A stretch of DNA of 64,000 bases from Mytilus edulis. Its lineage: Eukaryota. The position numbers and the translations under genes are program-made. The stretch's first letter is position 1. Every line of letters starts with the position of its first letter. The notes below the pieces were generated by a model, which searched no databases, was not told where the DNA came from, and was given only the letters and a program-made list of their open reading frames with translations. The stretch spans positions 104,160,001 to 104,224,000 of the forward strand of contig NC_092344.1 of the NCBI RefSeq assembly GCF_963676685.1, read 5' to 3'. This document shows, one piece after another, positions 1-64,000 of this stretch.

Positions 1-251
1 CCCAGAGCAAAGATGAGCACATGATAAATACTTGTGAAGTTTTCATATATTCCCAGGCTATGGTTCTTGTTTTATAATACTGAGTATGAAGTATTCACTT
101 AACCAAATTTATAATGAGTTTAAGATATTCTCTGGATCTGATATTAGATTTTACTATCTTACCGACTAATAGAGAATGAAAGATTTACTTAACTACATGT
201 ATGTGAAGTTTAAGATATTTTCTAGGGAATGATCTATGTTTATTATTACAG

Positions 252-3200
252 AGTATGAAAGATTTACCAGACTTTGTGAAGTTTAAGGTATTCCCTGGGT
301 ATGATTTAAAAGATGTGTTTATAGCTGGAACAGAAGATTTACTGTGTATAATGAAAAAACTATTGGCCATGGATCCACTACAGAGATGTTCAGCAACAGA
401 GGTATATATAAAATACTGCTTTGTTGATTAATGTCAAATGTTTCTGTTGATATCATAGAGAACTCATTAAAGAGGTCATATCTCTTGAAAGGTAACTTTT
501 GGAATTCCCAATGAGCAACTGCTTAATAAAAGTCTGACTTGTAAGTAGAAAAATAGTTAATGGAAAGGAATCTATGAGAAATTTTCATTAATGACAGAAA
601 ACTCCACACATAGCTGACAAGGAAAATCAGCTTTTATGTTTCATCTCAAAGTCACTGTGGACCTTTCAACTGACAGTTAGCATTAAATGGGTTTTAATGG
701 CAGTAAAAACAATTGTCTACAGTTTTGGATAAGACTTGACCAGCAATCACTTATTAAAGGTTAGTTATTCGCTATGCATTTGGTCACAGAATAGGGGATA
801 TTGTTAATATGTTAGATAATTTAAAAAAAAAAAAGGGAATACTCTGGACAATTATTTAGATTTTGTTGCAAACATCAGCTTATGTTCAAAGGAACAATTC
901 TTCCTATAAAAGCACCAGTAAGACATATATCTATGTCTACAGTTTATCTGTAAACTTACACTGTCTGTAAAATACAAGATATAAATAAACTGCATCTTAC
1001 AAAGTCTATCCATGAAATTATTTTAATTGCTAGGGATTACTTAAACTTGCAGTGAGGTCCGATTGTCCGGTACCAGAGGGAAAAAAGGTCGGACAAGTAA
1101 TAGCTGTATCAAGCTTGTCCGTCGGGACAAGTACATTATTATTCTGCAGAAAATAAATTTAATCCAACTTTGATGAACAAAGTAATTATAAACAAAAAAC
1201 AAGAAAACAAATATTAATTCGACATGTTTCTGTATTCTGTTTATTCAAATGCAAAGCCTTTTTCTTCAACATGTTTACTTGCAATCGATAATTTTTAACT
1301 GGTTCTTTGTCAGTTACTTTTAAACTATTCTTAGACTATTCTCGGAAACCAGTCTTACTGATCCAAATCAATGATGCCCTTTGTAGATAAGGTAACTTTA
1401 AAGGACAGTTTGTCACCTCGAAAGATTCAGCTCCAAGTTTAATAGACAGTTTGGCACAGTATGAGACATATTTAGTAGACATGATTGATAGACAGTTTTA
1501 CAAGGCAGGAGACATTTCGGGACCAAGACAAAACAGTACCTCATTTTGCTACCTCATTCTGTTCCTTATAATAAATACCATAAACATGATAAAATTCACA
1601 AAATCAAATTTGATCATAAGTAATAAAAAACAATACTTGCAATATGGTGACCTGTAGTTGTTATTTTCTGTGTCATTTGGTCTCTTGCAGAGAGTCGTCT
1701 CATTGGCAATCCAACCTTATGATGGCTTATCTCCTTCTTTTTATTGATTGCATTTGAACAAGGATTTGTATAGTAAGACACTTACTATACAAATCCTTGA
1801 TTTGAATAAGCTTTTTTCAACTTAATAAAAAACACAGGATACAAACCCAATAAGTGTACATTGGCTTATCAGAAGATGGTGCCTCATGTTTAGAGTCTGA
1901 TGAGACTGGCATGGATGAAAACTAGAACCTAATTCCTGTGACATGGCTAGTTTTGCAGTTGTACTTGACTCATATTTTTGAAAAGTATTTCAAAAGAAAT
2001 AAATCAAATTCTGTTATATTGTTTAAATTCGTTTTGCTCCTTTAATCAACTAAAAATATAAAAAGGTTATTTTTAATAGAAATTTTTTGGACAAGTAACA
2101 ATTTCATTCGGACAAGTAAATTTTTGTATGTACTTGTCCTACAGGACAAGTTGAAAAAAAAGTTATTGTAACAGCAATAAAAGCAATGTGACTTTTGCAT
2201 TTTTTTGTGTTTTTTGCTGTGCATGTACTGATTTTGTGTGTGACATGCATGGACAGATATACCATAGTCTTTGTTTTTCCATTTCACTGATAATAATTAT
2301 TTTTCAGTCATTGAAAATGGATTACTTTAGTAACAAACCTCCACCAACACCAGGTCACCTGTTACCTAAAGCAGGAAAACCACCAGAGCAAAAACCAAAC
2401 TTAAAACGCAAATTCACAGGACAAGATTCGGGTGAGAAGACATTTATTGTTAAATTTGCTTGGCTTCCAAACCTTTTATAAATATAGTTTCATAAAAGGT
2501 TTTACAGTTGCCAAATGCACTTCATTACACTTTGGTGTATAATTTCAAAGGCAATCATACTACATCTCCTTATTTTTAGCTCACCTGACTCGAAAGGGCC
2601 AAGTGAGCTTTTCTCATCATTTGGCGTTCGTCGTCTTCCGTCGTTAACTTTTACAAAAATCTTCTCCTTTGAAACTACTGGGCCAAATTAAACCAAACTT
2701 GGCCACAATCATCATTGGGGCATATAGTTTAAAAAATTTGTCTGGTGACCTGGCCATCAAACCAAGATGGCCTCCATGGCTAAAAACAGAACACAGGGGT
2801 AAAATGTATATTTTGGCTTATATCTTTTTAAAACCAAAGCATTTAGAGCATATCTGACATGGGGTAAATTTGTTGATCAGGTCAAGATTTATCTGCCCTA
2901 AAATTTTCAGATGAATGGGAGAACTTGTTGTTGGGTTGCTGCCCATTAATTGGTAATTTTAAGGAAATTTTGCCGTTTTTGGTTATTATCTTGAATATTA
3001 TTATAGACAGAGAAAAACTGTTAACAGCAATAATGTTCAGCAAAGTAATATCTACAAATAGGTCAACATAACCAAAATGGTTATTATCTTGAATATTATT
3101 TTATGTAGAGATAAACTGTAAACAGCAGTTATGTACAGCAAAATAAGAGCCACAAATAAATCAACATGACCAAAGTGGTCAATTGACCCCTTAATGAGTT

Positions 3201-3962
3201 ATTGCCCTTTATAGCCATTTTTTTACAATTTTGATAAATTTTGTAAATTTTTGTAAATTTTTTCAAATTATTTTCCTCTGTCTCTTCTGGCCAAATTCAT
3301 TATAGGTAGAGATAATTGTAAGTAGCAAGATTGTTCAGTAAAGTAAGATCTACAAACACATCACCAACACCAAAACACAATTTTGTCATGAATCCATCTG
3401 TGTCCTTTGTTTACTATGCACATAGACCAAGGTGAGCGACACAGGCTCTTTAGAGCCTCTAGTTAATTTTTCAGGTGCATTGCTATGGACCATTGATAAT
3501 GTAAGGGAAAAATTATTAGTTCAGTTTTAAAATGTCACCAATAATTTTGTAAGAATATTGTTACTGTACACTTTCCGTAATCATGAGACAATATATTTTG
3601 CAAAATGTATGTAATAACCATAAATTGTAAAACTAACAAACTATCTATAAATATGAATTCACTGAATGAATTCCCTGGTTATCCAGTGACTAACAGGGAT
3701 ACTCGGCCAACTGCTGTAGGTCAAGTAATTTGTCATAACAGGAAAGAAAAGTGCAATAAAGATATTGTTAAGAAAAAAAAAAGAATATTGTTAGACTGGA
3801 TTGTATGGTTAATCTTGTCTTTAGAAACACATCATGGAAAAGAGCTGTACTTCCAAGAAATTTGTTGAATATCATTCAATGATAAACAGCTTTTTTATTT
3901 AATTTATTCATATTTATTATTTTTATATTACAGTTGGACTGGTAAAGAGACTTCAATTCTGA
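252..3962 (+). CDS. CDK7: Cyclin-dependent kinase 7, 3' part (exons 252-401, 2308-2431, 3934-3962); 5' exons lie upstream of the window
   Basis: AG/GT-bounded, phase-compatible exons splice to SMKDLPDFVKFKVFPGYDLKDVFIAGTEDLLCIMKKLLAMDPLQRCSATE|SLKMDYFSNKPPPTPGHLLPKAGKPPEQKPNLKRKFTGQDS|VGLVKRLQF*. This resembles the CDK7 C-terminus (LPDYVTFKSFPG...ALKMKYFSNRPGPTPG...KRKR...KKLIF). Confidence 0.9.
1032..2160. mobile_element. Non-autonomous DNA transposon remnant with GGACAAGT subterminal repeats (CDK7 intron)
   Basis: Clusters of GGACAAG/CTTGTCC motifs at 1060-1135 and 2085-2150; exact ends not resolved. Confidence 0.4.
1759..1799. mobile_element. 41-bp palindromic micro-MITE with 7-bp TSD
   Basis: CAAGGATTTGTATAGTAAG-aca-CTTACTATACAAATCCTTG, flanked by ATTTGAA on both sides. 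Confidence 0.75.
2573..3464 (+). mobile_element. Helentron-associated (HINE/DINE-1/pearl-like) non-autonomous element, family A
   Basis: T-run start, subterminal inverted repeat GCTCACCT / AGGTGAGC, CGT microsatellite, 3' hairpin AGGCTC-ttta-GAGCCT, TT end; same family at 63079-64000. Confidence 0.75.
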
Positions 3963-4158
3963 GTACAACATAAATCAGGTTAAATTGGATCTTAAATCAT
4001 ACAAGTGTCTAAGATTATGCCTGGACCCATAAAGGCAGAAATATGTAGCACATCAACAAGGAGCAAGTCTTTCAGTTCGAAGACAAGTTTATTGTATAAG
4101 ATTGGAAAAAAATCTTAACAAGATGTTTAATTGAAATAATTGGTGCATTATTATTGTT

Positions 4159-4164
4159 AATAAA
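4159..4164 (+). promoter_or_regulatory. Candidate polyadenylation signal of CDK7
   Basis: AATAAA about 200 nt after the CDK7 stop, followed by T/GT-rich sequence. Confidence 0.45.
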
Positions 4165-5678
4165 TGTATAATCTTGTGTAAACCAGTTTTATTTTTGAAT
4201 GATATTTATTTTAATTTTCATGTCAGTGAAGATGAGATTTGGTTGTTATTTTCCTGTGGTGGCAATTGAATGAACATGAACTTGTCTCAATGTTGTTTAT
4301 GATAAGCTATCTGCTTCCTAGTTTTTGGTGGGTAATGTGTTGCTCATTCTTAGTTTATATGTTGTATTTGTCTTTATCCCCATTGAATTGTCCCTAAGTA
4401 TGTTTTCGATTTATCATTTAGAATCATTTTCATAATAGCATGGACAACTGCAATACTTTTGTTGGTAATAGTACTGAATGATTTACCTTTTACTTGTTTA
4501 TCATTGGCTATTGATATTGGTGATTTTAGGCTCACTCAGTCTGTCAGAGGCTTTCCTATGGGGTTTAAAATAAAATAAAAGAGTTAATTACTTGCAGGTG
4601 AGCGAGAAGAAAAAAAGAAAGTTTAAGTATTCAACATTTACAACAGTACACACTATTTAGTCCTCTGATAGTTGTTCATATTATTTGATTTAGGCGTTTA
4701 GAACTGTTGGCAACCCCACAAATTAAATGTCTATATTATTTACATATGACAAGTGGGTGTAACAGACAAACATTCACATAATCTGACCCAGTCAATTGGT
4801 AACCTGAGTGCGCCTAGAAATGGAATTGTCCTAGTTGTTATGAAAATGATTCTATGAGTTTGAATACCACTTTGGTATCTTTCGCTTTCTTATATTATCC
4901 TATTTAGTGATAAAACATAAATGAGGAAAGGAAGACGAAAGACTATGTCAAAATTGAAATGAAAAATATCCATAGTAATTTGTGTTACATAAAGTCCATA
5001 ATGGTCAACCAAGTCATTATGCAGATGTTAACATTTCAATTACTAATTTATATTTTGCTTAAGTTCAGTAATTTTCATGTAAGCAGCAACCTTTAATCAA
5101 AGAAATCCTCATGAGATAAACAATCTCCTGAATATCATATAAACTGAGCGATTGTTTTAAATTCCTTTAAAAATACTGGTAGAGTGTTGCTAAAGAGATT
5201 TCTTCAAGGGTACCAGGTTTATGATTTGACAAACCAGACACACTTTCCATCTACATTAAAAACCCATCAGTGTTCTTTTGAGTCAAAACAGTTAGGAACC
5301 AATTCATCAATGAAGTTGAAAAGCACTGAATATCATATGGAAATTCAAAATGTACAAAATCCGGGGTTAGGCCCAAAACAATTTTCACAATCGAAAACTC
5401 CTTGCTTTATGTTGAAGTTTACCAGCCTTCACTTAATTTATAGTCATAGCTCAAGGTATGAAGCAGTATCTATGGTTTCCTTTATTTTTATTTTTAATTA
5501 AGTAAAGGGACATCAGTTGTACAGAATAAAATTGAGAATGGAAATGGGGAATGTGTCAAAGAGACAACAACCCGACCATAGAAGAACAGACAACAGCAGA
5601 AGGTCACCAACAGGTCTTCAATGCAGCGAAAAATTACTGCACCTGGAGTCGTCCTTCAGCTGACCCCTAAACAATATA

Positions 5679-6917
5679 CAGGGATCTCCATGGATGAAAA
5701 TTGAACCATGGAGGAACTTTCACCATTACAAACCGTGTCTACGCTGTACAGTGTAGCGTGATCGGAAGTATTTTTTCCCTCCATACAAGGAATGGTGAAC
5801 ATGCTAATTCATTGCTTATTTAAATTATATTTATTTGAATTTTCATTATAGAATTAGAAGTATCAATATGTTCATTTATTGCCGTTTTTAACCATTCAAA
5901 TGCCAAGTCTTCATGGTCCCCCCTTATTCGAGAATGACCAAAAGCTGTCATGAAGGTCCCCATGTAGATTTCTTGTTTTTTTGGTAATTGTTATGGGGGT
6001 TCAAAATCATATGATGTGGAGCTTATTTTTCATGGACACTGTCAAATTCAGAACCCATTACCGGTATGGCTGATTTGCAGCAACAACAAAACGATTCGTA
6101 CGGGTTATGTAAAAGGTTAAAGAGATTTGTAAAGAAAATGAAAAGGTTTTTAATGACTTTATCTGACAAATTGATGCTGTGCAACATGCATCTTTCGAGT
6201 TTGAATAGAAACCGGAAACGCGGATGTATCAATTTGATTGTAATATACGAAATGAATTCGGACTTACGATACGATATTTCTTTACAGGAAATATTTATAA
6301 GTTTTTACTTTTAAACTTTTAAAGTCATTCTAAATTATCGTTACAGCAGTACCCGGTACTCGAGTTATTTGTGATTAAATAATATTTACTGTTTTGCGTC
6401 TTATTTTGTACTTCTTAAAAAAGGGGGATGCTGATTGCGTAAGTCAAAATAAAGCACGTGTTCGACTTGTTAAACTGTTTTCTTTATAACTGGATTATTA
6501 ATTTATTTATTTAATCTAAATTATCATAATCATTTGCTGAAACTTAGTTGATTAATTCGACAAATGGATCGTCTATCCTCAGATAGTATTCTCCTGTCTG
6601 GTTTGTTGATCTACCTGTACAAGCTCAGGTACAATTAAGTGATTAGCGATCTTAATCCGGATATCCCTCAGGCGTTATAACTGTGTTGGATTATAACATA
6701 AAAAGCCTAAGGGTTATGCAATTACATGCATTTGATTATAATTGATAAAAAAAAAATGGCGTCGGGCTACAAAAAATGATGAAGTTTTGAACGATGGCGG
6801 AAGACAATTTAACGATGGCGCAAGATAATTTAACGATGGGGCGAGGCATTTGACGATGGCGCAAGACATTTGAACGATGGCGGGGCGCCATCGTTAAACA
6901 GGCCATGGAGATCTCTG
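5679..6917. mobile_element. hAT-like MITE nested in another interspersed repeat
   Basis: TIR CAGGGATCTCCATGG / CCATGGAGATCTCTG; AATATA duplicated at both flanks; AACGATGGCG subterminal repeats at 6790-6895. Confidence 0.65.
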
Positions 6918-7123
6918 AATATATATACTAGTTCAGTGATAATGAACGCCATACTAAACTCCAAATTGTACACAAGAAACTAAAATTAAAAATAATACAA
7001 GACTAACAAAGAAAGAAGAATATTTAGACTTCAGATTTTCTTATGTAATGTAGATCAGTGAGAAGAAAAGTAAGCATTGATCCATATGAAATGCTGATTG
7101 AGGTGTCGCAGAAATTTCTTGAG

Positions 7124-7189
7124 ATTTTTATGCCCCACCTACGATAGTAGAGGGGCATTATGTTTTCTGGTCTGTGCGTCCGTTCGTCC

Positions 7190-7279
<90 letters not shown>

Positions 7280-7675
7280 TCGTTCGTTCGTCCGTCTGTC
7301 CCGCTTCAGGTTAAAGTTTTTGGTCAAGGTAGTTTTTGATGAAGTTGAAGTCCAATCAACTTGAAACTTAGTATACATGTGCCCTATGATATGATCTTTC
7401 TAATTTAAATGCCAATTTATAGTTTTGATCCCAATTTTACGGTTTACTGAACATAGAAAATGATAGTGCAAATTTCAGGTTAAAGTTTTTGGTCAAGGTA
7501 GTTTTTGATAAAGTAGAAGTCCAATCAACTTGAAACTTAGTATACATGTTCCCTTTGATAAGATCATTCTAATTTTAATGCCAAATTAGAGAATTTATTC
7601 CAATTTCATGGTCCACTAAACATAGAAAATGATAGTGTGAGTGGAGCATCCGTGTACTGTGGACACATTCTTGTT
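7124..7675 (+). mobile_element. HINE-like element family B with (TCTG)n microsatellite
   Basis: TTTTTATGCCCCAC start, (TCTG)n at ~7190-7280, two ~170-bp internal repeats, 3' hairpin then CTTGTT; second copy at 53998-54306. Confidence 0.75.
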
Positions 7676-7928
7676 ATAAAGATTTTAGCTTTATACAGTG
7701 TTCTGTTACCTGGTTATTTGAATTTCAATATTTATTAAAATAAGCACTCCAGGTATGTGTCCATGTAACCGATAATAGTCTAATCTTTTGACTGAATTAT
7801 TCCAAACGCAAAACCTTTCCATAGAATGACCAACATATAAACTTTTTGTATTGGCCTATTTAGAATAACTACATGCCATAGTTTCATTAATATTTTACAA
7901 TTTTCAATTGGCCAATAAATCAAACTCA

Positions 7929-9365
7929 TTTTTATACGACCGCTTTCAATTTTTGGTCGTATATTGGTATCACGTTGGCGTCAGCGTCGTCGTCCGAATA
8001 CTTTTGTTTTTCGCACTATAACTTTTGAGTTAGTTTAAGTATATAGAGATGTATGAAATTTAAACACATGGTTTATGACCATAAAAGGAAGGTTGGGATT
8101 GATTTTGGAAGTTTTGGTCCCAACAGTTTAGGAATTAGGGGCCCAAAAGGGCTCAAATAAGCATTTTCTAGGTTTTCGCACTATAACTTTAGTTTAAGTA
8201 AATAGAAATCAATGATATTTTGACACAAAGTTTATGACCACAAAAGGAAGGTTGGGATTGATTTTGGGTGTTTTGGTTCCAACTGTTTAGGAAAAAGGGG
8301 CCAAAAAAGGGCCCAAATAAGAAATATTCTTGGTTTTCGCACAATAACTTTAGTATAAGTAATCATTGAAATTTAAACACAAGGTTTATCAACACAAAAG
8401 GAAGGTTGGGATTGATTTTGGGAGTTGAGATCCCAACAGTTTAGGAATTAGGGGCCAAAAAGGGGCTCAAATAAGCATTTTTCTTGTTTTTCGCACCATA
8501 ACCATAGTACAAGTAAATAGAAATTAATGAAATTTAAACACAAGGTTTATGACCATAAAAGGAAGGTTGGGATTGATTTTGGGAGTTCTGGTCCCAACAG
8601 TATAGGAATAAGGGGACCAAAGTGTCCAAAATTAAACTTTGTTTGATATCATCAAAAATTGAATAATTTGGGTTCTTTGATATGCCAAATCTAACTGTTT
8701 ATGTAGATTCTTAATTTTTGGTCCCGTTTTCAAATTGGTCTACATTAAAGTCCAAAGGGTCCAAAATTAAACTAAGTTTGATTTTAACAAAAATTTAATT
8801 CGTGGGCTTCTTTGATATGCTGAATCTAAACATGTACTTAGATTTTTTATTATGGGCCCAGTTTTCAAGTTGGTCCAAATCAGGATCCAAAATTATCATA
8901 TTAAGTATTGTGCAATAGCAAGAAATTTTCAATTGCACAGTATTCAGCAATAGCAAGAAATTTTCAATTGCACAGTATTGTGCAATAGCAAGTATTTTCA
9001 ATTGCACAATATTGCGCAATAGCAAGAAATTTTCAATTGGAGTTATCTTTCTTTGTCCAGAATAGTAGTTGAATCAATTTAATCATTGTTTAATAAAAAG
9101 AAAATTTCTTCAAACATTTTTTTGAGAGGATTAATATTCAACAGCATAGTGAATTGCTCAAAGGCAAAAAAAATAAATTTTTAAGTTCATTAGACCACAT
9201 TCATTCTGTGTCAGAAACCTATGCTGTGTCATCTATTTAATCACAATCCAAATTAAGAGCTGAATCCAGCTTGAATGTTGTGTCCATATACTTCGACAAT
9301 GCCCCAACCGTTCAGGGTTCAACCTCTGCGGTCGTATAAAGCTGTGCCCTGCGGAGCATCTGGTT
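7929..9365 (+). mobile_element. HINE-like element family C with internal tandem array
   Basis: Subterminal inverted repeat TTTATACGACCGC / GCGGTCGTATAAA, four ~165-bp tandem units, 3' hairpin, TT end. Confidence 0.75.
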
Positions 9366-11452
9366 CTAAATTGTAGTGATCAATAATATACTATTTAAAA
9401 TAAATTTCCATGATCACTGATTACGAAAATATAAAAAAAAGAAAAATCTGTAGAAAAATGGATCACCATAGCGAAAATGCGCTGATCACGAAGATGAAAA
9501 TAACCCATCAAGCACCGTGGTATTTTTTATGATCTAACTATTATTCACTAAAGCATGGCATAAACTTGAACTACCAACTTTTTAAAAGGTATTTGCAGAA
9601 GTGACAAATGAATGCTTACACTTTCATTAGTTTATATGTCTATGAGTTATATTGTGCACTTACAAATAAAAATCAAAGAGCTGAAGAGCTCTGAGGGGAA
9701 AGACGGCCATTGTTTCTATTTTTTGGGTATCTTTTGTTAGTCTACATACTAGAATGAGCAAAAGAACAGCTAGAACATTTTGAAAGGTTGACAATAATGA
9801 AACTAATTGTTGTTTGTTGTTATTTTATTTCCTTAGTCAAGAATTCATCATAGAGACAATTTTGACCAATTAGATCCGCACCTTCTAAATCAAAACATTT
9901 GATTAAAATGGGGAGTTAATTATCTATTAAAAACTCAATTGAATTTAACAACCACTACAATATATTTTAGAATTTTCATTATGTACCACTGAACGGCAGG
10001 CTATGACCATTCTCAATTTTTTGTGACAGTACTCTCAAGATTTTTTTTAATTTTTGTTCAAGAAAGAGAGGACTGAAAAATCTTTTTAGTTTTTCCATTA
10101 ACAAAGTTCCCAGTTACAACTCTCATCACAGGGATACATGTACTTATAAAATCAAATATGATTGATATAAGCTGTGTGAAGTTTGTTTCCAGATCCCACA
10201 TTTTGATATATTTGTAAATTTTATGAATAAGTAGCTTAAACTACAAAAAGCAACATTTAAAAAAAAATGAAGAAAATTAAGTTGGTATATAAAATTATTC
10301 TTTTATTGAAGACTACTTATCACATACTTAATGTCACATTTTTAGTGTTCAGATACATTAACTTTCATTTTACAGTCGGAAACCAGGTTGAAATAGAACA
10401 AAATAATCGAAGCTCTTTGTTAGAGAAGGCGATAAATGTGTACTGTAATGTTTACTATAGTCACAAAAAATTTAAAAGTTAATAGAAAAAAACAAAATTA
10501 CAATTTTCTTCTCAATTACAAAGTGTTTTATTTTAAAAACACCATTTGCATAAGTTTTCCATTTATCTAGTACATAGTTAAATAGAACAATTAGATATAA
10601 AGTCGACGACATGGGTATCTTTCAAGTTGGATGAAAAAAAATGCATAACCTCTGATTTTTAATTTTTTTTACCACGGACGGAAAACATATCAATCTATCA
10701 GTTCAGTAATTTTCGTGTCTGCCCTTCCATTATGTGACTCAAGACAAAATTCTTAAAAATGAATAACAATAGTATCGAAAGAGGAAACTCGAGTGCACCT
10801 TTTTATGTTAGGGCGTGTTTGATTTGTATATTTTGTCTTGATATCGTAAAAATCAAGAATATTTCATACATCGTCTCGCTTCAGATTCTATTATTTTTAT
10901 ATATCAAAGCTACAGGTTGACTTTATAACATAAAAAAATCACAGTACTAAAAGATGCAATATATGGGTCAAGTGAAGTACCTATCTAATGAATCACAAAA
11001 ACAGAGTAGGTGGGTTCGAATAGCTATTTTTTTACTCTAAGTACTTGACGACAGTCTTTCAAGTTGGATGATGAAAATGCATATCTTCGAAAAATTATAT
11101 CTTTTGTGTGTGATAACTAGGGTTTATAGTCTTCAACCACTAAAAAAATCTAGTCTGCCCTTCCACGAAATATTTAATTAGAATTTTTTTAAATGTTTAT
11201 TAATTTTCGAAAATTCCACCTGACAACCGATCAGACAATAGTTTTAAGTTGAATCAATGCAGAAAAGATCATTAACTGATGCTCATTAGCTAGTTGATAC
11301 ATTTGTCTTTTAAAATACAACTGACATATACGGATCGTAATGGTGCAATTGTGGATACATTTATCGGTTTCAAAGAGCAAAATTGGTAGCGCGTCATCCC
11401 TACAATGGCTTCCATTTCTACGATTGTGAAAATAAACTGGCGTAATGGGGAG

Positions 11453-11690
11453 ATAATTTTGACGAAGTAGACTCCTGACTGTTAATTACTCATCAATTGA
11501 GGTGCTCCTGAATTGGAGAAAGATTATAAAAACATAACTTTACAGAAAGATTAAAAACTGCAGTTGCTCTCCCCAATTTTGACGAAGTAGACTCCTGACT
11601 TTTTAGTGGATAATTACTCTTCAATTGAGGTGCTCCTGAATTGGAGAAAGATTCTAAAAACATAACTTTACAGAAAAAATAAAAACTGCT
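11453..11690. repeat. ~125-bp tandem duplication; related copy at ~18111-18220 on the other side of the Ngaro element
   Basis: GACGAAGTAGACTCCTGACT...TCAATTGAGGTGCTCCTGAATTGGAGAAAGATT occurs twice here and once (diverged) at ~18130. Confidence 0.7.
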
Positions 11691-11829
11691 AAAATCAGGT
11701 ATAAACAGATTAGTGTCTGTAAAATCAGGTATAAACAGATTAGTGTCTGTATTTTCGCATTACATTAGAATACGTTAGAGTAATCAGATCGAAATTTAGA
11801 GTTAGAAGTTTGAAGTTAAAAGTTTGACG

Positions 11830-13092
11830 ATGGCCGACAGACCTCGCAGAGACGTCCATGGATTGAATTATAAGTCACTATCGGAGTACGGGATCCCAGA
11901 TGCGGGGGAAACCAAAGAGGAGAAGAAACTTGAAGATCCAAGCAGTGTTAAAAGGAAGTTGGACGTGAGGGACGAGAAAAAATCTCTAAGCAGTGCGAAG
12001 AAGAAGTTGGCGGCAGCCCTCAGTCTAGACAAATCCTGCAATGAAGATGATGCTGAAGACGAGGAGTTGAGATGTTTAAGGGCGGAGTTAAAAAGCACAG
12101 AAGATGATTTAAAATCACAGAGATTACAAAACGAAAAGTTGAAGTTGAAGGAAGAGTTAAAGAGAAAACAGCAGGAGTTAGAAAAAGAGAAAGGTGAGAG
12201 TAAAAGTACTTTACATAAGAAAGTGGCTACGACATCTAGCGACAAAAGTAAAGAGAAGGTTTTACGGGAAAAATCAATTAAAGACCCTTCACTAAATGAA
12301 CTTAGGCAATTTGAAAAATTAAACGAAATAGTAGACAAGAAGTTATCAAAGCTAGGTCTTCTTGAGCAAACAATTGATTCTGATTCGTCTTCTAGTACTT
12401 CATCTGAAAAATCTCACTCTGTCACTGTTAAGAAGGGTAAAAAGAAAGTAGATTGTATCAGGGTTTCGGATAGTTCCGATTCAGAGTCAGATTGTGACGA
12501 AAAGAAAAAGAAGAAAAACAAGAAAACCAAGTCCGGAATTAAAGCAAAGGCTTCCGACAAAGTCAAAACTCAATTGCTCTGGCCCCAATCTGCTCTTCAA
12601 TATGAATTCGTTAACGAGTCTGTGTCCTTTAACGATTTAGATCCTAAACTTTTTACTGCAGGTGAGCTGGAGATAATTACAAGTAAAAACATTTCAGAAA
12701 AAGAGAGGTCAGGTCGTTTAAATCTACTAAAGAAGATAACATATTATAGCAATATTTATTCTTGGAAAGGTCTGCTATCTTTTTATGCTGCGTGGTTACG
12801 CAAAATTGAGTTAGGTCAGAAGTCCTGGGATGATGATCCATCGTCTATCGAAGTTCCTATTCTTACTCAGTATATTGTGCCTAAAGCAAAAACATCGAGT
12901 TTTCCCGCTAAGTCGTCGGAAAATAAGGATGACCAGGTTTGGTTTTGTACTCTTTTTAATAGGAACCGTTGTACGCACAAAGGGTCACATACAACTTTCA
13001 TTAAAGGTCAGCAGAGAGTAGTTCAGCACATTTGTGCAGTATGCTGGAAAAAAGATAAAAGCAAACTAAGTCATCCTGAATGTGCTAACTAG
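11830..13092 (+). CDS. Ngaro ORF1 Gag-like protein (coiled coil, acidic/basic tract, C-terminal Cys/His finger)
   Basis: First ATG at 11830; C-terminal [17 protein letters not shown]...HICAVCW...HPEC as in DIRS/Ngaro ORF1. Confidence 0.85.
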
Positions 13093-13109
13093 ATATATCT
13101 TTTTCTCCG

Positions 13110-14948
13110 ATGAATCCTGACGCTGAAATTTTTTATCCTGAATATTTGAAACGAAATCAAGCACGTAAAATTTTTTCTAGTTCCAATACGGTAGTATATG
13201 AAGGTAATAGAGATTTTTCAAATTGTTCAGTTTGCAAAGAAGTACACAATTTAGATAAACATTGGTTTGAGTTTTTAGAAAGATCTGTGTCGGATCACGA
13301 ACTTATTATGAGTTCGCAGAAGTATAATTTTGAGGATAGTAAAATCCCAGTGGTTTCGCATTTGAATATAGACTTCTTCAAATTCATGTTAACAGATTAT
13401 TTTGATAGAAACATTTGTCAATTTTTGGAATTCGGTTTTCCTATTGGTTGTGAAAATTGTACTGAATTTTCTTCTGAGAAGATCGTTCAAAATCACAAGG
13501 GAGCGGTCGAGTTCCCGGATGATTTAGAGAAATATTTGAAAAAAGAAATCGAGAAGAAAGCAGTATTAGGACCGTTTCACGTAAATCCGTTTTCTCATGA
13601 TATTGTCATTTCGCCGCTGAATAGTGTTCCCAAAAAAGGTTCTCAGGAACGGAGGATCATCTTAGACTTAAGTGTAAAAGGAGGGGGTGCTATCAACGGT
13701 TATATTGACAAAGACAGCTATTTAGGAAATGAGGTTCATTTAAAATATCCAAATGTTGATGCATTAGTAGAGCTTATTAAAAAGCATGGTCGGAACTGTT
13801 TTATTTTCAAACGGGACTTGAGTAGGGCTTACAGACAAATTTTCATTGACTTACACGATGTGCACTTAGTTGGATACAAATGGAATGATCATTTATATTT
13901 CGATAGAGTCCTCAGCATGGGTTTGCGATCAGCTGCTCATATTTGCCAGCGTGTTACAAATGCAGTTGCTTTCATGTATCGGCAAATGGGATTTGATATA
14001 GTAAACTATTTAGATGATTTTGCGGGGGTGGAATCAGTTGACAGAGCCGATAAGGCATATATTGAATTAAAGCGTTTACTTGATTCCTGTGGTTTAGAAG
14101 AATCGTCTCATAAGGCAGTTTCTCCTAGTACTAGGATGGAGTTTCTGGGGATAATATGTGATACTAGTAAACTTTTGTTACAAATTCCTGACGATAAATT
14201 AAAAGATATTCAGGAAATTTTACTTTTTTGGACAAACAAGAGATCTGCCAAATTACGCGATATTCAATCGTTGGTAGGGAAATTAAATTTTATGGCGAGC
14301 TGTGTTAGACCTGGACGTATATTTATGAGCAGGTTGCTCAATTGGCTTAGATCAGCTTACGATCAAACTGGTTATATTGTAGTGCCTAGTTATGTTCAAA
14401 ATGATATATTGTGGTGGGTCAATTTTCTACCTCATTACAACGGCATATCAATGATGATGATAGAGGAATGGTCGATACCGGACGAAGTTTTTTCTTCTGA
14501 CGCTTGCTTGTCGGGTTGCGGTGGTTGGTTTGGTGGAAAATTCTTTCATCAAGTTTTTCCAGAATTTATTATGGAGTCTAATCTACATATAAACTGTCTC
14601 GAGTTATTATCTATTATAGTATGTTTAAAGTTGTGGGCGCAGTGCTTCAGGGGAAAGAGAATTCGTATTTTGTGCGATAACATTACTTCTGTTACTGTAA
14701 TTAACACTGGTAAGTCCAGAGATACCTTTTTACAGTGTTGTCTGAGAGAACTTTGCTACATTGCTGCTATATACGAATTTGAGATTAGGGCTGTTCATTT
14801 AGCAGGAACTGACAATAGGTTACCTGATTATTTATCGAGATGGCATACTTCGGATAAATTTGCTGCATTGTTCTATAATGCGGTATCAGGTTCATTAGAA
14901 GAGTTTAGTGCGGAAGAACATTTGTTTAAATTTTCGCATAAGTGGTAA
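13110..14948 (+). CDS. Ngaro reverse transcriptase / RNase H
   Basis: RRIILDLS, KRDLSRAYRQI, MGLRSA, YLDDF, FLGI; RNase H residues in SSDAC, HINCLEL, CDN, DNRLPDYLSR. Confidence 0.93.
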   Translation: MNPDAEIFYPEYLKRNQARKIFSSSNTVVYEGNRDFSNCSVCKEVHNLDKHWFEFLERSVSDHELIMSSQKYNFEDSKIPVVSHLNIDFFKFMLTDYFDRNICQFLEFGFPIGCENCTEFSSEKIVQNHKGAVEFPDDLEKYLKKEIEKKAVLGPFHVNPFSHDIVISPLNSVPKKGSQERRIILDLSVKGGGAINGYIDKDSYLGNEVHLKYPNVDALVELIKKHGRNCFIFKRDLSRAYRQIFIDLHDVHLVGYKWNDHLYFDRVLSMGLRSAAHICQRVTNAVAFMYRQMGFDIVNYLDDFAGVESVDRADKAYIELKRLLDSCGLEESSHKAVSPSTRMEFLGIICDTSKLLLQIPDDKLKDIQEILLFWTNKRSAKLRDIQSLVGKLNFMASCVRPGRIFMSRLLNWLRSAYDQTGYIVVPSYVQNDILWWVNFLPHYNGISMMMIEEWSIPDEVFSSDACLSGCGGWFGGKFFHQVFPEFIMESNLHINCLELLSIIVCLKLWAQCFRGKRIRILCDNITSVTVINTGKSRDTFLQCCLRELCYIAAIYEFEIRAVHLAGTDNRLPDYLSRWHTSDKFAALFYNAVSGSLEEFSAEEHLFKFSHKW

Positions 14949-15019
14949 TTACGTTGATAAAGTTTATATTTGAACAAGCATTGGACAGCCAATAAAAGAA
15001 ATTTTTGAATGCTTTTCAG

Positions 15020-15990
15020 ATTTAGAATTATTACAGTTAAAAGAGGATGTTAAAGTTTCTACTAGAGCAGCATATGCGCTAGGATCGAAGAAAAACTTAT
15101 TAGTCCAATGGAGAGCCTTTTTACTATTTTGCACGTACTTTAATATGAGTTTTATTCCTGCAAATTTGGATACTATTTGTTGTTATGCACAATTTCTCAG
15201 TCGGTCTTTTAAATCTGTAGATTCTATTAAGAATTATATTAATGGTGTAAAAGTTATGCATTTAATGTTGGATTGCTCTTTTCCACACTTAGACAGTTTT
15301 GTTTATAAATTACTGCTTAAAGGATTGTCACGAACCAAGTCACATATGCCACGTAGAGCTTTACCCATTTCACCAGATATTTTATTAGAGATGGTGGTAC
15401 ATTTTAATTTAGAAAATGGTTCTGATTGTGTATATTGGTGTCTTTTTTTGTTTGCCTTTTTCTTGATGTCCAGGAAATCTAACTTAGTTCCAGATTCTTG
15501 TTCTCAATTTGACAAGAATAAGCAATTGACCAGAGGTAAAGTCTTTGTTGTTAACGATATTGCTATAGTTGTTTTTGAATGGACTAAGACTATTCAACAT
15601 GGGGAAAGAAGATTAAAGATTCCGTTGGTTAAAATCCCTGGCTCTGTCCTTTGTCCGGTTTCTGCGTATAATCATATGTGTAGTAAAGTTCCGGCATCTC
15701 ATGATTCCCCTGCCTTTGTTATAAGTAAGAATTCGAAGTTGACACCAGTCACTTATGGTCAGTTCCAGAGAAAGCTGAAATCTGTTATTCTGAAGACAGG
15801 GAGAGATCCTAATCTATATTCATCACATAGTTTTAGGAGAGGTGGTGCCACTTTTGCATTTAGTTCACATGTACCTAGTGATCTTATTCAATTACACGGG
15901 GACTGGGCAAGCGATGCCTATAAAATATATTTAGAATTTTCTATGAAGGATAAAATTTCTGTAGTTAGAAATATGGCAAAATTTGTTTGA
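15020..15990 (+). CDS. Ngaro tyrosine recombinase (frame open from 14974; first ATG 15145; probable splice acceptor at 15019)
   Basis: Catalytic R (SRKSNL), K (WTKT), HSFRRGGA, HGDW and Y. The N-terminal segment AAYALGSKKNLLVQWRAFLLFC lies in frame upstream of the first ATG. Confidence 0.9.
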
Positions 15991-16001
15991 TTGTCTTTCA
16001 G

Positions 16002-16528
16002 AAGTTGTGACCAGTAAGAAGGTTTTGGTTTTTACAGATTCTATAGGGAAATATTTGGATGACATAATTTGCATGGATTTGGTCGCGGTCAGAGGAGCCA
16101 GGATATATTCTTTAAGAAACATGATTAAGGGTAGAGATATATGTTTAGCTAACTATTCTCATATTATTATTCACTTAGGTACGAATGATATAGTTAATAA
16201 CTCTGTTGACAAAATTATTGCTGATTTTAGGGAACTTATTGTTACTATCAAATCTTATTCATCCAGTATTAAAATTTTTATATCTTCTATTCTGCCAAGG
16301 CCTGTTGATTTTTCTTATACAGGTAATAAGTGTAAAAGTGTTAATTTAGAATTGAGCAGGATGTGCTCTAAGAGTAATTTAAGCTATATTAGGTCTTTTA
16401 AAAGATTTTTTCATAAAGGCATTCCAGTAAGGTCATTATTTGCTTTTAAAGATGGTGGGCTTCACCTTAATGAAGCTGGGCAATATGAATTGCGCCAGTG
16501 TTTCCAGCATGCTATTAATCATATGTAA
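16002..16528 (+). CDS. SGNH/GDSL hydrolase ORF of the Ngaro element (no ATG before the catalytic Ser; acceptor at 16001)
   Basis: Blocks VLVFTDSI, VRGA, IIHLGTND, DGGLHLN. Confidence 0.85.
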
Positions 16529-16594
16529 ATAATTTAGTATTTTGTATTTTGTCTTCATGTATGTCATTATTATTATTTAGTTTTTATAGGCTAG

Positions 16595-16810
16595 CCTAAA
16601 GGGAGTGTTTCATTCCTTAGGTGTTTGAATTTTCAAGGGAGTGTTTCATCCTTTGGATTCATTAGTGTATATATGTCTCTTTAAGGTACTCTACTTTTAG
16701 GAGAGATTTCCGTGAGTATCTCCTAAGTAGATCTAGCAGCTGAAGAAGTGTTTTATTCTTCCTGCTTGGAGTTGAACTTTCAAGAGAGTGTTACATCTCT
16801 TGGGTTTAAC
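16595..16810 (+). other. Structured RNA element: four stem-loops sharing the apical motif AGTGTTWYAT in the Ngaro 3' UTR
   Basis: Stems differ in sequence but still pair (AAGGGA/TTCCTT, CAAGGGA/TCCTTTG, GAAGAA/TTCTTC, CAAGAGA/TCTCTTG). Confidence 0.75.
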
Positions 16811-17200
16811 CACATCTGTAACTTGTTTGGTTTTGTTTGGCGGGCTAGTTTGGCGGATATTTAATTTTTGTGGCCCGCCTTAATTTATATTATTCTAGTT
16901 TAACTGAATAAGTATTAATATTTGTATATGTATTGGTAATTGTTCTTTATATTATTGTAATTCATGTATGTAAAGATTTATGTTTTCGGCCAAATAAATT
17001 TATATTATTATTACAGTCTTTTATGAAGCCAAGAAGTAATTGGTTTGTTTTTTCTAAAAAAAACTAGTAATTACGATGCGAAATATGTTCTAGTTACCCC
17101 CCTTTGGCCGATCATTTGATATTCTCGCATAACTGATTTTGAATTGTGTTCACTCCACCTTTAGTTTTAAAGTGAATTCTTTTTCCTAGTCATTACATTA

Positions 17201-17640
17201 CAAGGGGTACAATCAAAATCACGTGATGGATATACACACACCGGAAGTTACAATCGAACTCGCCGCTTGAAAGGTTAGTAGTTGCATTTTCTTGTTTATA
17301 TCAATTAAATTTTGATTAATAAGTTGGCACACCGAATGTCGGATAGTATGTAGTTTTAAAATACACAATTGTTTTTGCTAGAAAGCGTGCAGTTATTGCA
17401 AACACTTCGACGGTGAAATTTTGGAACTGTGTCGAAGTGTTCGCATTAACTGCACGCTTTCCAGCAAGGATAATTGTGTATTTCAAAACTAGATAGTATC
17501 CTACATTCGGTGCACTACCTTATTTATTAAATTTTATTGATATAAACAAGTAAATACGACTACTTACCTTTCAAGCGGTCTGCTCGACTGTTACTTCCGG
17601 TGTGTGTATATCCATCACGTGATTTTGATTGTACCCCTTG
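17201..17640. mobile_element. 440-bp fold-back MITE inserted in the Ngaro A2 repeat, 5-bp TSD CATTA
   Basis: TIR CAAGGGGTACAATCAAAATCACGTGATGGATATACACACACCGGAAGT with its inverse at the right end; arms pair almost to the centre. Confidence 0.88.
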
Positions 17641-19218
17641 CATTAGAATACGTTAGAGTAATCAGATCGAAATTTACCCACCCGCCCTCTCCTTTTTTTT
17701 TTATTTTTGTCAAATTTCTAGTTTATTTATTTTATTTTATTTTTGCATTTTATGCATCAGTAACTTATGTGGCGGATATTTAATTTTTGTGGCCCGCCTT
17801 AATTTATATTATTCTAGTTTAACTGAATAAGTATTAATATTTGTATATGTATTGGTAATTGTTCTTTATATTATTGTAATTCATGTATGTAAAGATTTAT
17901 GTTTTCGGCCAAATAAATTTATATTATTATTACAGTCTTTTATGAAGCCAAGAAGTAATTAGGTATAAACTACAACAAAAGTTTTATTTGTTTTATATTT
18001 TTTTCTAACCATTACAATAATTATGTTGGTATACAAAATTTTCTTTTAATAGAAGACTACTTATCATATACTAAATGTCACATTTTTAGTGTTCAGGTAC
18101 ATTTACTTTGATTTTAGTGGATAATTACTCATCAATTGAGATGCTCCTGAATTGGAGGAAGATTCTAAAAACAGAACTTTACAGAAAGAATAAATGAAAA
18201 CTCCCGTTCTCTCCCCTATCTCATGTATCTCCGATTGACATTGTTTACCGCGAAAGTTGACCTACAAATTATAGCCTCAGATTAAAGCATTGCATGCTAG
18301 TATGTGAATCATCTACACTACAGCAAACATCATTAGGTTTATATTAAACAAATACGGATTTTAAATTAGTATACAAATACTGTGAATGATTTTAATATTG
18401 AATAAAGGATATCTCTGTATAGTGTGGCATTCCAACAATGACGTCACTAGGTTAGATATATTTCGAATATTTCGTAGTACTGATTTTTCCGGACTGTAAA
18501 AGAAACGTATATAGTATAAGGGAAAGCTCAATATACGATAATTTCACGAGAAACAGAAGTAAAATATGTAAAATAAGTGTTTAAAGTCAATCTGTTCTCC
18601 TTGTCATCAATTTCAGTATGACATTTTAAGGGGGTTTCCAAACTATTAAAACAAAATGATTGACGTGAGGGCATGGAACTCTGGCCAACCACATAAGGGA
18701 ATTGACGGCTTGAAGCCGTCTTTCCCCAAAAAACTACACATTTAATATCCAATATCTTAAGAAACTTACAATGTCTCCATAACCTGTTACCAATGTAACA
18801 TAAACACAATCAACATGATCAAAATGTTTACCTTTCTGGAAGTTACCATGCAGATGATGTGCTCAGGCATATGTTATTACTGCAATGTTCTTGCAAACAT
18901 ATAAAATAGTCAAATATTTCAAGTCTGCAATCTAGCTGCGAGCATTCCTTATATTTTCAATTTTCCTTCAATCTAATTGCCGAAACATAAATGTACCTGT
19001 ATACTTGCTAAATATTGCAATGGAACACCGTCCGACAATGATTGGGAAAATCATTACAGGCAAGTCAAGGCTCTTCTAATGTTGAAGTCTCAACTTGAAT
19101 GGCAAACACCTGTATTAAGCTAATAAAACCAGTAATATTTATAGTTTAAACCATTTTTTACACGTCCGCAGTTTGTCAGAAATTCAAACTTTTCAATGTC
19201 TGAAAGTGGACAGTATAT

Positions 19219-20326
19219 TATGGCAAGCCGTGCTCGTCAAAACTATGTTTAAACCCTTTTTTTCGAAAACAAAAATACATACTGAGATTTAAAAACCTAA
19301 AATAACACACTGAGAATTCAAAATTACACACCGAGATTTTAAAAAGATACACTGAGATGAAATAAATTGAAAAACACACACTGAGAATTGTTAATTACAC
19401 ACTGAGATTTCAAAAAATACACACTGAGATTAATATGCAAATTACTAATGAATATTCATGAGATGAATAATTCAACAGATTAATATCTTGATCTCAAGAA
19501 CTCTTGTCATTATAATGAAATTCGATTCCTTCAACCAACATTTGTAATAAATTTCAAGACTTAACATCCTCTCATATTCATAAGTTTGTTGCCTATAATT
19601 CGAATCATTACTACCAGTGTATCGGGATTTTTTTTTTAACTTAAAACCGTTTAAGCATGGGTCCCTTTTCAAAAGTCTTCCAACTGTTACCCTGATTTCG
19701 CAAGGTAATCTTTTATATTTTTGTTACGTTTATATGCTATAACAGACACTTGAGTAAAAATTTCACAATTGTTCCAATGTTTTCTTATAATTTTAATAAA
19801 GTTTTTCACCATTTGGTAATATTTTGTAATAAGAGTAAGTGGGTATTTTTCTTGTTCTTGTATTTCTAAAGTTTTTTTTATAAATAATTTGGAACCAAAT
19901 CGAAGGACTAACGAGTTCTGTCCCCTAGTTGTTTTAAGCTTGTAATAGATTCAGATTAAGTATGCTAATTAGATATGTGCGCATAAATCTCAGTGTTTAA
20001 TTTTAAATTTTCAGTGTGTAATTTCAAATTCTCAGTGTGTGTTTTCAGTTTATTTATTCTCAGTTGGTCTTTTTGAAATCTCAGTGTGTAATTTTCAATT
20101 CTCAGTGTGTAATTTTTAATTCTCAGTGTGTAATTTTCAATTGTCAGTGTGTGTTTTTCATTTTTGTAATCTCAGTGCGTCTTTATGAAATCTCAGTGTG
20201 TAATTTTTAATTCTCAGTTTTGTGTTTTGAAGTTTTTTAATCTCAGAGTGCTTTGTTGTAATTCTCAGTGTGCAAATTTTTCGAAAAATGGTTTAAACAT
20301 AGTTTTGACGAGAACGGCTTGCCATA
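19219..20326. mobile_element. Non-autonomous DNA transposon with TATGG..CCATA ends and 6-bp TSD (IS3EU-like)
   Basis: ~50-bp TIR TATGGCAAGCCGT(G/T)CTCGTCAAAACTATGTTTAAACC; inverted arrays of ACACACTGAGA / TCTCAGTGTGT; GTATAT on both flanks. Confidence 0.8.
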
Positions 20327-21202
20327 GTATATCATATACATCTACATCTACATGGGTAATCCGTAAAGAGTCGGTTGACGAAGCAGAAGAAGAAGCACGC
20401 AGAAAAACCTCCCATCACAGCTTTTCATTTATGTTTAAAGAATTCTTTTGGTTTATGGTATTTTTTCTATACATCACATAGTTCAAACTTAGTTCCACAG
20501 CAAATTCCTTCAAAGTAAGACCATGCTACATTCGTACAACCATTAATTCAAATCCTTCATTTTTTTCAAAATAATATTTTTTTCATTTAAACAAAAAGTG
20601 TTCAAAATTAAAGAAAATTTGAAATAAAAAAAATTAAGGAAGATTTATTTGAAATGCATTTTTAATATGCACAAGACAGTTTTGGCGTCCCATAGTATGT
20701 ATATGATACATATATGCATGTGACGTAATCTGTCAATATAAAAACAATCAGGTATACCGAAAGACTTTCGGAAAGTAGAAATTGACTTCTGGGAAATCAG
20801 CTGATTGATAACAATAATACTGACCAAGGAGATTAGTCTAAACGAAGTTTTCGGTAAGATATCTTAATTTAAAGAATGCCAAATGGAACAGGGAGATAAA
20901 ATGAAAATAACTCAGTTCGTCATATTTAAATGTATGCATCATAAATAAATATGATATTTGATATACTAGTATATGAAAAGGTCAAAGAACGTAAGTGGAA
21001 TACACTGTGGCACACATATCTTTATTCCTAACTCATGAGACAGCTAGAGGGGAGTCAATAAACATGAGCAAACATTAATCACAAAAAAAGCAAAGAAAAA
21101 GAACTTAACTGAGTCTGAATTCAATAATAATTATGATACAAACTTCAAAGACCTTCAAACATATTGATTCAGTGTTGATTTAAACAGGTTGGGAGCAAAC
21201 CC

Positions 21203-21828
21203 CCTGTATGGTGATTATATCTCTATAGAGGGATAATCCTTCTTTAGAGGGATAAAATTATCCTTCTATAGAGGGGTATTTTTGTTTGCACTGGATTTAA
21301 AGCAAATTAGGTCAGAATGGCATTATCTTCTTATATTGGCAATAATCTCTAGCATTATATGCATCAATATATGCACTTTACTAAAAATTGGGATAACCAG
21401 TTTTCTGCTAAAGTGACAAAACTTGCAATCTATTGTAAACCTATCTGTAAACCTATCTGAACACCTGATCAACAACGAAAGGAATAGTTGACCTTTAAAT
21501 TTCATGTTAAATCTAACAATAGAAATTATGTTCAGTGAGGCATAAGTGAGTAGAATTTACCTGATCATCACAGCTTTCAATCATGGTGAACAATAGATTT
21601 TATATTTAGTCAGATAAGCATCAAACCTCGAGCATCAAACTGGGCATGTACATATTAAATTAAGTACATTAATTGGTGTATCAACTGTTCCAGGTTACTG
21701 CCATAATAAGTAGAGAATGCCATTCTGCCCTATTTTGATTTAAATCCAGTCTAAACAAAAATACCCCTTTATAGAGGGATAATTTTACCCCTCTATAGAA
21801 GGATTATCCCTCTATATCCTTCTACAGG
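21203..21828. mobile_element. MITE with ~120-bp imperfect TIRs
   Basis: ATAGAGGGATAATCCTTCT...CAGAATGGCATT mirrored at 21716-21828. Confidence 0.7.
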
Positions 21829-23238
21829 AATAAAAAAAAAAAAGCATAGCAAAATCCAGTAAAGTTTTTGATATAATGATTTTTTTTTTATTTCAGGTTA
21901 AAATTTATGTGTGTTATTAAACGTCAATACAGATTGTATAGAAATGTGAATTTATGGTATGTATAGTAGTGAAAATAAGTCAACAGGTTGTAGCGCGGAA
22001 CGGTTAACGCCCTTACAACCCTATGAAATTAATAAAAGAAGCATTCAATACTAATAAAAATATTTTTTTCGCCATGATCATGAAAACAGGATTACTATCT
22101 AGTTTTTATTTTATCAACCAGTGCACTTTATTGATGAAACGTGTGTCATCATGAATACATTTCAAAATGAAGGTTAATTTTAGAATGATGTGAGATTGCC
22201 TTTAGCCAATAAAAATAATGTATTACAATGAAACAAACATCTAATGTAATTATCAAATATACGCGTACTGGCAGCTATTGCATGAATAGATGTTTTACCA
22301 ATTATTTAAAAGAAATTACTAGATAGCAACAGAAAAAGCCGTCAATGATCTTTCCGAAGTTGGATTAAAAACAGGATTATTTTCTAATAATTCATTTGTG
22401 TAAGACGATTTTTCACTAAAACTGGAACGAGCTTAAATACGGTGTACATACAAGACTTTTTTTTTAAAGAGGATGCCTTAATTTTTGCCTGCTTGGTGTT
22501 ATTGATAAAAAATCAATTGCTCGAACTTATTAATTATCTCACATTTCTTTCCTAAAGGGTAAGTTTTTAGAATTTGGACAACATTAAAACATATAATCAT
22601 TTTCATAACAGTGCGAACGGTACCATTTCTTTGCGCGCTATTCTATGTTGATACCCACTGGAAGGACTCTGATAGACTGAGTGGGCGTCAAATCATTGCT
22701 ATCGATAGCCGATGAAAAACTTAAACTTTCAAGGGGCATTTGCCGCAAAAGCTGTCTAAAGAATGTTCACCGATTTGACCCAATTTTTATATTCGCCTTA
22801 ACAAACTAAAACGTACATCACAATAAAAAAGTCTAAAATAAAATTACGATGCATAAACTCGAAATGATGTTTCAACATTTCGTGTGTATTTTAGTCTAGA
22901 CGCCATCTAATTAACCATCGAGGTGATCTTCCGAAGAATGCCGAATGTTATGTAACCCCGTGTGAATATAAACAAAGATTATAAAGATAGCGAACTCGCG
23001 CAATTTGATTTTTCTAGGTCTGTTTGATTTCATATAATAGGTTTAAACAATATGTAAATAATCGTTTTTACGTGTATAAGAATAAGTTTTGTAGATCGAA
23101 TCAGTCAATCTATGGTTTACCCTTGTCACTCTCAATGGTGACATTATTTTCCTTTTACTTGCTGATCTTGCCTATTTCATCTCTAGCAAAAAGGTTCAAT
23201 TGAAGTTCTCATGAATACGGATTTAATGAGGTCGATTT

Positions 23239-23295
23239 TAATGAATCATTCACTTGCAAAAGCATATTATGCTTTTGCAAGTGAATGATTCATTA
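23239..23295. repeat. Perfect 57-bp palindrome (28-bp arms, 1-nt centre)
   Basis: TAATGAATCATTCACTTGCAAAAGCATA-T-TATGCTTTTGCAAGTGAATGATTCATTA. Confidence 0.85.
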
Positions 23296-24295
23296 GCGAT
23301 GTTTCTCAGCCTACTTTGACAAAGTTCAACTAAACTGATTGCTAAAATCGAATTTGAACTTCACTACTTCACTTTCATTAATGATTTGACAAAAACAAAT
23401 CATATATAATTGTTTTTGTTTATCTCATAGCAAGTGCCCCTTTAAGGAATATTTCTCATACGGCGGAGAGTAACTTTGATATGTAGACCAACAGAAAAAA
23501 AAGAATTACAGGTGTTTGGGTTTAACATCCTCTTCCTTTTCTTTTTAAGCTCACCTTGTCCATGGCTGATATGACTAAAACAGAACATAGAGGAAAATTC
23601 AAGTTTTGTCTTTTATCTTCACACCACTACAGGTAGACAAGATTTGTCAGGTGCTTTAAAAATCGATCACACATACTTGCAAATAGAATAAGTTAAAGTA
23701 CGAAATCGTCATTCAACTCCTTATAAAGATAATGTCCGGTTAGATTTCCCCCAATTTTTTGCGTTTTTTTACCTTTTACTTTTAAAAGATTATTGCTGAG
23801 ATCATCAGTTGACCCCTTATAGGAGTAATTTCCCTTTTTATACCACAACTTCTGCCTTTAAAATAAGTGAACGTAGCCGAAATCGTCAGTCGACGTCTTA
23901 TAGCATATCATAAATATGAGGATTGATATTTTGTACGCCAGACGCACACAACGTCTACAAAAGACCATCCAGTGACGCTCGAATAAAAAAAACCAGTTTT
24001 AAAACCAAATAAAGTACTAAATAGAAGAGTCGTTGCCCAGGAATGACAATTTCTTGTTTTTTTTACGATGAATAGCTAGAGAATCTTTAAACAGCAATTC
24101 AATATTAGTGAAATCGTTGGTCAACTCTTAAAGAAGTTAGTTCTTAAAAGATAATATTTACTATATTTTTTTATGGCTCAATATCTTTAAAAATTTAATC
24201 GATAGATAGAAACTGTACAAAGTAAAAATAACATGACAAACGTGGTAATTATTTTTGTAGGCAGAAGAGAAGACATTGATTGAAAATAGGACACC

Positions 24296-27200
24296 ATGAA
24301 TTTCTTCAGAAGAATCGTGAAGCACATGAAGGGTGAGGAAAATGCGACGCAAGATATTGATGACACTCCACGTAAGGACGCTTGTACTTCTTCGATCACA
24401 ACACAGTACTACAGGAGGTCAAGAAATACTTCAGATGAGACATCAATTAATGCACTTAGGTTGTCTTGTGTTCCCGGTGATAATGATGTTCATGGGATGT
24501 CCCTTGATCACACTTTAAAAGTTGCCGATTCTCACCAGACTACATCTCGTACCGGTAAGTCTGATTTATATGGTCTCGATTGGTCTCAAATTCTCATTAA
24601 GGAAGATTCCAATGAAGATACACTAAAATATGGTAAAAGCACTGCATTCGGACGCACAGATTCTGTTTCAAGTAATGTTGACACTAGTTATGACATGGTA
24701 TATGGAGCTTTAGAAAATGATAAAACTAACAAAGAAAACCTTAGGCATTCAGAGTCAATAGACAGTCCATTTTGTAATGATGTCAACAGCCGAGAAATTA
24801 ATAAAGAAGTTTCTGGAAAGCTAACACTTAATTCTTCTAAAAATGATATACCAAAACAAGCTACAACTATAAAAGATGCACTTGAAAACCAAGAGCGCGA
24901 TAAAAATAAACTATTAGATGCATCAACGTCTACGAAACCGAAGGTCGAAAGTTTTCATGATCGTTTCAAAACATCAGTTCCTCAAGAAAACCAAATAGAC
25001 GAAATACCAGGGAAAACAAAGTCACACATATCAACTAGTAGTAAAACACAAAGTAATATCAACTGGACATTTCAGACAGAAAGAAAAAATCATAAATTGA
25101 CAGAAAGACCGAATGAGATGATGTATCATTTACCAACAGAAACATATCGTGGTGAAAAAATCCCCCACAAGAATGTTAAAGTTATATATAATGACAATGT
25201 TACAAGTTCATCAAATGTTAAGCTGATGAAAGAAACTGAAGAAACAGAAACGAAATATCCATTTAACGTCTTAAAATCTTCTAGATCGAAGGAAAATGTT
25301 GCATTAGAATCAAGTTTGAACTACAGAGAAGAAAATGAAGTGTTAACTAGCAATGACAATTTACCTAACACATTATATGATCAACTCTGGTATTCCACTT
25401 CAAAGCAGAATACATCTGAAATACGGACTAGTCCATGGAAAGACAAAGAAATAATTGCGGGCATTGGAAGATTGAAAAACAACATGGATTTATCTTGTGG
25501 AAGGAAGCAATCAAATGCAAAGAAAACTAATGAAAAATTTTATTTGAATATAAAATCCGATGATATAGAAAGGAACAAACAAGTCGGGAAGATGTATTCA
25601 CAAAATGAAGTCGCCAGCCAACTAAAAGCAGAAGAAAACGTTGTTAGAACAACCAATGTTGAACACTCAAGTCATGTCATTTCCGCCGGAGACAACAATA
25701 GTTGTATCAGCTCACAGGCTGAAATAAAACTTGACACATGCGTCGATATGCTTGAAAAGTTAGATTGTCGTTTTGAAACGACAGAAGTAGAGGATGTTAC
25801 AAAGACTACATGTGACGCTAATAGTTGTATCGAAAACAATGCTGTTCAGTATCAAGAAACAATTGTTGATATGTCAGGAGTAAACACGAGAGAAGTTGGA
25901 GTTGGAATGATTAATGGCAACAAAATATATCAAAAGGAAGAATATTGTGTTAAACCGAAAATAAACATGCGTGATTCTACTACCACGGACCGTCTTGAGA
26001 AAAGATCTCAAATGTCACTAGGCAAGACTTGTAATGAAGTAATGGATTTAGAATTTTCTAAACTCGTAATAAGGGACGTTGTTGCTACTGGTGATCTTAA
26101 TGCTAATATTCAGCCGCCTGCTGAACATACACAGCTTTATTTTTATCATGAGAGGGATACGTCAAAAACTAGTCATAGCACTTTAAAAGAAGAATTAAAT
26201 TTAAATGAATATGATGCATCGACAGTTACTTTAGGTACAGAAAATATAAACAGCGGTGCGGCTAAAAAGGTAAAAAGCGTCAACGACGATGTAATAGAAA
26301 GGGAAATATCTACTGAAAATACATTAAATGGTTCTGAGATAAGCAGCACTGTTGAAATGAAAGAACCAAAACGCAAAATTCTTAAAGAAGATATTTATAA
26401 AATTCCGAAGGAAAATACGTTGGCACAACAATCTTGTACTGTTAAAACGAACAATCGAAGTATTGTAGCCAGCTTTGAAAGTAAAACTGACAGCATACAG
26501 GTTGAGCAAGAAATAACACCATCTAAAGGCAAAGAGCAAGAAAATGATGTATCCGGCATGTTGAAAAGTGAATGTAGAAAACAAAAGCCAATTGAAGAAG
26601 TTTGGACTTTAGAAAATGACGTTCACGATGGCCCTCGTATTAAGAAGCAGCCTAGTTTGGTTAAAGCTAATACAAAATCACATTTGAATGCAGTATCTGT
26701 TGACATAGAAATGAAAAAGCAAATGGAGAAATTTGATCTGCGAAACGAATCCGTTAATAAATCTGAACAGGGTCGACAACCAAAAAAGAACATTTCCGCT
26801 ATTAAAGACACTCAAACTAATATCAGTCCACATGATCAAATTTCCGATAAAACCAGACAACAACCATTTTCCATAAGAGATGATATACACGGAACTGTAC
26901 TACAACCGTGTAAAGAAGTGGTAAATAAAACAAATCGCTATTTGACAACCGAGAACGTCACAAAACCTAAACATGGTGTCAGCAGTTGTATTGAAACACA
27001 TTCTGTCGAATATCAAGAGATATCAAGATCATCTAATATAAGTGAAAAAGGTTTTCGAGTGAACAATGAAAATGTTGATGGTATAATCTGTCAAAATCAT
27101 AAATGCAATAGTTTATCGAATTCGAAACCATATGATGTGTCCAATCAGAAGACGTTGGTTGAGGACTTAACGAACATGTCAAGTGGTCAGGTGTCTAAAC

Positions 27201-30200
27201 ATGTATCTGAATTTAAAATATCTACTGATGAACGGAAGAATGTTATTGCGTCTTGTGATTATGACAGTACTGTACAAACGTCTGTTGAACAAAAACCAAA
27301 AGGTAGCTGTCTGGAGTATGAAAAACTTAAACCAAAGCTATCAACAGCAGAATCAATTGAACAGGAGCCTGCATCTACAGTTGCTGTCACTTTAGAAAGT
27401 GAAAATATAGTTCAGAAAACTGAAAAGAAAAAGAATTATGGAAAGGACGAACCAATAAAGAAAGAAACAACTACTGAAAATGTTAGGAAGCCACAGAAAT
27501 TAATTCTTGAAATTTTCAGTTGTGAAAATTGTGACTACCAAAGATTTTTGCATGATAGAATAGGAAGTCCAGTTAAATTTATTATTGAAGACATTATCAA
27601 GAAACAAAATAGTACAAATCTAGTTGTTAAGTTTCCGAGTAAAACATTGAGCAGAAAGTTCATTGAAATAATGCATTTACGCAACTGTGAGTACAAGACT
27701 ACTGTTAAGTGTCATTTCTACGAAGAAAAAAGTCAAGGAAACAAAAGACAGAGTAATGCGAAAGCAGATGCATCATCCAGAAATAATTGTGAAGAAGATG
27801 TGTCTAGGGAATTGACACCAGAAAAGCAGAAAAAGCCAAATGATCAGAGTCGAAGTCAAATTAAAATTTTGTCGGCAACACAATCTACTGCTTGCAAAAT
27901 TGACAATCAGAGAATCCAAACCAATTCTGAAAGCGGAACAAGCGGTTATCATGCAAAAAGAAAAGCATCTAAAGGTGGAAGGTGTGATATGTTTAAAGAA
28001 ACTGAAATCAAAACTCAGATTTTCGAAAGGTCAAGCTCAACAAATGAACATAAATACAGCTGTGTATCAAAAAATCAAATTTTCATAACCAAAAGAGAAA
28101 AACAAGTAAAAGAAGAGACAGCTAACGTGTCAAGTAATTACCACTCTAGCCAAAATTTACAAAGCCTTGAATCTGAAAAAGACAAGAAAAGTTTACAATT
28201 CAATACATCTCATATTAAGATTGTACAAAAAAAACTTTCAAATTTGGAAAGTGGCCTTGTTTCGCAAAATAATGTGGTTGGACACGATAATCACAGGGAA
28301 ATGAGTGAGGCAAAGTCGAAATTTAGACTTACTGACACAGGAGCAATTGTAAATAGGGAGTGTCCAAATAGTGAGATAAAAGTTATACAAAACATGAATA
28401 CAAGTAAAACAAATAGTGAAATTACACTGAACACATCCTTGACTGTTAATGAACCCGATGACAAAAATAAAATCAAGAATCCAGACTCTTCAGTTAATGC
28501 AGTGGCTGAAAAGAAAGTGAACACGATACAACTCGGTCAAGGCAATAAAAAATGCAAACCACAATGTATTGAAATCGAAATCTATAACCTTTCAAGGAGA
28601 GAATCAAATTTGGAAAGATTTTTGAATTTCCGACTTCAAAAGAAATTTGAATTTAGTATCAAGAGTAGGGAAGAATTGCAAAATGTGTATTTTTTATCTG
28701 TTGAATTCCCCAGCACAAATTCTTCAAAGAAAGCTATGGTATTACTCGAGAAGAGTAACACACTGACTGGAACCTACATTAAATGTCATATCGACAAGAA
28801 AAGAAAACAGGAGATTCAACAAAAGTTGCGAAATAAAAGGCTATCGGATATGGCAAGCCAACTAGCAGATGTTGCAAAACAATATCTTGACAATCACGAG
28901 ACACAACATAAAGAATTGACAGCGTGGTTAGGCAAGTTTACGGACAAGAAGAAAAAATTTGAACCAATAGACAGCTATAATAAAAGGAAGAAAGAGAAGG
29001 AAACATTAACTTCAAAAAAGAAAGAAATGGAAAGTCAAAAATCTGAATTCCTATCTTTTATAAAGTCATTCCACTGCAAGTTAGAAAAGCTTAAAAACTC
29101 TTCTTTTGATGAGCAGGAATTGTTTGAGCTCGAAACAAGTTTCAAATCTGAGTGTAACAGATTTGACGCTGCACTTCCCATATATGCATGCAGAACAGAA
29201 ATTTGTACAACGATTTATAAAGATCAAACATCCATTATTTTAGGTGAGACTGGATCAGGAAAAAGTACACAAGTCGTTCAGTATCTATATCAAACAGGCA
29301 TGTATTCAAAAGGAATTATTATTTGCACCCAACCCAGAAAAGTAGCTGCAATTAGTCTGGCGACTAGAGTTGCAAAAGAGATGTCTTCAAACGTAGGTAA
29401 CTTGGTAGGATATCAAGTCGGTATGAACTCCAAAAAATCAAAAGATACCAAAATCCTATACGTAACAGACCATGTGCTTCTTAATGAATGCCTGAGAGAT
29501 CCCCATCTGTCAATGTTTTCTTGCATAATCATCGATGAAGCCCATGAAAGAAGCATTTTCACAGATCTTTTACTAGGAATGATAAAAAAATGTCTACCGT
29601 CTAGGCCAGACTTGCGTGTTGTAGTAACATCTGCTACTATCGATCCAGATGTGTTCGTTCGTTTTTTTGGAGAATGTCCAGTACTGTCGGTTTCCGGTAG
29701 AACTTTCCCTGTCGATCTGGAGTGGTCAGAAGAGGCATTTGATGATAATTATGAAAAAAGGACATTAGAGAAAGCTATCGATGTCCACCTAAGAGAAGAC
29801 AAAGGAGATATATTAGTTTTCCTAACGTCCCCATTAGAAGTCGAAAAAAGTTGCAAACAATTTGAAGAAAAACTTCGAAACTATCATAATTTTATATGCC
29901 TTCCTTTACATGGAAAATTACAAGCAAACGAACAACAGCGAGTTTTTAACCCTGCACCACATGGTAAACGAAAAATTGTTTTTGCCACAAACAGTGCTGA
30001 AACTTCTATTACAATACCAGGAATCAAGTACGTTGTAGATTCCGGTCGAATAAAAGAAATGCAATTTGATCCTAAAAAGAACATAAGTTCATTAGTTGTA
30101 ACATTGGTGACACAAAGCTCTGCAAATCAAAGAAGTGGAAGAGCTGGAAGAACCGCTCCCGGGAAATGTTTTAGGCTTTATTCAGAGAGTGAATATAAAG

Positions 30201-33200
30201 AAATGAATGTATGTTCCACTCCGGAAATATTACGTGTTAATTTAGGACAGGCAATCCTAAAGCTCATGGAATTAGGTGTTGATCCTATATCATTCGATTT
30301 CGTAGAATCACCTCCAAGGGATCAACTTACTAATGCTATGGAAACGCTTGTGTCAATTGGTGCAGTATCAGATGGAATACTGACAGACATTGGAAAATGG
30401 ATTGCAAAATTACCTTTTGATCCTATATTTGGAGCATTTATACACGATGCAATTGAATGTGATGTTGGTATCGAAGCTTTAATTTTAACAGCCTGTTGTG
30501 GCTCTGGAGGGTCGCTCTTTTACCGATCTGGTAATCTAGAAGAGAAAACAAATGCGGATAAAATGAAAATTAGATTTTCTCATCTGGGTGGCGATGTCAT
30601 GACAATGTTGAATGCATATAGAGAGTGGCATATCCAACCGGAAAATTCTAAGGGTAAATGGTGTGCACAGAACTATGTAAATGGGAAAACGATAAAAGCC
30701 GTGAGAGAAACTGCTACCGAAGTGCTGGCAATTCTTCGCAAGGAATTACAAATTAAGTTGGAATTCAAGTTAAGTGATCCAGAAAAAGTCGACCTCATGT
30801 TACAAAAAATGATATTCAAAACTTTCAAACATAATATATGTCACTATTTAGGACACGAGCGAGCTGGTTATCATGTTATACATAAAGCACACGATGTTTG
30901 TCTATTTCCATCTTCATCCTTGCCGTCTCTTGGACTGAAGCCAGAATGGTTAGTTATTGAACAAGTTTTACATATAAATCGAGACTATGGTGTCAATGCT
31001 ACACCAGTACCAATTGAGTGGATAGAAGAAGGATTAGAAGAAGGTTGGCTAAAAACTTTCGATATGGAACGAGTTGAAAGACAAAAAGTAAAGTGTCTAG
31101 GTGCTTACGGAGTGGGAGACCAAACTTTTAGAGGTTTTGTTGGACCTCGCTATGCAAATGTGAAGGACTTGGAGATGAAACTTAAGGAGATTGCAGATGG
31201 AAGTATTGTTATACTCGATACAGATGGTAAAAAGGGCGAAGTTTGCCTCTATTCTACAAATTACTTGACATCACTATTGATTCAGCATGTTGAAAATACA
31301 TTGAATGCTTTGAGAACAAAATTCAAAGATGAGAAAAGTGAACAGTATTTGAGTTCTTCAAATCAAGGAACGCGTGTAGTTATATCAGCAGGTTGTAACG
31401 TAGCAGATGTTCTCATGCCAGACGAATTCAAAACAGTCATAATAGTCGGTGATCCTCTCGACACGCAGTGGCTTACTGAAGAAGATATAAGAAATGAGTT
31501 TGAGTTATATGGTCAAATTGAATACATTGAGAAGTTTTATTTTACCAAGAACAAGAGAAACTGGGGAAAAGTTACCTTTAAGACTACCGAAGAAGCTGAA
31601 TATGCAGTAGAAGAATCGAAAGAAGAAGAGATATGTGCTCGACCAACTGGAAATACTAGACTCCAAAATGAACATCGTTTTCGTGTAAAGTTTGAATGGT
31701 GTCGTCGTAAATCTACTGGGTCAGCCTTTGTAGAATTCAGCGAACAAAGAATTGCTGATAATATACTCCGTGACTGTAGGTCATTGTTGATAGGAGGAAC
31801 CAGAGCTGTACTGAATTCTAGTAACAAAGGTGGAAGTCAAATATTTGTTAATAATTTAAACATATTTGTAAATGAAGCAGTATTAAGGCATAGCTTTGTT
31901 ACAAAGTTCCATCTTGGCGATAATCATATCGTTGCAGCTTCGTTTATTCGCGAGAGGGTTAAGACTTCTAGAGCAGAATTTGCACTTATCCAACAAAGAC
32001 TCCGTGCACATCTACAAATGCATGTTAAGGAAGGAAAATATGATCTTTTTGTAAAACCAACTAAGGATCAGGATTTCACTTTTCTTGCCTTTGCATCTTT
32101 TTCAAAGGTAGAAGAAGGACAAAATGCAAGTGCACAGGTGCAGCAAAACTTTAGACCTAATGGTGAAGTTGTGAACACATCAATAACTCTTCAAGCATCA
32201 ATTCTTGTTTACAAGGCAATATTTGAAAAGTGTAATGACGTCATCTTTAAATCTATTTCTTCTCTGAATCAAGAAGATGGGATTGAAATACGCCACAAAA
32301 TTATGAGAAATGGAAACTGTAAACTTGATATGAATTGCGACCATGTTGAAACTTTACGCAGGGTCAGAAGAAAACTTGACAAAATTGTTCAAGGTAAAAG
32401 AATGACGAAACAAGAATTTCCAAATATACAGGAACTTTTCACAAGAGCTGGGAAATATGAAATACGCAATATCATGTCACAAACAAGCTCGTTGATAATA
32501 GACGATTATCGAATACTAGAGATTTCGATTTACGGCGAAAAGGAGAAGCGAAACAATGCATACACGCTTTTAACGGAGTACTTATATAAATTGAGTCAAG
32601 GTATTAACCGAAATTTATCGCTGAAAGGAGCAGATAAGCCATTTGGTGTTATAAAAGAAATGTTTTCACGATTTGATATAGATTTGGGGAAAATGAAACG
32701 TGATATCGGAGGTCTTTATTGTTTGCAGATTGAATTGCGTCATCATAATATTACTATTAATGGCACGTCTGAAGCTGTTGAAAAAGCAATTGTCGAAATC
32801 AATAATGTGATTGATCATTTACGAGAAGCGCAAAATTGTGAGCACATTGAAAACGAAGAACACCAATGTGCTATTTGCTTCATGGAAATTGAAGATGGGG
32901 AAATGTACCGTTTAGAATCTTGCGGTCACCCTTTCTGTAAAACTTGCATTGTTCCACAACTGGAATCAGCAGTTGGTAACAGCGACTTTCCTTTGTCATG
33001 CTGCAAAGAGGCGTGTGATGAATTATGGTCATGGAAGGACATTACTAAATTATCATTGCAGTCAGGAATGACAATTAACAACTTAGTCAATCGAGCCACT
33101 AGTTCTTATATTGCAAGAAATTCAAATGAATATAGATATTGTTCTTCGCCAGAATGTCCTAGTGTTTATCGCGTGACAAAGAATGTCAATGAATTCAGTT

Positions 33201-33511
33201 GTGGTGAATGCGGGGTTAGGATTTGTACAGCTTGCCACACCCAGTACCATGATGGTATATCATGTGACAATATGAAAGAATTAAAGGAAGATACTTCTGG
33301 AATTGCAATATGGCTAAGAAAAGACCCCAATAATCGTAAACTGTGTCCCGGCTGCGGTTTACCAATTGAAAAGTCATCTGGTTGCGATCATATGGAATGT
33401 ACCAAGTGTCGGAGACATTTTTGCTGGGTATGTCTTGCACATTTTAGTTCTAGTGGGGATTGTTATGGTCACCTACGTAGGGAACATGGTGGATTTGGAG
33501 GTGGATACTAA
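24296..33511 (+). CDS. DEAH-box RNA helicase - RRM/KH - RBR E3 ubiquitin ligase (DEAH11/DEAH12-like), 3071 aa, single coding exon
   Basis: GETGSGKST (29243), TQPRKVAA, DEAHER (29534), SAT, ATNSAETSITIPGI, QRSGRAGR; RRM-like WGKVTF and GSAFVEF; RING1 CAIC...CGHPFCKTC (32867), IBR, and RING2 CPGC...IEKSSGCDHMECTKCRRHFCWVC. An acceptor TTTTTGTAG at 24260 suggests a 5'-UTR intron. Confidence 0.92.
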   Translation: MNFFRRIVKHMKGEENATQDIDDTPRKDACTSSITTQYYRRSRNTSDETSINALRLSCVPGDNDVHGMSLDHTLKVADSHQTTSRTGKSDLYGLDWSQILIKEDSNEDTLKYGKSTAFGRTDSVSSNVDTSYDMVYGALENDKTNKENLRHSESIDSPFCNDVNSREINKEVSGKLTLNSSKNDIPKQATTIKDALENQERDKNKLLDASTSTKPKVESFHDRFKTSVPQENQIDEIPGKTKSHISTSSKTQSNINWTFQTERKNHKLTERPNEMMYHLPTETYRGEKIPHKNVKVIYNDNVTSSSNVKLMKETEETETKYPFNVLKSSRSKENVALESSLNYREENEVLTSNDNLPNTLYDQLWYSTSKQNTSEIRTSPWKDKEIIAGIGRLKNNMDLSCGRKQSNAKKTNEKFYLNIKSDDIERNKQVGKMYSQNEVASQLKAEENVVRTTNVEHSSHVISAGDNNSCISSQAEIKLDTCVDMLEKLDCRFETTEVEDVTKTTCDANSCIENNAVQYQETIVDMSGVNTREVGVGMINGNKIYQKEEYCVKPKINMRDSTTTDRLEKRSQMSLGKTCNEVMDLEFSKLVIRDVVATGDLNANIQPPAEHTQLYFYHERDTSKTSHSTLKEELNLNEYDASTVTLGTENINSGAAKKVKSVNDDVIEREISTENTLNGSEISSTVEMKEPKRKILKEDIYKIPKENTLAQQSCTVKTNNRSIVASFESKTDSIQVEQEITPSKGKEQENDVSGMLKSECRKQKPIEEVWTLENDVHDGPRIKKQPSLVKANTKSHLNAVSVDIEMKKQMEKFDLRNESVNKSEQGRQPKKNISAIKDTQTNISPHDQISDKTRQQPFSIRDDIHGTVLQPCKEVVNKTNRYLTTENVTKPKHGVSSCIETHSVEYQEISRSSNISEKGFRVNNENVDGIICQNHKCNSLSNSKPYDVSNQKTLVEDLTNMSSGQVSKHVSEFKISTDERKNVIASCDYDSTVQTSVEQKPKGSCLEYEKLKPKLSTAESIEQEPASTVAVTLESENIVQKTEKKKNYGKDEPIKKETTTENVRKPQKLILEIFSCENCDYQRFLHDRIGSPVKFIIEDIIKKQNSTNLVVKFPSKTLSRKFIEIMHLRNCEYKTTVKCHFYEEKSQGNKRQSNAKADASSRNNCEEDVSRELTPEKQKKPNDQSRSQIKILSATQSTACKIDNQRIQTNSESGTSGYHAKRKASKGGRCDMFKETEIKTQIFERSSSTNEHKYSCVSKNQIFITKREKQVKEETANVSSNYHSSQNLQSLESEKDKKSLQFNTSHIKIVQKKLSNLESGLVSQNNVVGHDNHREMSEAKSKFRLTDTGAIVNRECPNSEIKVIQNMNTSKTNSEITLNTSLTVNEPDDKNKIKNPDSSVNAVAEKKVNTIQLGQGNKKCKPQCIEIEIYNLSRRESNLERFLNFRLQKKFEFSIKSREELQNVYFLSVEFPSTNSSKKAMVLLEKSNTLTGTYIKCHIDKKRKQEIQQKLRNKRLSDMASQLADVAKQYLDNHETQHKELTAWLGKFTDKKKKFEPIDSYNKRKKEKETLTSKKKEMESQKSEFLSFIKSFHCKLEKLKNSSFDEQELFELETSFKSECNRFDAALPIYACRTEICTTIYKDQTSIILGETGSGKSTQVVQYLYQTGMYSKGIIICTQPRKVAAISLATRVAKEMSSNVGNLVGYQVGMNSKKSKDTKILYVTDHVLLNECLRDPHLSMFSCIIIDEAHERSIFTDLLLGMIKKCLPSRPDLRVVVTSATIDPDVFVRFFGECPVLSVSGRTFPVDLEWSEEAFDDNYEKRTLEKAIDVHLREDKGDILVFLTSPLEVEKSCKQFEEKLRNYHNFICLPLHGKLQANEQQRVFNPAPHGKRKIVFATNSAETSITIPGIKYVVDSGRIKEMQFDPKKNISSLVVTLVTQSSANQRSGRAGRTAPGKCFRLYSESEYKEMNVCSTPEILRVNLGQAILKLMELGVDPISFDFVESPPRDQLTNAMETLVSIGAVSDGILTDIGKWIAKLPFDPIFGAFIHDAIECDVGIEALILTACCGSGGSLFYRSGNLEEKTNADKMKIRFSHLGGDVMTMLNAYREWHIQPENSKGKWCAQNYVNGKTIKAVRETATEVLAILRKELQIKLEFKLSDPEKVDLMLQKMIFKTFKHNICHYLGHERAGYHVIHKAHDVCLFPSSSLPSLGLKPEWLVIEQVLHINRDYGVNATPVPIEWIEEGLEEGWLKTFDMERVERQKVKCLGAYGVGDQTFRGFVGPRYANVKDLEMKLKEIADGSIVILDTDGKKGEVCLYSTNYLTSLLIQHVENTLNALRTKFKDEKSEQYLSSSNQGTRVVISAGCNVADVLMPDEFKTVIIVGDPLDTQWLTEEDIRNEFELYGQIEYIEKFYFTKNKRNWGKVTFKTTEEAEYAVEESKEEEICARPTGNTRLQNEHRFRVKFEWCRRKSTGSAFVEFSEQRIADNILRDCRSLLIGGTRAVLNSSNKGGSQIFVNNLNIFVNEAVLRHSFVTKFHLGDNHIVAASFIRERVKTSRAEFALIQQRLRAHLQMHVKEGKYDLFVKPTKDQDFTFLAFASFSKVEEGQNASAQVQQNFRPNGEVVNTSITLQASILVYKAIFEKCNDVIFKSISSLNQEDGIEIRHKIMRNGNCKLDMNCDHVETLRRVRRKLDKIVQGKRMTKQEFPNIQELFTRAGKYEIRNIMSQTSSLIIDDYRILEISIYGEKEKRNNAYTLLTEYLYKLSQGINRNLSLKGADKPFGVIKEMFSRFDIDLGKMKRDIGGLYCLQIELRHHNITINGTSEAVEKAIVEINNVIDHLREAQNCEHIENEEHQCAICFMEIEDGEMYRLESCGHPFCKTCIVPQLESAVGNSDFPLSCCKEACDELWSWKDITKLSLQSGMTINNLVNRATSSYIARNSNEYRYCSSPECPSVYRVTKNVNEFSCGECGVRICTACHTQYHDGISCDNMKELKEDTSGIAIWLRKDPNNRKLCPGCGLPIEKSSGCDHMECTKCRRHFCWVCLAHFSSSGDCYGHLRREHGGFGGGY

Positions 33512-33791
33512 TTTGTGTATTTACTGTTATTGTACGAACTCTGTGTTTGATCAAAATCAGTGTACGCATTTCCACAGCATAGGAGAGTAATAACATATTG
33601 TAATTTTCTTTATGAAATTGACATAGTGTTTTGAGAACACTTAGCATTTTGAATGCCTGCATGATGTATAAAGTGTTCTCTGTGATATTCGCATTCATAA
33701 TTTTGTGTCTTTAATGTATTGATTTTTATTTGAGCTGAGCAATTTAAAAAAGGCTCGTTACACAGTGAGGTATTTTTGCTAAAGTTCGTGG

Positions 33792-33951
33792 CAGGGGCGG
33801 ATCCAGCCATTTTAAAAAGGGGGGTTCCCAACCCAGAGTAAAAGGAGGGGGCGGGGTTCCAACTATATGCTCCCATTCAAATGCATTGATCGTTCAAAAA
33901 AAGGGGGGTTCCAACCCCAGGACCCCCCCCCCCCCCCCTGGATCCGCCAAT
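33792..33951. mobile_element. Short GC-rich MITE (GGCGGATCCAG type)
   Basis: GGCGGATCCAG / CTGGATCCGCC inverted ends with G and C runs. Confidence 0.65.
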
Positions 33952-34566
33952 GCGTGGGAAGGCAAAGTTTGCTTAAGAGGCATAGCCAATTTCCTCTGTA
34001 TTTATTTTTCTCTGATGCCTGGTCAAAAGAGGTAAGCATTTTGAACGTTTTGGATCTTGAGTATCAAAGTTGGAAATCATATATTGCTAAGTCTTTTTAA
34101 CAATTTTACAATGTTGGAGACAATTTTTACATAAAATAGGCAAATATTAAGGGAACGCTGTTTTATTCGTAATTTTTTTTCAGTTGAAAAACATCAATAT
34201 AAACCCAAATGAATTTGAATTGAAACACAGAACACAACAGTACTTCCGATTTCTGTTAAAACAAATATTCTTATTGTTTATTTTAAGGTGGTATGGGGAT
34301 AAAATACCTGGGATTTGACATAAATCTGTCTTACTACAGTTTTTGGTCGTCATTTTATATATACTAGTCATACATTTTTTTGGTAAAATCCGCACTGTTA
34401 AGAACTGCAAAGTACAAACATGAAGCTGCGACAAAATAAATAAGTAAATCTTAAATGGTTATGCTGTGAAACGAGCTTGGGGAACATATACTTGCTAAAT
34501 CCTATTTTTCATGGTTTTACGGAGTCTAATCAAACTAGCTCTTCTATTCTCTATCTGTTTGTTTGG

Positions 34567-34659
34567 TAGTCCGAGATTACTCTGACGTCCAACGGCTGTT
34601 TTGCCAGACAAGCTTGGTCTGGCAAAACAGCCGTTGGACGTCAGAGTAATCTCGGACTA
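34567..34659. mobile_element. 93-bp pure-palindrome element, TAGTCC..GGACTA, 9-bp TSD TTTGTTTGG (AcademH-like)
   Basis: Perfect ~43-bp arms; TSD at 34558-34566 and 34660-34668. Confidence 0.85.
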
Positions 34660-35127
34660 TTTGTTTGGGTGTACGACGCTCAATTATATTTATCTTGTTA
34701 TTTTACCACATTTGGTATTTAAATGAATGAATGGTATTTGAGAATTTTCTATTATTGAAAACACGGCCTCTTAAATTAAATTACTTTGGAAAAGTCGGTA
34801 ATCGATGACATTCAATGTTTATTTCATGTCCAAATTTGATTTTTGTCCCCAATTTTTTTTTTAGTCAGAATGTCCATCTTTATATTTATTTTAGAATTTT
34901 GCTTTTCATTGCAATTTTATTTCTTATTTTTCTTTCGATTCGCTTTTTCTATCATAATTTTGCTTTAATCTAATGCTTTTCGTATTATATTTTGTTAAGA
35001 TATTTTCATATATGACCATTGTTTAATATTTTACTTAATTTTTGTCTCTCGTGGATAATTAATCGAAAATACGATTAACATTGAATGTTACAGAGTCCTT
35101 GCTTGGGTCGCTAGCTAATATGTCATC

Positions 35128-36249
35128 TTTGTCGAGCCTGCAACTTTTGTTGCAGAAAGCTCGACATAGGGATAGTGATCCAGAGGCGGCGGCGGCGTTG
35201 GCTCACTTCTTAAAAGCTTTATATTTTAGAAGGTGGAAGATGCTTCATACTTTGTATATAGATGCTTCATGTTACGAAGTTTCCGTTAGTCACATGTCCA
35301 ATGTCCTTGACCTCATATTCATGGTTCAGTGACCACTTGAAAAAAAGTTCAAATTTTTTGTAATGTTGAATTCTCTCTTATTATAAGCAAGGATTTGTAT
35401 AGTTAGATACAAATCCTTGTTATAAGTAATAAGATAACTATATTTGATATGTGCGTACCTTGCAAGGTCCACATGTCTGTCAGACAGTTTTCACTTGACC
35501 TCGACCTCATTTCATGGATCAATGAACAAGGTTAAGTTTTGGTGGTCAAGTCCATATCTCAGATACTATAAGCTATAGGGCTAGTATATTCGGTGTATGG
35601 AAGGACTGTAAGGTGTACATGTCCAACTGGCAGGTGTCATCTGACCTTGACCTCATTTTCATGGTTCAGTGGTTATAGTTAAATTTTTGTGTTTTTGGTC
35701 TGTTTTTCTCATACTATATGCAATAGGTCTACTATATTTGTTGTATGGAATGATTGTAAGATGTACATGTCTAGCGGACAGATGTCATGTGACCTTGACC
35801 TCATTTTTATGGTTCAGTGGTCAAAGTTAAGTTTTTGAGATTTGGTCTTTTAATCTAATACTATATGCCATAGGTCAACTATATTTGGTGTATTGAAATA
35901 TTTTATGATCTTTATGTCAGTCGCGCAGGTTTTATTTGACCGTGACCTCATTTTCACGGTTCATAGCACAGTGTTAAGTTTTTGTGTTTTGGTCTATTTT
36001 TCTTAAACTATAAGTAATGGGTCAACTATATATGTTGTATAGAAGCATTGTTAGCTGTACATGTCTGCCTGGCATGGTTCTCTGACCTTGACCTCATTTT
36101 CAAGGTTCATTGGTCTTTGTTTAGTTATCTTGGTTAATGTTAAGTTTATGTGACAGTTGTAATAAAGCTTAGCTTTATACTTAGGACTATCAACATAATA
36201 TCAATGATTAGTATAGAAGGCGAGACATTTCAGCGTGTGCACTCTTGTT
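35128..36249 (+). mobile_element. HINE-like element family D with TGACCTTGACCTCATTTT tandem units
   Basis: 5' hairpin GTCGAGC...GCTCGAC, (GGC)n, ~150-bp repeats, end GGCGAGACATTTCAGCGTGTGCACTCTTGTT; the same end appears inverted at 63049-63078. Confidence 0.72.
35388..35419. mobile_element. 32-bp palindromic micro-MITE with 7-bp TSD TTATAAG, same family as 1759-1799
   Basis: CAAGGATTTGTAT-agttag-ATACAAATCCTTG. Confidence 0.75.
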
Positions 36250-36969
36250 ATATTTCTTTATTAAAGTTTTGTGCGAAAATTTAGTTGCTCCTGCCAGTGA
36301 ATTTTGTGTTGGCATTATTGAAATTTGAACTGTATCAGAACCGTTGAATGAGCGAAATAAGTTTAAGCTAGCAATCTTCAAAGTATGTGTCCAACGACGA
36401 GTAAAGACGCAATGAATGGATTTGTTACACAAGAGACAACGTGAGTTTTAAAAAAAAAATCAAATTTCTTTTTTTCAATTAGAGATTTTGTTTGACTTGA
36501 ACTTGAACATCAAACTAATAATCTAGGTCGAATTTCAAACGATCAGAAAAGCTCAATAGCTGATAATTTGTCGTACATATGTTGATTTCAAATATAAAAT
36601 AAGATATTGGATAGTATTATAACGACTTAAGACTAAGTTAGATTTAAATAAATCTTGAATTTCACCATATAAGTGCTTGGGTGCAGCGAATAATGTCATC
36701 TATAATTAGTAATTATTTACTTGTTTTTTCTTGTAATAAATAATGAAAACAACTAATACCTATCTTGTTTGATCAACGCCAGATATTGACTAACAAATTC
36801 AGAAAGAGGTAAGTAAATCACTAGGAGCAGATTTATATGTCTCGACTGTAAAAGACAAAGGCGAATAACGAGAGACCAAACAATAGAACACAAACGGTCG
36901 ACAGAATACTAATGTTATTAACGTTTTTAACGTTAACATCAACATTTCTTTGTTGCAGTTTAATATATT

Positions 36970-37272
36970 TAAGGAATGACTGTAATATTTTTTCTGTCTA
37001 TGAAGAAATAACATAAAACATTTGGTGCACACTGAATAACGCGCGTAGCGGGTTATTTAACAGTGTGCACCACATTTTTTATGTTATTTCGAATAGACAG
37101 AAAAAATATTACAGTCATTTTTTATGATTTAATTCTAAATTCCATTTTAAAACGTAGAAAACCATGAAAAAACGTTGATTACGTCACGGTCACATGACTA
37201 AATTATGTCTATGGGCTCATAACAAAATAACGTCAGCCAATCAGAAGACGCGTTACATCCAAAATTAAATTA
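36970..37272. mobile_element. Hairpin-containing insertion within a ~170-bp local tandem duplication
   Basis: Inverted repeat ATGACTGTAATATTTTTTCTGTCTAT...GGTGCACACTG mirrored to 37118; flanking unit repeated at 36895-36968 / 37376-37440 and 37273-37375 / 37437-37535. Confidence 0.6.
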
Positions 37273-37717
37273 TATATCCGTATACTGAAAAATCGGTCGT
37301 TATAAGTAACGTGAATGTCCTTGACCCACAGGCACTTGTCTCGGAATTTTATAGGAACAAAAACTGAGACGAGTATCGACAGAATACTAATGTTATTAAC
37401 GTTAACATCATCATTTCTTTGTTGCAGTTTAATATATATATCCGTATACTGAAAAATCCGTCGTTATAAGTACAATGTCCATGACCCACATGCACTTATC
37501 TCAGAATTATATAGGAACAAAAACTGAGACAAGTGGCTGTGCCTTGACCTCATTTTTTTTTATGGTTCAACGATTGCTTGAAAAAAAGAGTTCTTTAGTC
37601 TTACGAATTTCTCGCTTATTGTGGGTAATATGAAAGCCATATTTAGTGTATGGGTTCCTTGAAACGTCTACTTACTTACTTATAGTTACTTATAGTTGAT
37701 TTCCAGTACAGGATCCA

Positions 37718-40700
37718 TCAAGGTTCCTCTTCACCAGACTCGTAGTTTAATGTGTTTCTTATACTATTTTGACCGTGACTTCCGGATATTTCTGCTCTAT
37801 AGTCATTATAGTATAATTCTTCGTCTGACCAATATTTGTCTAGTCGATTTTTGAATGAATTTATCGATGGTGACTTTGTTATTTTATCTGGTAGTTTGTT
37901 CCAGGTTTTAGCAATTCTAACAGAGAAAGAGTGTTTACGGATATTAGATTGGAATCTTTGATGAACTACTTTATTACTGTTGGTCCTACTACTACATCTT
38001 TGTTGAGAATCGTCTGCCTTTCTTAAAAATGAGCTAACTTCTTTGTCGTAGTGTCCGTTCATTGTTTTGAAGGTTTCGATCATGTCTCCTCTTATTCTCC
38101 TATAGGATAATGTTGGTAAGCCTAGTTTTTTTAGTCTCTCTGGGTAGCTCATGTCTTTTAGCCCTGGTAGTTGTTTTGTTACCCTTCTTTGTACACCTTC
38201 TATTTTGTCTATATCTTTCTTTTTGTATGGGGACCAGACTGAGCTGGCATAGTCTAGGTGAGTTCTAACCATGGTTTTGTATAGTGGCATGAATGTCTCT
38301 ATTCCCAGGTATTTAAATGTTCTTCTAAGAACTGCGAATATGGAGTTTGCTTTGTTCACTTTTTCACTAATGTGGTTTTCGAATGTGAGTTCTGCATCAA
38401 TGAGGACTCCAATATCTTTTTCCTCTTTAACTTGTGCTATAGGATGATTTAGTAGGTTATAGATTGGTGGATGGTCAGTGCTATTAGATTTCTTACTTAT
38501 TTTCATATATTTACATTTTTCTGGGTGAAATTTTAGTAGCCATTTGTCACTCCAGGATTCCATCTTATTAAGATCTTCTTGTAAAATTTGTCTGTCATTT
38601 TGTGTTTTAATTATTCTGAAGATCTTAGTGTCATCTGCAAATAGGTATGCATCAGAATCTACTTGGTCTGGGAGATCATTTATATATAAAACAAATAGTA
38701 GTGGTCCTAATACTGATCCTTGGGGTATCCCAGATGTACCGTTAGCCCAGTCTGACTCTTCACCATTCACTACGACCTTTTGTTTCCTATCTTCTAAAAA
38801 GCTCGTTATCCACCCTACTATATCTTCATGGACACCTAGATTTTTGATTTTGGCTATTAATCTTTTATGTGGTACCTTATCAAAGGCCTTCATAAAGTCT
38901 GTATAAATGCAGTCTATGTCTAATCCTTGATCTAGTGCCTCTGTCCATTTATCAATCACTTCTAATAATTGGAGACCAGTTGACCTTCCTGCAATAAATC
39001 CATATTGCTTTTTAGAGAATAGGTTGTTCTTTTTCATATGCTCTATTATAAATTCACGTAATATTTTCTCCATTATTTTACATACTACTGATGTCAAACT
39101 GACTGGTCTATAGTTTTTGGCTAGTGACTTATTACCCTTTTTAAATATTGCACTTATCATAGCATTCTTCCAATCGTTAGGTACGGTCTTACTTTCAAGT
39201 GATTGATTATAAATGATACATAAAGGTTTTTGCCAATGATTCAGCGATCTCTTTTAACAGTCTGGGGTGTAGTTTATCCATCCCTGGAGATTTGTCTATT
39301 TTTAATGCATTTAAATGTCTCAGCACTACTTCTTCCTTAATTTTTTGATATGGCATATCATTAGTTACTAATACAGGCGTTGGTGATGGTACCTTGCCAT
39401 CAGGTTCCTTTGTGAAGACACTGGAAAAGTATTCTACTAGTAATTTAGCCTGTTTGCTGTTATCTTCCGTTTTATCTGATTTTGTGTCTTCTGGATCCAA
39501 ATGTAAGTCCCCAATTCCTTCTTTGGTTTTTGTTTTTGACTTGATATAGCTCCAGATAGCTTTAGGGTTTTCTTTAGCTTTTTCTGATAGATTTTTCTCA
39601 TATTCCCTCTTCAACTTATTTACCCTACTTTTTACTTGATTCCTTATCTTATTGTATTCCTTCCTCACTTCTGGGTCGTTATTATGGGTAATCTTTTTTG
39701 ACAGGATGTTTTTCCTTTTAATTTTATCTATGGTGTTTTTGTCCATTGGGAAATTATTTTTCACTCTACCGATTTGTTTCCTTTCTTTTGTTGGTATATA
39801 CTTTTTGTCCATATCTTGAATAATACTTAAAACTGATTTCCAGTTTTCATTTATATCATTTTCTTTCTGTAGTAATTCTGGCCATTTAATTTTATTTAAT
39901 TCTTCTTTTATTTTTATGTAGTTTCCTTAACTGAATAATTTAATTAATTTAGGTTTGCTTTTAATATTTGTGTAGCAATTGAAGTCAAATTTCATGGTAC
40001 AGTGATCACTTTTTCCTAGTGGACTTTGGTATTCTAAATTTGAGACCATATTCTCCTCATTGGTTAAAATCAGGTCCAGGGTATGTGGTGTATTGGTGCC
40101 TCTCCATCTTGTTGGTCTTGTAACATGTTGAAATAAGAAATTTTCTTGTAGATTTTCTAAAAATCTGTATTCATTACTTTCTGTACTATCACCTGGTGAA
40201 TTCCAGCTATCCCAGTTTATTTCTGGATAATTATAATCTCCCATTATTAAGCTATGTGAGTAGCCTTTATTACACGCTTCAGTAGTAAGTAAATTTAATT
40301 GTTTAGTGTACTCTTGTGATCTATTTGATGGTGACCTGTATATCAAGCCTAATAATAGCTGGTCTGGCTGATTTAAATTAATCTTAATAAATAAGTTTTC
40401 TTGGAATTCTGTATTCATATGGACCTGTGATGCGTCCAGTTGTTTATCTATGTACAATAAAAGACCTCTGCCTGTGTCGACGTCTAGGTTTTTACCAAAC
40501 ATGTTGTAGTCAGATACCTCGGCTAAAGAATATTCTGAGATTCCTGGTTTATAACGATTATTTTTTGGTTTAACCTCTGTGATACCAATTATTTTTGGTT
40601 TGTCGTCTCGTGTTCGTACTATTAGTTCAGGCAGCTTGTTAAATAACTGATCTGCATTTGTGTATATACAGCTCAATTTGGGTAAAACTGTAAAATTATC

Positions 40701-40760
40701 TGTTTTTACATTTTTAAAAACCTTTTTACCATTAAAATTATTTACATCCTCTTTTTCCTT
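37718..40760 (-). pseudogene. CR1 ORF2 (APE endonuclease + RT) with one nonsense codon and one frameshift
   Basis: LFS*GNY stop at 39927-39929; +1 slip in the A-run near 39227-39232 (expected LAKPLCIIYNQSL...DWKNAMISAIFKKG). Confidence 0.88.
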
Positions 40761-41849
40761 TTAGGAGTCTAGCTTCTTTAGTCTGACAACCTTCCTTGCC
40801 CAAGGTGGGCCCCTTACTATGAAGTGGTAGTCCCCCGAAATCTCTTCCTTAGTTTGTTTTTTTGCTTGGTCCCATAATCTTTTCTCTTGCTCTCTTTCTG
40901 CTTGGGTTAGGTCGTTACTAACTCCCACTTTTGCATATTTGGGATTTGTTTTTATGTAGTGTATATTTCTGAATAAGGTGATCTTAGGCTCTGCACTTGG
41001 TAATTTTACTAGGATTGGTCTATTTAGTTTTTCTTTGTTAAATTTCCCAAGTCTTTTAATTGTCTTCAAGTTTTCCTTATCCAATTGTATTTTGCAATCT
41101 TTAAATAGCTCATTTAGTCTTTCTTTGTCAGTATTTTCTCTTACTTCTTTGCTCTCTTCGTCTATTTCCGGAATCCCAAAGATGATCAAGTTATTTTCTC
41201 TGGACTTTCTCTCATTAATTTCTTCGAGGACATTTGTAACAGTCTCCTTCCTTGTTATATTTTTCGCTGCTTTATCTATCTCGTTGTTAGTGGAGTCACT
41301 ATCTCCTTTATTATCTGGCTTTTGTATCTTGCTTATTTCTTCTGTTATTATGGCTTTTACTTTATCCTCGTCACAACCTTCTTCTGTGATTGGTGCCTCT
41401 ATTTTGCTCACTTCCTCTTTTACCATCATTTTTACCATCTCTTCATTGCAGCTCTTAATTTCCTCACAAACAATCTGCTTGACTTTGTCCTCGTCACATT
41501 TATTTTCAACTGTTTTTTCGATTGATGTAATTCTTTCCTCATAACTCTCCATTATCTGTTTGCACCTTTTTTCTATCTCAATATCGGTAACTGCGTGTTG
41601 TTCCATGACTATCCTGCATTTTCAACAAAACCACATTGCATCTGTTTTACTTAACATGCTGTATTCCGCTTTTGTTTTCTTTAGGCAGGATATGCAAAAA
41701 TGTTCCTTGCACCTTTGGCATTCCATAAGTTGAGCCTCTGGCTCTTTGAAGATTTTGGTACATTTAGCGCATGTCCATGCTTCCTCCTCGTCTTGATTTA
41801 ATTTTTGTGACGATTTGGAACCTGTTGTACTACCTTTTCTAGTTCCCAT
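40761..41849 (-). pseudogene. CR1 ORF1 (PHD finger + RRM-like) with one premature stop
   Basis: WFC*KCR: an in-frame TGA at 41622-41624 interrupts the last PHD CxxC; the two ORF-track pieces are in frame. Confidence 0.85.
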
Positions 41850-41918
41850 ACTTTTAATTAAATAAAATAGGGCTTCCCTATTATTTATTTTTTATCTGTC
41901 TGAGAGATTGTATAAGGC

Positions 41919-42051
41919 TAGTCCAAATAATTATGACGTCTGGCAAGGCTATTTTAATTTTTTTCTGGGACGCCTTCCTACGACGTTGTAGGAAGGCGTC
42001 CCAGAAAAAAATTAAAAATAGCCTTGCCAGACGTCATAATTATTTGGACTA
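41919..42051. mobile_element. 133-bp pure-palindrome element, TAGTCC..GGACTA, 9-bp TSD GTATAAGGC, in the LINE 5' UTR (AcademH-like)
   Basis: Near-perfect arms; TSD at 41910-41918 and 42052-42060. Confidence 0.85.
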
Positions 42052-43679
42052 GTATAAGGCTTCCTTACACCAATGTCTTATGAAGTATTTTATTTTGTAC
42101 TGTTTTTATTTAAAGAACAGGGGTTCCCTATCCTTGATTGTTGTACTTCAGCCGAGGTTAGACTATATTTGATTGTCGAATGAAGCTAGACTATCCTAAT
42201 TTTGACAGGGTCACCTGACCCGGCTCGACTTCATTTATTGGATCAGTGATCAAGGTTAAAGTACGTGATTATAAGTCCGTTTTTCAGATTAACAATATAT
42301 GCGGTGTATAAATGTAATAAGTATATGTCCGTCTGGCAGGTTTATGAAAAGAACGCAAAATCTGGAAGGAGCAACACTTTATATTTTGATGAATAACAGT
42401 TTTAAAACCAATTAATTTTAACTAAGAAACTGGTATTTGGTATAAGTCAATGAGAGGAATACAATTCTATATAAATGATACGGAGGGTAGCTGTGTAAAG
42501 TAGTTTTTATACCGAAATTTGCATATAAAGCCTCAAAATCTGCAACACGGAAAACTAGGGCGAGGTGTTTGAGAAAACTAAGCACTGAAAACGACTGCTT
42601 CTGCTTTCAGGAAATAGATTATATTGCGGTTCCTTCCGTGCAATACATTATATGGTACTGAGAGTTCTACAAATAAGAAATTTTGATGCTTCAACTTACC
42701 TGGTTACTTTTTCGTCGCTTCAAAATTGCCACCCCATGCATGTCAAACATAGCCGACACCCCGCATGTGGCGTTCTACACGGTGAATTTCCACAAACTTA
42801 AACCTTTGGTCCTTTTGGATGATCATTTCACTATGATTCCTTTGTGAACAGTTATACACTATTTTATATGGCAAAACTTTGAATTGAATTGAATTGAACT
42901 AAAAAAAAATCTGATGTTGGGATAAATTTTTGAAATAATAACCTGTTACATTTTTGTCACCATTCAACAGACAAGACTGACGTCCACAGTGACTTTTACT
43001 GCAGTTTCTGTCATTTAAAGAACGTGATGGGCTGTATATTACAAACTTACTTTTCGGTGTTGGTGTTGATTGATTGTCAGAAGGAAGGAAATCGAAAGTA
43101 GGCTTGTACATGTATCGAACTTATATAAATAATACAGGAAATCTTATTGATCATTTGATGTGGTAAACAAAAAGAAGTACACATCCTTATGTTTGTCTAG
43201 GATATTTAAAAAGTGATTTTCTTCATGCTTGTTACATAACACACAACAACTTACTAACAAATAAATTAGAAAAAAGAAGGCGTAAAACGTAGAAGACTAA
43301 TAGTAAATAAATGTAAGTGTGCAGGTTATTTTCTCTATTAATAAATGGATAACATTTTATTTTGTTTACCACAGGCAGTTGTATCAGTAAATAAGTTAAC
43401 CTATTTACATATACTTAGCTACTGAGACCAGATTATAAATAAACATGATGAAGCACAGGCACTGCCACTTGTTTCTATCTACATGCATGACATGTATGAT
43501 CATCTATAGGAAGGAAGGTCGACTATCCATATTTATATAGATAGTCGACCATCCTATGGACAGAAACATGTGCCTGTGTGATTAAGGCACTGAAAAGAAC
43601 AGATCATACTCATTGTTGAAGGCCTCACAGTGACATATATAGTTGTTAATTTCTGTGTCATTGCGTCTAGCTTGTGAAG

Positions 43680-44323
43680 GGGTGCATGGTCTTTACACCG
43701 CCGCACACCAATGAACACCGTCGAACACCGTCGAACACCGTCGAACACCCCAAAACCACCAACCACTAAGAAAAACTTTGATATTATACAATAAAACGAT
43801 AAAATAAATTAAATTTCATATAATTTAATCAATTTTTAGATTTTTATGGGCATCTTTTTTATGTTAAAATCAATAATCAATATAAGGGAAAAAGTCTCCG
43901 GATTCATCAGTTTCCGGATTACACTGTGTGTGTTATAAAATTCAAATTATATATTCATAATTAGCATGATTAGTAATCAGTTCAAGTATCCTCAATCTCT
44001 GTTCATTGGTTAGATTTTGATATTTTTTTCTTTTATTATTTTGGTAATGGTACAACTATTTTATAGAAGAGTTAGAAGAAGAAAAAATGGAAAAAGTATA
44101 TTTGAGGTGTCTATGAGGGTCAGCAGAGTTCAAAAAGTGGGGTGTTAAAGACTCTTCCTTTCTGTTTTCTGTAGATAATTGGACTTTTAATCTTCTGATT
44201 TATTGAATTAATAACTTGAATATATTATATTTAATTCACATTGAAAACGATAAGAGACAAAATAATAAACTTTTGGGGTGTTCGGTGGTGTACGGTGGTG
44301 TTCGGTGGTGAAAAGACCTACCG
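43680..44323. mobile_element. MITE with 9-10-bp TSD (Mutator-like) nested in an abundant interspersed repeat
   Basis: (G)CTTGTGAAG on both sides; GAACACCG / CGGTGTTC subterminal repeats. Confidence 0.65.
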
Positions 44324-44584
44324 CTTGTGAAGAGTTGTCTCATTAGCAATCATACAACATCTTTATAATTATCAAGAGTTCAAGATAATATATCATTAAC
44401 ATTAGCACAAACACATGTGTCTAAAAAAATATACAATGAATATTATCCCTGTTATCTATTGCTTTGCATAGAAAAAAAATATATAATTTGTGTACTGATA
44501 AGATGTAAGTTCAATGAATAAGCATGGTATATACATGTATTTGCAATTTTTCATTTTATATATATATATTACCCATATAAAAAT

Positions 44585-45245
44585 AAGAAGATGTGGTATG
44601 ATTGCCATAATAATTTCAGACAACTCTCCACAAGAGACCAAACAACACAGTAATTAACAACAGTTACTATGGGTTACATTACAGTCTCCAACAATGAGCA
44701 AAACTCATACTGCAAAGTTAGGTCTTTAAAAGGCTTCAAAATGACAAATGTAAAACTATATTCAAACAAAATTTTAACAGCCTACTTCATGTACAAAATA
44801 ATGAACAAAAAACAAACATGTATTAATGTACGTTTTTGATTGAGTTAAGCCTGCCAATTGATATTTTACCGTGTGCTTTTCTATGTTGTGATGTTACAAA
44901 TGTATGCTATTGTTTCAGAAAAACATTTACCGGTAATCCCACTGCAAATGTTTGCACCTGTCCTAAGTCAGGAATCTGATGTACAGTAGTTGTCGTTTGT
45001 TTATGTAATTTATACGTGGTTCTCGTTTCTCGTTTTTTATTTTATATAGATTAGACTTGGTTTTCCCATTTGAATGGTTTTACACTAGTAATTTTGGGCC
45101 CTTTATAACTTGTTGTTCGGTGTGAGCCAAGGCTCTGTGTTGAAGGCTGTACATTGACCTATAATGGTTTACTTTTTTTAAATTGTTATTTGGATGGAGA
45201 GTTGTCTCATTGGCACTCACACCCCATCTTCCTATATCTATGTTA
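44585..45245. repeat. Copies of an abundant interspersed repeat (AAGATGTGGTATGATTGCCAATGAGACAACTCTCCA) in both orientations
   Basis: Motif recurs at ~1690, 44335, 44590, 45200, 51172 and 62855. Confidence 0.6.
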
Positions 45246-45567
45246 CACAGCAACAAAAGACAACCACAGGCCCATGACTTGGAAAAGGTACATACAGAAT
45301 GTGGTAGGTTAACCTATTTTATAAACAGCACCTGAACATGCATGAAATATTTGCCACTAGACATAAAAAACAGACAATCAATAATTTTCTGTATGAGAAG
45401 TCATCACCAAAATAAATTCAAATGTTAATGCATCATTTAAGACCCCCTCCCCGTAAAAAAAGAAAGAAAGTCTTGGATTGAATGTAAATTTAAAAGTATT
45501 TTTAACTTACAAAGCATCTATTAAATATAACATATCTTGATCTTACTTTGCAGATGATTTGATTACA

Positions 45568-48500
45568 ATGTGGGGAAAATTACAAGGTGCTATTGACAGG
45601 TTTTCTAAGATAGCACAACCTGGTGAAGAACAAGAAGCAACAAACAGTAAACCAAGAAAATTCACTTATGGCCGTCCTGAATTCTTGCAACTGAACGATG
45701 ATGAAGTACAAGTTTGTCAAGATATCTATACACGACCTATTATTGTTCCTAGAGATGAAATGCTGTTACTTAGGACAGCTGGATATGCTGAGTAAGATTT
45801 TAATTATAGATATATTCTCATTTAATTTGTCAACTTAAAAAAGGATAGCATGTAATTGCATGCGCTGCATTCATTGCCATCTTAGCTATCTGTTCTTACC
45901 GATGTCAGATGTTAAAAAATATTGTGAGAATAAATCTGATTACAGATCAGTAATTTAAAAGTCGTTATCAACCCTAGTATTAAGTATAAACAGACTGAAA
46001 TTTTCATACTTTAACATGTTGAAGTTTACGAGCAAGTTCATATCTCTGGACTCCTGTATAGTAGCATGTCTGTAAGTCATTTAAACTAGCATGAAACACC
46101 CTTTGTCAATTATAAAGAATTTTCAATTTGTTCTGTTCTAAATTGTATATACCAATAGAATGGATCATAAAATCTTAAAATTGTTGAATTTCAGGTTTAA
46201 GGAGGCTTGTTGGTTCTAAAATTTTAGTGAAAAATTAAAATTTGTTTTTTCAATACAAATTTTATTTATTACACAATAAGTTATTACTTTATGATATGGT
46301 ACAAAAATCAACCTAAAAAATCAATTCGGTTTTGTCTCAAACGACTTTTACAATGTTTATATCATTGAAAAAGCTCCAAATAATCTCCCTTTGGTGCAAA
46401 AATGCCATTTTTTGGCATTAAAATTGAAATATCTTTTTTAACTCATCGGTGACCTATAATATTTTTTATTATTGTTTTCAAATAAGCTGTACATAAACTA
46501 AATAATTGTAAAATTTAAGCGATTTCTGTAATTTAGTTCTTTTTTTATTTCAACATTACCTCTATTTCTCCTATTTCTCCTATTAGTTCAACAGAAAAAA
46601 AGGACATTAACAAAAATGTATGCTTCAGTTCTTTTGGAGGCAGATTGTAAGCATTTTTTTCATTTCATTTTTCTATTAAGTATATGATAAAGTTCATTTG
46701 TAAAAAAATATAGCGAAATCCTATATTTAAAAAAAAAAAATTTATACCTGCGAGCCCATGTTAGTACATTTCTTACAAAACTGATGATTAAGTATCAGTG
46801 ATGTTTGACCAACTCTTTTTGATTAAATCATTTGGCAACTACATATATTAAAGATGTGTTTTATCATGAATTTACATGTAGGAGCAAATGGTAATTTTAG
46901 GTAAGGCATCTTTTTTCTAAAGGCACACCATTTAGTTTTGTTAAGAGAAGTTTAACAGTTAAAAATATTATTAACATTTGTGAATACCTTTGAGTGTTGA
47001 CAGTTTATAATCAAGATATATTCTTTTGTTCCAATTATAGGGTTATAAATGGTGGTAAAAGTAAATTAAATGAAGACCAATCCACATCCAAACAATTTTT
47101 TATCAAGAAGAAATCAGTAAGAAATGGTGCAGCATCCACAGAAATTCCACTGGAACCAATAACTGATGGGGGACCAGTAAGTTGTATCACATATCTAATA
47201 TCAGACATTTAGTTTTGATACTGTTGATATGAATAAAAAAAGATATGTGGGGTATATGACAAAAATGACTAAGAAAAGAAGCAATCACTGACAACATTTT
47301 GATTCAGAACAGGCAAATCAACATTTTGTGTGATTCAAGTTTCAACTAGTTTTTTTCCGACGTAGTCGGTATAGTTTCGGTTTGTGCCCTTTGAACTTAA
47401 GGACGCTTAACTATGGCAACAGAATACGCATGCTCGAAAATCCTTTCTGTGATTGGACAAAATGCTGTCATTGTGGGTGATTTGGTTGTGTTTGAAAAAA
47501 CGTCTTGTTAATTATATCATGATGGAAAGCAAGTGAAAAACTATATATATTTGAACTAGATCTTACAAAGATTTATATTTTTATTGAAATAATTGTTTCT
47601 CCAATAGCTCTTTCCATCCATGACAGCTGTTTATTCGGGACAATTATATAATTTTTAATGTTGACTTTGTTGTACGAACGTACATGACTTTTAGAACGCA
47701 CCTACGCATGTGAGATTTCCGCGGGGTTTTGGTGATTGTAAACAAAAAGATACGAGGACCGATAATACTGAACAAAAACAGAGAACACGTTATTTAAATG
47801 GTAAACCACTTATTAGATATAATCGGAATATTCACAAAACAATTTGTAACGTTCTTTTATTGGTAATTCATTGATTTTTAGACAGTTAGTCAATAGAGCA
47901 TTGTTGTTCACAAGATGAAGGTAGTGAACAGGCGTTGCCACCAAAGGACAAATTGTGTCAAACTCTGCAGGTTTTCAGTGCACTGCAATCGCCTTCTTGT
48001 AGTTACATTCAGATGGAGATTTAATTAAAGAGGTCCTGCATCATTAATTCATTGTGCTTCTGAAGGTTATCGAAATGAATAGTTTTAAACATATACTCCA
48101 ATTTAAATATCTTTTTTAAAGATAGTTCTTGTTATTACTACATTCTACTCATCTTTATGACAGTCAGTGTTATAACAATATGTACACAAATGAAGGCAAT
48201 CAATTCAGGAAAAGCATTAAATATACCTCATTTGATATGATAAATGGAAACTGCATTATATGACTTTTACACATCAATAAAAATACAAATGTACCCCCTA
48301 AAAATTGTCAGTTCACAATTAGTCTGATTTGGTTCAGATCACAAAAATAATGATGATTCAAGTTTTGGATCGATAGTAAAGCTTGACTAATAAAATGACC
48401 TTTTGATGTAAGCCTTGACAAGAGTTTAATCTTAGAAACAAAGTAATGAGTATTAATTGTCCTTTCAGATGAATGAGATTCCAGTGACCTACTTTGCCAT

Positions 48501-51500
48501 ATTTGATGGACATGCTGGCCCTGATGCTGCAGTGATGGCTTCTAAATTGTTACATAAACTGATTGAGGTAAGATGGCTTCCAGGTTACTAGTATTATATT
48601 AAATGTGTAGTGCTAATTATCAAAATTGAATTCAAATGTTGGAAATTTAGACTGAAATGTTGCTTATAAAAATTTAAAATAACATTATAGACTACTTTAC
48701 TATGATTGCTTAGATCAGTTTCTCATCTATTATTGATCATGCATCTATATTTGGTCTATGTAAGAATTGTAACATGAACACATCCATCAGACAGAGTTAA
48801 CCTGATTTTGATTTTATTTTTTATTTTTGATAATTGAAAAATAGGAACAAAATGATGTTCAGGTCAGTTCTTTGTAAAGGACATAACAGACATGGAACTA
48901 AAACACATCCTCAATCACTGTGTGGTATCAGAACAATTATAAAGAATCCATATTTAATTAAAACTGATAGGGATATTTTCCTGTTTAGTGAATAGAAAAA
49001 CAAAGGATATGGGGTTTCCATTCATGACACAAAGTACATGCACAGCCAAAAACAAAAAGACAAAGGAACATCACTTTTATTGCTGTTTTTCGTCTCAAAG
49101 TTTGTGTAAGTCACAGTGAGGCAAGTACATACTTTTTTAATATTTGAATATTAAATATTTAAACAGTTGCTTTTGTTTTGTAGGAAAAGTTGAATGGTGT
49201 AAAAGACTTTATTTTTGAAATAGCAGGTCCTACAAAAGGTCAGCTTGGAGAATCAAAGCACGATTCAAAATCCATATCCATCCATAGTTTAGTGATTGGT
49301 GCACTGGAACAATCTTTTATTTCAATGGTAATAATTTAGCCTCAAATCTTCTGATTGTCACCATTTCACGCTGACCGGTATCATTTTACAAACCAAACTA
49401 ATACAATCAACCTTTTCTGTATACTTGAAGAATGTGTCTTGTTTATAGTGTAGAAAGAGACATGTCCAATAAAAGCTTCAATTTTACAGCAATTAGTTAA
49501 GATAAAAGCATTCAATTAACAAGCATTTTAATTTACATGAAAACAATTATTGTAGTTATATGTCTATCATGGTTTTATTTAAAACACACACAAAGACTTA
49601 GAATATATCATGTACTTGAGGTGGTTTTTTTTAGAATAAAATGTATTAACAAATAAATTGTATGTTTAAAACATAAATTACAGGTTGAATAATAGTTTAA
49701 TAATAGTGTTAAAATTATTTATGATAATACTTTTTTTTATTGCAAGAAAGTTTTACAGATAAAGACCTAAACATCATATAAATGGAAAGAAATTAAAAGG
49801 AGTAGGTCCGGTAAGGACCGATTTTGGCCTCAAATTTCAGGTTCATCTGACGAAAGATTTTGACCACTTTTTAAACACTTAAGTGTCTATTTCATTTGAT
49901 TCGATTAGTTTATGTGAAAGATTTTAACTTACTTAGTCATTAAAAACGATCCGATTCAAGCCTAAATATGAAAAATCTACCAAATATGCCAAAAAATGTC
50001 ACTTTTCAGATGGTTTTTGTCAAAAATGAAAGTGGCCGCATCCGTGTTCATCCTCAACCTTTATATATGTTATGTATAATCATAAAGTTCAACTTACATT
50101 TCAATATTAAGGATGAACACGAATGCGGCCACTTTCGTTTTACACGAAAACCGTCCAAAATTCAACTAAAATGCTAGAATTGTGAAGATTTCAGTAATGT
50201 AGCATGACTTAATGGTGCTAGTACCCGATATATGTGCATTGTATTATCCAAAACAGCCCATATTTATGTAGCAGAAGCATTTTACTGTCCAATAGATAAA
50301 TAAAAGTTTACATTTTAACAATTTTGTAAAACTGCTATATTTTGGGGCCAAAAAGGGGTCTTACTGGACCTACTCCTTTCTTTATGCAATAGAATACCAA
50401 AGCTTTGTATCTTACTGTGTAAAATACTGTACCATTTCAGGACCAACAAATAATAGACGAGAAACAGAACTATACAATTTCAGGAGGTTGTGCTGTAATT
50501 GTTGCTTTATTTTTACTGGGTAAACTCTACATTGCCAATGCTGGGGATTGCAGGTTGGTTTATATATATCATATCAGATAACTTCAGACCAGAATATAAT
50601 TGCTTCAGGCTAAACACTTTACTGGCTGTTTGTACATATGTTGATGGTGTGTTTGTGGTCAGGGTATTGATGTTTATTTATAATTGCTCTTATTGTATGT
50701 TGTACACACTGTAGATTTATCTGACTGTGGTAATGATTTTGAATAATTATAGAGATATCTTTTTGAAAATCAAAAGAAATGTTTTTTGTTGTTAAAGTTC
50801 AATTATGATATTGTATATTTATAAATCAATTTACTGTCAAAAGAAAAGAACATTCATTCATTACTAGAAATGCAGACTAGACATTTCAGCATAATCACAA
50901 TGTATAGTTAATTGTGGTTTTGATTTGAGTGACGTAGCTAAACATTTATCTGTGCATTTTTGTAGAGCAATCTACTGTAACAAGAAAGTAACTGTACAGT
51001 TATCCAATGATATGACACCTCATTATGAAAGACAGAGGATAATGATCCAGGTAAGATTTTCAAAGTTAACTAGAGTCATTCTGATATTAAAGAAGATTCA
51101 GATGCTAAACCGGGTACTCATCCATCACAATACCGTCAGACATACGGATATACCATTATTATAAAAATAACAAGATGTGGTATGATTGCCAATGAGACAA
51201 CTCTCCACAAGAAACAGAATGACACAGAAATTACCAACTAGATGATATTTGTTAAGATTTATGAATATGAGTATGTAAAGGAGTAAGTTCGGTAAGTGCC
51301 ATATTTGGCCCCAATTATAAAGTTCATGGTTACAAGACAATAATTGTTTTAAGTTGCCTTAAAGACAAGTGAAAAAGTTAAACAGAGCTGTTTTTGTCAA
51401 AGTTTAATTCTAACACAACGATTTTTACATTCCAAAACGGTCAAGGTAAGGGATTTTGGTGAAATTTGACAAAATCAGCGGGATTTCAACCAAATAAAGG

Positions 51501-54500
51501 ACCAGGAAACATAGAGCGCAGGCGTCAACAAGCTTAATATTCAAATAAGACATGTTTAACGTCTTCACAAACATTATTTTAAAAGATCTTTGTTGTCGAC
51601 GTATGCGCTCTATGTTTCCTGTCAAATAATCTTTGGAAATTTACCCATTTTCATTGATTTTTTCGTGAAAAATCAATATGAGTACAACTTGTGACGTCAT
51701 AATGAAACGCAGAAACGTAAAATTTTAAACAAAATGGCTTATATCCTATCTAGTCAATGTATTAGCTATAATTTATCGTGATATTGGTCAATAAATCCGA
51801 ATTTGAAATTTACGCTAAAAAAGTGGGCCATTTTAGGACCTTATCGAACATACTCCTTTGTTCATTAGTCAAGTTTGTTTGTTTATGATTATGTTAAGGA
51901 AATGTACCTTCTAACCAAACTTATGAAATTATCAGATTTCAAAATATATGTGTGTCAGTCTTGTTCAGTTAGTAATGTTAACAATTTTAATGAGAAAAAG
52001 GAATGTATGAAATATTCTTAAAAAACGAAAAATTACATGACTAGTAAGCTTTTATAAATATACACATATTGTACATATAAAATGAAAAGCAATATTGTAG
52101 GCAGCAACCACTTATCACTGGATAAAATGCTCCTGACTTGTGACAGGCATGAAAAGAATATGGTTGGGTTAAACATGTTTGTTAGTGCTCCACCCTGCCA
52201 TAACCTGATACAATGGTGTAACAGCACAGCATAAGAACTTGATTGTAAAGATTTGTTTCTGTTTTACTGTTAAATTCATATGAAAGACAATACTTTTCTC
52301 GAGATATCTTCTTAAAATTCTTATGAAAAGAATTAGTTTATTAAATCATACCTTTACACTTGTTCAGGCCATGACACGTCCAGAATTAATTGGAGAAGAC
52401 TTCACTTACAACGAATATACAAGAAGAATAACCAGGAACGATATTGGGAAAAGAATACTGTATAGAGGACCAATGATGACTGGATGGTCAGTAAATTTGT
52501 TATCTTATGTATTGATACAAGGTGGAAGGATTACTTGTCATTAATTGACAGATTCATACTTGAAAGACTATTTTACACAAAATTCATTCAATACAGATAC
52601 ATTCTTATTATGCACTAATACAAAAATTTGAACCAATGATAGAATCTAAAGTTCAATATCACTGTCAAATAGTGAGAAAACACTTTTAAATCAAATAATG
52701 GAAATATATGGAAATTGTTTGTCATTAATGTATTTCTAATTATGACTTGGTATGTATTTCTGATCATGACTTGGTATGTTTTTCTGATCATGACTTGGTT
52801 TGTATTTCTGATCATGACTTGGTATGTTTTTTTGATCATGACTTGGTATGTTTTTCTTATCATGACTTGGTATGTATTTCTGATCATGAATTGGTTTATA
52901 TTTCTGATAATGACTTGGTTTGTATTTCTAATTATGACTTGGTATCTATTTCTGATCATGACTTGGTTTGTATTTCTGATCATGACTTGGTATGTATTTC
53001 TGATCATGACTTGGTTTGTATTTCTGATCATGACTTGGTATGTATTTCTGATCATGACTTGGTATCTATTTCTGATCATGACTTGGTATCTATTTCTGAT
53101 CATGACTTGGTATCTATTTCTGATCATGACTTGGTATGACTTGGCATGTATTCCTTCTATGGTGAATAATTCTTGAAGTGTCTTACAATTTAAAGCAGAT
53201 AAATGTCAGTTGCATTAAATTTTCAGATCTTTAATGGACAGCTAATAAAAAGTAAATCTATACCATAGTTAATACTCAAATTTATTCAGGTTTGAAGTTG
53301 CAGCTTTTGAAGTTGAACAATCAAATAAAAGATGCCTATATTGCAGGCAAGTTAATTTTTTTTTAAAATTTTTTAAGGTCTTACAAAGTAGCTGATGAAG
53401 ATGATTTGAAAGTGCCATTAATATTTAAACTTGGAGGAAAGGTATGCAATTATTTATTTAATTTAAAAAGGGAAATACAATGATACCTGTATTAACTGGA
53501 CATCGGTAAGACTGCATACTTTGTTCTCATTAGACAGGTCTTTGGTTCATTCACAATCTAAACGGCTTTTAAAGTTAACAGAATATATCCACAATACAAG
53601 ATTTTAAAATCAAGTGAAGTAAAGCATTTTAATTTTTTTGTCAGATAGCTAAATGGATTATTTTTCCAAGTGTCCACATACAAAAGTATATTTGAATAAC
53701 CTTCAAACTTGTGGACTTTGAGGGAAAAAAACAAGAACTGAAGCCTTAATTTGTCTGAACATTTTGGAAAATATTTTCTGAGTAATATAATTTAGAATAT
53801 CTACAATGTAGAGGAGAAATATATAAATGATGAATATTCATGATAAACTGCACATGATACTGCACAAACTTGACATCACAAACATTTAAGGTTGTACACA
53901 CACAAACATCTAAAGTATTAGTTATTTCAACATATTGTACATGTCTATTTGCTGATATGCAAACTTTATAAAAAGAGAAGAAAACCTATTCTAAGAAATT
54001 TTCATGCCCCATTTATGGGCATTATGTTTTCTGGTCTGTGCGTCTTTGTTCGTACCTTCGTAATTTTGTCCATTTGTTTGTTGTACTGTCTGTTTGTCCT
54101 ACTTCAAGTTAAATTTTTGGTCAAGGTAGTTTATGATGAAGTTGAAGTCCAGTCAACTTGAAACTTAGTACACATGTTCCCTGTGATATGATCTTTCTTA
54201 TTTTAATGCCAATTAGAGTTTTTAACTCAATTTCACGGGTCCACTAAACATAGAAAATGATAGTGCAGATGGGGCATCCGTGTACGAGTATGGACACATT
54301 CTTGTTTTGAATATTTAAAGTATATTTTTCAGTCGAGACTTATGCAGACCATTGGTGTTTCTAGAGGTTTTGGGGACCATGATTTGAGAGTTTTTGATTC
54401 CAGAATATATTTAAAACCACTTTTGTCTGCTGTTCCAGAGGTAAGTTTGCTAATCATTGTTTTTGTAATCGTGTAGAACTTAGATATCTATTGGTCATTT

Positions 54501-57500
54501 TAATGTTTTACTGCTTTGTTGTTTTGGACAACACTTGATGAAGTTAAGAGTGATATATTCACCTTTTCAAACAGAATAGATTAGAACATTGCACTTTGAT
54601 CCTTAAACAAAGAAGAATAGAGAGAAACAGTAGTAAGTCCAGAAATTGCTTGGTTTATATTACAAGATGCAAATAAAATGTGGATTAAAAATATCAACAT
54701 GTATGAACAAAATTTAAAAAAACACTTTTTTGTAGTCATACCTAAATTAATATTTATGTTTAATATAATACAATTACATAGCAAGAGATAACATTTTATA
54801 TTTTAAGGTAAAAGTTTTTGATCTGAAATCCAACGTTGAAGATGCTGTATTAGTAATGGCCTCTGATGGATTATGGGATGTGATAACAACAGAAGATGTG
54901 AGAACTACTGTATATAATGTGTTAAATCAGAGTAGGAAGGACGATCCTAAAAGGTATGAACAAAATTTACATGGTATCCTAAAAGATATACATATTTACA
55001 AGGTATCATACAAGGTATACATATTTACAAGGTATCCTAAAAGGTATACATATTTACAAGGTATCCTAAAAGGTATACATATTTACAAGGTATCCTAAAA
55101 GGTATACATATTTACAAGTTATCCTACAAGGTATACATATTTACAAGGTATCCTAACAAGGTAAACATATTTACAAGGTATTCTAAAAGGTATACATATT
55201 TACAAGGTATCCTAAAAGGTATACATATTTACAAGTTACCCTAAAAGGTATACATATTTACAAGTTATCCTAAAAGGTATACATATTTACAAGTTATCCT
55301 AAAAGGTATACATATTTACAAGTTATCCTAAAAGGTATACATATTTACAAGGTATCCTAAAAGGTATACATATTTACAAGGTATTCTAAAAAGTATACAT
55401 ATTTACAAGGTATCCTAAAAGGTATACATATTTACAAGTTATCCTACAAGGTATACATATTTACAAGGTATCCTAACAAGGTAAGCATATTTACAAGGTA
55501 TACTAAAAGGTATACATATTTACAAGGTATCCTAAAAGGTATACATATTTACAAGTTATCCTAAAAGGTATACATATTTACAAGTTATCGTAAAAGGTAT
55601 ACATATTTACAAGTTATCCTAAAAGGTATACATATTTACAAGGTATCCTACAAGGTATACATATTTACAAGGTATTCTAAAAAGTATACATATTTACAAG
55701 GTATTCTAAAAAGTATACATATTTACAAGGTATCCATAAAGGTATACATATTTACAAGGTTTAAACAGGTACAAGTCAGGGCTTCCAAAACGATCATATT
55801 TTCTAGACAAGTCTGATAAATTATATTAACGGCTTGTAATGCCAAGGCTGACAAGGTCATTTTAATATAGTTTAGAAAAAAACAGACATTTTGATATAGT
55901 TCAGAAAAAAATTAAAGTTTATGTGATCTTTTTGACCTGACCTTTTGCCTTAAACAGCCACACATTTCTGGTCATATAAGTGACAAGATTAATAATAATT
56001 ACCCCTACTATAATACCCCCTTATTACAATCAAGATTAATTAGTTCTCTGACAGATGACTTTAACTGTTCAGGCACAGGCCCTGTCAGGTAAACTATTTT
56101 GTACCGGACATTGGTTGGTCTAGTTTTAAAAGGTATTTTCTTAAATTTCAGCAGTTTGTATCTAATTAATTAAGTCAACAAGATTCTGATTACCAGAAAA
56201 TGCATATAAATATGATTTGATATAAAAATTTAAAAAGGTAGTAATAAAGGTTTTAAGAGAAAAATCATCAGAACCACTTTGTTTTAGTACACTTGTGGGC
56301 AGGTGTGAGATTAAATTATGCATCTGAATTTTCAAAAATGATAAAAATATTATTGATACCTATATCTAACGTTTTTTTTGAGTCTTTTCCTATAGAAAAA
56401 ATGTGAAAAGATCTACTTTAACTCAATCGGGCTTTGAAAACGTACACAGATTTTACATATTTCACTCTGGTCTGTGTGTTACCATTGTCAAGTCAACATC
56501 CAGTAATACGAAAGTACTTTTTTTTTTAAAGTGAAGTTATTGACAGCATAATTTTGCACAAATAAAGAGTCTGAGACAGATATTAATACTCAGATATTGC
56601 ACACTGTGAATGGTGCACTGTCAATTTAACAGTTAGTGCCAGAACATCAAATTTATGTTAAAAATCTACAAGTTATATACCGTTTTTATGTCAATCAATG
56701 AACCATAATTCAAATAATGACAAATTGATTACTATGGTTGCCTTTTGTAACAAAGTCTTGAGGGATAAAAATCGGGATACAGGCCCGTAGCCAGGAATTT
56801 CCAGGGGGGGGGGGGTATTTGGACTCATTAACTCGACTTTAAAAGTCACAATTTGAACAGAACGTTGACTTTAACAGTGCTTATTTGGTTTCAAGGGGGG
56901 GTTCGTCTGACCCCCCCCCCCCCCCCTGGCTACGGGTTATGGGATAAGACAAAAATACCTGTCTGGCTTGAATATGTTTTTGCAAGCCCTGGTAAAAGAA
57001 ACCCATCAATTTTGAGAAATGACACATGACACTTGGTCGCTTACTTAATTATGATTTAAAGACAATTTCAGGGTTGTCTTTCCCACTGAAGCTTGTTGTG
57101 TCCTAAATCTGCATTAAGCTACATGTATCTACAAAATGGTTTATGAAATGCCTAGTTATAATGTTAGAATCATTGTTGTAGGTCAGCCTTTAATATTTCC
57201 TCTTCTCACAGCAAAATGGCTATGTTGACATTGCAGTTGTAACTGGAGAGCATGATTCTACATACAAAATCATCTTTGTCTCTACCGGGACTCGAACACG
57301 GGACCTCTGTGTTACAAGACAGTGGGCTGACTGAGTATCTATCACATGTTCTAAGGGAAGCAATCCCGTCACACTTCCCCTAACTCAAGAGACAACATAC
57401 CATTATGACTCACTCAAACATACCCTAGCTAAAATTTGTCTCTAACCACCATGGGTTTTTTCGTTGGGCGCCAATGTAACTGGAGAGCATGTTTCTACAT

Positions 57501-57985
57501 ACAAAATCATTTTTGTCTCCACCGGGACTTGAACCCAGGACCTCTGTGTTACAAGGCAGCAGGTTAACAGACTGAGCTAAAGAAGTACTTCCTTAGCTCA
57601 ATGGCTTACGGCTGACATAGTATCTACCACATGTTCTAAGGGAAGCAATCCCTTCACACAATGAAGGATTAATTATGAAAATTATTTTCCAATAACCTAT
57701 AAAAACTTCTCTGAATAGAATTCCTATATTAAATTAGTAAAAATATTCATAGAAGTTGAAATTTGAGTAGAAAACACATAATTCCCAACTATTTAAAAAA
57801 AAAATCCACTGTAGTATTAAAAGAGTTTTGTATTTTGTAGATTTAATGCAGTTGCTCAAGAATTAGTGATGCAAGCCAGAGGTACCCCAATCCATGGAAT
57901 GAATGGTTGGACTAAGAAAGATGGAACTGCTGGATCTTTTGATGATATTACAGTATTAGTTATACCATTAGGAGATGGAGTGTAA
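45568..57985 (+). CDS. PPM1H: Protein phosphatase 1H-like (PPM/PP2C), 460 aa; exons 45568-45791, 47041-47176, 48469-48567, 49184-49327, 50441-50553, 50966-51050, 52368-52486, 53378-53441, 54333-54440, 54808-54953, 57841-57985
   Basis: All junctions GT-AG and phase-consistent. Motifs: YGRPEFL, GYAEVINGGKSKLNEDQ, FDGHAG, ANAGDCR, YRGPMMTGWSYK, IGVSRGFGDHDL, DGLWDV, GSFDDITVLVIPL. An acceptor at 45553 implies an upstream non-coding exon. Confidence 0.92.
49796..50379. mobile_element. Kolobok-like MITE
   Basis: TIR AAAGGAGTAGGTCC / GGACCTACTCCTTT; internal inverted repeat at 50025-50140. Confidence 0.65.
51277..51859. mobile_element. Kolobok-like MITE with related termini
   Basis: AAAGGAGTAAGTTCGGTAAG / CTTATCGAACATACTCCTTT. 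Confidence 0.6.
52728..53147. repeat. 24-bp minisatellite (~17 copies)
   Basis: CTGATCATGACTTGGTATGTATTT unit. Confidence 0.95.
53998..54306 (+). mobile_element. HINE-like family B, short copy
   Basis: Homologous to 7124-7675. Confidence 0.7.
54944..55760. repeat. 29-bp minisatellite (~28 copies) starting at a PPM1H splice donor
   Basis: GGTATCCTAAAAGGTATACATATTTACAA unit. Confidence 0.95.
56780..56938. mobile_element. Short GC-rich MITE
   Basis: CCCGTAGCCAGG / CCTGGCTACGGG inverted ends. Confidence 0.6.
57238..57658 (-). mobile_element. Miniature LTR retrotransposon (TRIM) with tRNA-like LTRs (Helenus-like)
   Basis: LTRs 57658-57475 and 57373-57238 (TGT..ACA); PBS TGGCGCCCAACG; PPT GAGTTAGGGGAAG; A box TAGCTCAGTC and B box GGTTCAAGTCC / GTTCGAGTCC; flanks CAGT / CAAT. 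Confidence 0.85.
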
Positions 57986-58562
57986 TTTATGTGCAAACAA
58001 ATTTTCATTGGACGAGATGGATATGTGATGTTCAATTGTGTATCCAGGTGCTTGTAAAATGAAAAAAATGTGTTCATATGAAGATGTAATGAAAGTCTAG
58101 TCAACATAAGAATCAAAACTTCCATAGTATTGCTTTACTGCCACTTGTTGCTCTATATGACCTTGAAAATGTATTGATAATTGTTTTAATGTTCTCATAT
58201 TTTAGCATTCCAAATAATTTAATACTTCAAATAAAGTCTTGTTCCCAAGGGTCTAATAATCAAGTAACCTACATAAAACAAAAGAATGATAATAATTTTT
58301 GGTATACAGTTGTATGGTCATTGGCATATCTCAGTTCCAAAGGGATTATTTGGCCTTGGTCATAGACTTTGAAAAGTTTTTCATTGTTACAAGTTTAAGT
58401 GTTGCCATTTTAATTTATTCATTTGCATTATATTGTTGAAACTACAAATATTTCTCTGTGCCAACAGTTTATTGCATATTGGTACAATTTTTATTTTTAG
58501 ATGTTTAGCAGTATTTGTTATGTAGGAGGGTGTCCATTTAATTACAGTTTGGACTGTTTTAG

Positions 58563-59018
58563 CTACTGTAAATTCATTAATATTCATTGGATACTAATTT
58601 TCGTGGATCAAGGATACAGGAGAATCACAAATTTAAATGTTCAACCAATTACAAATTTAAAGGGAGGAATGCAGTTTTTACTCAATCCACGATAATTAGT
58701 ACCCACAAAAATAAATGAATCCACAGTTAATTTCTCTCTGAAGACTAATTGTCTTTGGTATTAGCAGACATCAATGAATATAACCTGTTATTGATGGCAT
58801 TCAAATACTGTGGACTCATTTGTTTTTTTTGGTATCAATTTTCGTGGATTGCTCAAAACTTGCATTTTCGTGGATATTTGATTTCGTGGTTTTGCCAATC
58901 ACTGTATACAAAGCCTATTGAAAATATGATATTTATTGAATATTTGAATCCATGGTTCACTTGTACCCACGAAACCCACGAAAACTGGTATCCAACGAAT
59001 TATAATGAATCCACTGTA
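58563..59018. mobile_element. Two small TACTGT..ACAGT-ended MITEs (Tc1/mariner-like) downstream of the PPM1H stop; a related element lies at 61381-61533
   Basis: TACTGT(A/G)..ATTCATT / AATGAATCCAC inverted ends. Confidence 0.55.
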
Positions 59019-60015
59019 GATGCTCCCTAAATACCTGCTTACTTCACAGCATGCTTGGCCTTACTTCGCAGCATGCTTGGCCTACTTCACAGCTTGCTTG
59101 GCTTAGCACAAATATGTTTTTATGAAAATGTTAACCTTGTTACAGTCATACAATTGTAATACTGGTTTATTCTCCAAAGTTTGATAGTGTTTATTGATTG
59201 TGAATCGATTCCAATGTATGGTTGGTTGTGATTTTATGCATGCATGTAAGCAAAAAAAAATTATTAATTAAGCAATTTTTCATTTTTTCCTACACCTTTT
59301 TGTGCAATTTTCAGCTTACACTGAAATATTTCAATCCAGCAATTTATTATAATGTAGGACCTAAAGATGCTTAAGGTCAAGTGTAGTTTGAACTGTAACA
59401 TGATTTCAATAGAGAAGAAGCCTTATATTTTAATTTACAGTTGATGATTATGTTTGTATGAAGAGTGATTGGAGCCTCTACTTTTTTCTTTTTTCTTTTT
59501 GACACAAGTATAAATTGTTTCACATTATTGTTGTTGTTTAATAACCACAAAAAACTATTTTATATTTTCAATTTGATTTTTACACAAGATGGTGTGTTTA
59601 AAGAATGTACAATTGTATCCAATATAGTGCCAAAACTTAGTTGTGCCAACATTTATTGATATGCAGGCAATCCTTATTGTCTTTAAACATAAACTTCTAA
59701 TCATCCTTAACACACAAAGAATTCAAGTCATCACTGAAATCATAGTTTGAATTCTGAAAGAAGAAAATATCTACAAATAAAAAACAGTGTTTCAAAAGTT
59801 GAAATTGTGTCAAATTTTACTTATTAAAAAACTAATTTGTAATATCCTATTTTATAATAATAATAAATCTGCAAAACAATATACTTTAGAAGTTCATAAG
59901 ACATTAGGCTTTCAATCATTAATATTTTATATTTTTTTCTATGTGTGTTTCATGTTTGAATTGAAGCTTTGAACTTCATTCATTTTGTGTAAAACTACAA
60001 AAACTTGTCAATAGT

Positions 60016-60393
60016 TATAGTAAGATACGATCTAAGGCTTTACATAAAGTATAGTAAGATACGATCTAAGGCTTTACATAAAGTATAGTAAGATACGATC
60101 TAAGGCTTTACATAAAGTATAGTAAGATACGATCTAAGGCTTTACATAAAGTATAGTAAGATACGATCTAAGGCTTTACTTAAAGTATAGTAAGATATGA
60201 TCTAAGGCTTTACATGAAGTATAGTAAGATACGATCTAAGGCTTTACATGAAGTATAGTAAGATACGATCTAAGGCTTTACATGAAGTATAGTAAGATAC
60301 GATCTAAGGCTTTACATAAAGTATAGTAAGATACGATCTAAGGCTTTACATAAAGTATAGTAAGATACGATCTAAGGCTTTACATAAAGTATA
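60016..60393. repeat. 34-bp minisatellite (~11 near-identical copies)
   Basis: TATAGTAAGATACGATCTAAGGCTTTACATAAAG unit. Confidence 0.95.
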
Positions 60394-63078
60394 TTTTGGT
60401 GTGAGAAGTAATTTTAATACTAAGATGCAAATGTGTGTAAATATTTTTTTGGGTAAGGCCTTGTCTCATATCTATTTTGACCAAAAACTATATGTTAAAT
60501 GGCCATAATAGGCCAAATGTGTCAATATGTTTATGACATCATAGATTCATCACTAGTGACCTTTATGCACTAAAAGTGTAGCAACATGTTCAGTTATGCA
60601 TAATATTAACATAATATGGAAAGTCCTGAATCTTCAATTTTTGCAATTTTAGGGGCCAAATAATGACATTGCTCATACCTTCTCTTTTAAATCTTCTTCA
60701 AAACTCCTATTGATTTAGGTTTTCCTAGCCATTTAATTGGAACAAATGATTAAATCAGGAACACCTTTATCAGCCAATATACAATAATAAAAGGTTTGTA
60801 ATTGTCTGTGGAAACTCAATTTGTTCAAATTATTTTGGGGAAAATATGAAGGTCCAAAATTAATTATAATGATAATTTTCATAAATATTTTAAAAATAAT
60901 TATGCCCAAATAAAACTGATATTTAGAGACATACTACTGTTAAATGCCAATTAATACCACAAAAACCGCTTGAATCTAGAAATTTTAAGGAGGCTTGTGC
61001 CCCCAAAAGGTTCATTTTCTAACAATTTCAAATTTACTGTATAACAACTAAATATTGTGAGTTATTTATCTACCCCTATTAGATGTTCATATGACATTAG
61101 ACTGTTGGACAACAGTGTTTATATTTTTGAATTTTACATATTGGTATTAGGGCTGCAAACTTCTAAAAATTTATATAAAACAACAAAAACTGTCAAAATA
61201 GCCTCATTTTGTGATCTTGTAATTACTATTTAGTTCAACTTATTAACCACATAAGATGTTTTGCTGCAAAATGTCTTTTACAAGGATGTTTTAATTTGTG
61301 TAAAATATTTAATGGAGTAAAGCTGTTGCTCAAAGAAATTTTGACCTAAATCTATGCATAAAATGGCCATTTCGATCAAATACTGTAAATTCAGAAATTA
61401 TTGCGATTTTGAGAAAAATCTGGTTTGATTCATATAAAATATTTCAAAATGCAAGTTTAAATTATTGCGTTTACAACTCTGTCGCATTTTTCGCAATAAA
61501 AACCTCGCAATAATTTCTGAATTTAATACTGTACATAAATTTTAATACTTTTATACTGAAACTGCACAAAATGCTCAAATTATATTAACCTGTCCATTTA
61601 TCAATAAGTTGACATACTTTTGAAAGGCTTGAATTAATTTACTTTTTATTTTGCAATTTCAGGAGCCAAATAATGGCCCTTATCTTACTTCCCAATTTCA
61701 AACTTGGATCTTCTCTCACATGTACATAATATGTATACATCATCAAGGTAACAAAATCATGGAAATAAACTACTGCTAAGTAGACTAGAAAAGGATAAAC
61801 CAATTTAAAAGATCCACAAATGAGATGATTAACTGTAACATTTGCATTCAGAATTTGTATCTTTAAGAGGATTCATCCACATAGTGTCAGTTTGTTCTGT
61901 TAACTCTTTGTTTCATTTCATTAGTGGTTATTATTATTAGGTCCTCCATTTTCTCCAGTATTATTTAATGAGTAGTGTAGATATAAATACTCTTTGGTGG
62001 CCTTGGGCTGTTTTCTGTTCTTTGGTACCATTGTTCTCTCTTTGACACATTCCCAGTTTTCATTCTCAATTTTAAAAACAGAATTTACAGTCCTTCTATG
62101 GTTTGTATTTGACAGAGTATTTCATTTTATATGGAAACTGTCCTGGGGAAGTAATTTACAGTATCAAAATCACTCAATTATAAAACAAATTAAGAAATAT
62201 AATCTGTTGTTAATTATATATATTATCATACTCATTTTCATTACATTTGTATTTAAATTTGTTGACCAAATGTGAGAGTTGCATGTTTGTTATTCTTTTT
62301 TATTGTTAATTTATTTGAATTCAAAGATATTGATTAAATTATTTATTTTATCAGTCATATTAGTTTGATTTTTAGTTATACAACTGCCATTGTTATTGAA
62401 TATACAATATTGAAGACAAGAAATTTTGGAATACCCATTTTCCGTTTATACATTTGTAATTCCAATCAGGTCTCATCAGGACTAGTTTGTTATTACACAG
62501 AATTCATCATCATCATAAACTTTTTCTCTGTAACAGAACCAATTCCAACCAAACTTGGGTGAATGTCCTATGGTTCCTGGTATAAGTTTGAGGTTTTTTT
62601 TATTCTGGTTAGTTATCAAATGTGGTCACCATGGCTTAACAAAGAACATAGTGGTAAAATGAAGTTTTGAACTTGCATATCAAAATTTAGGCAGATGGGG
62701 CAAAAACATGGGTAAAGATAATAGCAGATCTAGATAAGATTTGTTTTTCAAAATTTTCAGATGAATCTCACAAAAAATTTAAACAGTAAAAATCCTCATC
62801 ACTTTGCAATTGCTGCAAAATAAGATCTACCTTTTAGTTTAAATAGATATAGGAAGATGTGGTATGAGTGCCAATGAAACAACTCTCCATCCAAGTAACA
62901 ATTTATAAAAGTAGACCATTATAGGTCAAGGTACAGCCTTCAACGCGGAGCCTTGGCTCAAACAGAAAACAGCAAGCTTTATTATAAAGGCCCCAAAAAT
63001 TAAGTGTAAAACCATTCAAACAGAAAACACAACTGTCTAATCTATATAACAAGAGTGCACACACTGAAATGTCTCGCC

Positions 63079-64000
63079 TTTTTAGCTCACCTGGCCCGAA
63101 GGGCCAAGTGAGCTTTTCCCATCACTTTGCGTCCGGCGTCCGGCGTCGTCCTGCGTCCGTCGTCGTCCTGCGTCGTTAACTTTTACAAAAATCTTCTCCT
63201 CTGAAACTACTCGGCCAAATTAAACCAAACTTGGCCACAATCATCATTGGGGTATCTAGTTTAAAAAATGTATCCGGTGACCCGGCCAACCAACCAAGAT
63301 GGCCGCCACGTCTAAAAATAGAACATAGGGGTTAAATGCAGTTTTTGGCTTATAACTCAAAAACCAAAGCATTTAGAGCAAATCTGACATGGGGTAAAAT
63401 TATTTATCAGGTCAAGATCTATCTGCCCTGAAATTATCAGATGAATCGGAGAACCCTTTGTTGGGTTGCTGCCCCTGAATTGGTAATTTTAAGGAAATTT
63501 TGCTGTTTTTGGTTATTATCTTGAACATTATTATAGATAGAGATAAACTGTAAACAGCAATAATGTTCAGCAAAGTAAGATTTACAAATAAGTCAACATG
63601 ACCGAAAAGGTCAGTTGACCCCTTAAGGAGTTATTGCCCTTTATCGTCAATTTTTAACCCATGTTTCGTAAATCTTAGTAATCTTTTACAAAAATCTTCT
63701 CCTCTGAAACTACTGGGCCAAATTAATCCAAACTTGGCCACAATCATCTTTGGGGTATCTAGTTTAAAAATTGTGTCCGGTGACTTGGCCTTCCAACCAA
63801 GATGGCCGCCATGGCTAAAAATAGAACATAGGGGTAAAATGCAGTTTTTGGTTTATGACTCAAAAACCAAAGCATTAAGAGCAAATCTGACATAGGGTAT
63901 ATTTGTTTATCAGGTCAAGTTCTATCTTCCCTGAAATTTTCAGATGAATCGGACAACCCGTTGTTGGGTTGTTGCCCCTAAATTGGTAATTTTAAGGAAA
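63079..64000 (+). mobile_element. HINE-like family A (runs off the window), inserted next to the inverted 3' end of a family D copy
   Basis: TTTTTAGCTCACCTGGCCCGAAGGGCCAAGTGAGC start; ~500-bp internal repeat; homologous to 2573-3464. Confidence 0.75.

Follow-up and report, generated by a model that had tools for sequence, protein, structure and literature searches.

A Ngaro retrotransposon in the window (the whole 64,000-nt stretch of Mytilus edulis DNA analysed here) appears to attach the N-terminal part of its Gag protein to each of its enzymes. In the reading that we favour, to which we give a probability of roughly 0.7, one splice donor within gag is joined to the exon of an SGNH hydrolase and likely also to that of the tyrosine recombinase (YR), the reverse transcriptase (RT) is likely made as Gag–RT when a UGA-CUA(G) stop is read through, and every enzyme would start with the Gag leader. 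The arrangement is given in Table 1.

A damaged Ngaro copy

The element in the window is a Ngaro copy, and it is damaged: its A1 repeat is short, 31 nt are deleted at the end of gag and A2 carries an insertion. The open reading frame (ORF) list and the Pfam matches give the order gag-like ORF, RT/RNase H and tyrosine recombinase, as in Ngaro-like elements (order DIRS). The RT domain is matched by RVT_1 (E = 9e-10), RNase H and Phage_integrase give weak matches (E = 0.02–0.03), and YR relatives named as such in the database are 91–100% alike. The ORF after YR matches Lipase_GDSL_2 beyond the curated cut-off (E = 5e-9), as in animal Ngaro-like members. No Pfam methyltransferase domain was found in the four ORFs at E 0.1, which separates the element from PAT-like and DIRS-like elements. 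Split direct repeats in the order A1 ... B1-A2-B2, truncated in the window, are complete in L033, L035, L040, L049, L054 and L058. An identity of the DIRS-1 type, for which the criterion is inverted terminal repeats plus an internal complementary region, was rejected, the sole long inverted repeats being those of the insertion inside A2. A search of the Gag model against the PDB gave no match at E 0.001, and hence no capsid fold, a weak negative at a mean pLDDT of 61.

Table 1. Positions of the element's features within the window
Feature	Positions	Strand	Remarks
Terminal repeat A1, remnant	11758..11798	+	last 41 nt; ~190 nt in sister copies
Exon 1, Gag leader	11830..12193	+	121 aa; ends at donor D1, AAG/GTGAGA, phase 1
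gag-like ORF1	11830..13092	+	420 aa in the window copy; 428–430 aa in four database relatives
Second candidate donor D2	12659..12667	+	CAG/GTGAGC (12661); codons of the conserved A-G-E-L Gag motif
gag/RT boundary	13087..13093	+	31 nt shorter than in sister copies, whose gag has an in-frame TGA, then CTAG
RT/RNase H ORF	13089..14948	+	619 aa, stop to stop
Tyrosine recombinase exon	15020..15990	+	behind acceptor TGCTTTTCAG (15019), phase 1; predicted 444-aa leader–YR protein
SGNH hydrolase exon	16002..16528	+	behind acceptor TGTCTTTCAG (16001), phase 1; 296-aa leader–SGNH protein
Candidate fourth acceptor	16575..16594	+	16589; would end the leader immediately
Stem-loop array, 3′ untranslated region	16590..16850	+	z = −4.3 versus shuffles
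Repeat B1	16851..17041	+	191 nt
Repeat A2	17042..17676	+	split at ~17204–17637 by an inserted inverted-repeat (MITE-like) element
Repeat B2	17770..17960	+	191 nt, identical to B1

The original prediction proposed that two donors in gag are spliced to four acceptors downstream. Rechecking of coordinates and phases found all six sites present and in phase 1, and joins from either donor to each acceptor stay in frame. The RT, YR and SGNH ORFs do occupy three frames, gag and YR sharing one and RT and SGNH each having its own. YR coding sequence extends upstream of its first ATG, with 41 codons between the acceptor and the first Met, and the SGNH ORF has no ATG before its catalytic Ser, which is codon 13 after the acceptor, the first Met being codon 24.

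Matching phase was rejected as evidence by itself, because acceptor-like motifs inside these ORFs are often in phase 1 (103/198 in YR, 45/74 in SGNH and 144/238 in RT). Conservation of alignment columns alone is misleading too: two phase-2 windows that overlie invariant catalytic motifs of YR are found in 11/13 and 9/13 families, and we therefore also required that the residues across the AG vary. What lies above chance is the fixed position of the YR and SGNH acceptors, together with observed use.

The Gag leader is spliced to the hydrolase exon

The splice from 12193 to 16002 occurs: it is present in one assembly of RNA reads and, in two related families, in genomic copies that lack the intron. 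Four RNA runs were mapped: X1, X2 and the raw-read runs X21 (6% read) and X24 (18% read), the last two too thin for junctions. In X2, a GT..AG joint equals 12193/16002; this junction, present in one of the four runs, is carried by a single contig at depth 4 with 28 nt on its short side. The X2 contig breaks at 12193, where exon 1 ends, and its depth drops there from 18.5 to 7.0. The RNA mapping proposed with the original prediction thus recovered the junction to the hydrolase, but showed none at 15020 and left the contigs unbroken at 13093.

Genomic copies record the same splice. L114/L127, 99% like L040, is a copy with complete A1 and B1-A2-B2 ends and an exact join of the donor to the SGNH acceptor; in a second family (L167) the join is present with a single mismatch, located at the first base joined. 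No intron-less copy was found in the window's own family among 12 exon-1 matches and 14 matches to the 3′ region. Of 17 internal joins compared, 15 lie off the predicted splice sites.

RefSeq proteins from four families (P0146, P0176, P0016 and P0353) join leader and SGNH as predicted, residue for residue; RefSeq proteins are computed gene models, not necessarily based on reads. The phase-1 SGNH acceptor lies at the homologous position in 8/9 families at a fixed threshold and in 9/9 after the miss was inspected by hand. The residues across its AG differ in every family (9 pairs in 9 families); there is no conserved first Met, and in one family a Met lies just behind the acceptor. With RNA contig, intron-less copies and gene models in agreement, the proposed splice from 12193 to the SGNH acceptor is supported.

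A conserved acceptor in front of the tyrosine recombinase

Acceptor conservation and RefSeq gene models make a splice from 12193 to 15020 likely. A phase-1 acceptor is found at the homologous position of YR in 12/13 families at the fixed threshold, and in all 13 after the miss was inspected by hand, including four families without an SGNH match. Position and phase are kept even though these families are only 21–66% alike in YR, with 8 different residue pairs spanning the AG among the 13. The first Met is not conserved, ranging from codon 3 to codon 151, with a Met within 15 codons of the acceptor in four families. Conservation of position and phase across related families, put forward as a test of the original prediction, therefore holds for both the YR and the SGNH acceptor. 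Three families have RefSeq proteins that join leader and YR as predicted, residue for residue (P0150, P0165 and P0200), and the annotation of a fourth family uses the YR acceptor as well, for a 57-nt exon. In further annotations (P0026, P0143, P0149 and P0232), different exons are joined to these acceptors, and gene predictors are therefore drawn to the sites. The proposed join of the gag donor to YR accordingly stands on a conserved acceptor and on gene models, but no leader–YR junction was seen in the reads of the four runs. In X1, where coverage of the element is ~57-fold, a single contig runs unbroken through 13093 and 15020; X2 has no contig break at either position.

We consider it unlikely that the SGNH splice alone is real. 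In that case YR would come from unspliced or doubly spliced RNA, through reinitiation, an internal start site or a frameshift behind RT, and its acceptor would serve minor or non-productive splices. Such an arrangement would fit the absence of the leader–YR join from the reads and from retro-copies (no intron-less leader–YR genomic copy was found), as well as the position of YR directly behind the RT stop in several families. It would also fit a fourth family in which the annotated isoforms, five records in all, use the YR acceptor solely for a 57-nt exon leading on to SGNH. Yet the internal donor of that exon is lost in most other families, the YR acceptor keeps one position even where no SGNH match exists, the YR frame relative to RT differs between families, as does the codon of the first Met, and full leader–YR models are annotated in three families.

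Probable stop-codon readthrough at the gag/RT boundary

The original prediction also proposed a splice to an RT acceptor at 13092, coinciding with the gag stop. The TGCTAACTAG context at this position is peculiar to the window copy: the four sister copies that matched both anchors all have 31 nt more, and the longer boundary is also found in RNA contigs of X1 and X2 and in four database Gag proteins. This part of the proposal is not supported, the context having been created by the 31-nt deletion in the window copy; intact copies read gag-TGA-CTA-RT in one frame.

In 9/11 families a single TGA separates gag from an RT in the same frame. CT(A/G) follows the gag TGA in 8 of these 9 in-frame families. 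By comparison, it follows 0/32 stops of RT, YR and SGNH, and 278 of the 22,711 stop triplets that the loci contain. A single in-frame stop in a leaky context is thus conserved in sister copies and related families, the window's damaged copy excluded. Because gag and RT of the sister copies share a frame across the conserved TGA-CTA(G), readthrough is the likelier route to RT, as judged from these sequences. The 3′ context of the Ngaro gag stop is that of UGA_CUAG, a readthrough signal measured in mammalian cells at ~1.5–17%, although the mammalian cases are cellular genes (PMC9841425). Candida Tca2, a Copia element, likewise has an in-frame UGA between gag and pol, the flanks of which failed to drive readthrough in a yeast reporter (PMC2194720). 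No shared RNA structure that could act as a readthrough stimulator was found after the Ngaro gag stop (z −2.35 to +1.8).

RT could instead also be spliced, with the leader joined to the AG in TGACTAG, immediately after the gag stop, and we regard this as improbable. A phase-1 AG is available in the five of nine in-frame contexts that read TGACTAG, and two further families have a phase-1 CAG within 13 nt. However, the pyrimidines before the AG number 5, 2, 9, 6 and 5 of 12, which is no shared tract, and two families keep TGA-CTA without the G. Such a splice needs neither a common gag/RT frame nor a TGA, yet all nine in-frame families have both. The X1 and X2 contigs continue through 13093, and none of five longer leader-bearing proteins contains a leader–RT join, a weak argument as these are representatives only.

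The leader, the second donor and the fourth acceptor

The Gag leader combines a basic N-terminal motif, an acidic patch and a long predicted helix (78–126). Among ten families with a gag 5′ end, five have a strong phase-1 GTGAG donor between this helix and an LxxLR helix; the donors of the other five are weaker or displaced. A two-copy fold of the leader helix scored 0.00, which we counted neither for nor against.

D2, proposed as a second donor, did not hold up: its GT is lost in 5/8 families (kept at AGEL in 3/8) and it is used in no gene model. The X1 contig is continuous across 12661; X2 has a 4-nt coverage gap beside D2, at 12665–12668. From the family comparison, D2 is merely the codons of a conserved Gag motif and is not a conserved splice site.

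In each of the nine SGNH families, some acceptor-like motif lies no more than 260 nt from the SGNH stop, mostly giving a short tail. The position of the motif is not fixed, varying from +6 to +257, and in DNA this AT-rich a stop arises quickly regardless. No junction at 16589/16590 was seen in the RNA runs. Separately, one clam isoform (P0360) consists of the leader and a 25-aa tail.

Proposed expression programme

In the programme that we favour, unspliced RNA would yield Gag from most ribosomes and Gag–RT/RNase H from a minority, and would also be the genome. Spliced RNAs yield leader–SGNH and, presumably, leader–YR, both lacking Gag's folded core and Cys/His region. With its basic motif, acidic patch and long helix, the leader most likely supplies a start codon and a common handle for localization or assembly. 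Retaining the terminal repeats, the spliced RNAs can be copied back into the genome.

A more far-reaching version is tentative, and we think it somewhat less probable than its opposite: a full, conserved programme run from one promoter, in which UGA-CUA readthrough gives Gag–RT and one donor gives leader–recombinase, leader–esterase and free leader. The leader would then be a shared tag that assembles the enzymes into one particle and steers insertion by the recombinase, and spliced RNAs would be mobilized in trans as new non-autonomous elements.

That the splice sites are cryptic signals by which the host destroys or neutralizes element RNA, without function for the element, is very improbable. 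In its favour are the AT-richness of the element, its many acceptor-like motifs and its very low expression in X21 and X24. Against it, position and phase are kept across such divergent families, the joins are always in frame and give SGNH and YR their only conserved start, and reverse transcripts of spliced RNA have integrated with their ends complete.

Relation to known systems

In the subgenomic mRNAs of retroviral env and foamy-virus pol, one 5′ donor serves downstream acceptors, and in the Gag-Pol readthrough of MLV the enzyme is made by passing an in-frame gag stop. Unlike retroviruses, the Ngaro element is without env, protease and DDE integrase, none of which Pfam found among its ORFs, and its donor lies 121 codons inside gag, so that the products are Gag-leader fusions. 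Unlike in MLV, the stop is UGA-CUA, and no shared pseudoknot was found. The Ty1/Copia element EVD similarly relies on a conserved splice for a subgenomic RNA that balances the retrotransposon proteins, but there splicing leads to excess Gag (PMC5580714), whereas here one donor, probably with two or more acceptors, gives enzymes fused to the Gag leader.

The Xenopus elements DIRS-53_XT and DIRS-54_XT share the order gag, RT/RH, YR and SGNH, the A1...B1-A2-B2 repeats and the lack of a methyltransferase (PMC9210276). Their ORFs are described as overlapping, whereas here each ORF is given an expression route, with gag and RT in one frame. The SGNH hydrolase of Ngaro-like elements has no proven function (PMC9210276), and that paper makes no mention of splicing, frameshift, read-through or stop codon. 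Ngaro elements of fungi (PMC3783388) and of Cafeteria burkhardae (PMC8547959) have the same gene set without SGNH, and the main texts of both papers leave element splicing unmentioned. In fungal Ngaro, YR is in frame or frameshifted relative to RT-RH (PMC3783388), a variable frame that splicing would tolerate. In C. burkhardae, loss of ORF1 coincides with a changed insertion preference (PMC8547959), a link that a Gag leader on YR could explain. Our literature search, which did not extend to the founding papers, turned up neither splicing nor readthrough for Ngaro elements.

How YR retrotransposons express overlapping ORFs that have no start codon is not addressed in the Ngaro literature covered. 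Leader splicing would explain how genes without a conserved start codon are expressed and why YR can occupy any frame, and together with readthrough it predicts exact proteins (296-aa leader–SGNH, 444-aa leader–YR and Gag–RT) where annotation has truncated ORFs. Spliced Ngaro RNA has returned to the genome as copies with complete ends, and many bivalve genes listed by RefSeq as 'uncharacterized' are such spliced transposon products.

A Ngaro element with a damaged window copy

By gene content and repeats, the window element is a Ngaro member, with four ORFs (gag-like, RT/RNase H, tyrosine recombinase (YR) and SGNH hydrolase) and a split-direct-repeat layout drawn from B1 and B2 (191 nt, identical) plus a short A1/A2 match. 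The near-identical named proteins originate from Mytilus. The comparison set was 40 of 123 genomic YR hits, selected on score, intactness and spread, which manual sorting placed in 13 families sharing 21–66% identity in YR. The window copy is damaged: its A1 is only 41 nt long compared with sister copies, its A2 carries an insertion that is absent from them, and 31 nt are deleted at the end of gag relative to all four sister copies with both anchors; the missing 31 nt are also found in contigs of sequencing runs X1 and X2 and in four Gag proteins.

In many copies, A1 is fused directly to an internal position, often through a few shared bases, with the 3′ repeats intact, as would fit early circularisation of incomplete cDNA. 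The stem-loop array behind the SGNH ORF is a possible packaging or processing signal, and stems resembling it, judged by eye, lie 3′ of the SGNH stop in loci L038 and L040.

Positions of features (window coordinates unless a locus is named)
Feature	Position	Observation
Leader (gag exon 1)	11830–12193	121 aa
Leader opening	11830–11892	basic motif, then Y-K-x-L and G, in most families
X1 contig ends	12166–12195	end at 12195, two bases beyond donor; no joint listed
Donor 1	12193	phase 1
Donor 2	12661	phase 1; rejected
RT acceptor	13092	739-aa open frame from 12193; proposed site
AATAAA	14992–14997	between RT stop and YR acceptor; not evident in other families shown
YR acceptor	15019	444-aa open frame from 12193
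X1 skip	15582–16186	605 nt, not GT-AG, depth 40
SGNH acceptor	16001	296-aa open frame from 12193
Stop acceptor	16589	122-aa open frame from 12193; candidate site
Stem-loop array	16590–16850	z −4.3
MITE-like insertion	17204–17637	long inverted arms, within A2; depth high in X1
YR exon, family L058	L058 4505–4561 (oriented)	57 nt, with internal donor, ahead of SGNH in RefSeq isoforms
Basic motif, L065	L065 779–820
Joins just behind or inside A1		L031, L032, L083, L086, L087, L110, L171, L173

One donor in gag, strong in five families

The original prediction joined two gag donors to acceptors before RT, YR, SGNH and an immediate stop, all in one phase. All six sites are correctly placed and phase 1, but this agreement is weaker evidence than claimed, because 52–61% of acceptor-like motifs within the RT, YR and SGNH ORFs are phase 1 regardless. 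A strong phase-1 GTGAG donor lies 4–33 codons upstream of a conserved LxxLR helix in L033, L040, L049 and L058 and at the corresponding place in L038; weaker phase-1 sites occupy that position in L054 and L065, and donor candidates lie elsewhere in L067, L068 and L069. In a structure model of Gag derived from eight aligned sequences (mean pLDDT 61), residues 78–126 form a long, confident helix with the donor at its end; the folded core and the Cys/His region both lie downstream. The second donor fails: it encodes G-E-L of a conserved gag motif, and its GT is gone in five of eight families. In L065, the basic motif of the leader may resemble one from LTR-retrotransposon integrase C-termini.

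The leader is spliced to the SGNH hydrolase

The leader is joined by splicing to the SGNH exon, as proposed. In X2, an RNA library available in contig form, one contig (depth 4, short side 28 nt) shows a GT..AG joint at 12193|16002, and X2 contigs end at 12193, with a depth of 18.5 before and 7.0 after. The joint was found in this one of four runs; it is absent in X1 (~57×, its RNA nature being a guess), and the interior of the element has hardly any coverage in the raw-read runs X21 and X24.

Intron-less genomic copies carry the same junction. In L114/L127, a genomic copy of family L040, the donor is fused to the SGNH acceptor exactly to the base, with a 285-codon open frame and complete ends (A1 and B1-A2-B2). 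L167 of family L058 (93–95% identical to the reference) has the join too; two of the six bases that follow it are substituted. The other internal joins compared, 15 of 17, fall off predicted splice sites. Precise intron loss with regenerated ends would be the expected trace of reverse transcription of spliced RNA.

RefSeq proteins of four families contain the join (P0146, P0176, P0016 and P0353), of which P0016 is not independent of this genome because its exon 1 is identical to L041. Clam proteins likewise have a leader-like N-terminus attached to SGNH: a six-leader profile, searched against 14 chosen proteins (13 of which were taken out of 150 hits because their N-terminal extension is long), scored P0338 at E 1e-8, P0289 at 3e-6, P0224 at 3e-4 and P0220 at only 0.45. 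The internal donor of the 57-nt L058 exon is missing in most families. The 605-nt skip in X1 is probably a deleted copy, with no such copy among the loci compared; the X1 break at 12195 would reflect either a variant or a splice to a target outside the window.

A conserved acceptor precedes the recombinase

Acceptor conservation and RefSeq models make a leader–YR splice very probable. In 12 of 13 families, a phase-1 acceptor lies inside the same window of seven columns, compared with 6/13 for the next phase-1 window in YR and 6/10 for the best in RT, and the thirteenth family has the acceptor with one pyrimidine fewer. Two phase-2 YR windows, shared by 11 and 9 families, both sit on invariant catalytic residues; the residues across the YR acceptor vary (eight different pairs). 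Behind it, the first Met lies anywhere from codon 3 to 151. The predicted join appears in computed RefSeq models of three families (P0150, P0165 and P0200); in a fourth, the acceptor opens a short exon in five isoform records, and scallop P0131 has a leader-like start on YR (E 0.003). Against this, the junction was unseen in reads of the four runs, no leader–YR retro-copy occurs among the genomic copies compared, X1 and X2 have no contig break at 15020, and other annotations couple the same acceptor to unrelated exons. The distant families L067, L069 and L070 keep a phase-1 YR acceptor and have no SGNH hit.

The candidate stop acceptor has no fixed-position counterpart in other families, and the four runs, with X21 and X24 thinly covered, contain no junction to it. 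X21 has a few sense-strand reads at exon 1 and the 3′ end and almost none between, and a clam isoform consists of the leader and a short tail; both fit a stop isoform without proving it. Through a shared leader, the enzymes might co-assemble into particles, as originally proposed.

Probable Gag–RT readthrough and a mixed expression strategy

The proposed RT acceptor coincides with the gag stop because of the 31-nt deletion; it does not otherwise exist in this form. Judged from sequence, RT is likely to be made by readthrough of the gag stop. Among the 11 families with both gag end and RT start, nine have gag and RT in a shared frame interrupted by one stop, which is TGA in every case and is followed directly by CT(A/G) in eight. 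This context occurs at 0 of 32 RT, YR and SGNH stops, against a background of 1.2% among stop triplets; two families retain CTA after TGA with no G following. The first Met past the gag stop lies at codon 8–75, and an N/D-P-x-A-E/D-x-F motif upstream of or around the first RT Met is kept in four families. One study gives ~1.5–17% readthrough of UGA_CUAG in mammalian cells (PMC9841425). A phase-1 AG is also present in five gag-stop contexts, which share no pyrimidine tract. No shared RNA structure was found 3′ of the stop, and Tca2 is a warning that local context may not suffice for readthrough at a gag/pol junction of this kind (PMC2194720). In L067, L069 and L070, gag ends in TAA, out of frame with RT, and RT must be expressed differently there.

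Neither splicing nor readthrough is described as an expression route for Ngaro or DIRS ORFs in the portions examined, on Ngaro, DIRS, tyrosine recombinase and SGNH, of PMC9210276, PMC7192593, PMC8547959, PMC3783388, PMC6681497, PMC4157794, PMC4495291, PMC9341512, PMC12477816, PMC9841425, PMC2194720 and PMC5580714; the founding Ngaro paper, a 2015 review and Repbase notes may contain an earlier mention. The element's expression strategy is mixed, with SGNH expressed by splicing, YR very probably so too and RT probably by readthrough; the whole model has a probability of roughly 0.7.

What the first reader, a model, noticed from the sequence alone, without database searches (positions are those of the whole stretch)
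16595..16810. Four covarying RNA stem-loops with one conserved apical motif in the Ngaro 3' UTR
Seen: hairpins at 16595-16621 (CCTAAAGGGA-gtgtttca-TTCCTTAGG), 16627-16660 (GAAT..CAAGGGA-gtgtttca-TCCTTTG.ATTC), 16735-16766 (AGCAG..GAAGAA-gtgtttta-TTCTTC-CTGCT) and 16771-16810 (GTTGAAC..CAAGAGA-gtgttaca-TCTCTTG.GTTTAAC). They form two pairs on either side of a fifth, unrelated hairpin (16691-16730). Stem sequences differ but pairing is kept through compensatory changes and G-U wobbles, which favours + strand RNA. The apex A-G-UG-UUW-YA-U (possible bulged G plus triloop) is nearly invariant. Inference: a multivalent protein-binding cis element (Gag zinc-finger packaging signal, RT recruitment or RNA localisation) between the last ORF and repeat B1. 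I know of no such description for DIRS/Ngaro elements, but cannot check the literature.
Basis: partly seen in the sequence, partly recalled or inferred. Interest (0 to 1): 0.82.

Follow-up and report, generated by a model that had tools for sequence, protein, structure and literature searches.

The report
Hairpin array in mussel Ngaro 3'UTR
A mussel retrotransposon of the tyrosine-recombinase (Ngaro) class carries, just after its last gene, a row of five similar bulged RNA hairpins whose shape is kept by compensating mutations in three related element families, so it is probably a protein-docking signal on the element's RNA, a feature I could not find described for this class.

Summary
Window 16595-16810 lies in the 3'UTR of a young Mytilus Ngaro element (about 11 near-identical copies). 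It holds five hairpin modules, not four. The "unrelated" central hairpin (16690-16731) has the same build. Each module has an outer stem usually ending in U.G, a 2-nt U-W bulge on the 5' side, a 7-bp inner stem with a purine-rich 5' arm closed by A-U, and a loop G-U-N4-Y-A (8 nt; 10-14 nt in the central module).

Two sister Ngaro families in the same genome (68% and 60% YR identity) carry 5 and 4 such modules at the same offset. Covariation is strong, including in the outer stems that were not used to pick the units. Family representatives show 20 G.U pairs and no A.C, so the sense strand folds. Rfam gives no match, and the loop is near-invariant only within this family.

The array is absent from more distant Ngaro families. 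One of these carries a tRNA-Gln-like module in the same slot.

Best reading: a multivalent cis-acting RNA element that docks a protein. The partner and the step it serves are untested.

The parts
16595..16621 (+). Module 1: CCU/AGG outer stem, 1-nt A bulge, AAGGGA/UUCCUU inner stem (one G.U), loop GUGUUUCA at 16605-16612
   Evidence: In other copies the G.U becomes A-U (L012, L013) or G-C (L009), and the bulged A becomes U in L013.
16626..16661 (+). Module 2: 6-bp outer stem ending in U.G, UU bulge 16632-16633, inner stem CAAGGGA/UCCUUUG, loop GUGUUUCA at 16641-16648
   Evidence: best hit of covariance model R1 in the window (43.2 bits)
16690..16731 (+). Module 3 (central): outer stem UCUACU/AGUAGA, UU bulge 16696-16697, inner stem UAGGAGA/UCUCCUA, 14-nt loop 16705-16718 that starts with G, ends with A and holds a small 4-bp helix
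   Evidence: It has the same architecture as the other modules; its counterparts in L056 and L059 have 10- and 12-nt G-U...A loops.
16735..16766 (+). Module 4: outer stem AGCAG/CUGCU, CU bulge, inner stem GAAGAA/UUCUUC, loop GUGUUUUA at 16748-16755
   Evidence: 36.5 bits
16771..16810 (+). Module 5: 8-bp outer stem with two G.U pairs, UU bulge 16779-16780, inner stem CAAGAGA/UCUCUUG, loop GUGUUACA at 16788-16795
   Evidence: 43.1 bits. Compared with module 2 it shows G-C to A-U and U-A to C-G double changes.
16836..16856 (+). T-run followed by two GGCGG motifs at the UTR/B1 border. A similar motif (one GGCGG altered in L056 and in L059) stands at the same place in five other Ngaro families of this genome. 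It is context for the array, not part of it.
16851..17041 (+). Split direct repeat B1, identical to B2 (17770-17960); contains an AATAAA
15983..16528 (+). Last ORF (ORF4), an SGNH/GDSL hydrolase; its stop defines the start of the 3'UTR

Best explanation
The 3'UTR of this Ngaro element encodes a tandem array of five paralogous bulged stem-loop modules that fold in the sense-strand (genomic/messenger) RNA. Selection in the actively transposing lineages has kept the fold and a few unpaired nucleotides: the U-W bulge, loop G1, U2, the penultimate Y and the final A, and the closing A-U pair. The stems and the middle of the loop drift. The most likely role is a multivalent docking site for a protein on the element's RNA, most plausibly one of its own proteins (RT, or ORF1 with its C-terminal Cys/His tail). 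That would mark the RNA in cis for cDNA initiation or for assembly into the replication particle, as the 3' stem-loops of stringent LINEs do.

Shown: the structure, its conservation, the strand, the position, and retention in deletion derivatives.
Inferred: protein binding, the partner and the step served.
For: Fold and excess over chance: (z -3.8, -4.0 and -4.8 in the three families).

Orthologous arrays: they start 610-635 nt after the YR gene ends in families with 68% and 60% YR identity, while the linkers between modules cannot be aligned.

Covariation on 30 module sequences:
- 87% of cells are paired against 67% in shuffles, with 86 double-change cells against 27 (0/500 shuffles reach this).
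- Sliding the 3' partners gives only 39-58% paired.
- The outer stems, which were not used to pick the units, are 76% paired against 54% (0/500).
- RNAalifold recovers the same structure.

Strand: 20 G.U and 0 A.C in the 11 family-representative modules.

Conserved unpaired nucleotides: the U-W bulge is present in 11 of 14 modules. All 14 loops start with G and end with A.

Deletion derivatives: four different internal deletions join A1 to 16506, 16212, 15953 or 15443, and all keep the whole array.

Same slot in another family: a sister Ngaro family has a sense-strand tRNA-Gln-like module there.

Literature: the primer and initiation site of DIRS-order reverse transcription is unknown (PMC7192593).
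Against: - No binding, probing or transposition data exist.
- Expression of the region was not shown. The runs that hold it are only guessed to be RNA.
- The array was detected only in one clade of Mytilus Ngaro families. It is absent from 16 other Mytilus Ngaro loci (56% YR identity or less) and from 74 metagenomic Ngaro loci, so it is not a general Ngaro requirement.
- All modules descend from one ancestral hairpin, so shared features partly reflect ancestry, and rows in the covariation test are not independent.
- Internally deleted or 5'-truncated copies would keep 3' sequence under any model in which cDNA synthesis starts at the 3' end.
- Loops are heterogeneous within the sister families, which argues against strongly sequence-specific loop recognition.
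Confidence: 0.55

Rival explanations
1. The array is a sense-RNA element read by host factors rather than by the element's own proteins. It would serve nuclear export of the unspliced RNA (like a constitutive transport element), RNA stability, localisation or translational control.
For: - It sits between the last ORF and the 3' repeat, as the CTE of simple retroviruses does (established knowledge).
- The features conserved across families are generic (bulge, G...A loop ends) and do not differ by family.
- Loop middles vary freely within a family, as expected if shape rather than a family-specific sequence is read.
Against: - No Rfam family (CTE, IRE and others) matches.
- A host-factor signal should be usable by all Ngaro families of the same host. 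It is confined to one clade, and another family has a tRNA-like module in that slot.
Confidence: 0.2
2. The repeats act at the DNA level. They would be imperfect palindromes bound by the element's tyrosine recombinase (arms flanking an 8-bp spacer, as in loxP/FRT, or folded single-stranded sites as in integron attC), or purine tracts that prime plus-strand synthesis like a PPT.
For: - 7-bp inverted arms around an 8-nt spacer resemble YR core sites.
- The 5' arms are purine-rich (4-7 of 7 purines; at least 5 in 10 of the 11 family-representative modules) and lie upstream of the first terminal repeat, where LTR elements have their PPT.
- DIRS-1 uses single-stranded cDNA intermediates (PMC7192593).
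Against: - 20 G.U against 0 A.C shows that pairing is selected on the sense strand only. The minus-strand cDNA would carry C.A mismatches, and duplex DNA has no such bias.
- The 2-nt bulge breaks the symmetry needed for dimer binding on duplex DNA.
- Arm sequences drift with compensation instead of being conserved.
- Element ends and the B1/A2 junction carry AATT, not the loop sequence, and lie 230 nt or more away.
- The array ends 40 nt before B1, so it is not adjacent as a PPT would be.
Confidence: 0.07
3. The array has no function. It would be a tandemly duplicated palindromic module that hitch-hikes in the UTR, with apparent covariation produced by common descent and by picking hairpins.
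For: - All modules are paralogues.
- Units were chosen by inner-stem pairing.
- The element family is young, so within-family copies are uninformative.
Against: - The outer stems were not used for selection and still covary.
- The architecture persists between families whose YR proteins are only 60-68% identical and whose linkers can no longer be aligned.
- The G.U-only bias points the same way.
- Decayed old copies (L153, L154, L155, L067) do accumulate non-compensated mismatches, which shows what neutral drift looks like.
Confidence: 0.08

Closest known systems
3' stem-loops of stringent-type LINEs (eel UnaL2, zebrafish ZfL2) and the R2 3'UTR, which the element's reverse transcriptase recognises (own knowledge: Kajikawa and Okada 2002; Luan and Eickbush 1995)
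   Same: - A conserved hairpin in the 3'UTR of a retroelement RNA.
- Structure plus a few loop nucleotides are conserved, and stems covary.
- Non-autonomous derivatives keep it.
   Different: - Those are single hairpins at the extreme 3' end, used for target-primed reverse transcription by non-LTR elements.
- Here five modules sit 40 nt upstream of split direct repeats in a YR element whose priming mechanism is unknown.
- Binding by RT is not tested here.
Constitutive transport element of Mason-Pfizer monkey virus and IAP elements
   Same: - A structured RNA between the last ORF and the 3' repeat.
- It carries a repeated recognition motif and gives multivalent binding.
   Different: - The CTE is one long stem with two internal loops bound by host NXF1.
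- There is no sequence or Rfam match here.
- The array is restricted to one clade of Ngaro families.
Array of five iron-responsive elements in the transferrin receptor 3'UTR; single bulged operator hairpins such as MS2/PP7 and HIV TAR
   Same: - Short hairpins with a conserved bulge at a fixed distance below a conserved loop.
- They are repeated about five times in a 3'UTR for multivalent protein binding.
   Different: - The IRE has a CAGUGN hexaloop and a C bulge.
- No Rfam IRE hit was found.
- The analogy is in shape only.
Hairpin at the 3' end of DIRS-1 mRNA, noted by Poulter and Goodwin as a possible self-primer (cited in PMC7192593)
   Same: - A structured 3' region in a YR retroelement.
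- It has been proposed as relevant to the unknown initiation of cDNA synthesis.
   Different: - That is a single terminal fold-back hairpin in an element with inverted repeats.
- Here the array is internal and multi-module, and it is not at the RNA 3' end.
Retroviral and LTR-retrotransposon packaging signals (Psi) bound by nucleocapsid zinc knuckles
   Same: - Several stem-loops with exposed G-rich loops.
- They are bound multivalently by a Gag Cys/His domain, and ORF1 here ends in a Cys/His-rich tail.
   Different: - Psi lies in the 5' leader.
- The ORF1 tail matches no Pfam zinc-knuckle model.

Membership tests
Ngaro (DIRS-order tyrosine-recombinase retrotransposon): the host element | ORF encoding reverse transcriptase/RNase H | tested here: met
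   ORF 13110-14948 hits Pfam RVT_1 at E 9e-10, above the gathering score. An RNase H domain was not separately detected.
Ngaro (DIRS-order tyrosine-recombinase retrotransposon): the host element | ORF encoding a tyrosine recombinase instead of a DDE integrase | tested here: met
   - ORF 15145-15990 gives only a weak PF00589 hit (E 0.02).
- It has more than 1000 homologues, many named Tyr recombinase domain-containing or carrying PF00589.
- H-x-x-R-R-G-G and downstream Y residues are invariant in the alignment.
Ngaro (DIRS-order tyrosine-recombinase retrotransposon): the host element | Split direct repeats A1 ... B1-A2-B2 | tested here: met
   - B1 16851-17041 equals B2 17770-17960 (100%).
- A2 is 17042-17200 plus 17638-17676.
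- In the window copy A1 is only 11758-11798; it is full length in L015.
Ngaro (DIRS-order tyrosine-recombinase retrotransposon): the host element | Optional SGNH hydrolase ORF after the YR gene, and no methyltransferase | tested here: met
   ORF4 15983-16528 hits Lipase_GDSL_2 at E 4.5e-9. The D-S, G-T-N-D and D-G-G-L-H blocks are present.
Any curated RNA family (Rfam 15: IRE, CTE, LINE 3' elements, etc.) | Match to a covariance model | tested here: not met
   A permissive cmscan of 16400-18100 gave no hit in 16590-16810. The only hits are weak miRNA-like ones on the palindromic insert 17356-17484.
LINE-type 3' RT-recognition stem-loop | Hairpin at or next to the 3' end of the RNA, specifically bound by the element's RT | not testable with these tools
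   The transcript 3' end is not mapped, because the runs are of uncertain kind. No binding data exist.
Tyrosine-recombinase core site (loxP/FRT/attC-like) | Conserved inverted arms around a spacer that is the crossover region and is shared with the junctions | tested here: not met
   - Arms drift with compensation.
- Pairing is selected on one strand only (20 G.U, 0 A.C).
- Junctions carry AATT, not the loop sequence.

The most novel reading that the evidence does not exclude
The structured-RNA slot just upstream of the T-run/GGCGG-GGCGG motif and repeat B1 is the initiation module for minus-strand cDNA synthesis of YR retroelements, which is still unknown. The slot holds a five-hairpin array in this clade and a tRNA-Gln-like module in a sister family. 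On this reading the RT docks on these structures, as retroplasmid and LINE RTs dock on 3' tRNA-like or stem-loop structures, and starts or positions priming there.
Probability: 0.15. Interest if true: 0.85.

Novelty: new variant of a known kind. Interest (0 to 1): 0.6.

Why it matters
How DIRS-order elements select their RNA and start reverse transcription is an open question. No primer or initiation site is known (PMC7192593).

A conserved, covarying, multi-module RNA structure in a fixed slot of the 3'UTR gives a concrete, mutable cis element. It can be tested in binding, probing and retrotransposition assays. A different structured module (tRNA-like) in the same slot of a sister family strengthens the case.

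The covariance model also gives a search handle for non-autonomous partners, and the module features could help classify Ngaro lineages in bivalve genomes.

Tried and rejected
- Genome-wide pattern search for two apical motifs 15-45 nt apart.
- Rfam: no family matches the hairpins.
- Other species. 74 metagenomic Ngaro loci (57% YR identity or less) show no such array in a hairpin scan or with model R1.
I did not try to obtain it another way.
- Kissing-loop or cyclisation idea: the complement of the loop occurs nowhere in the element.
- Small-RNA precursor idea: raw miRNA-seq reads barely cover the array, and the stems are too short.
- YR-site and PPT ideas: rejected for the reasons given under the rival explanations.
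- Expression. The 20 runs that hold the stretch are only guessed to be RNA and are stored as contigs, so neither transcription, strand nor 3' end could be established.
Real copies were used throughout.

Full report
**1. Context**

The finding lies in a Ngaro-type tyrosine-recombinase retrotransposon.
- ORF1 runs from its ATG at 11830 to 13092 and ends in a Cys/His-rich tail.
- The RT ORF is 13110-14948 (RVT_1).
- The YR ORF is 15145-15990. Its Pfam hit is weak, but it has more than 1000 homologues. The best is a 100% identical Mytilus galloprovincialis protein, followed by M. coruscus proteins at 92%.
- ORF4, an SGNH/GDSL hydrolase, is 15983-16528.
- The split direct repeats are present. B1 (16851-17041) equals B2 (17770-17960). 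A2 starts at 17042. In this copy alone a 437-bp palindromic insert (17201-17637) interrupts it. A1 is reduced to 11758-11798.
- The genome (1.37 Gb) has about 11 near-identical copies of the 3'UTR and two decayed ones at 93% and 88%.

**2. The observation**

- The sense strand of 16585-16820 folds to -73.6 kcal/mol (z -3.8). The antisense strand reaches only -51.9.
- Hairpins with an 8-nt loop are far more frequent than in dinucleotide shuffles (5 against 0.79).
- They are also far more frequent than in 42 kb of control sequence downstream of other Ngaro YR genes. There, G...A 8-nt-loop hairpins occur 8 times and are never adjacent.

**3. Five modules, not four**

The central hairpin (16690-16731) folds as follows:
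- outer stem UCUACU/AGUAGA;
- UU bulge;
- inner stem UAGGAGA/UCUCCUA, closed by A-U;
- a 14-nt loop that begins with G and ends with A.

This is the same build as modules 2 and 5. Those have an outer stem ending in U.G, a UU bulge, an inner stem C-A-A-G-R-G-A and an 8-nt loop G-U-G-U-U-W-C-A. Modules 1 and 4 are looser variants, with a 1-nt A bulge and a CU bulge respectively.

**4. Conservation beyond this family**

A YR protein search of the same genome found many Ngaro families. Two of them carry the same kind of array starting 610-635 nt after the YR gene ends.
- The L056/L057/L061/L067 family (68% YR identity) has five modules. Their loops are GCAAUUUA, GUGUACUA, GUUCGUCAUA, GUUUCUUA and GUGUCUCA. 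The array folds with z -4.0.
- The L059/L060 family (60% YR identity) has four modules. Their loops are GUUCUCUA, GUAACAUA, GUAUCGUUUUGA and GUAUAUCA. The array folds with z -4.8.

Features across the 14 modules:

| Feature | Count |
|---|---|
| Loop starts with G and ends with A | 14 of 14 |
| U at loop position 2 | 12 of 14 |
| Pyrimidine at the penultimate loop position | 13 of 14 |
| A-U closing pair | 13 of 14 |
| 2-nt U-W bulge on the 5' side | 11 of 14 |

The linkers between modules cannot be aligned between families. The conserved core is smaller.

**5. Covariation and strand**

I aligned thirty 36-nt module sequences taken from real copies of the three families, without gaps.
- For the 13-pair structure, 87% of cells are paired against 67% in shuffles.
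- There are 86 double-change cells against 27.
- The covariation score is 0.63 against 0.24.
- No shuffle out of 500 reaches the observed value, and sliding the 3' partners gives only 39-58% paired.
- The units were picked by inner-stem pairing, so the outer stems are the independent test. They are 76% paired against 54%, with a score of 0.66 against 0.25 (0/500).
- RNAalifold finds the same structure on its own.
- In the 11 family-representative modules there are 20 G.U pairs and no A.C. Pairing is therefore selected on the sense strand. This fits RNA and argues against duplex-DNA palindromes and against the minus-strand cDNA.

Caveats: the modules are paralogues and the rows are related, so the shuffle counts are not probabilities. 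Old decayed copies (L153-L155, L067) do carry uncompensated mismatches, as expected after insertion.

**6. Distribution**

I built covariance model R1 from the modules.
- In the whole genome it found only copies of these three families, one weak single hit on C4, and one further locus with three adjacent hits (C10:17252548-17252660).
- R1 finds nothing in 16 other Mytilus Ngaro loci (56% YR identity or less) or in 74 metagenomic Ngaro loci.
- The array therefore belongs to one clade. It is not a universal Ngaro feature.
- The more distant families still have stable structures in the same slot.
- One family (L073-L078, 53% YR identity) carries a complete sense-strand tRNA-Gln(UUG)-like sequence there.
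- In six families the slot is followed, 25-110 nt downstream, by a conserved T-run plus GGCGG-N-GGCGG motif (one GGCGG altered in L056 and in L059). In the window element this motif sits at the border of B1.

**7. Other evidence on function**

- Four independent internally deleted copies join A1 to 16506, 16212, 15953 or 15443. All keep the entire array plus B1-A2-B2. This fits a cis requirement, but any 3'-initiated cDNA model predicts it too.
- The loop complement is absent from the element, so a kissing or cyclisation partner is unlikely.
- Element ends and the B1/A2 junction carry AATT, unrelated to the loops. The hairpins are therefore not the recombination core.
- Rfam has no match.
- Paper searches found no description of such structures in Ngaro or DIRS elements. 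The DIRS-1 study states that the primer for reverse transcription is unknown. It mentions only a 3' hairpin noted by Poulter and Goodwin.
- Contigs of runs from two organism labels hold the array without differences, but the runs are only guessed to be RNA. Expression, strand and 3' end therefore remain open.

**8. Reading**

Shown:
- a selected sense-strand RNA structure of five repeated bulged hairpins;
- conserved unpaired nucleotides;
- a fixed slot between the last ORF and B1.

Inferred:
- The array is a multivalent protein-binding cis element.
- I favour binding by an element-encoded protein (RT or ORF1) for cDNA initiation or particle assembly.
- Two reasons support this choice: the signal is clade-specific within one host, and a sister family fills the slot with a different structured RNA.
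- A host-factor role (export, stability) is the main rival.
- DNA-level roles and neutrality are unlikely.

**9. Limits**

Noticed in passing
window 17201-17637: A 437-bp palindromic MITE-like insert (arms about 84-88% complementary) interrupts repeat A2 in this copy only. All other copies and the contigs join 17195 to 17641. Contig depth over it is in the thousands, so it is an abundant family. It gives weak miRNA-precursor-like Rfam hits below threshold. Differences over it are mostly A>G and T>C, which could be family divergence or RNA editing.
   Followed up: partly
L074:3111-3184 (also L073, L076, L077); G000 Ngaro family with 53% YR identity: A complete tRNA-Gln(UUG)-like sequence lies on the sense strand in the 3'UTR, about 800 nt after the YR gene and about 80 nt before the T-run/GGCGG-GGCGG motif. 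This is the same slot as the hairpin array.
   Followed up: partly
window 16836-16856; L056, L059, L062, L068, L074 at the equivalent place: A T-run followed by GGCGG, 8-11 nt, then GGCGG is conserved in six Ngaro families (53-100% YR identity), with one GGCGG altered in L056 and in L059. In the window element it sits at the UTR/B1 border; the border was not mapped in the other families. In the window the first copy pairs with GCCCGCC inside B1 (16841-16880), a hairpin that cannot form at B2.
   Followed up: partly
L015 (G000:C12), L016 (C5), L003 (C6); contigs of runs X1 and X8: Four different internally deleted derivatives of this element join A1 directly to 16506, 16212, 15953 or 15443. They lose most or all coding sequence but keep the 3'UTR array and B1-A2-B2.
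   Followed up: partly
window 10275-11798 and 18019-18194: The window copy has only the last 41 nt of A1 (11758-11798), preceded by a 30-bp tandem duplication (11690-11749). The left flank (10275-10372, 11601-11683) repeats the right flank (18019-18194) at 88-94%, with another repeat (10372-11481) inserted between. The element sits in, or was duplicated with, a larger repeat.
   Followed up: no
G000:C10:17252548-17252660: Three adjacent hits of the hairpin-module model, 37-39 nt apart, with no YR match nearby among the listed hits. This may be a further family or a non-autonomous partner. The sequence could not be read.
   Followed up: no
window 12940-13089 (ORF1 C-terminus) and 15983-16528 (ORF4): ORF1 ends in a Cys/His-rich stretch (C-x7-C-x5-H, then H-x-C-x2-C-x10-H-x2-C) with no Pfam match. 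ORF4 keeps the SGNH blocks (D-S, G-T-N-D, D-G-G-L-H), has a sub-threshold match to the RNA-binding OSK domain, and overlaps the end of the YR ORF without an ATG of its own.
   Followed up: partly
L015 and L016 element ends; window 17037-17044 and 17957-17964: AATT stands at the B1/A2 junction and at the right end of the element in the window, L015 and L016. It also stands just before A1 in L015 but not in L016. It is probably the recombination core.
   Followed up: partly
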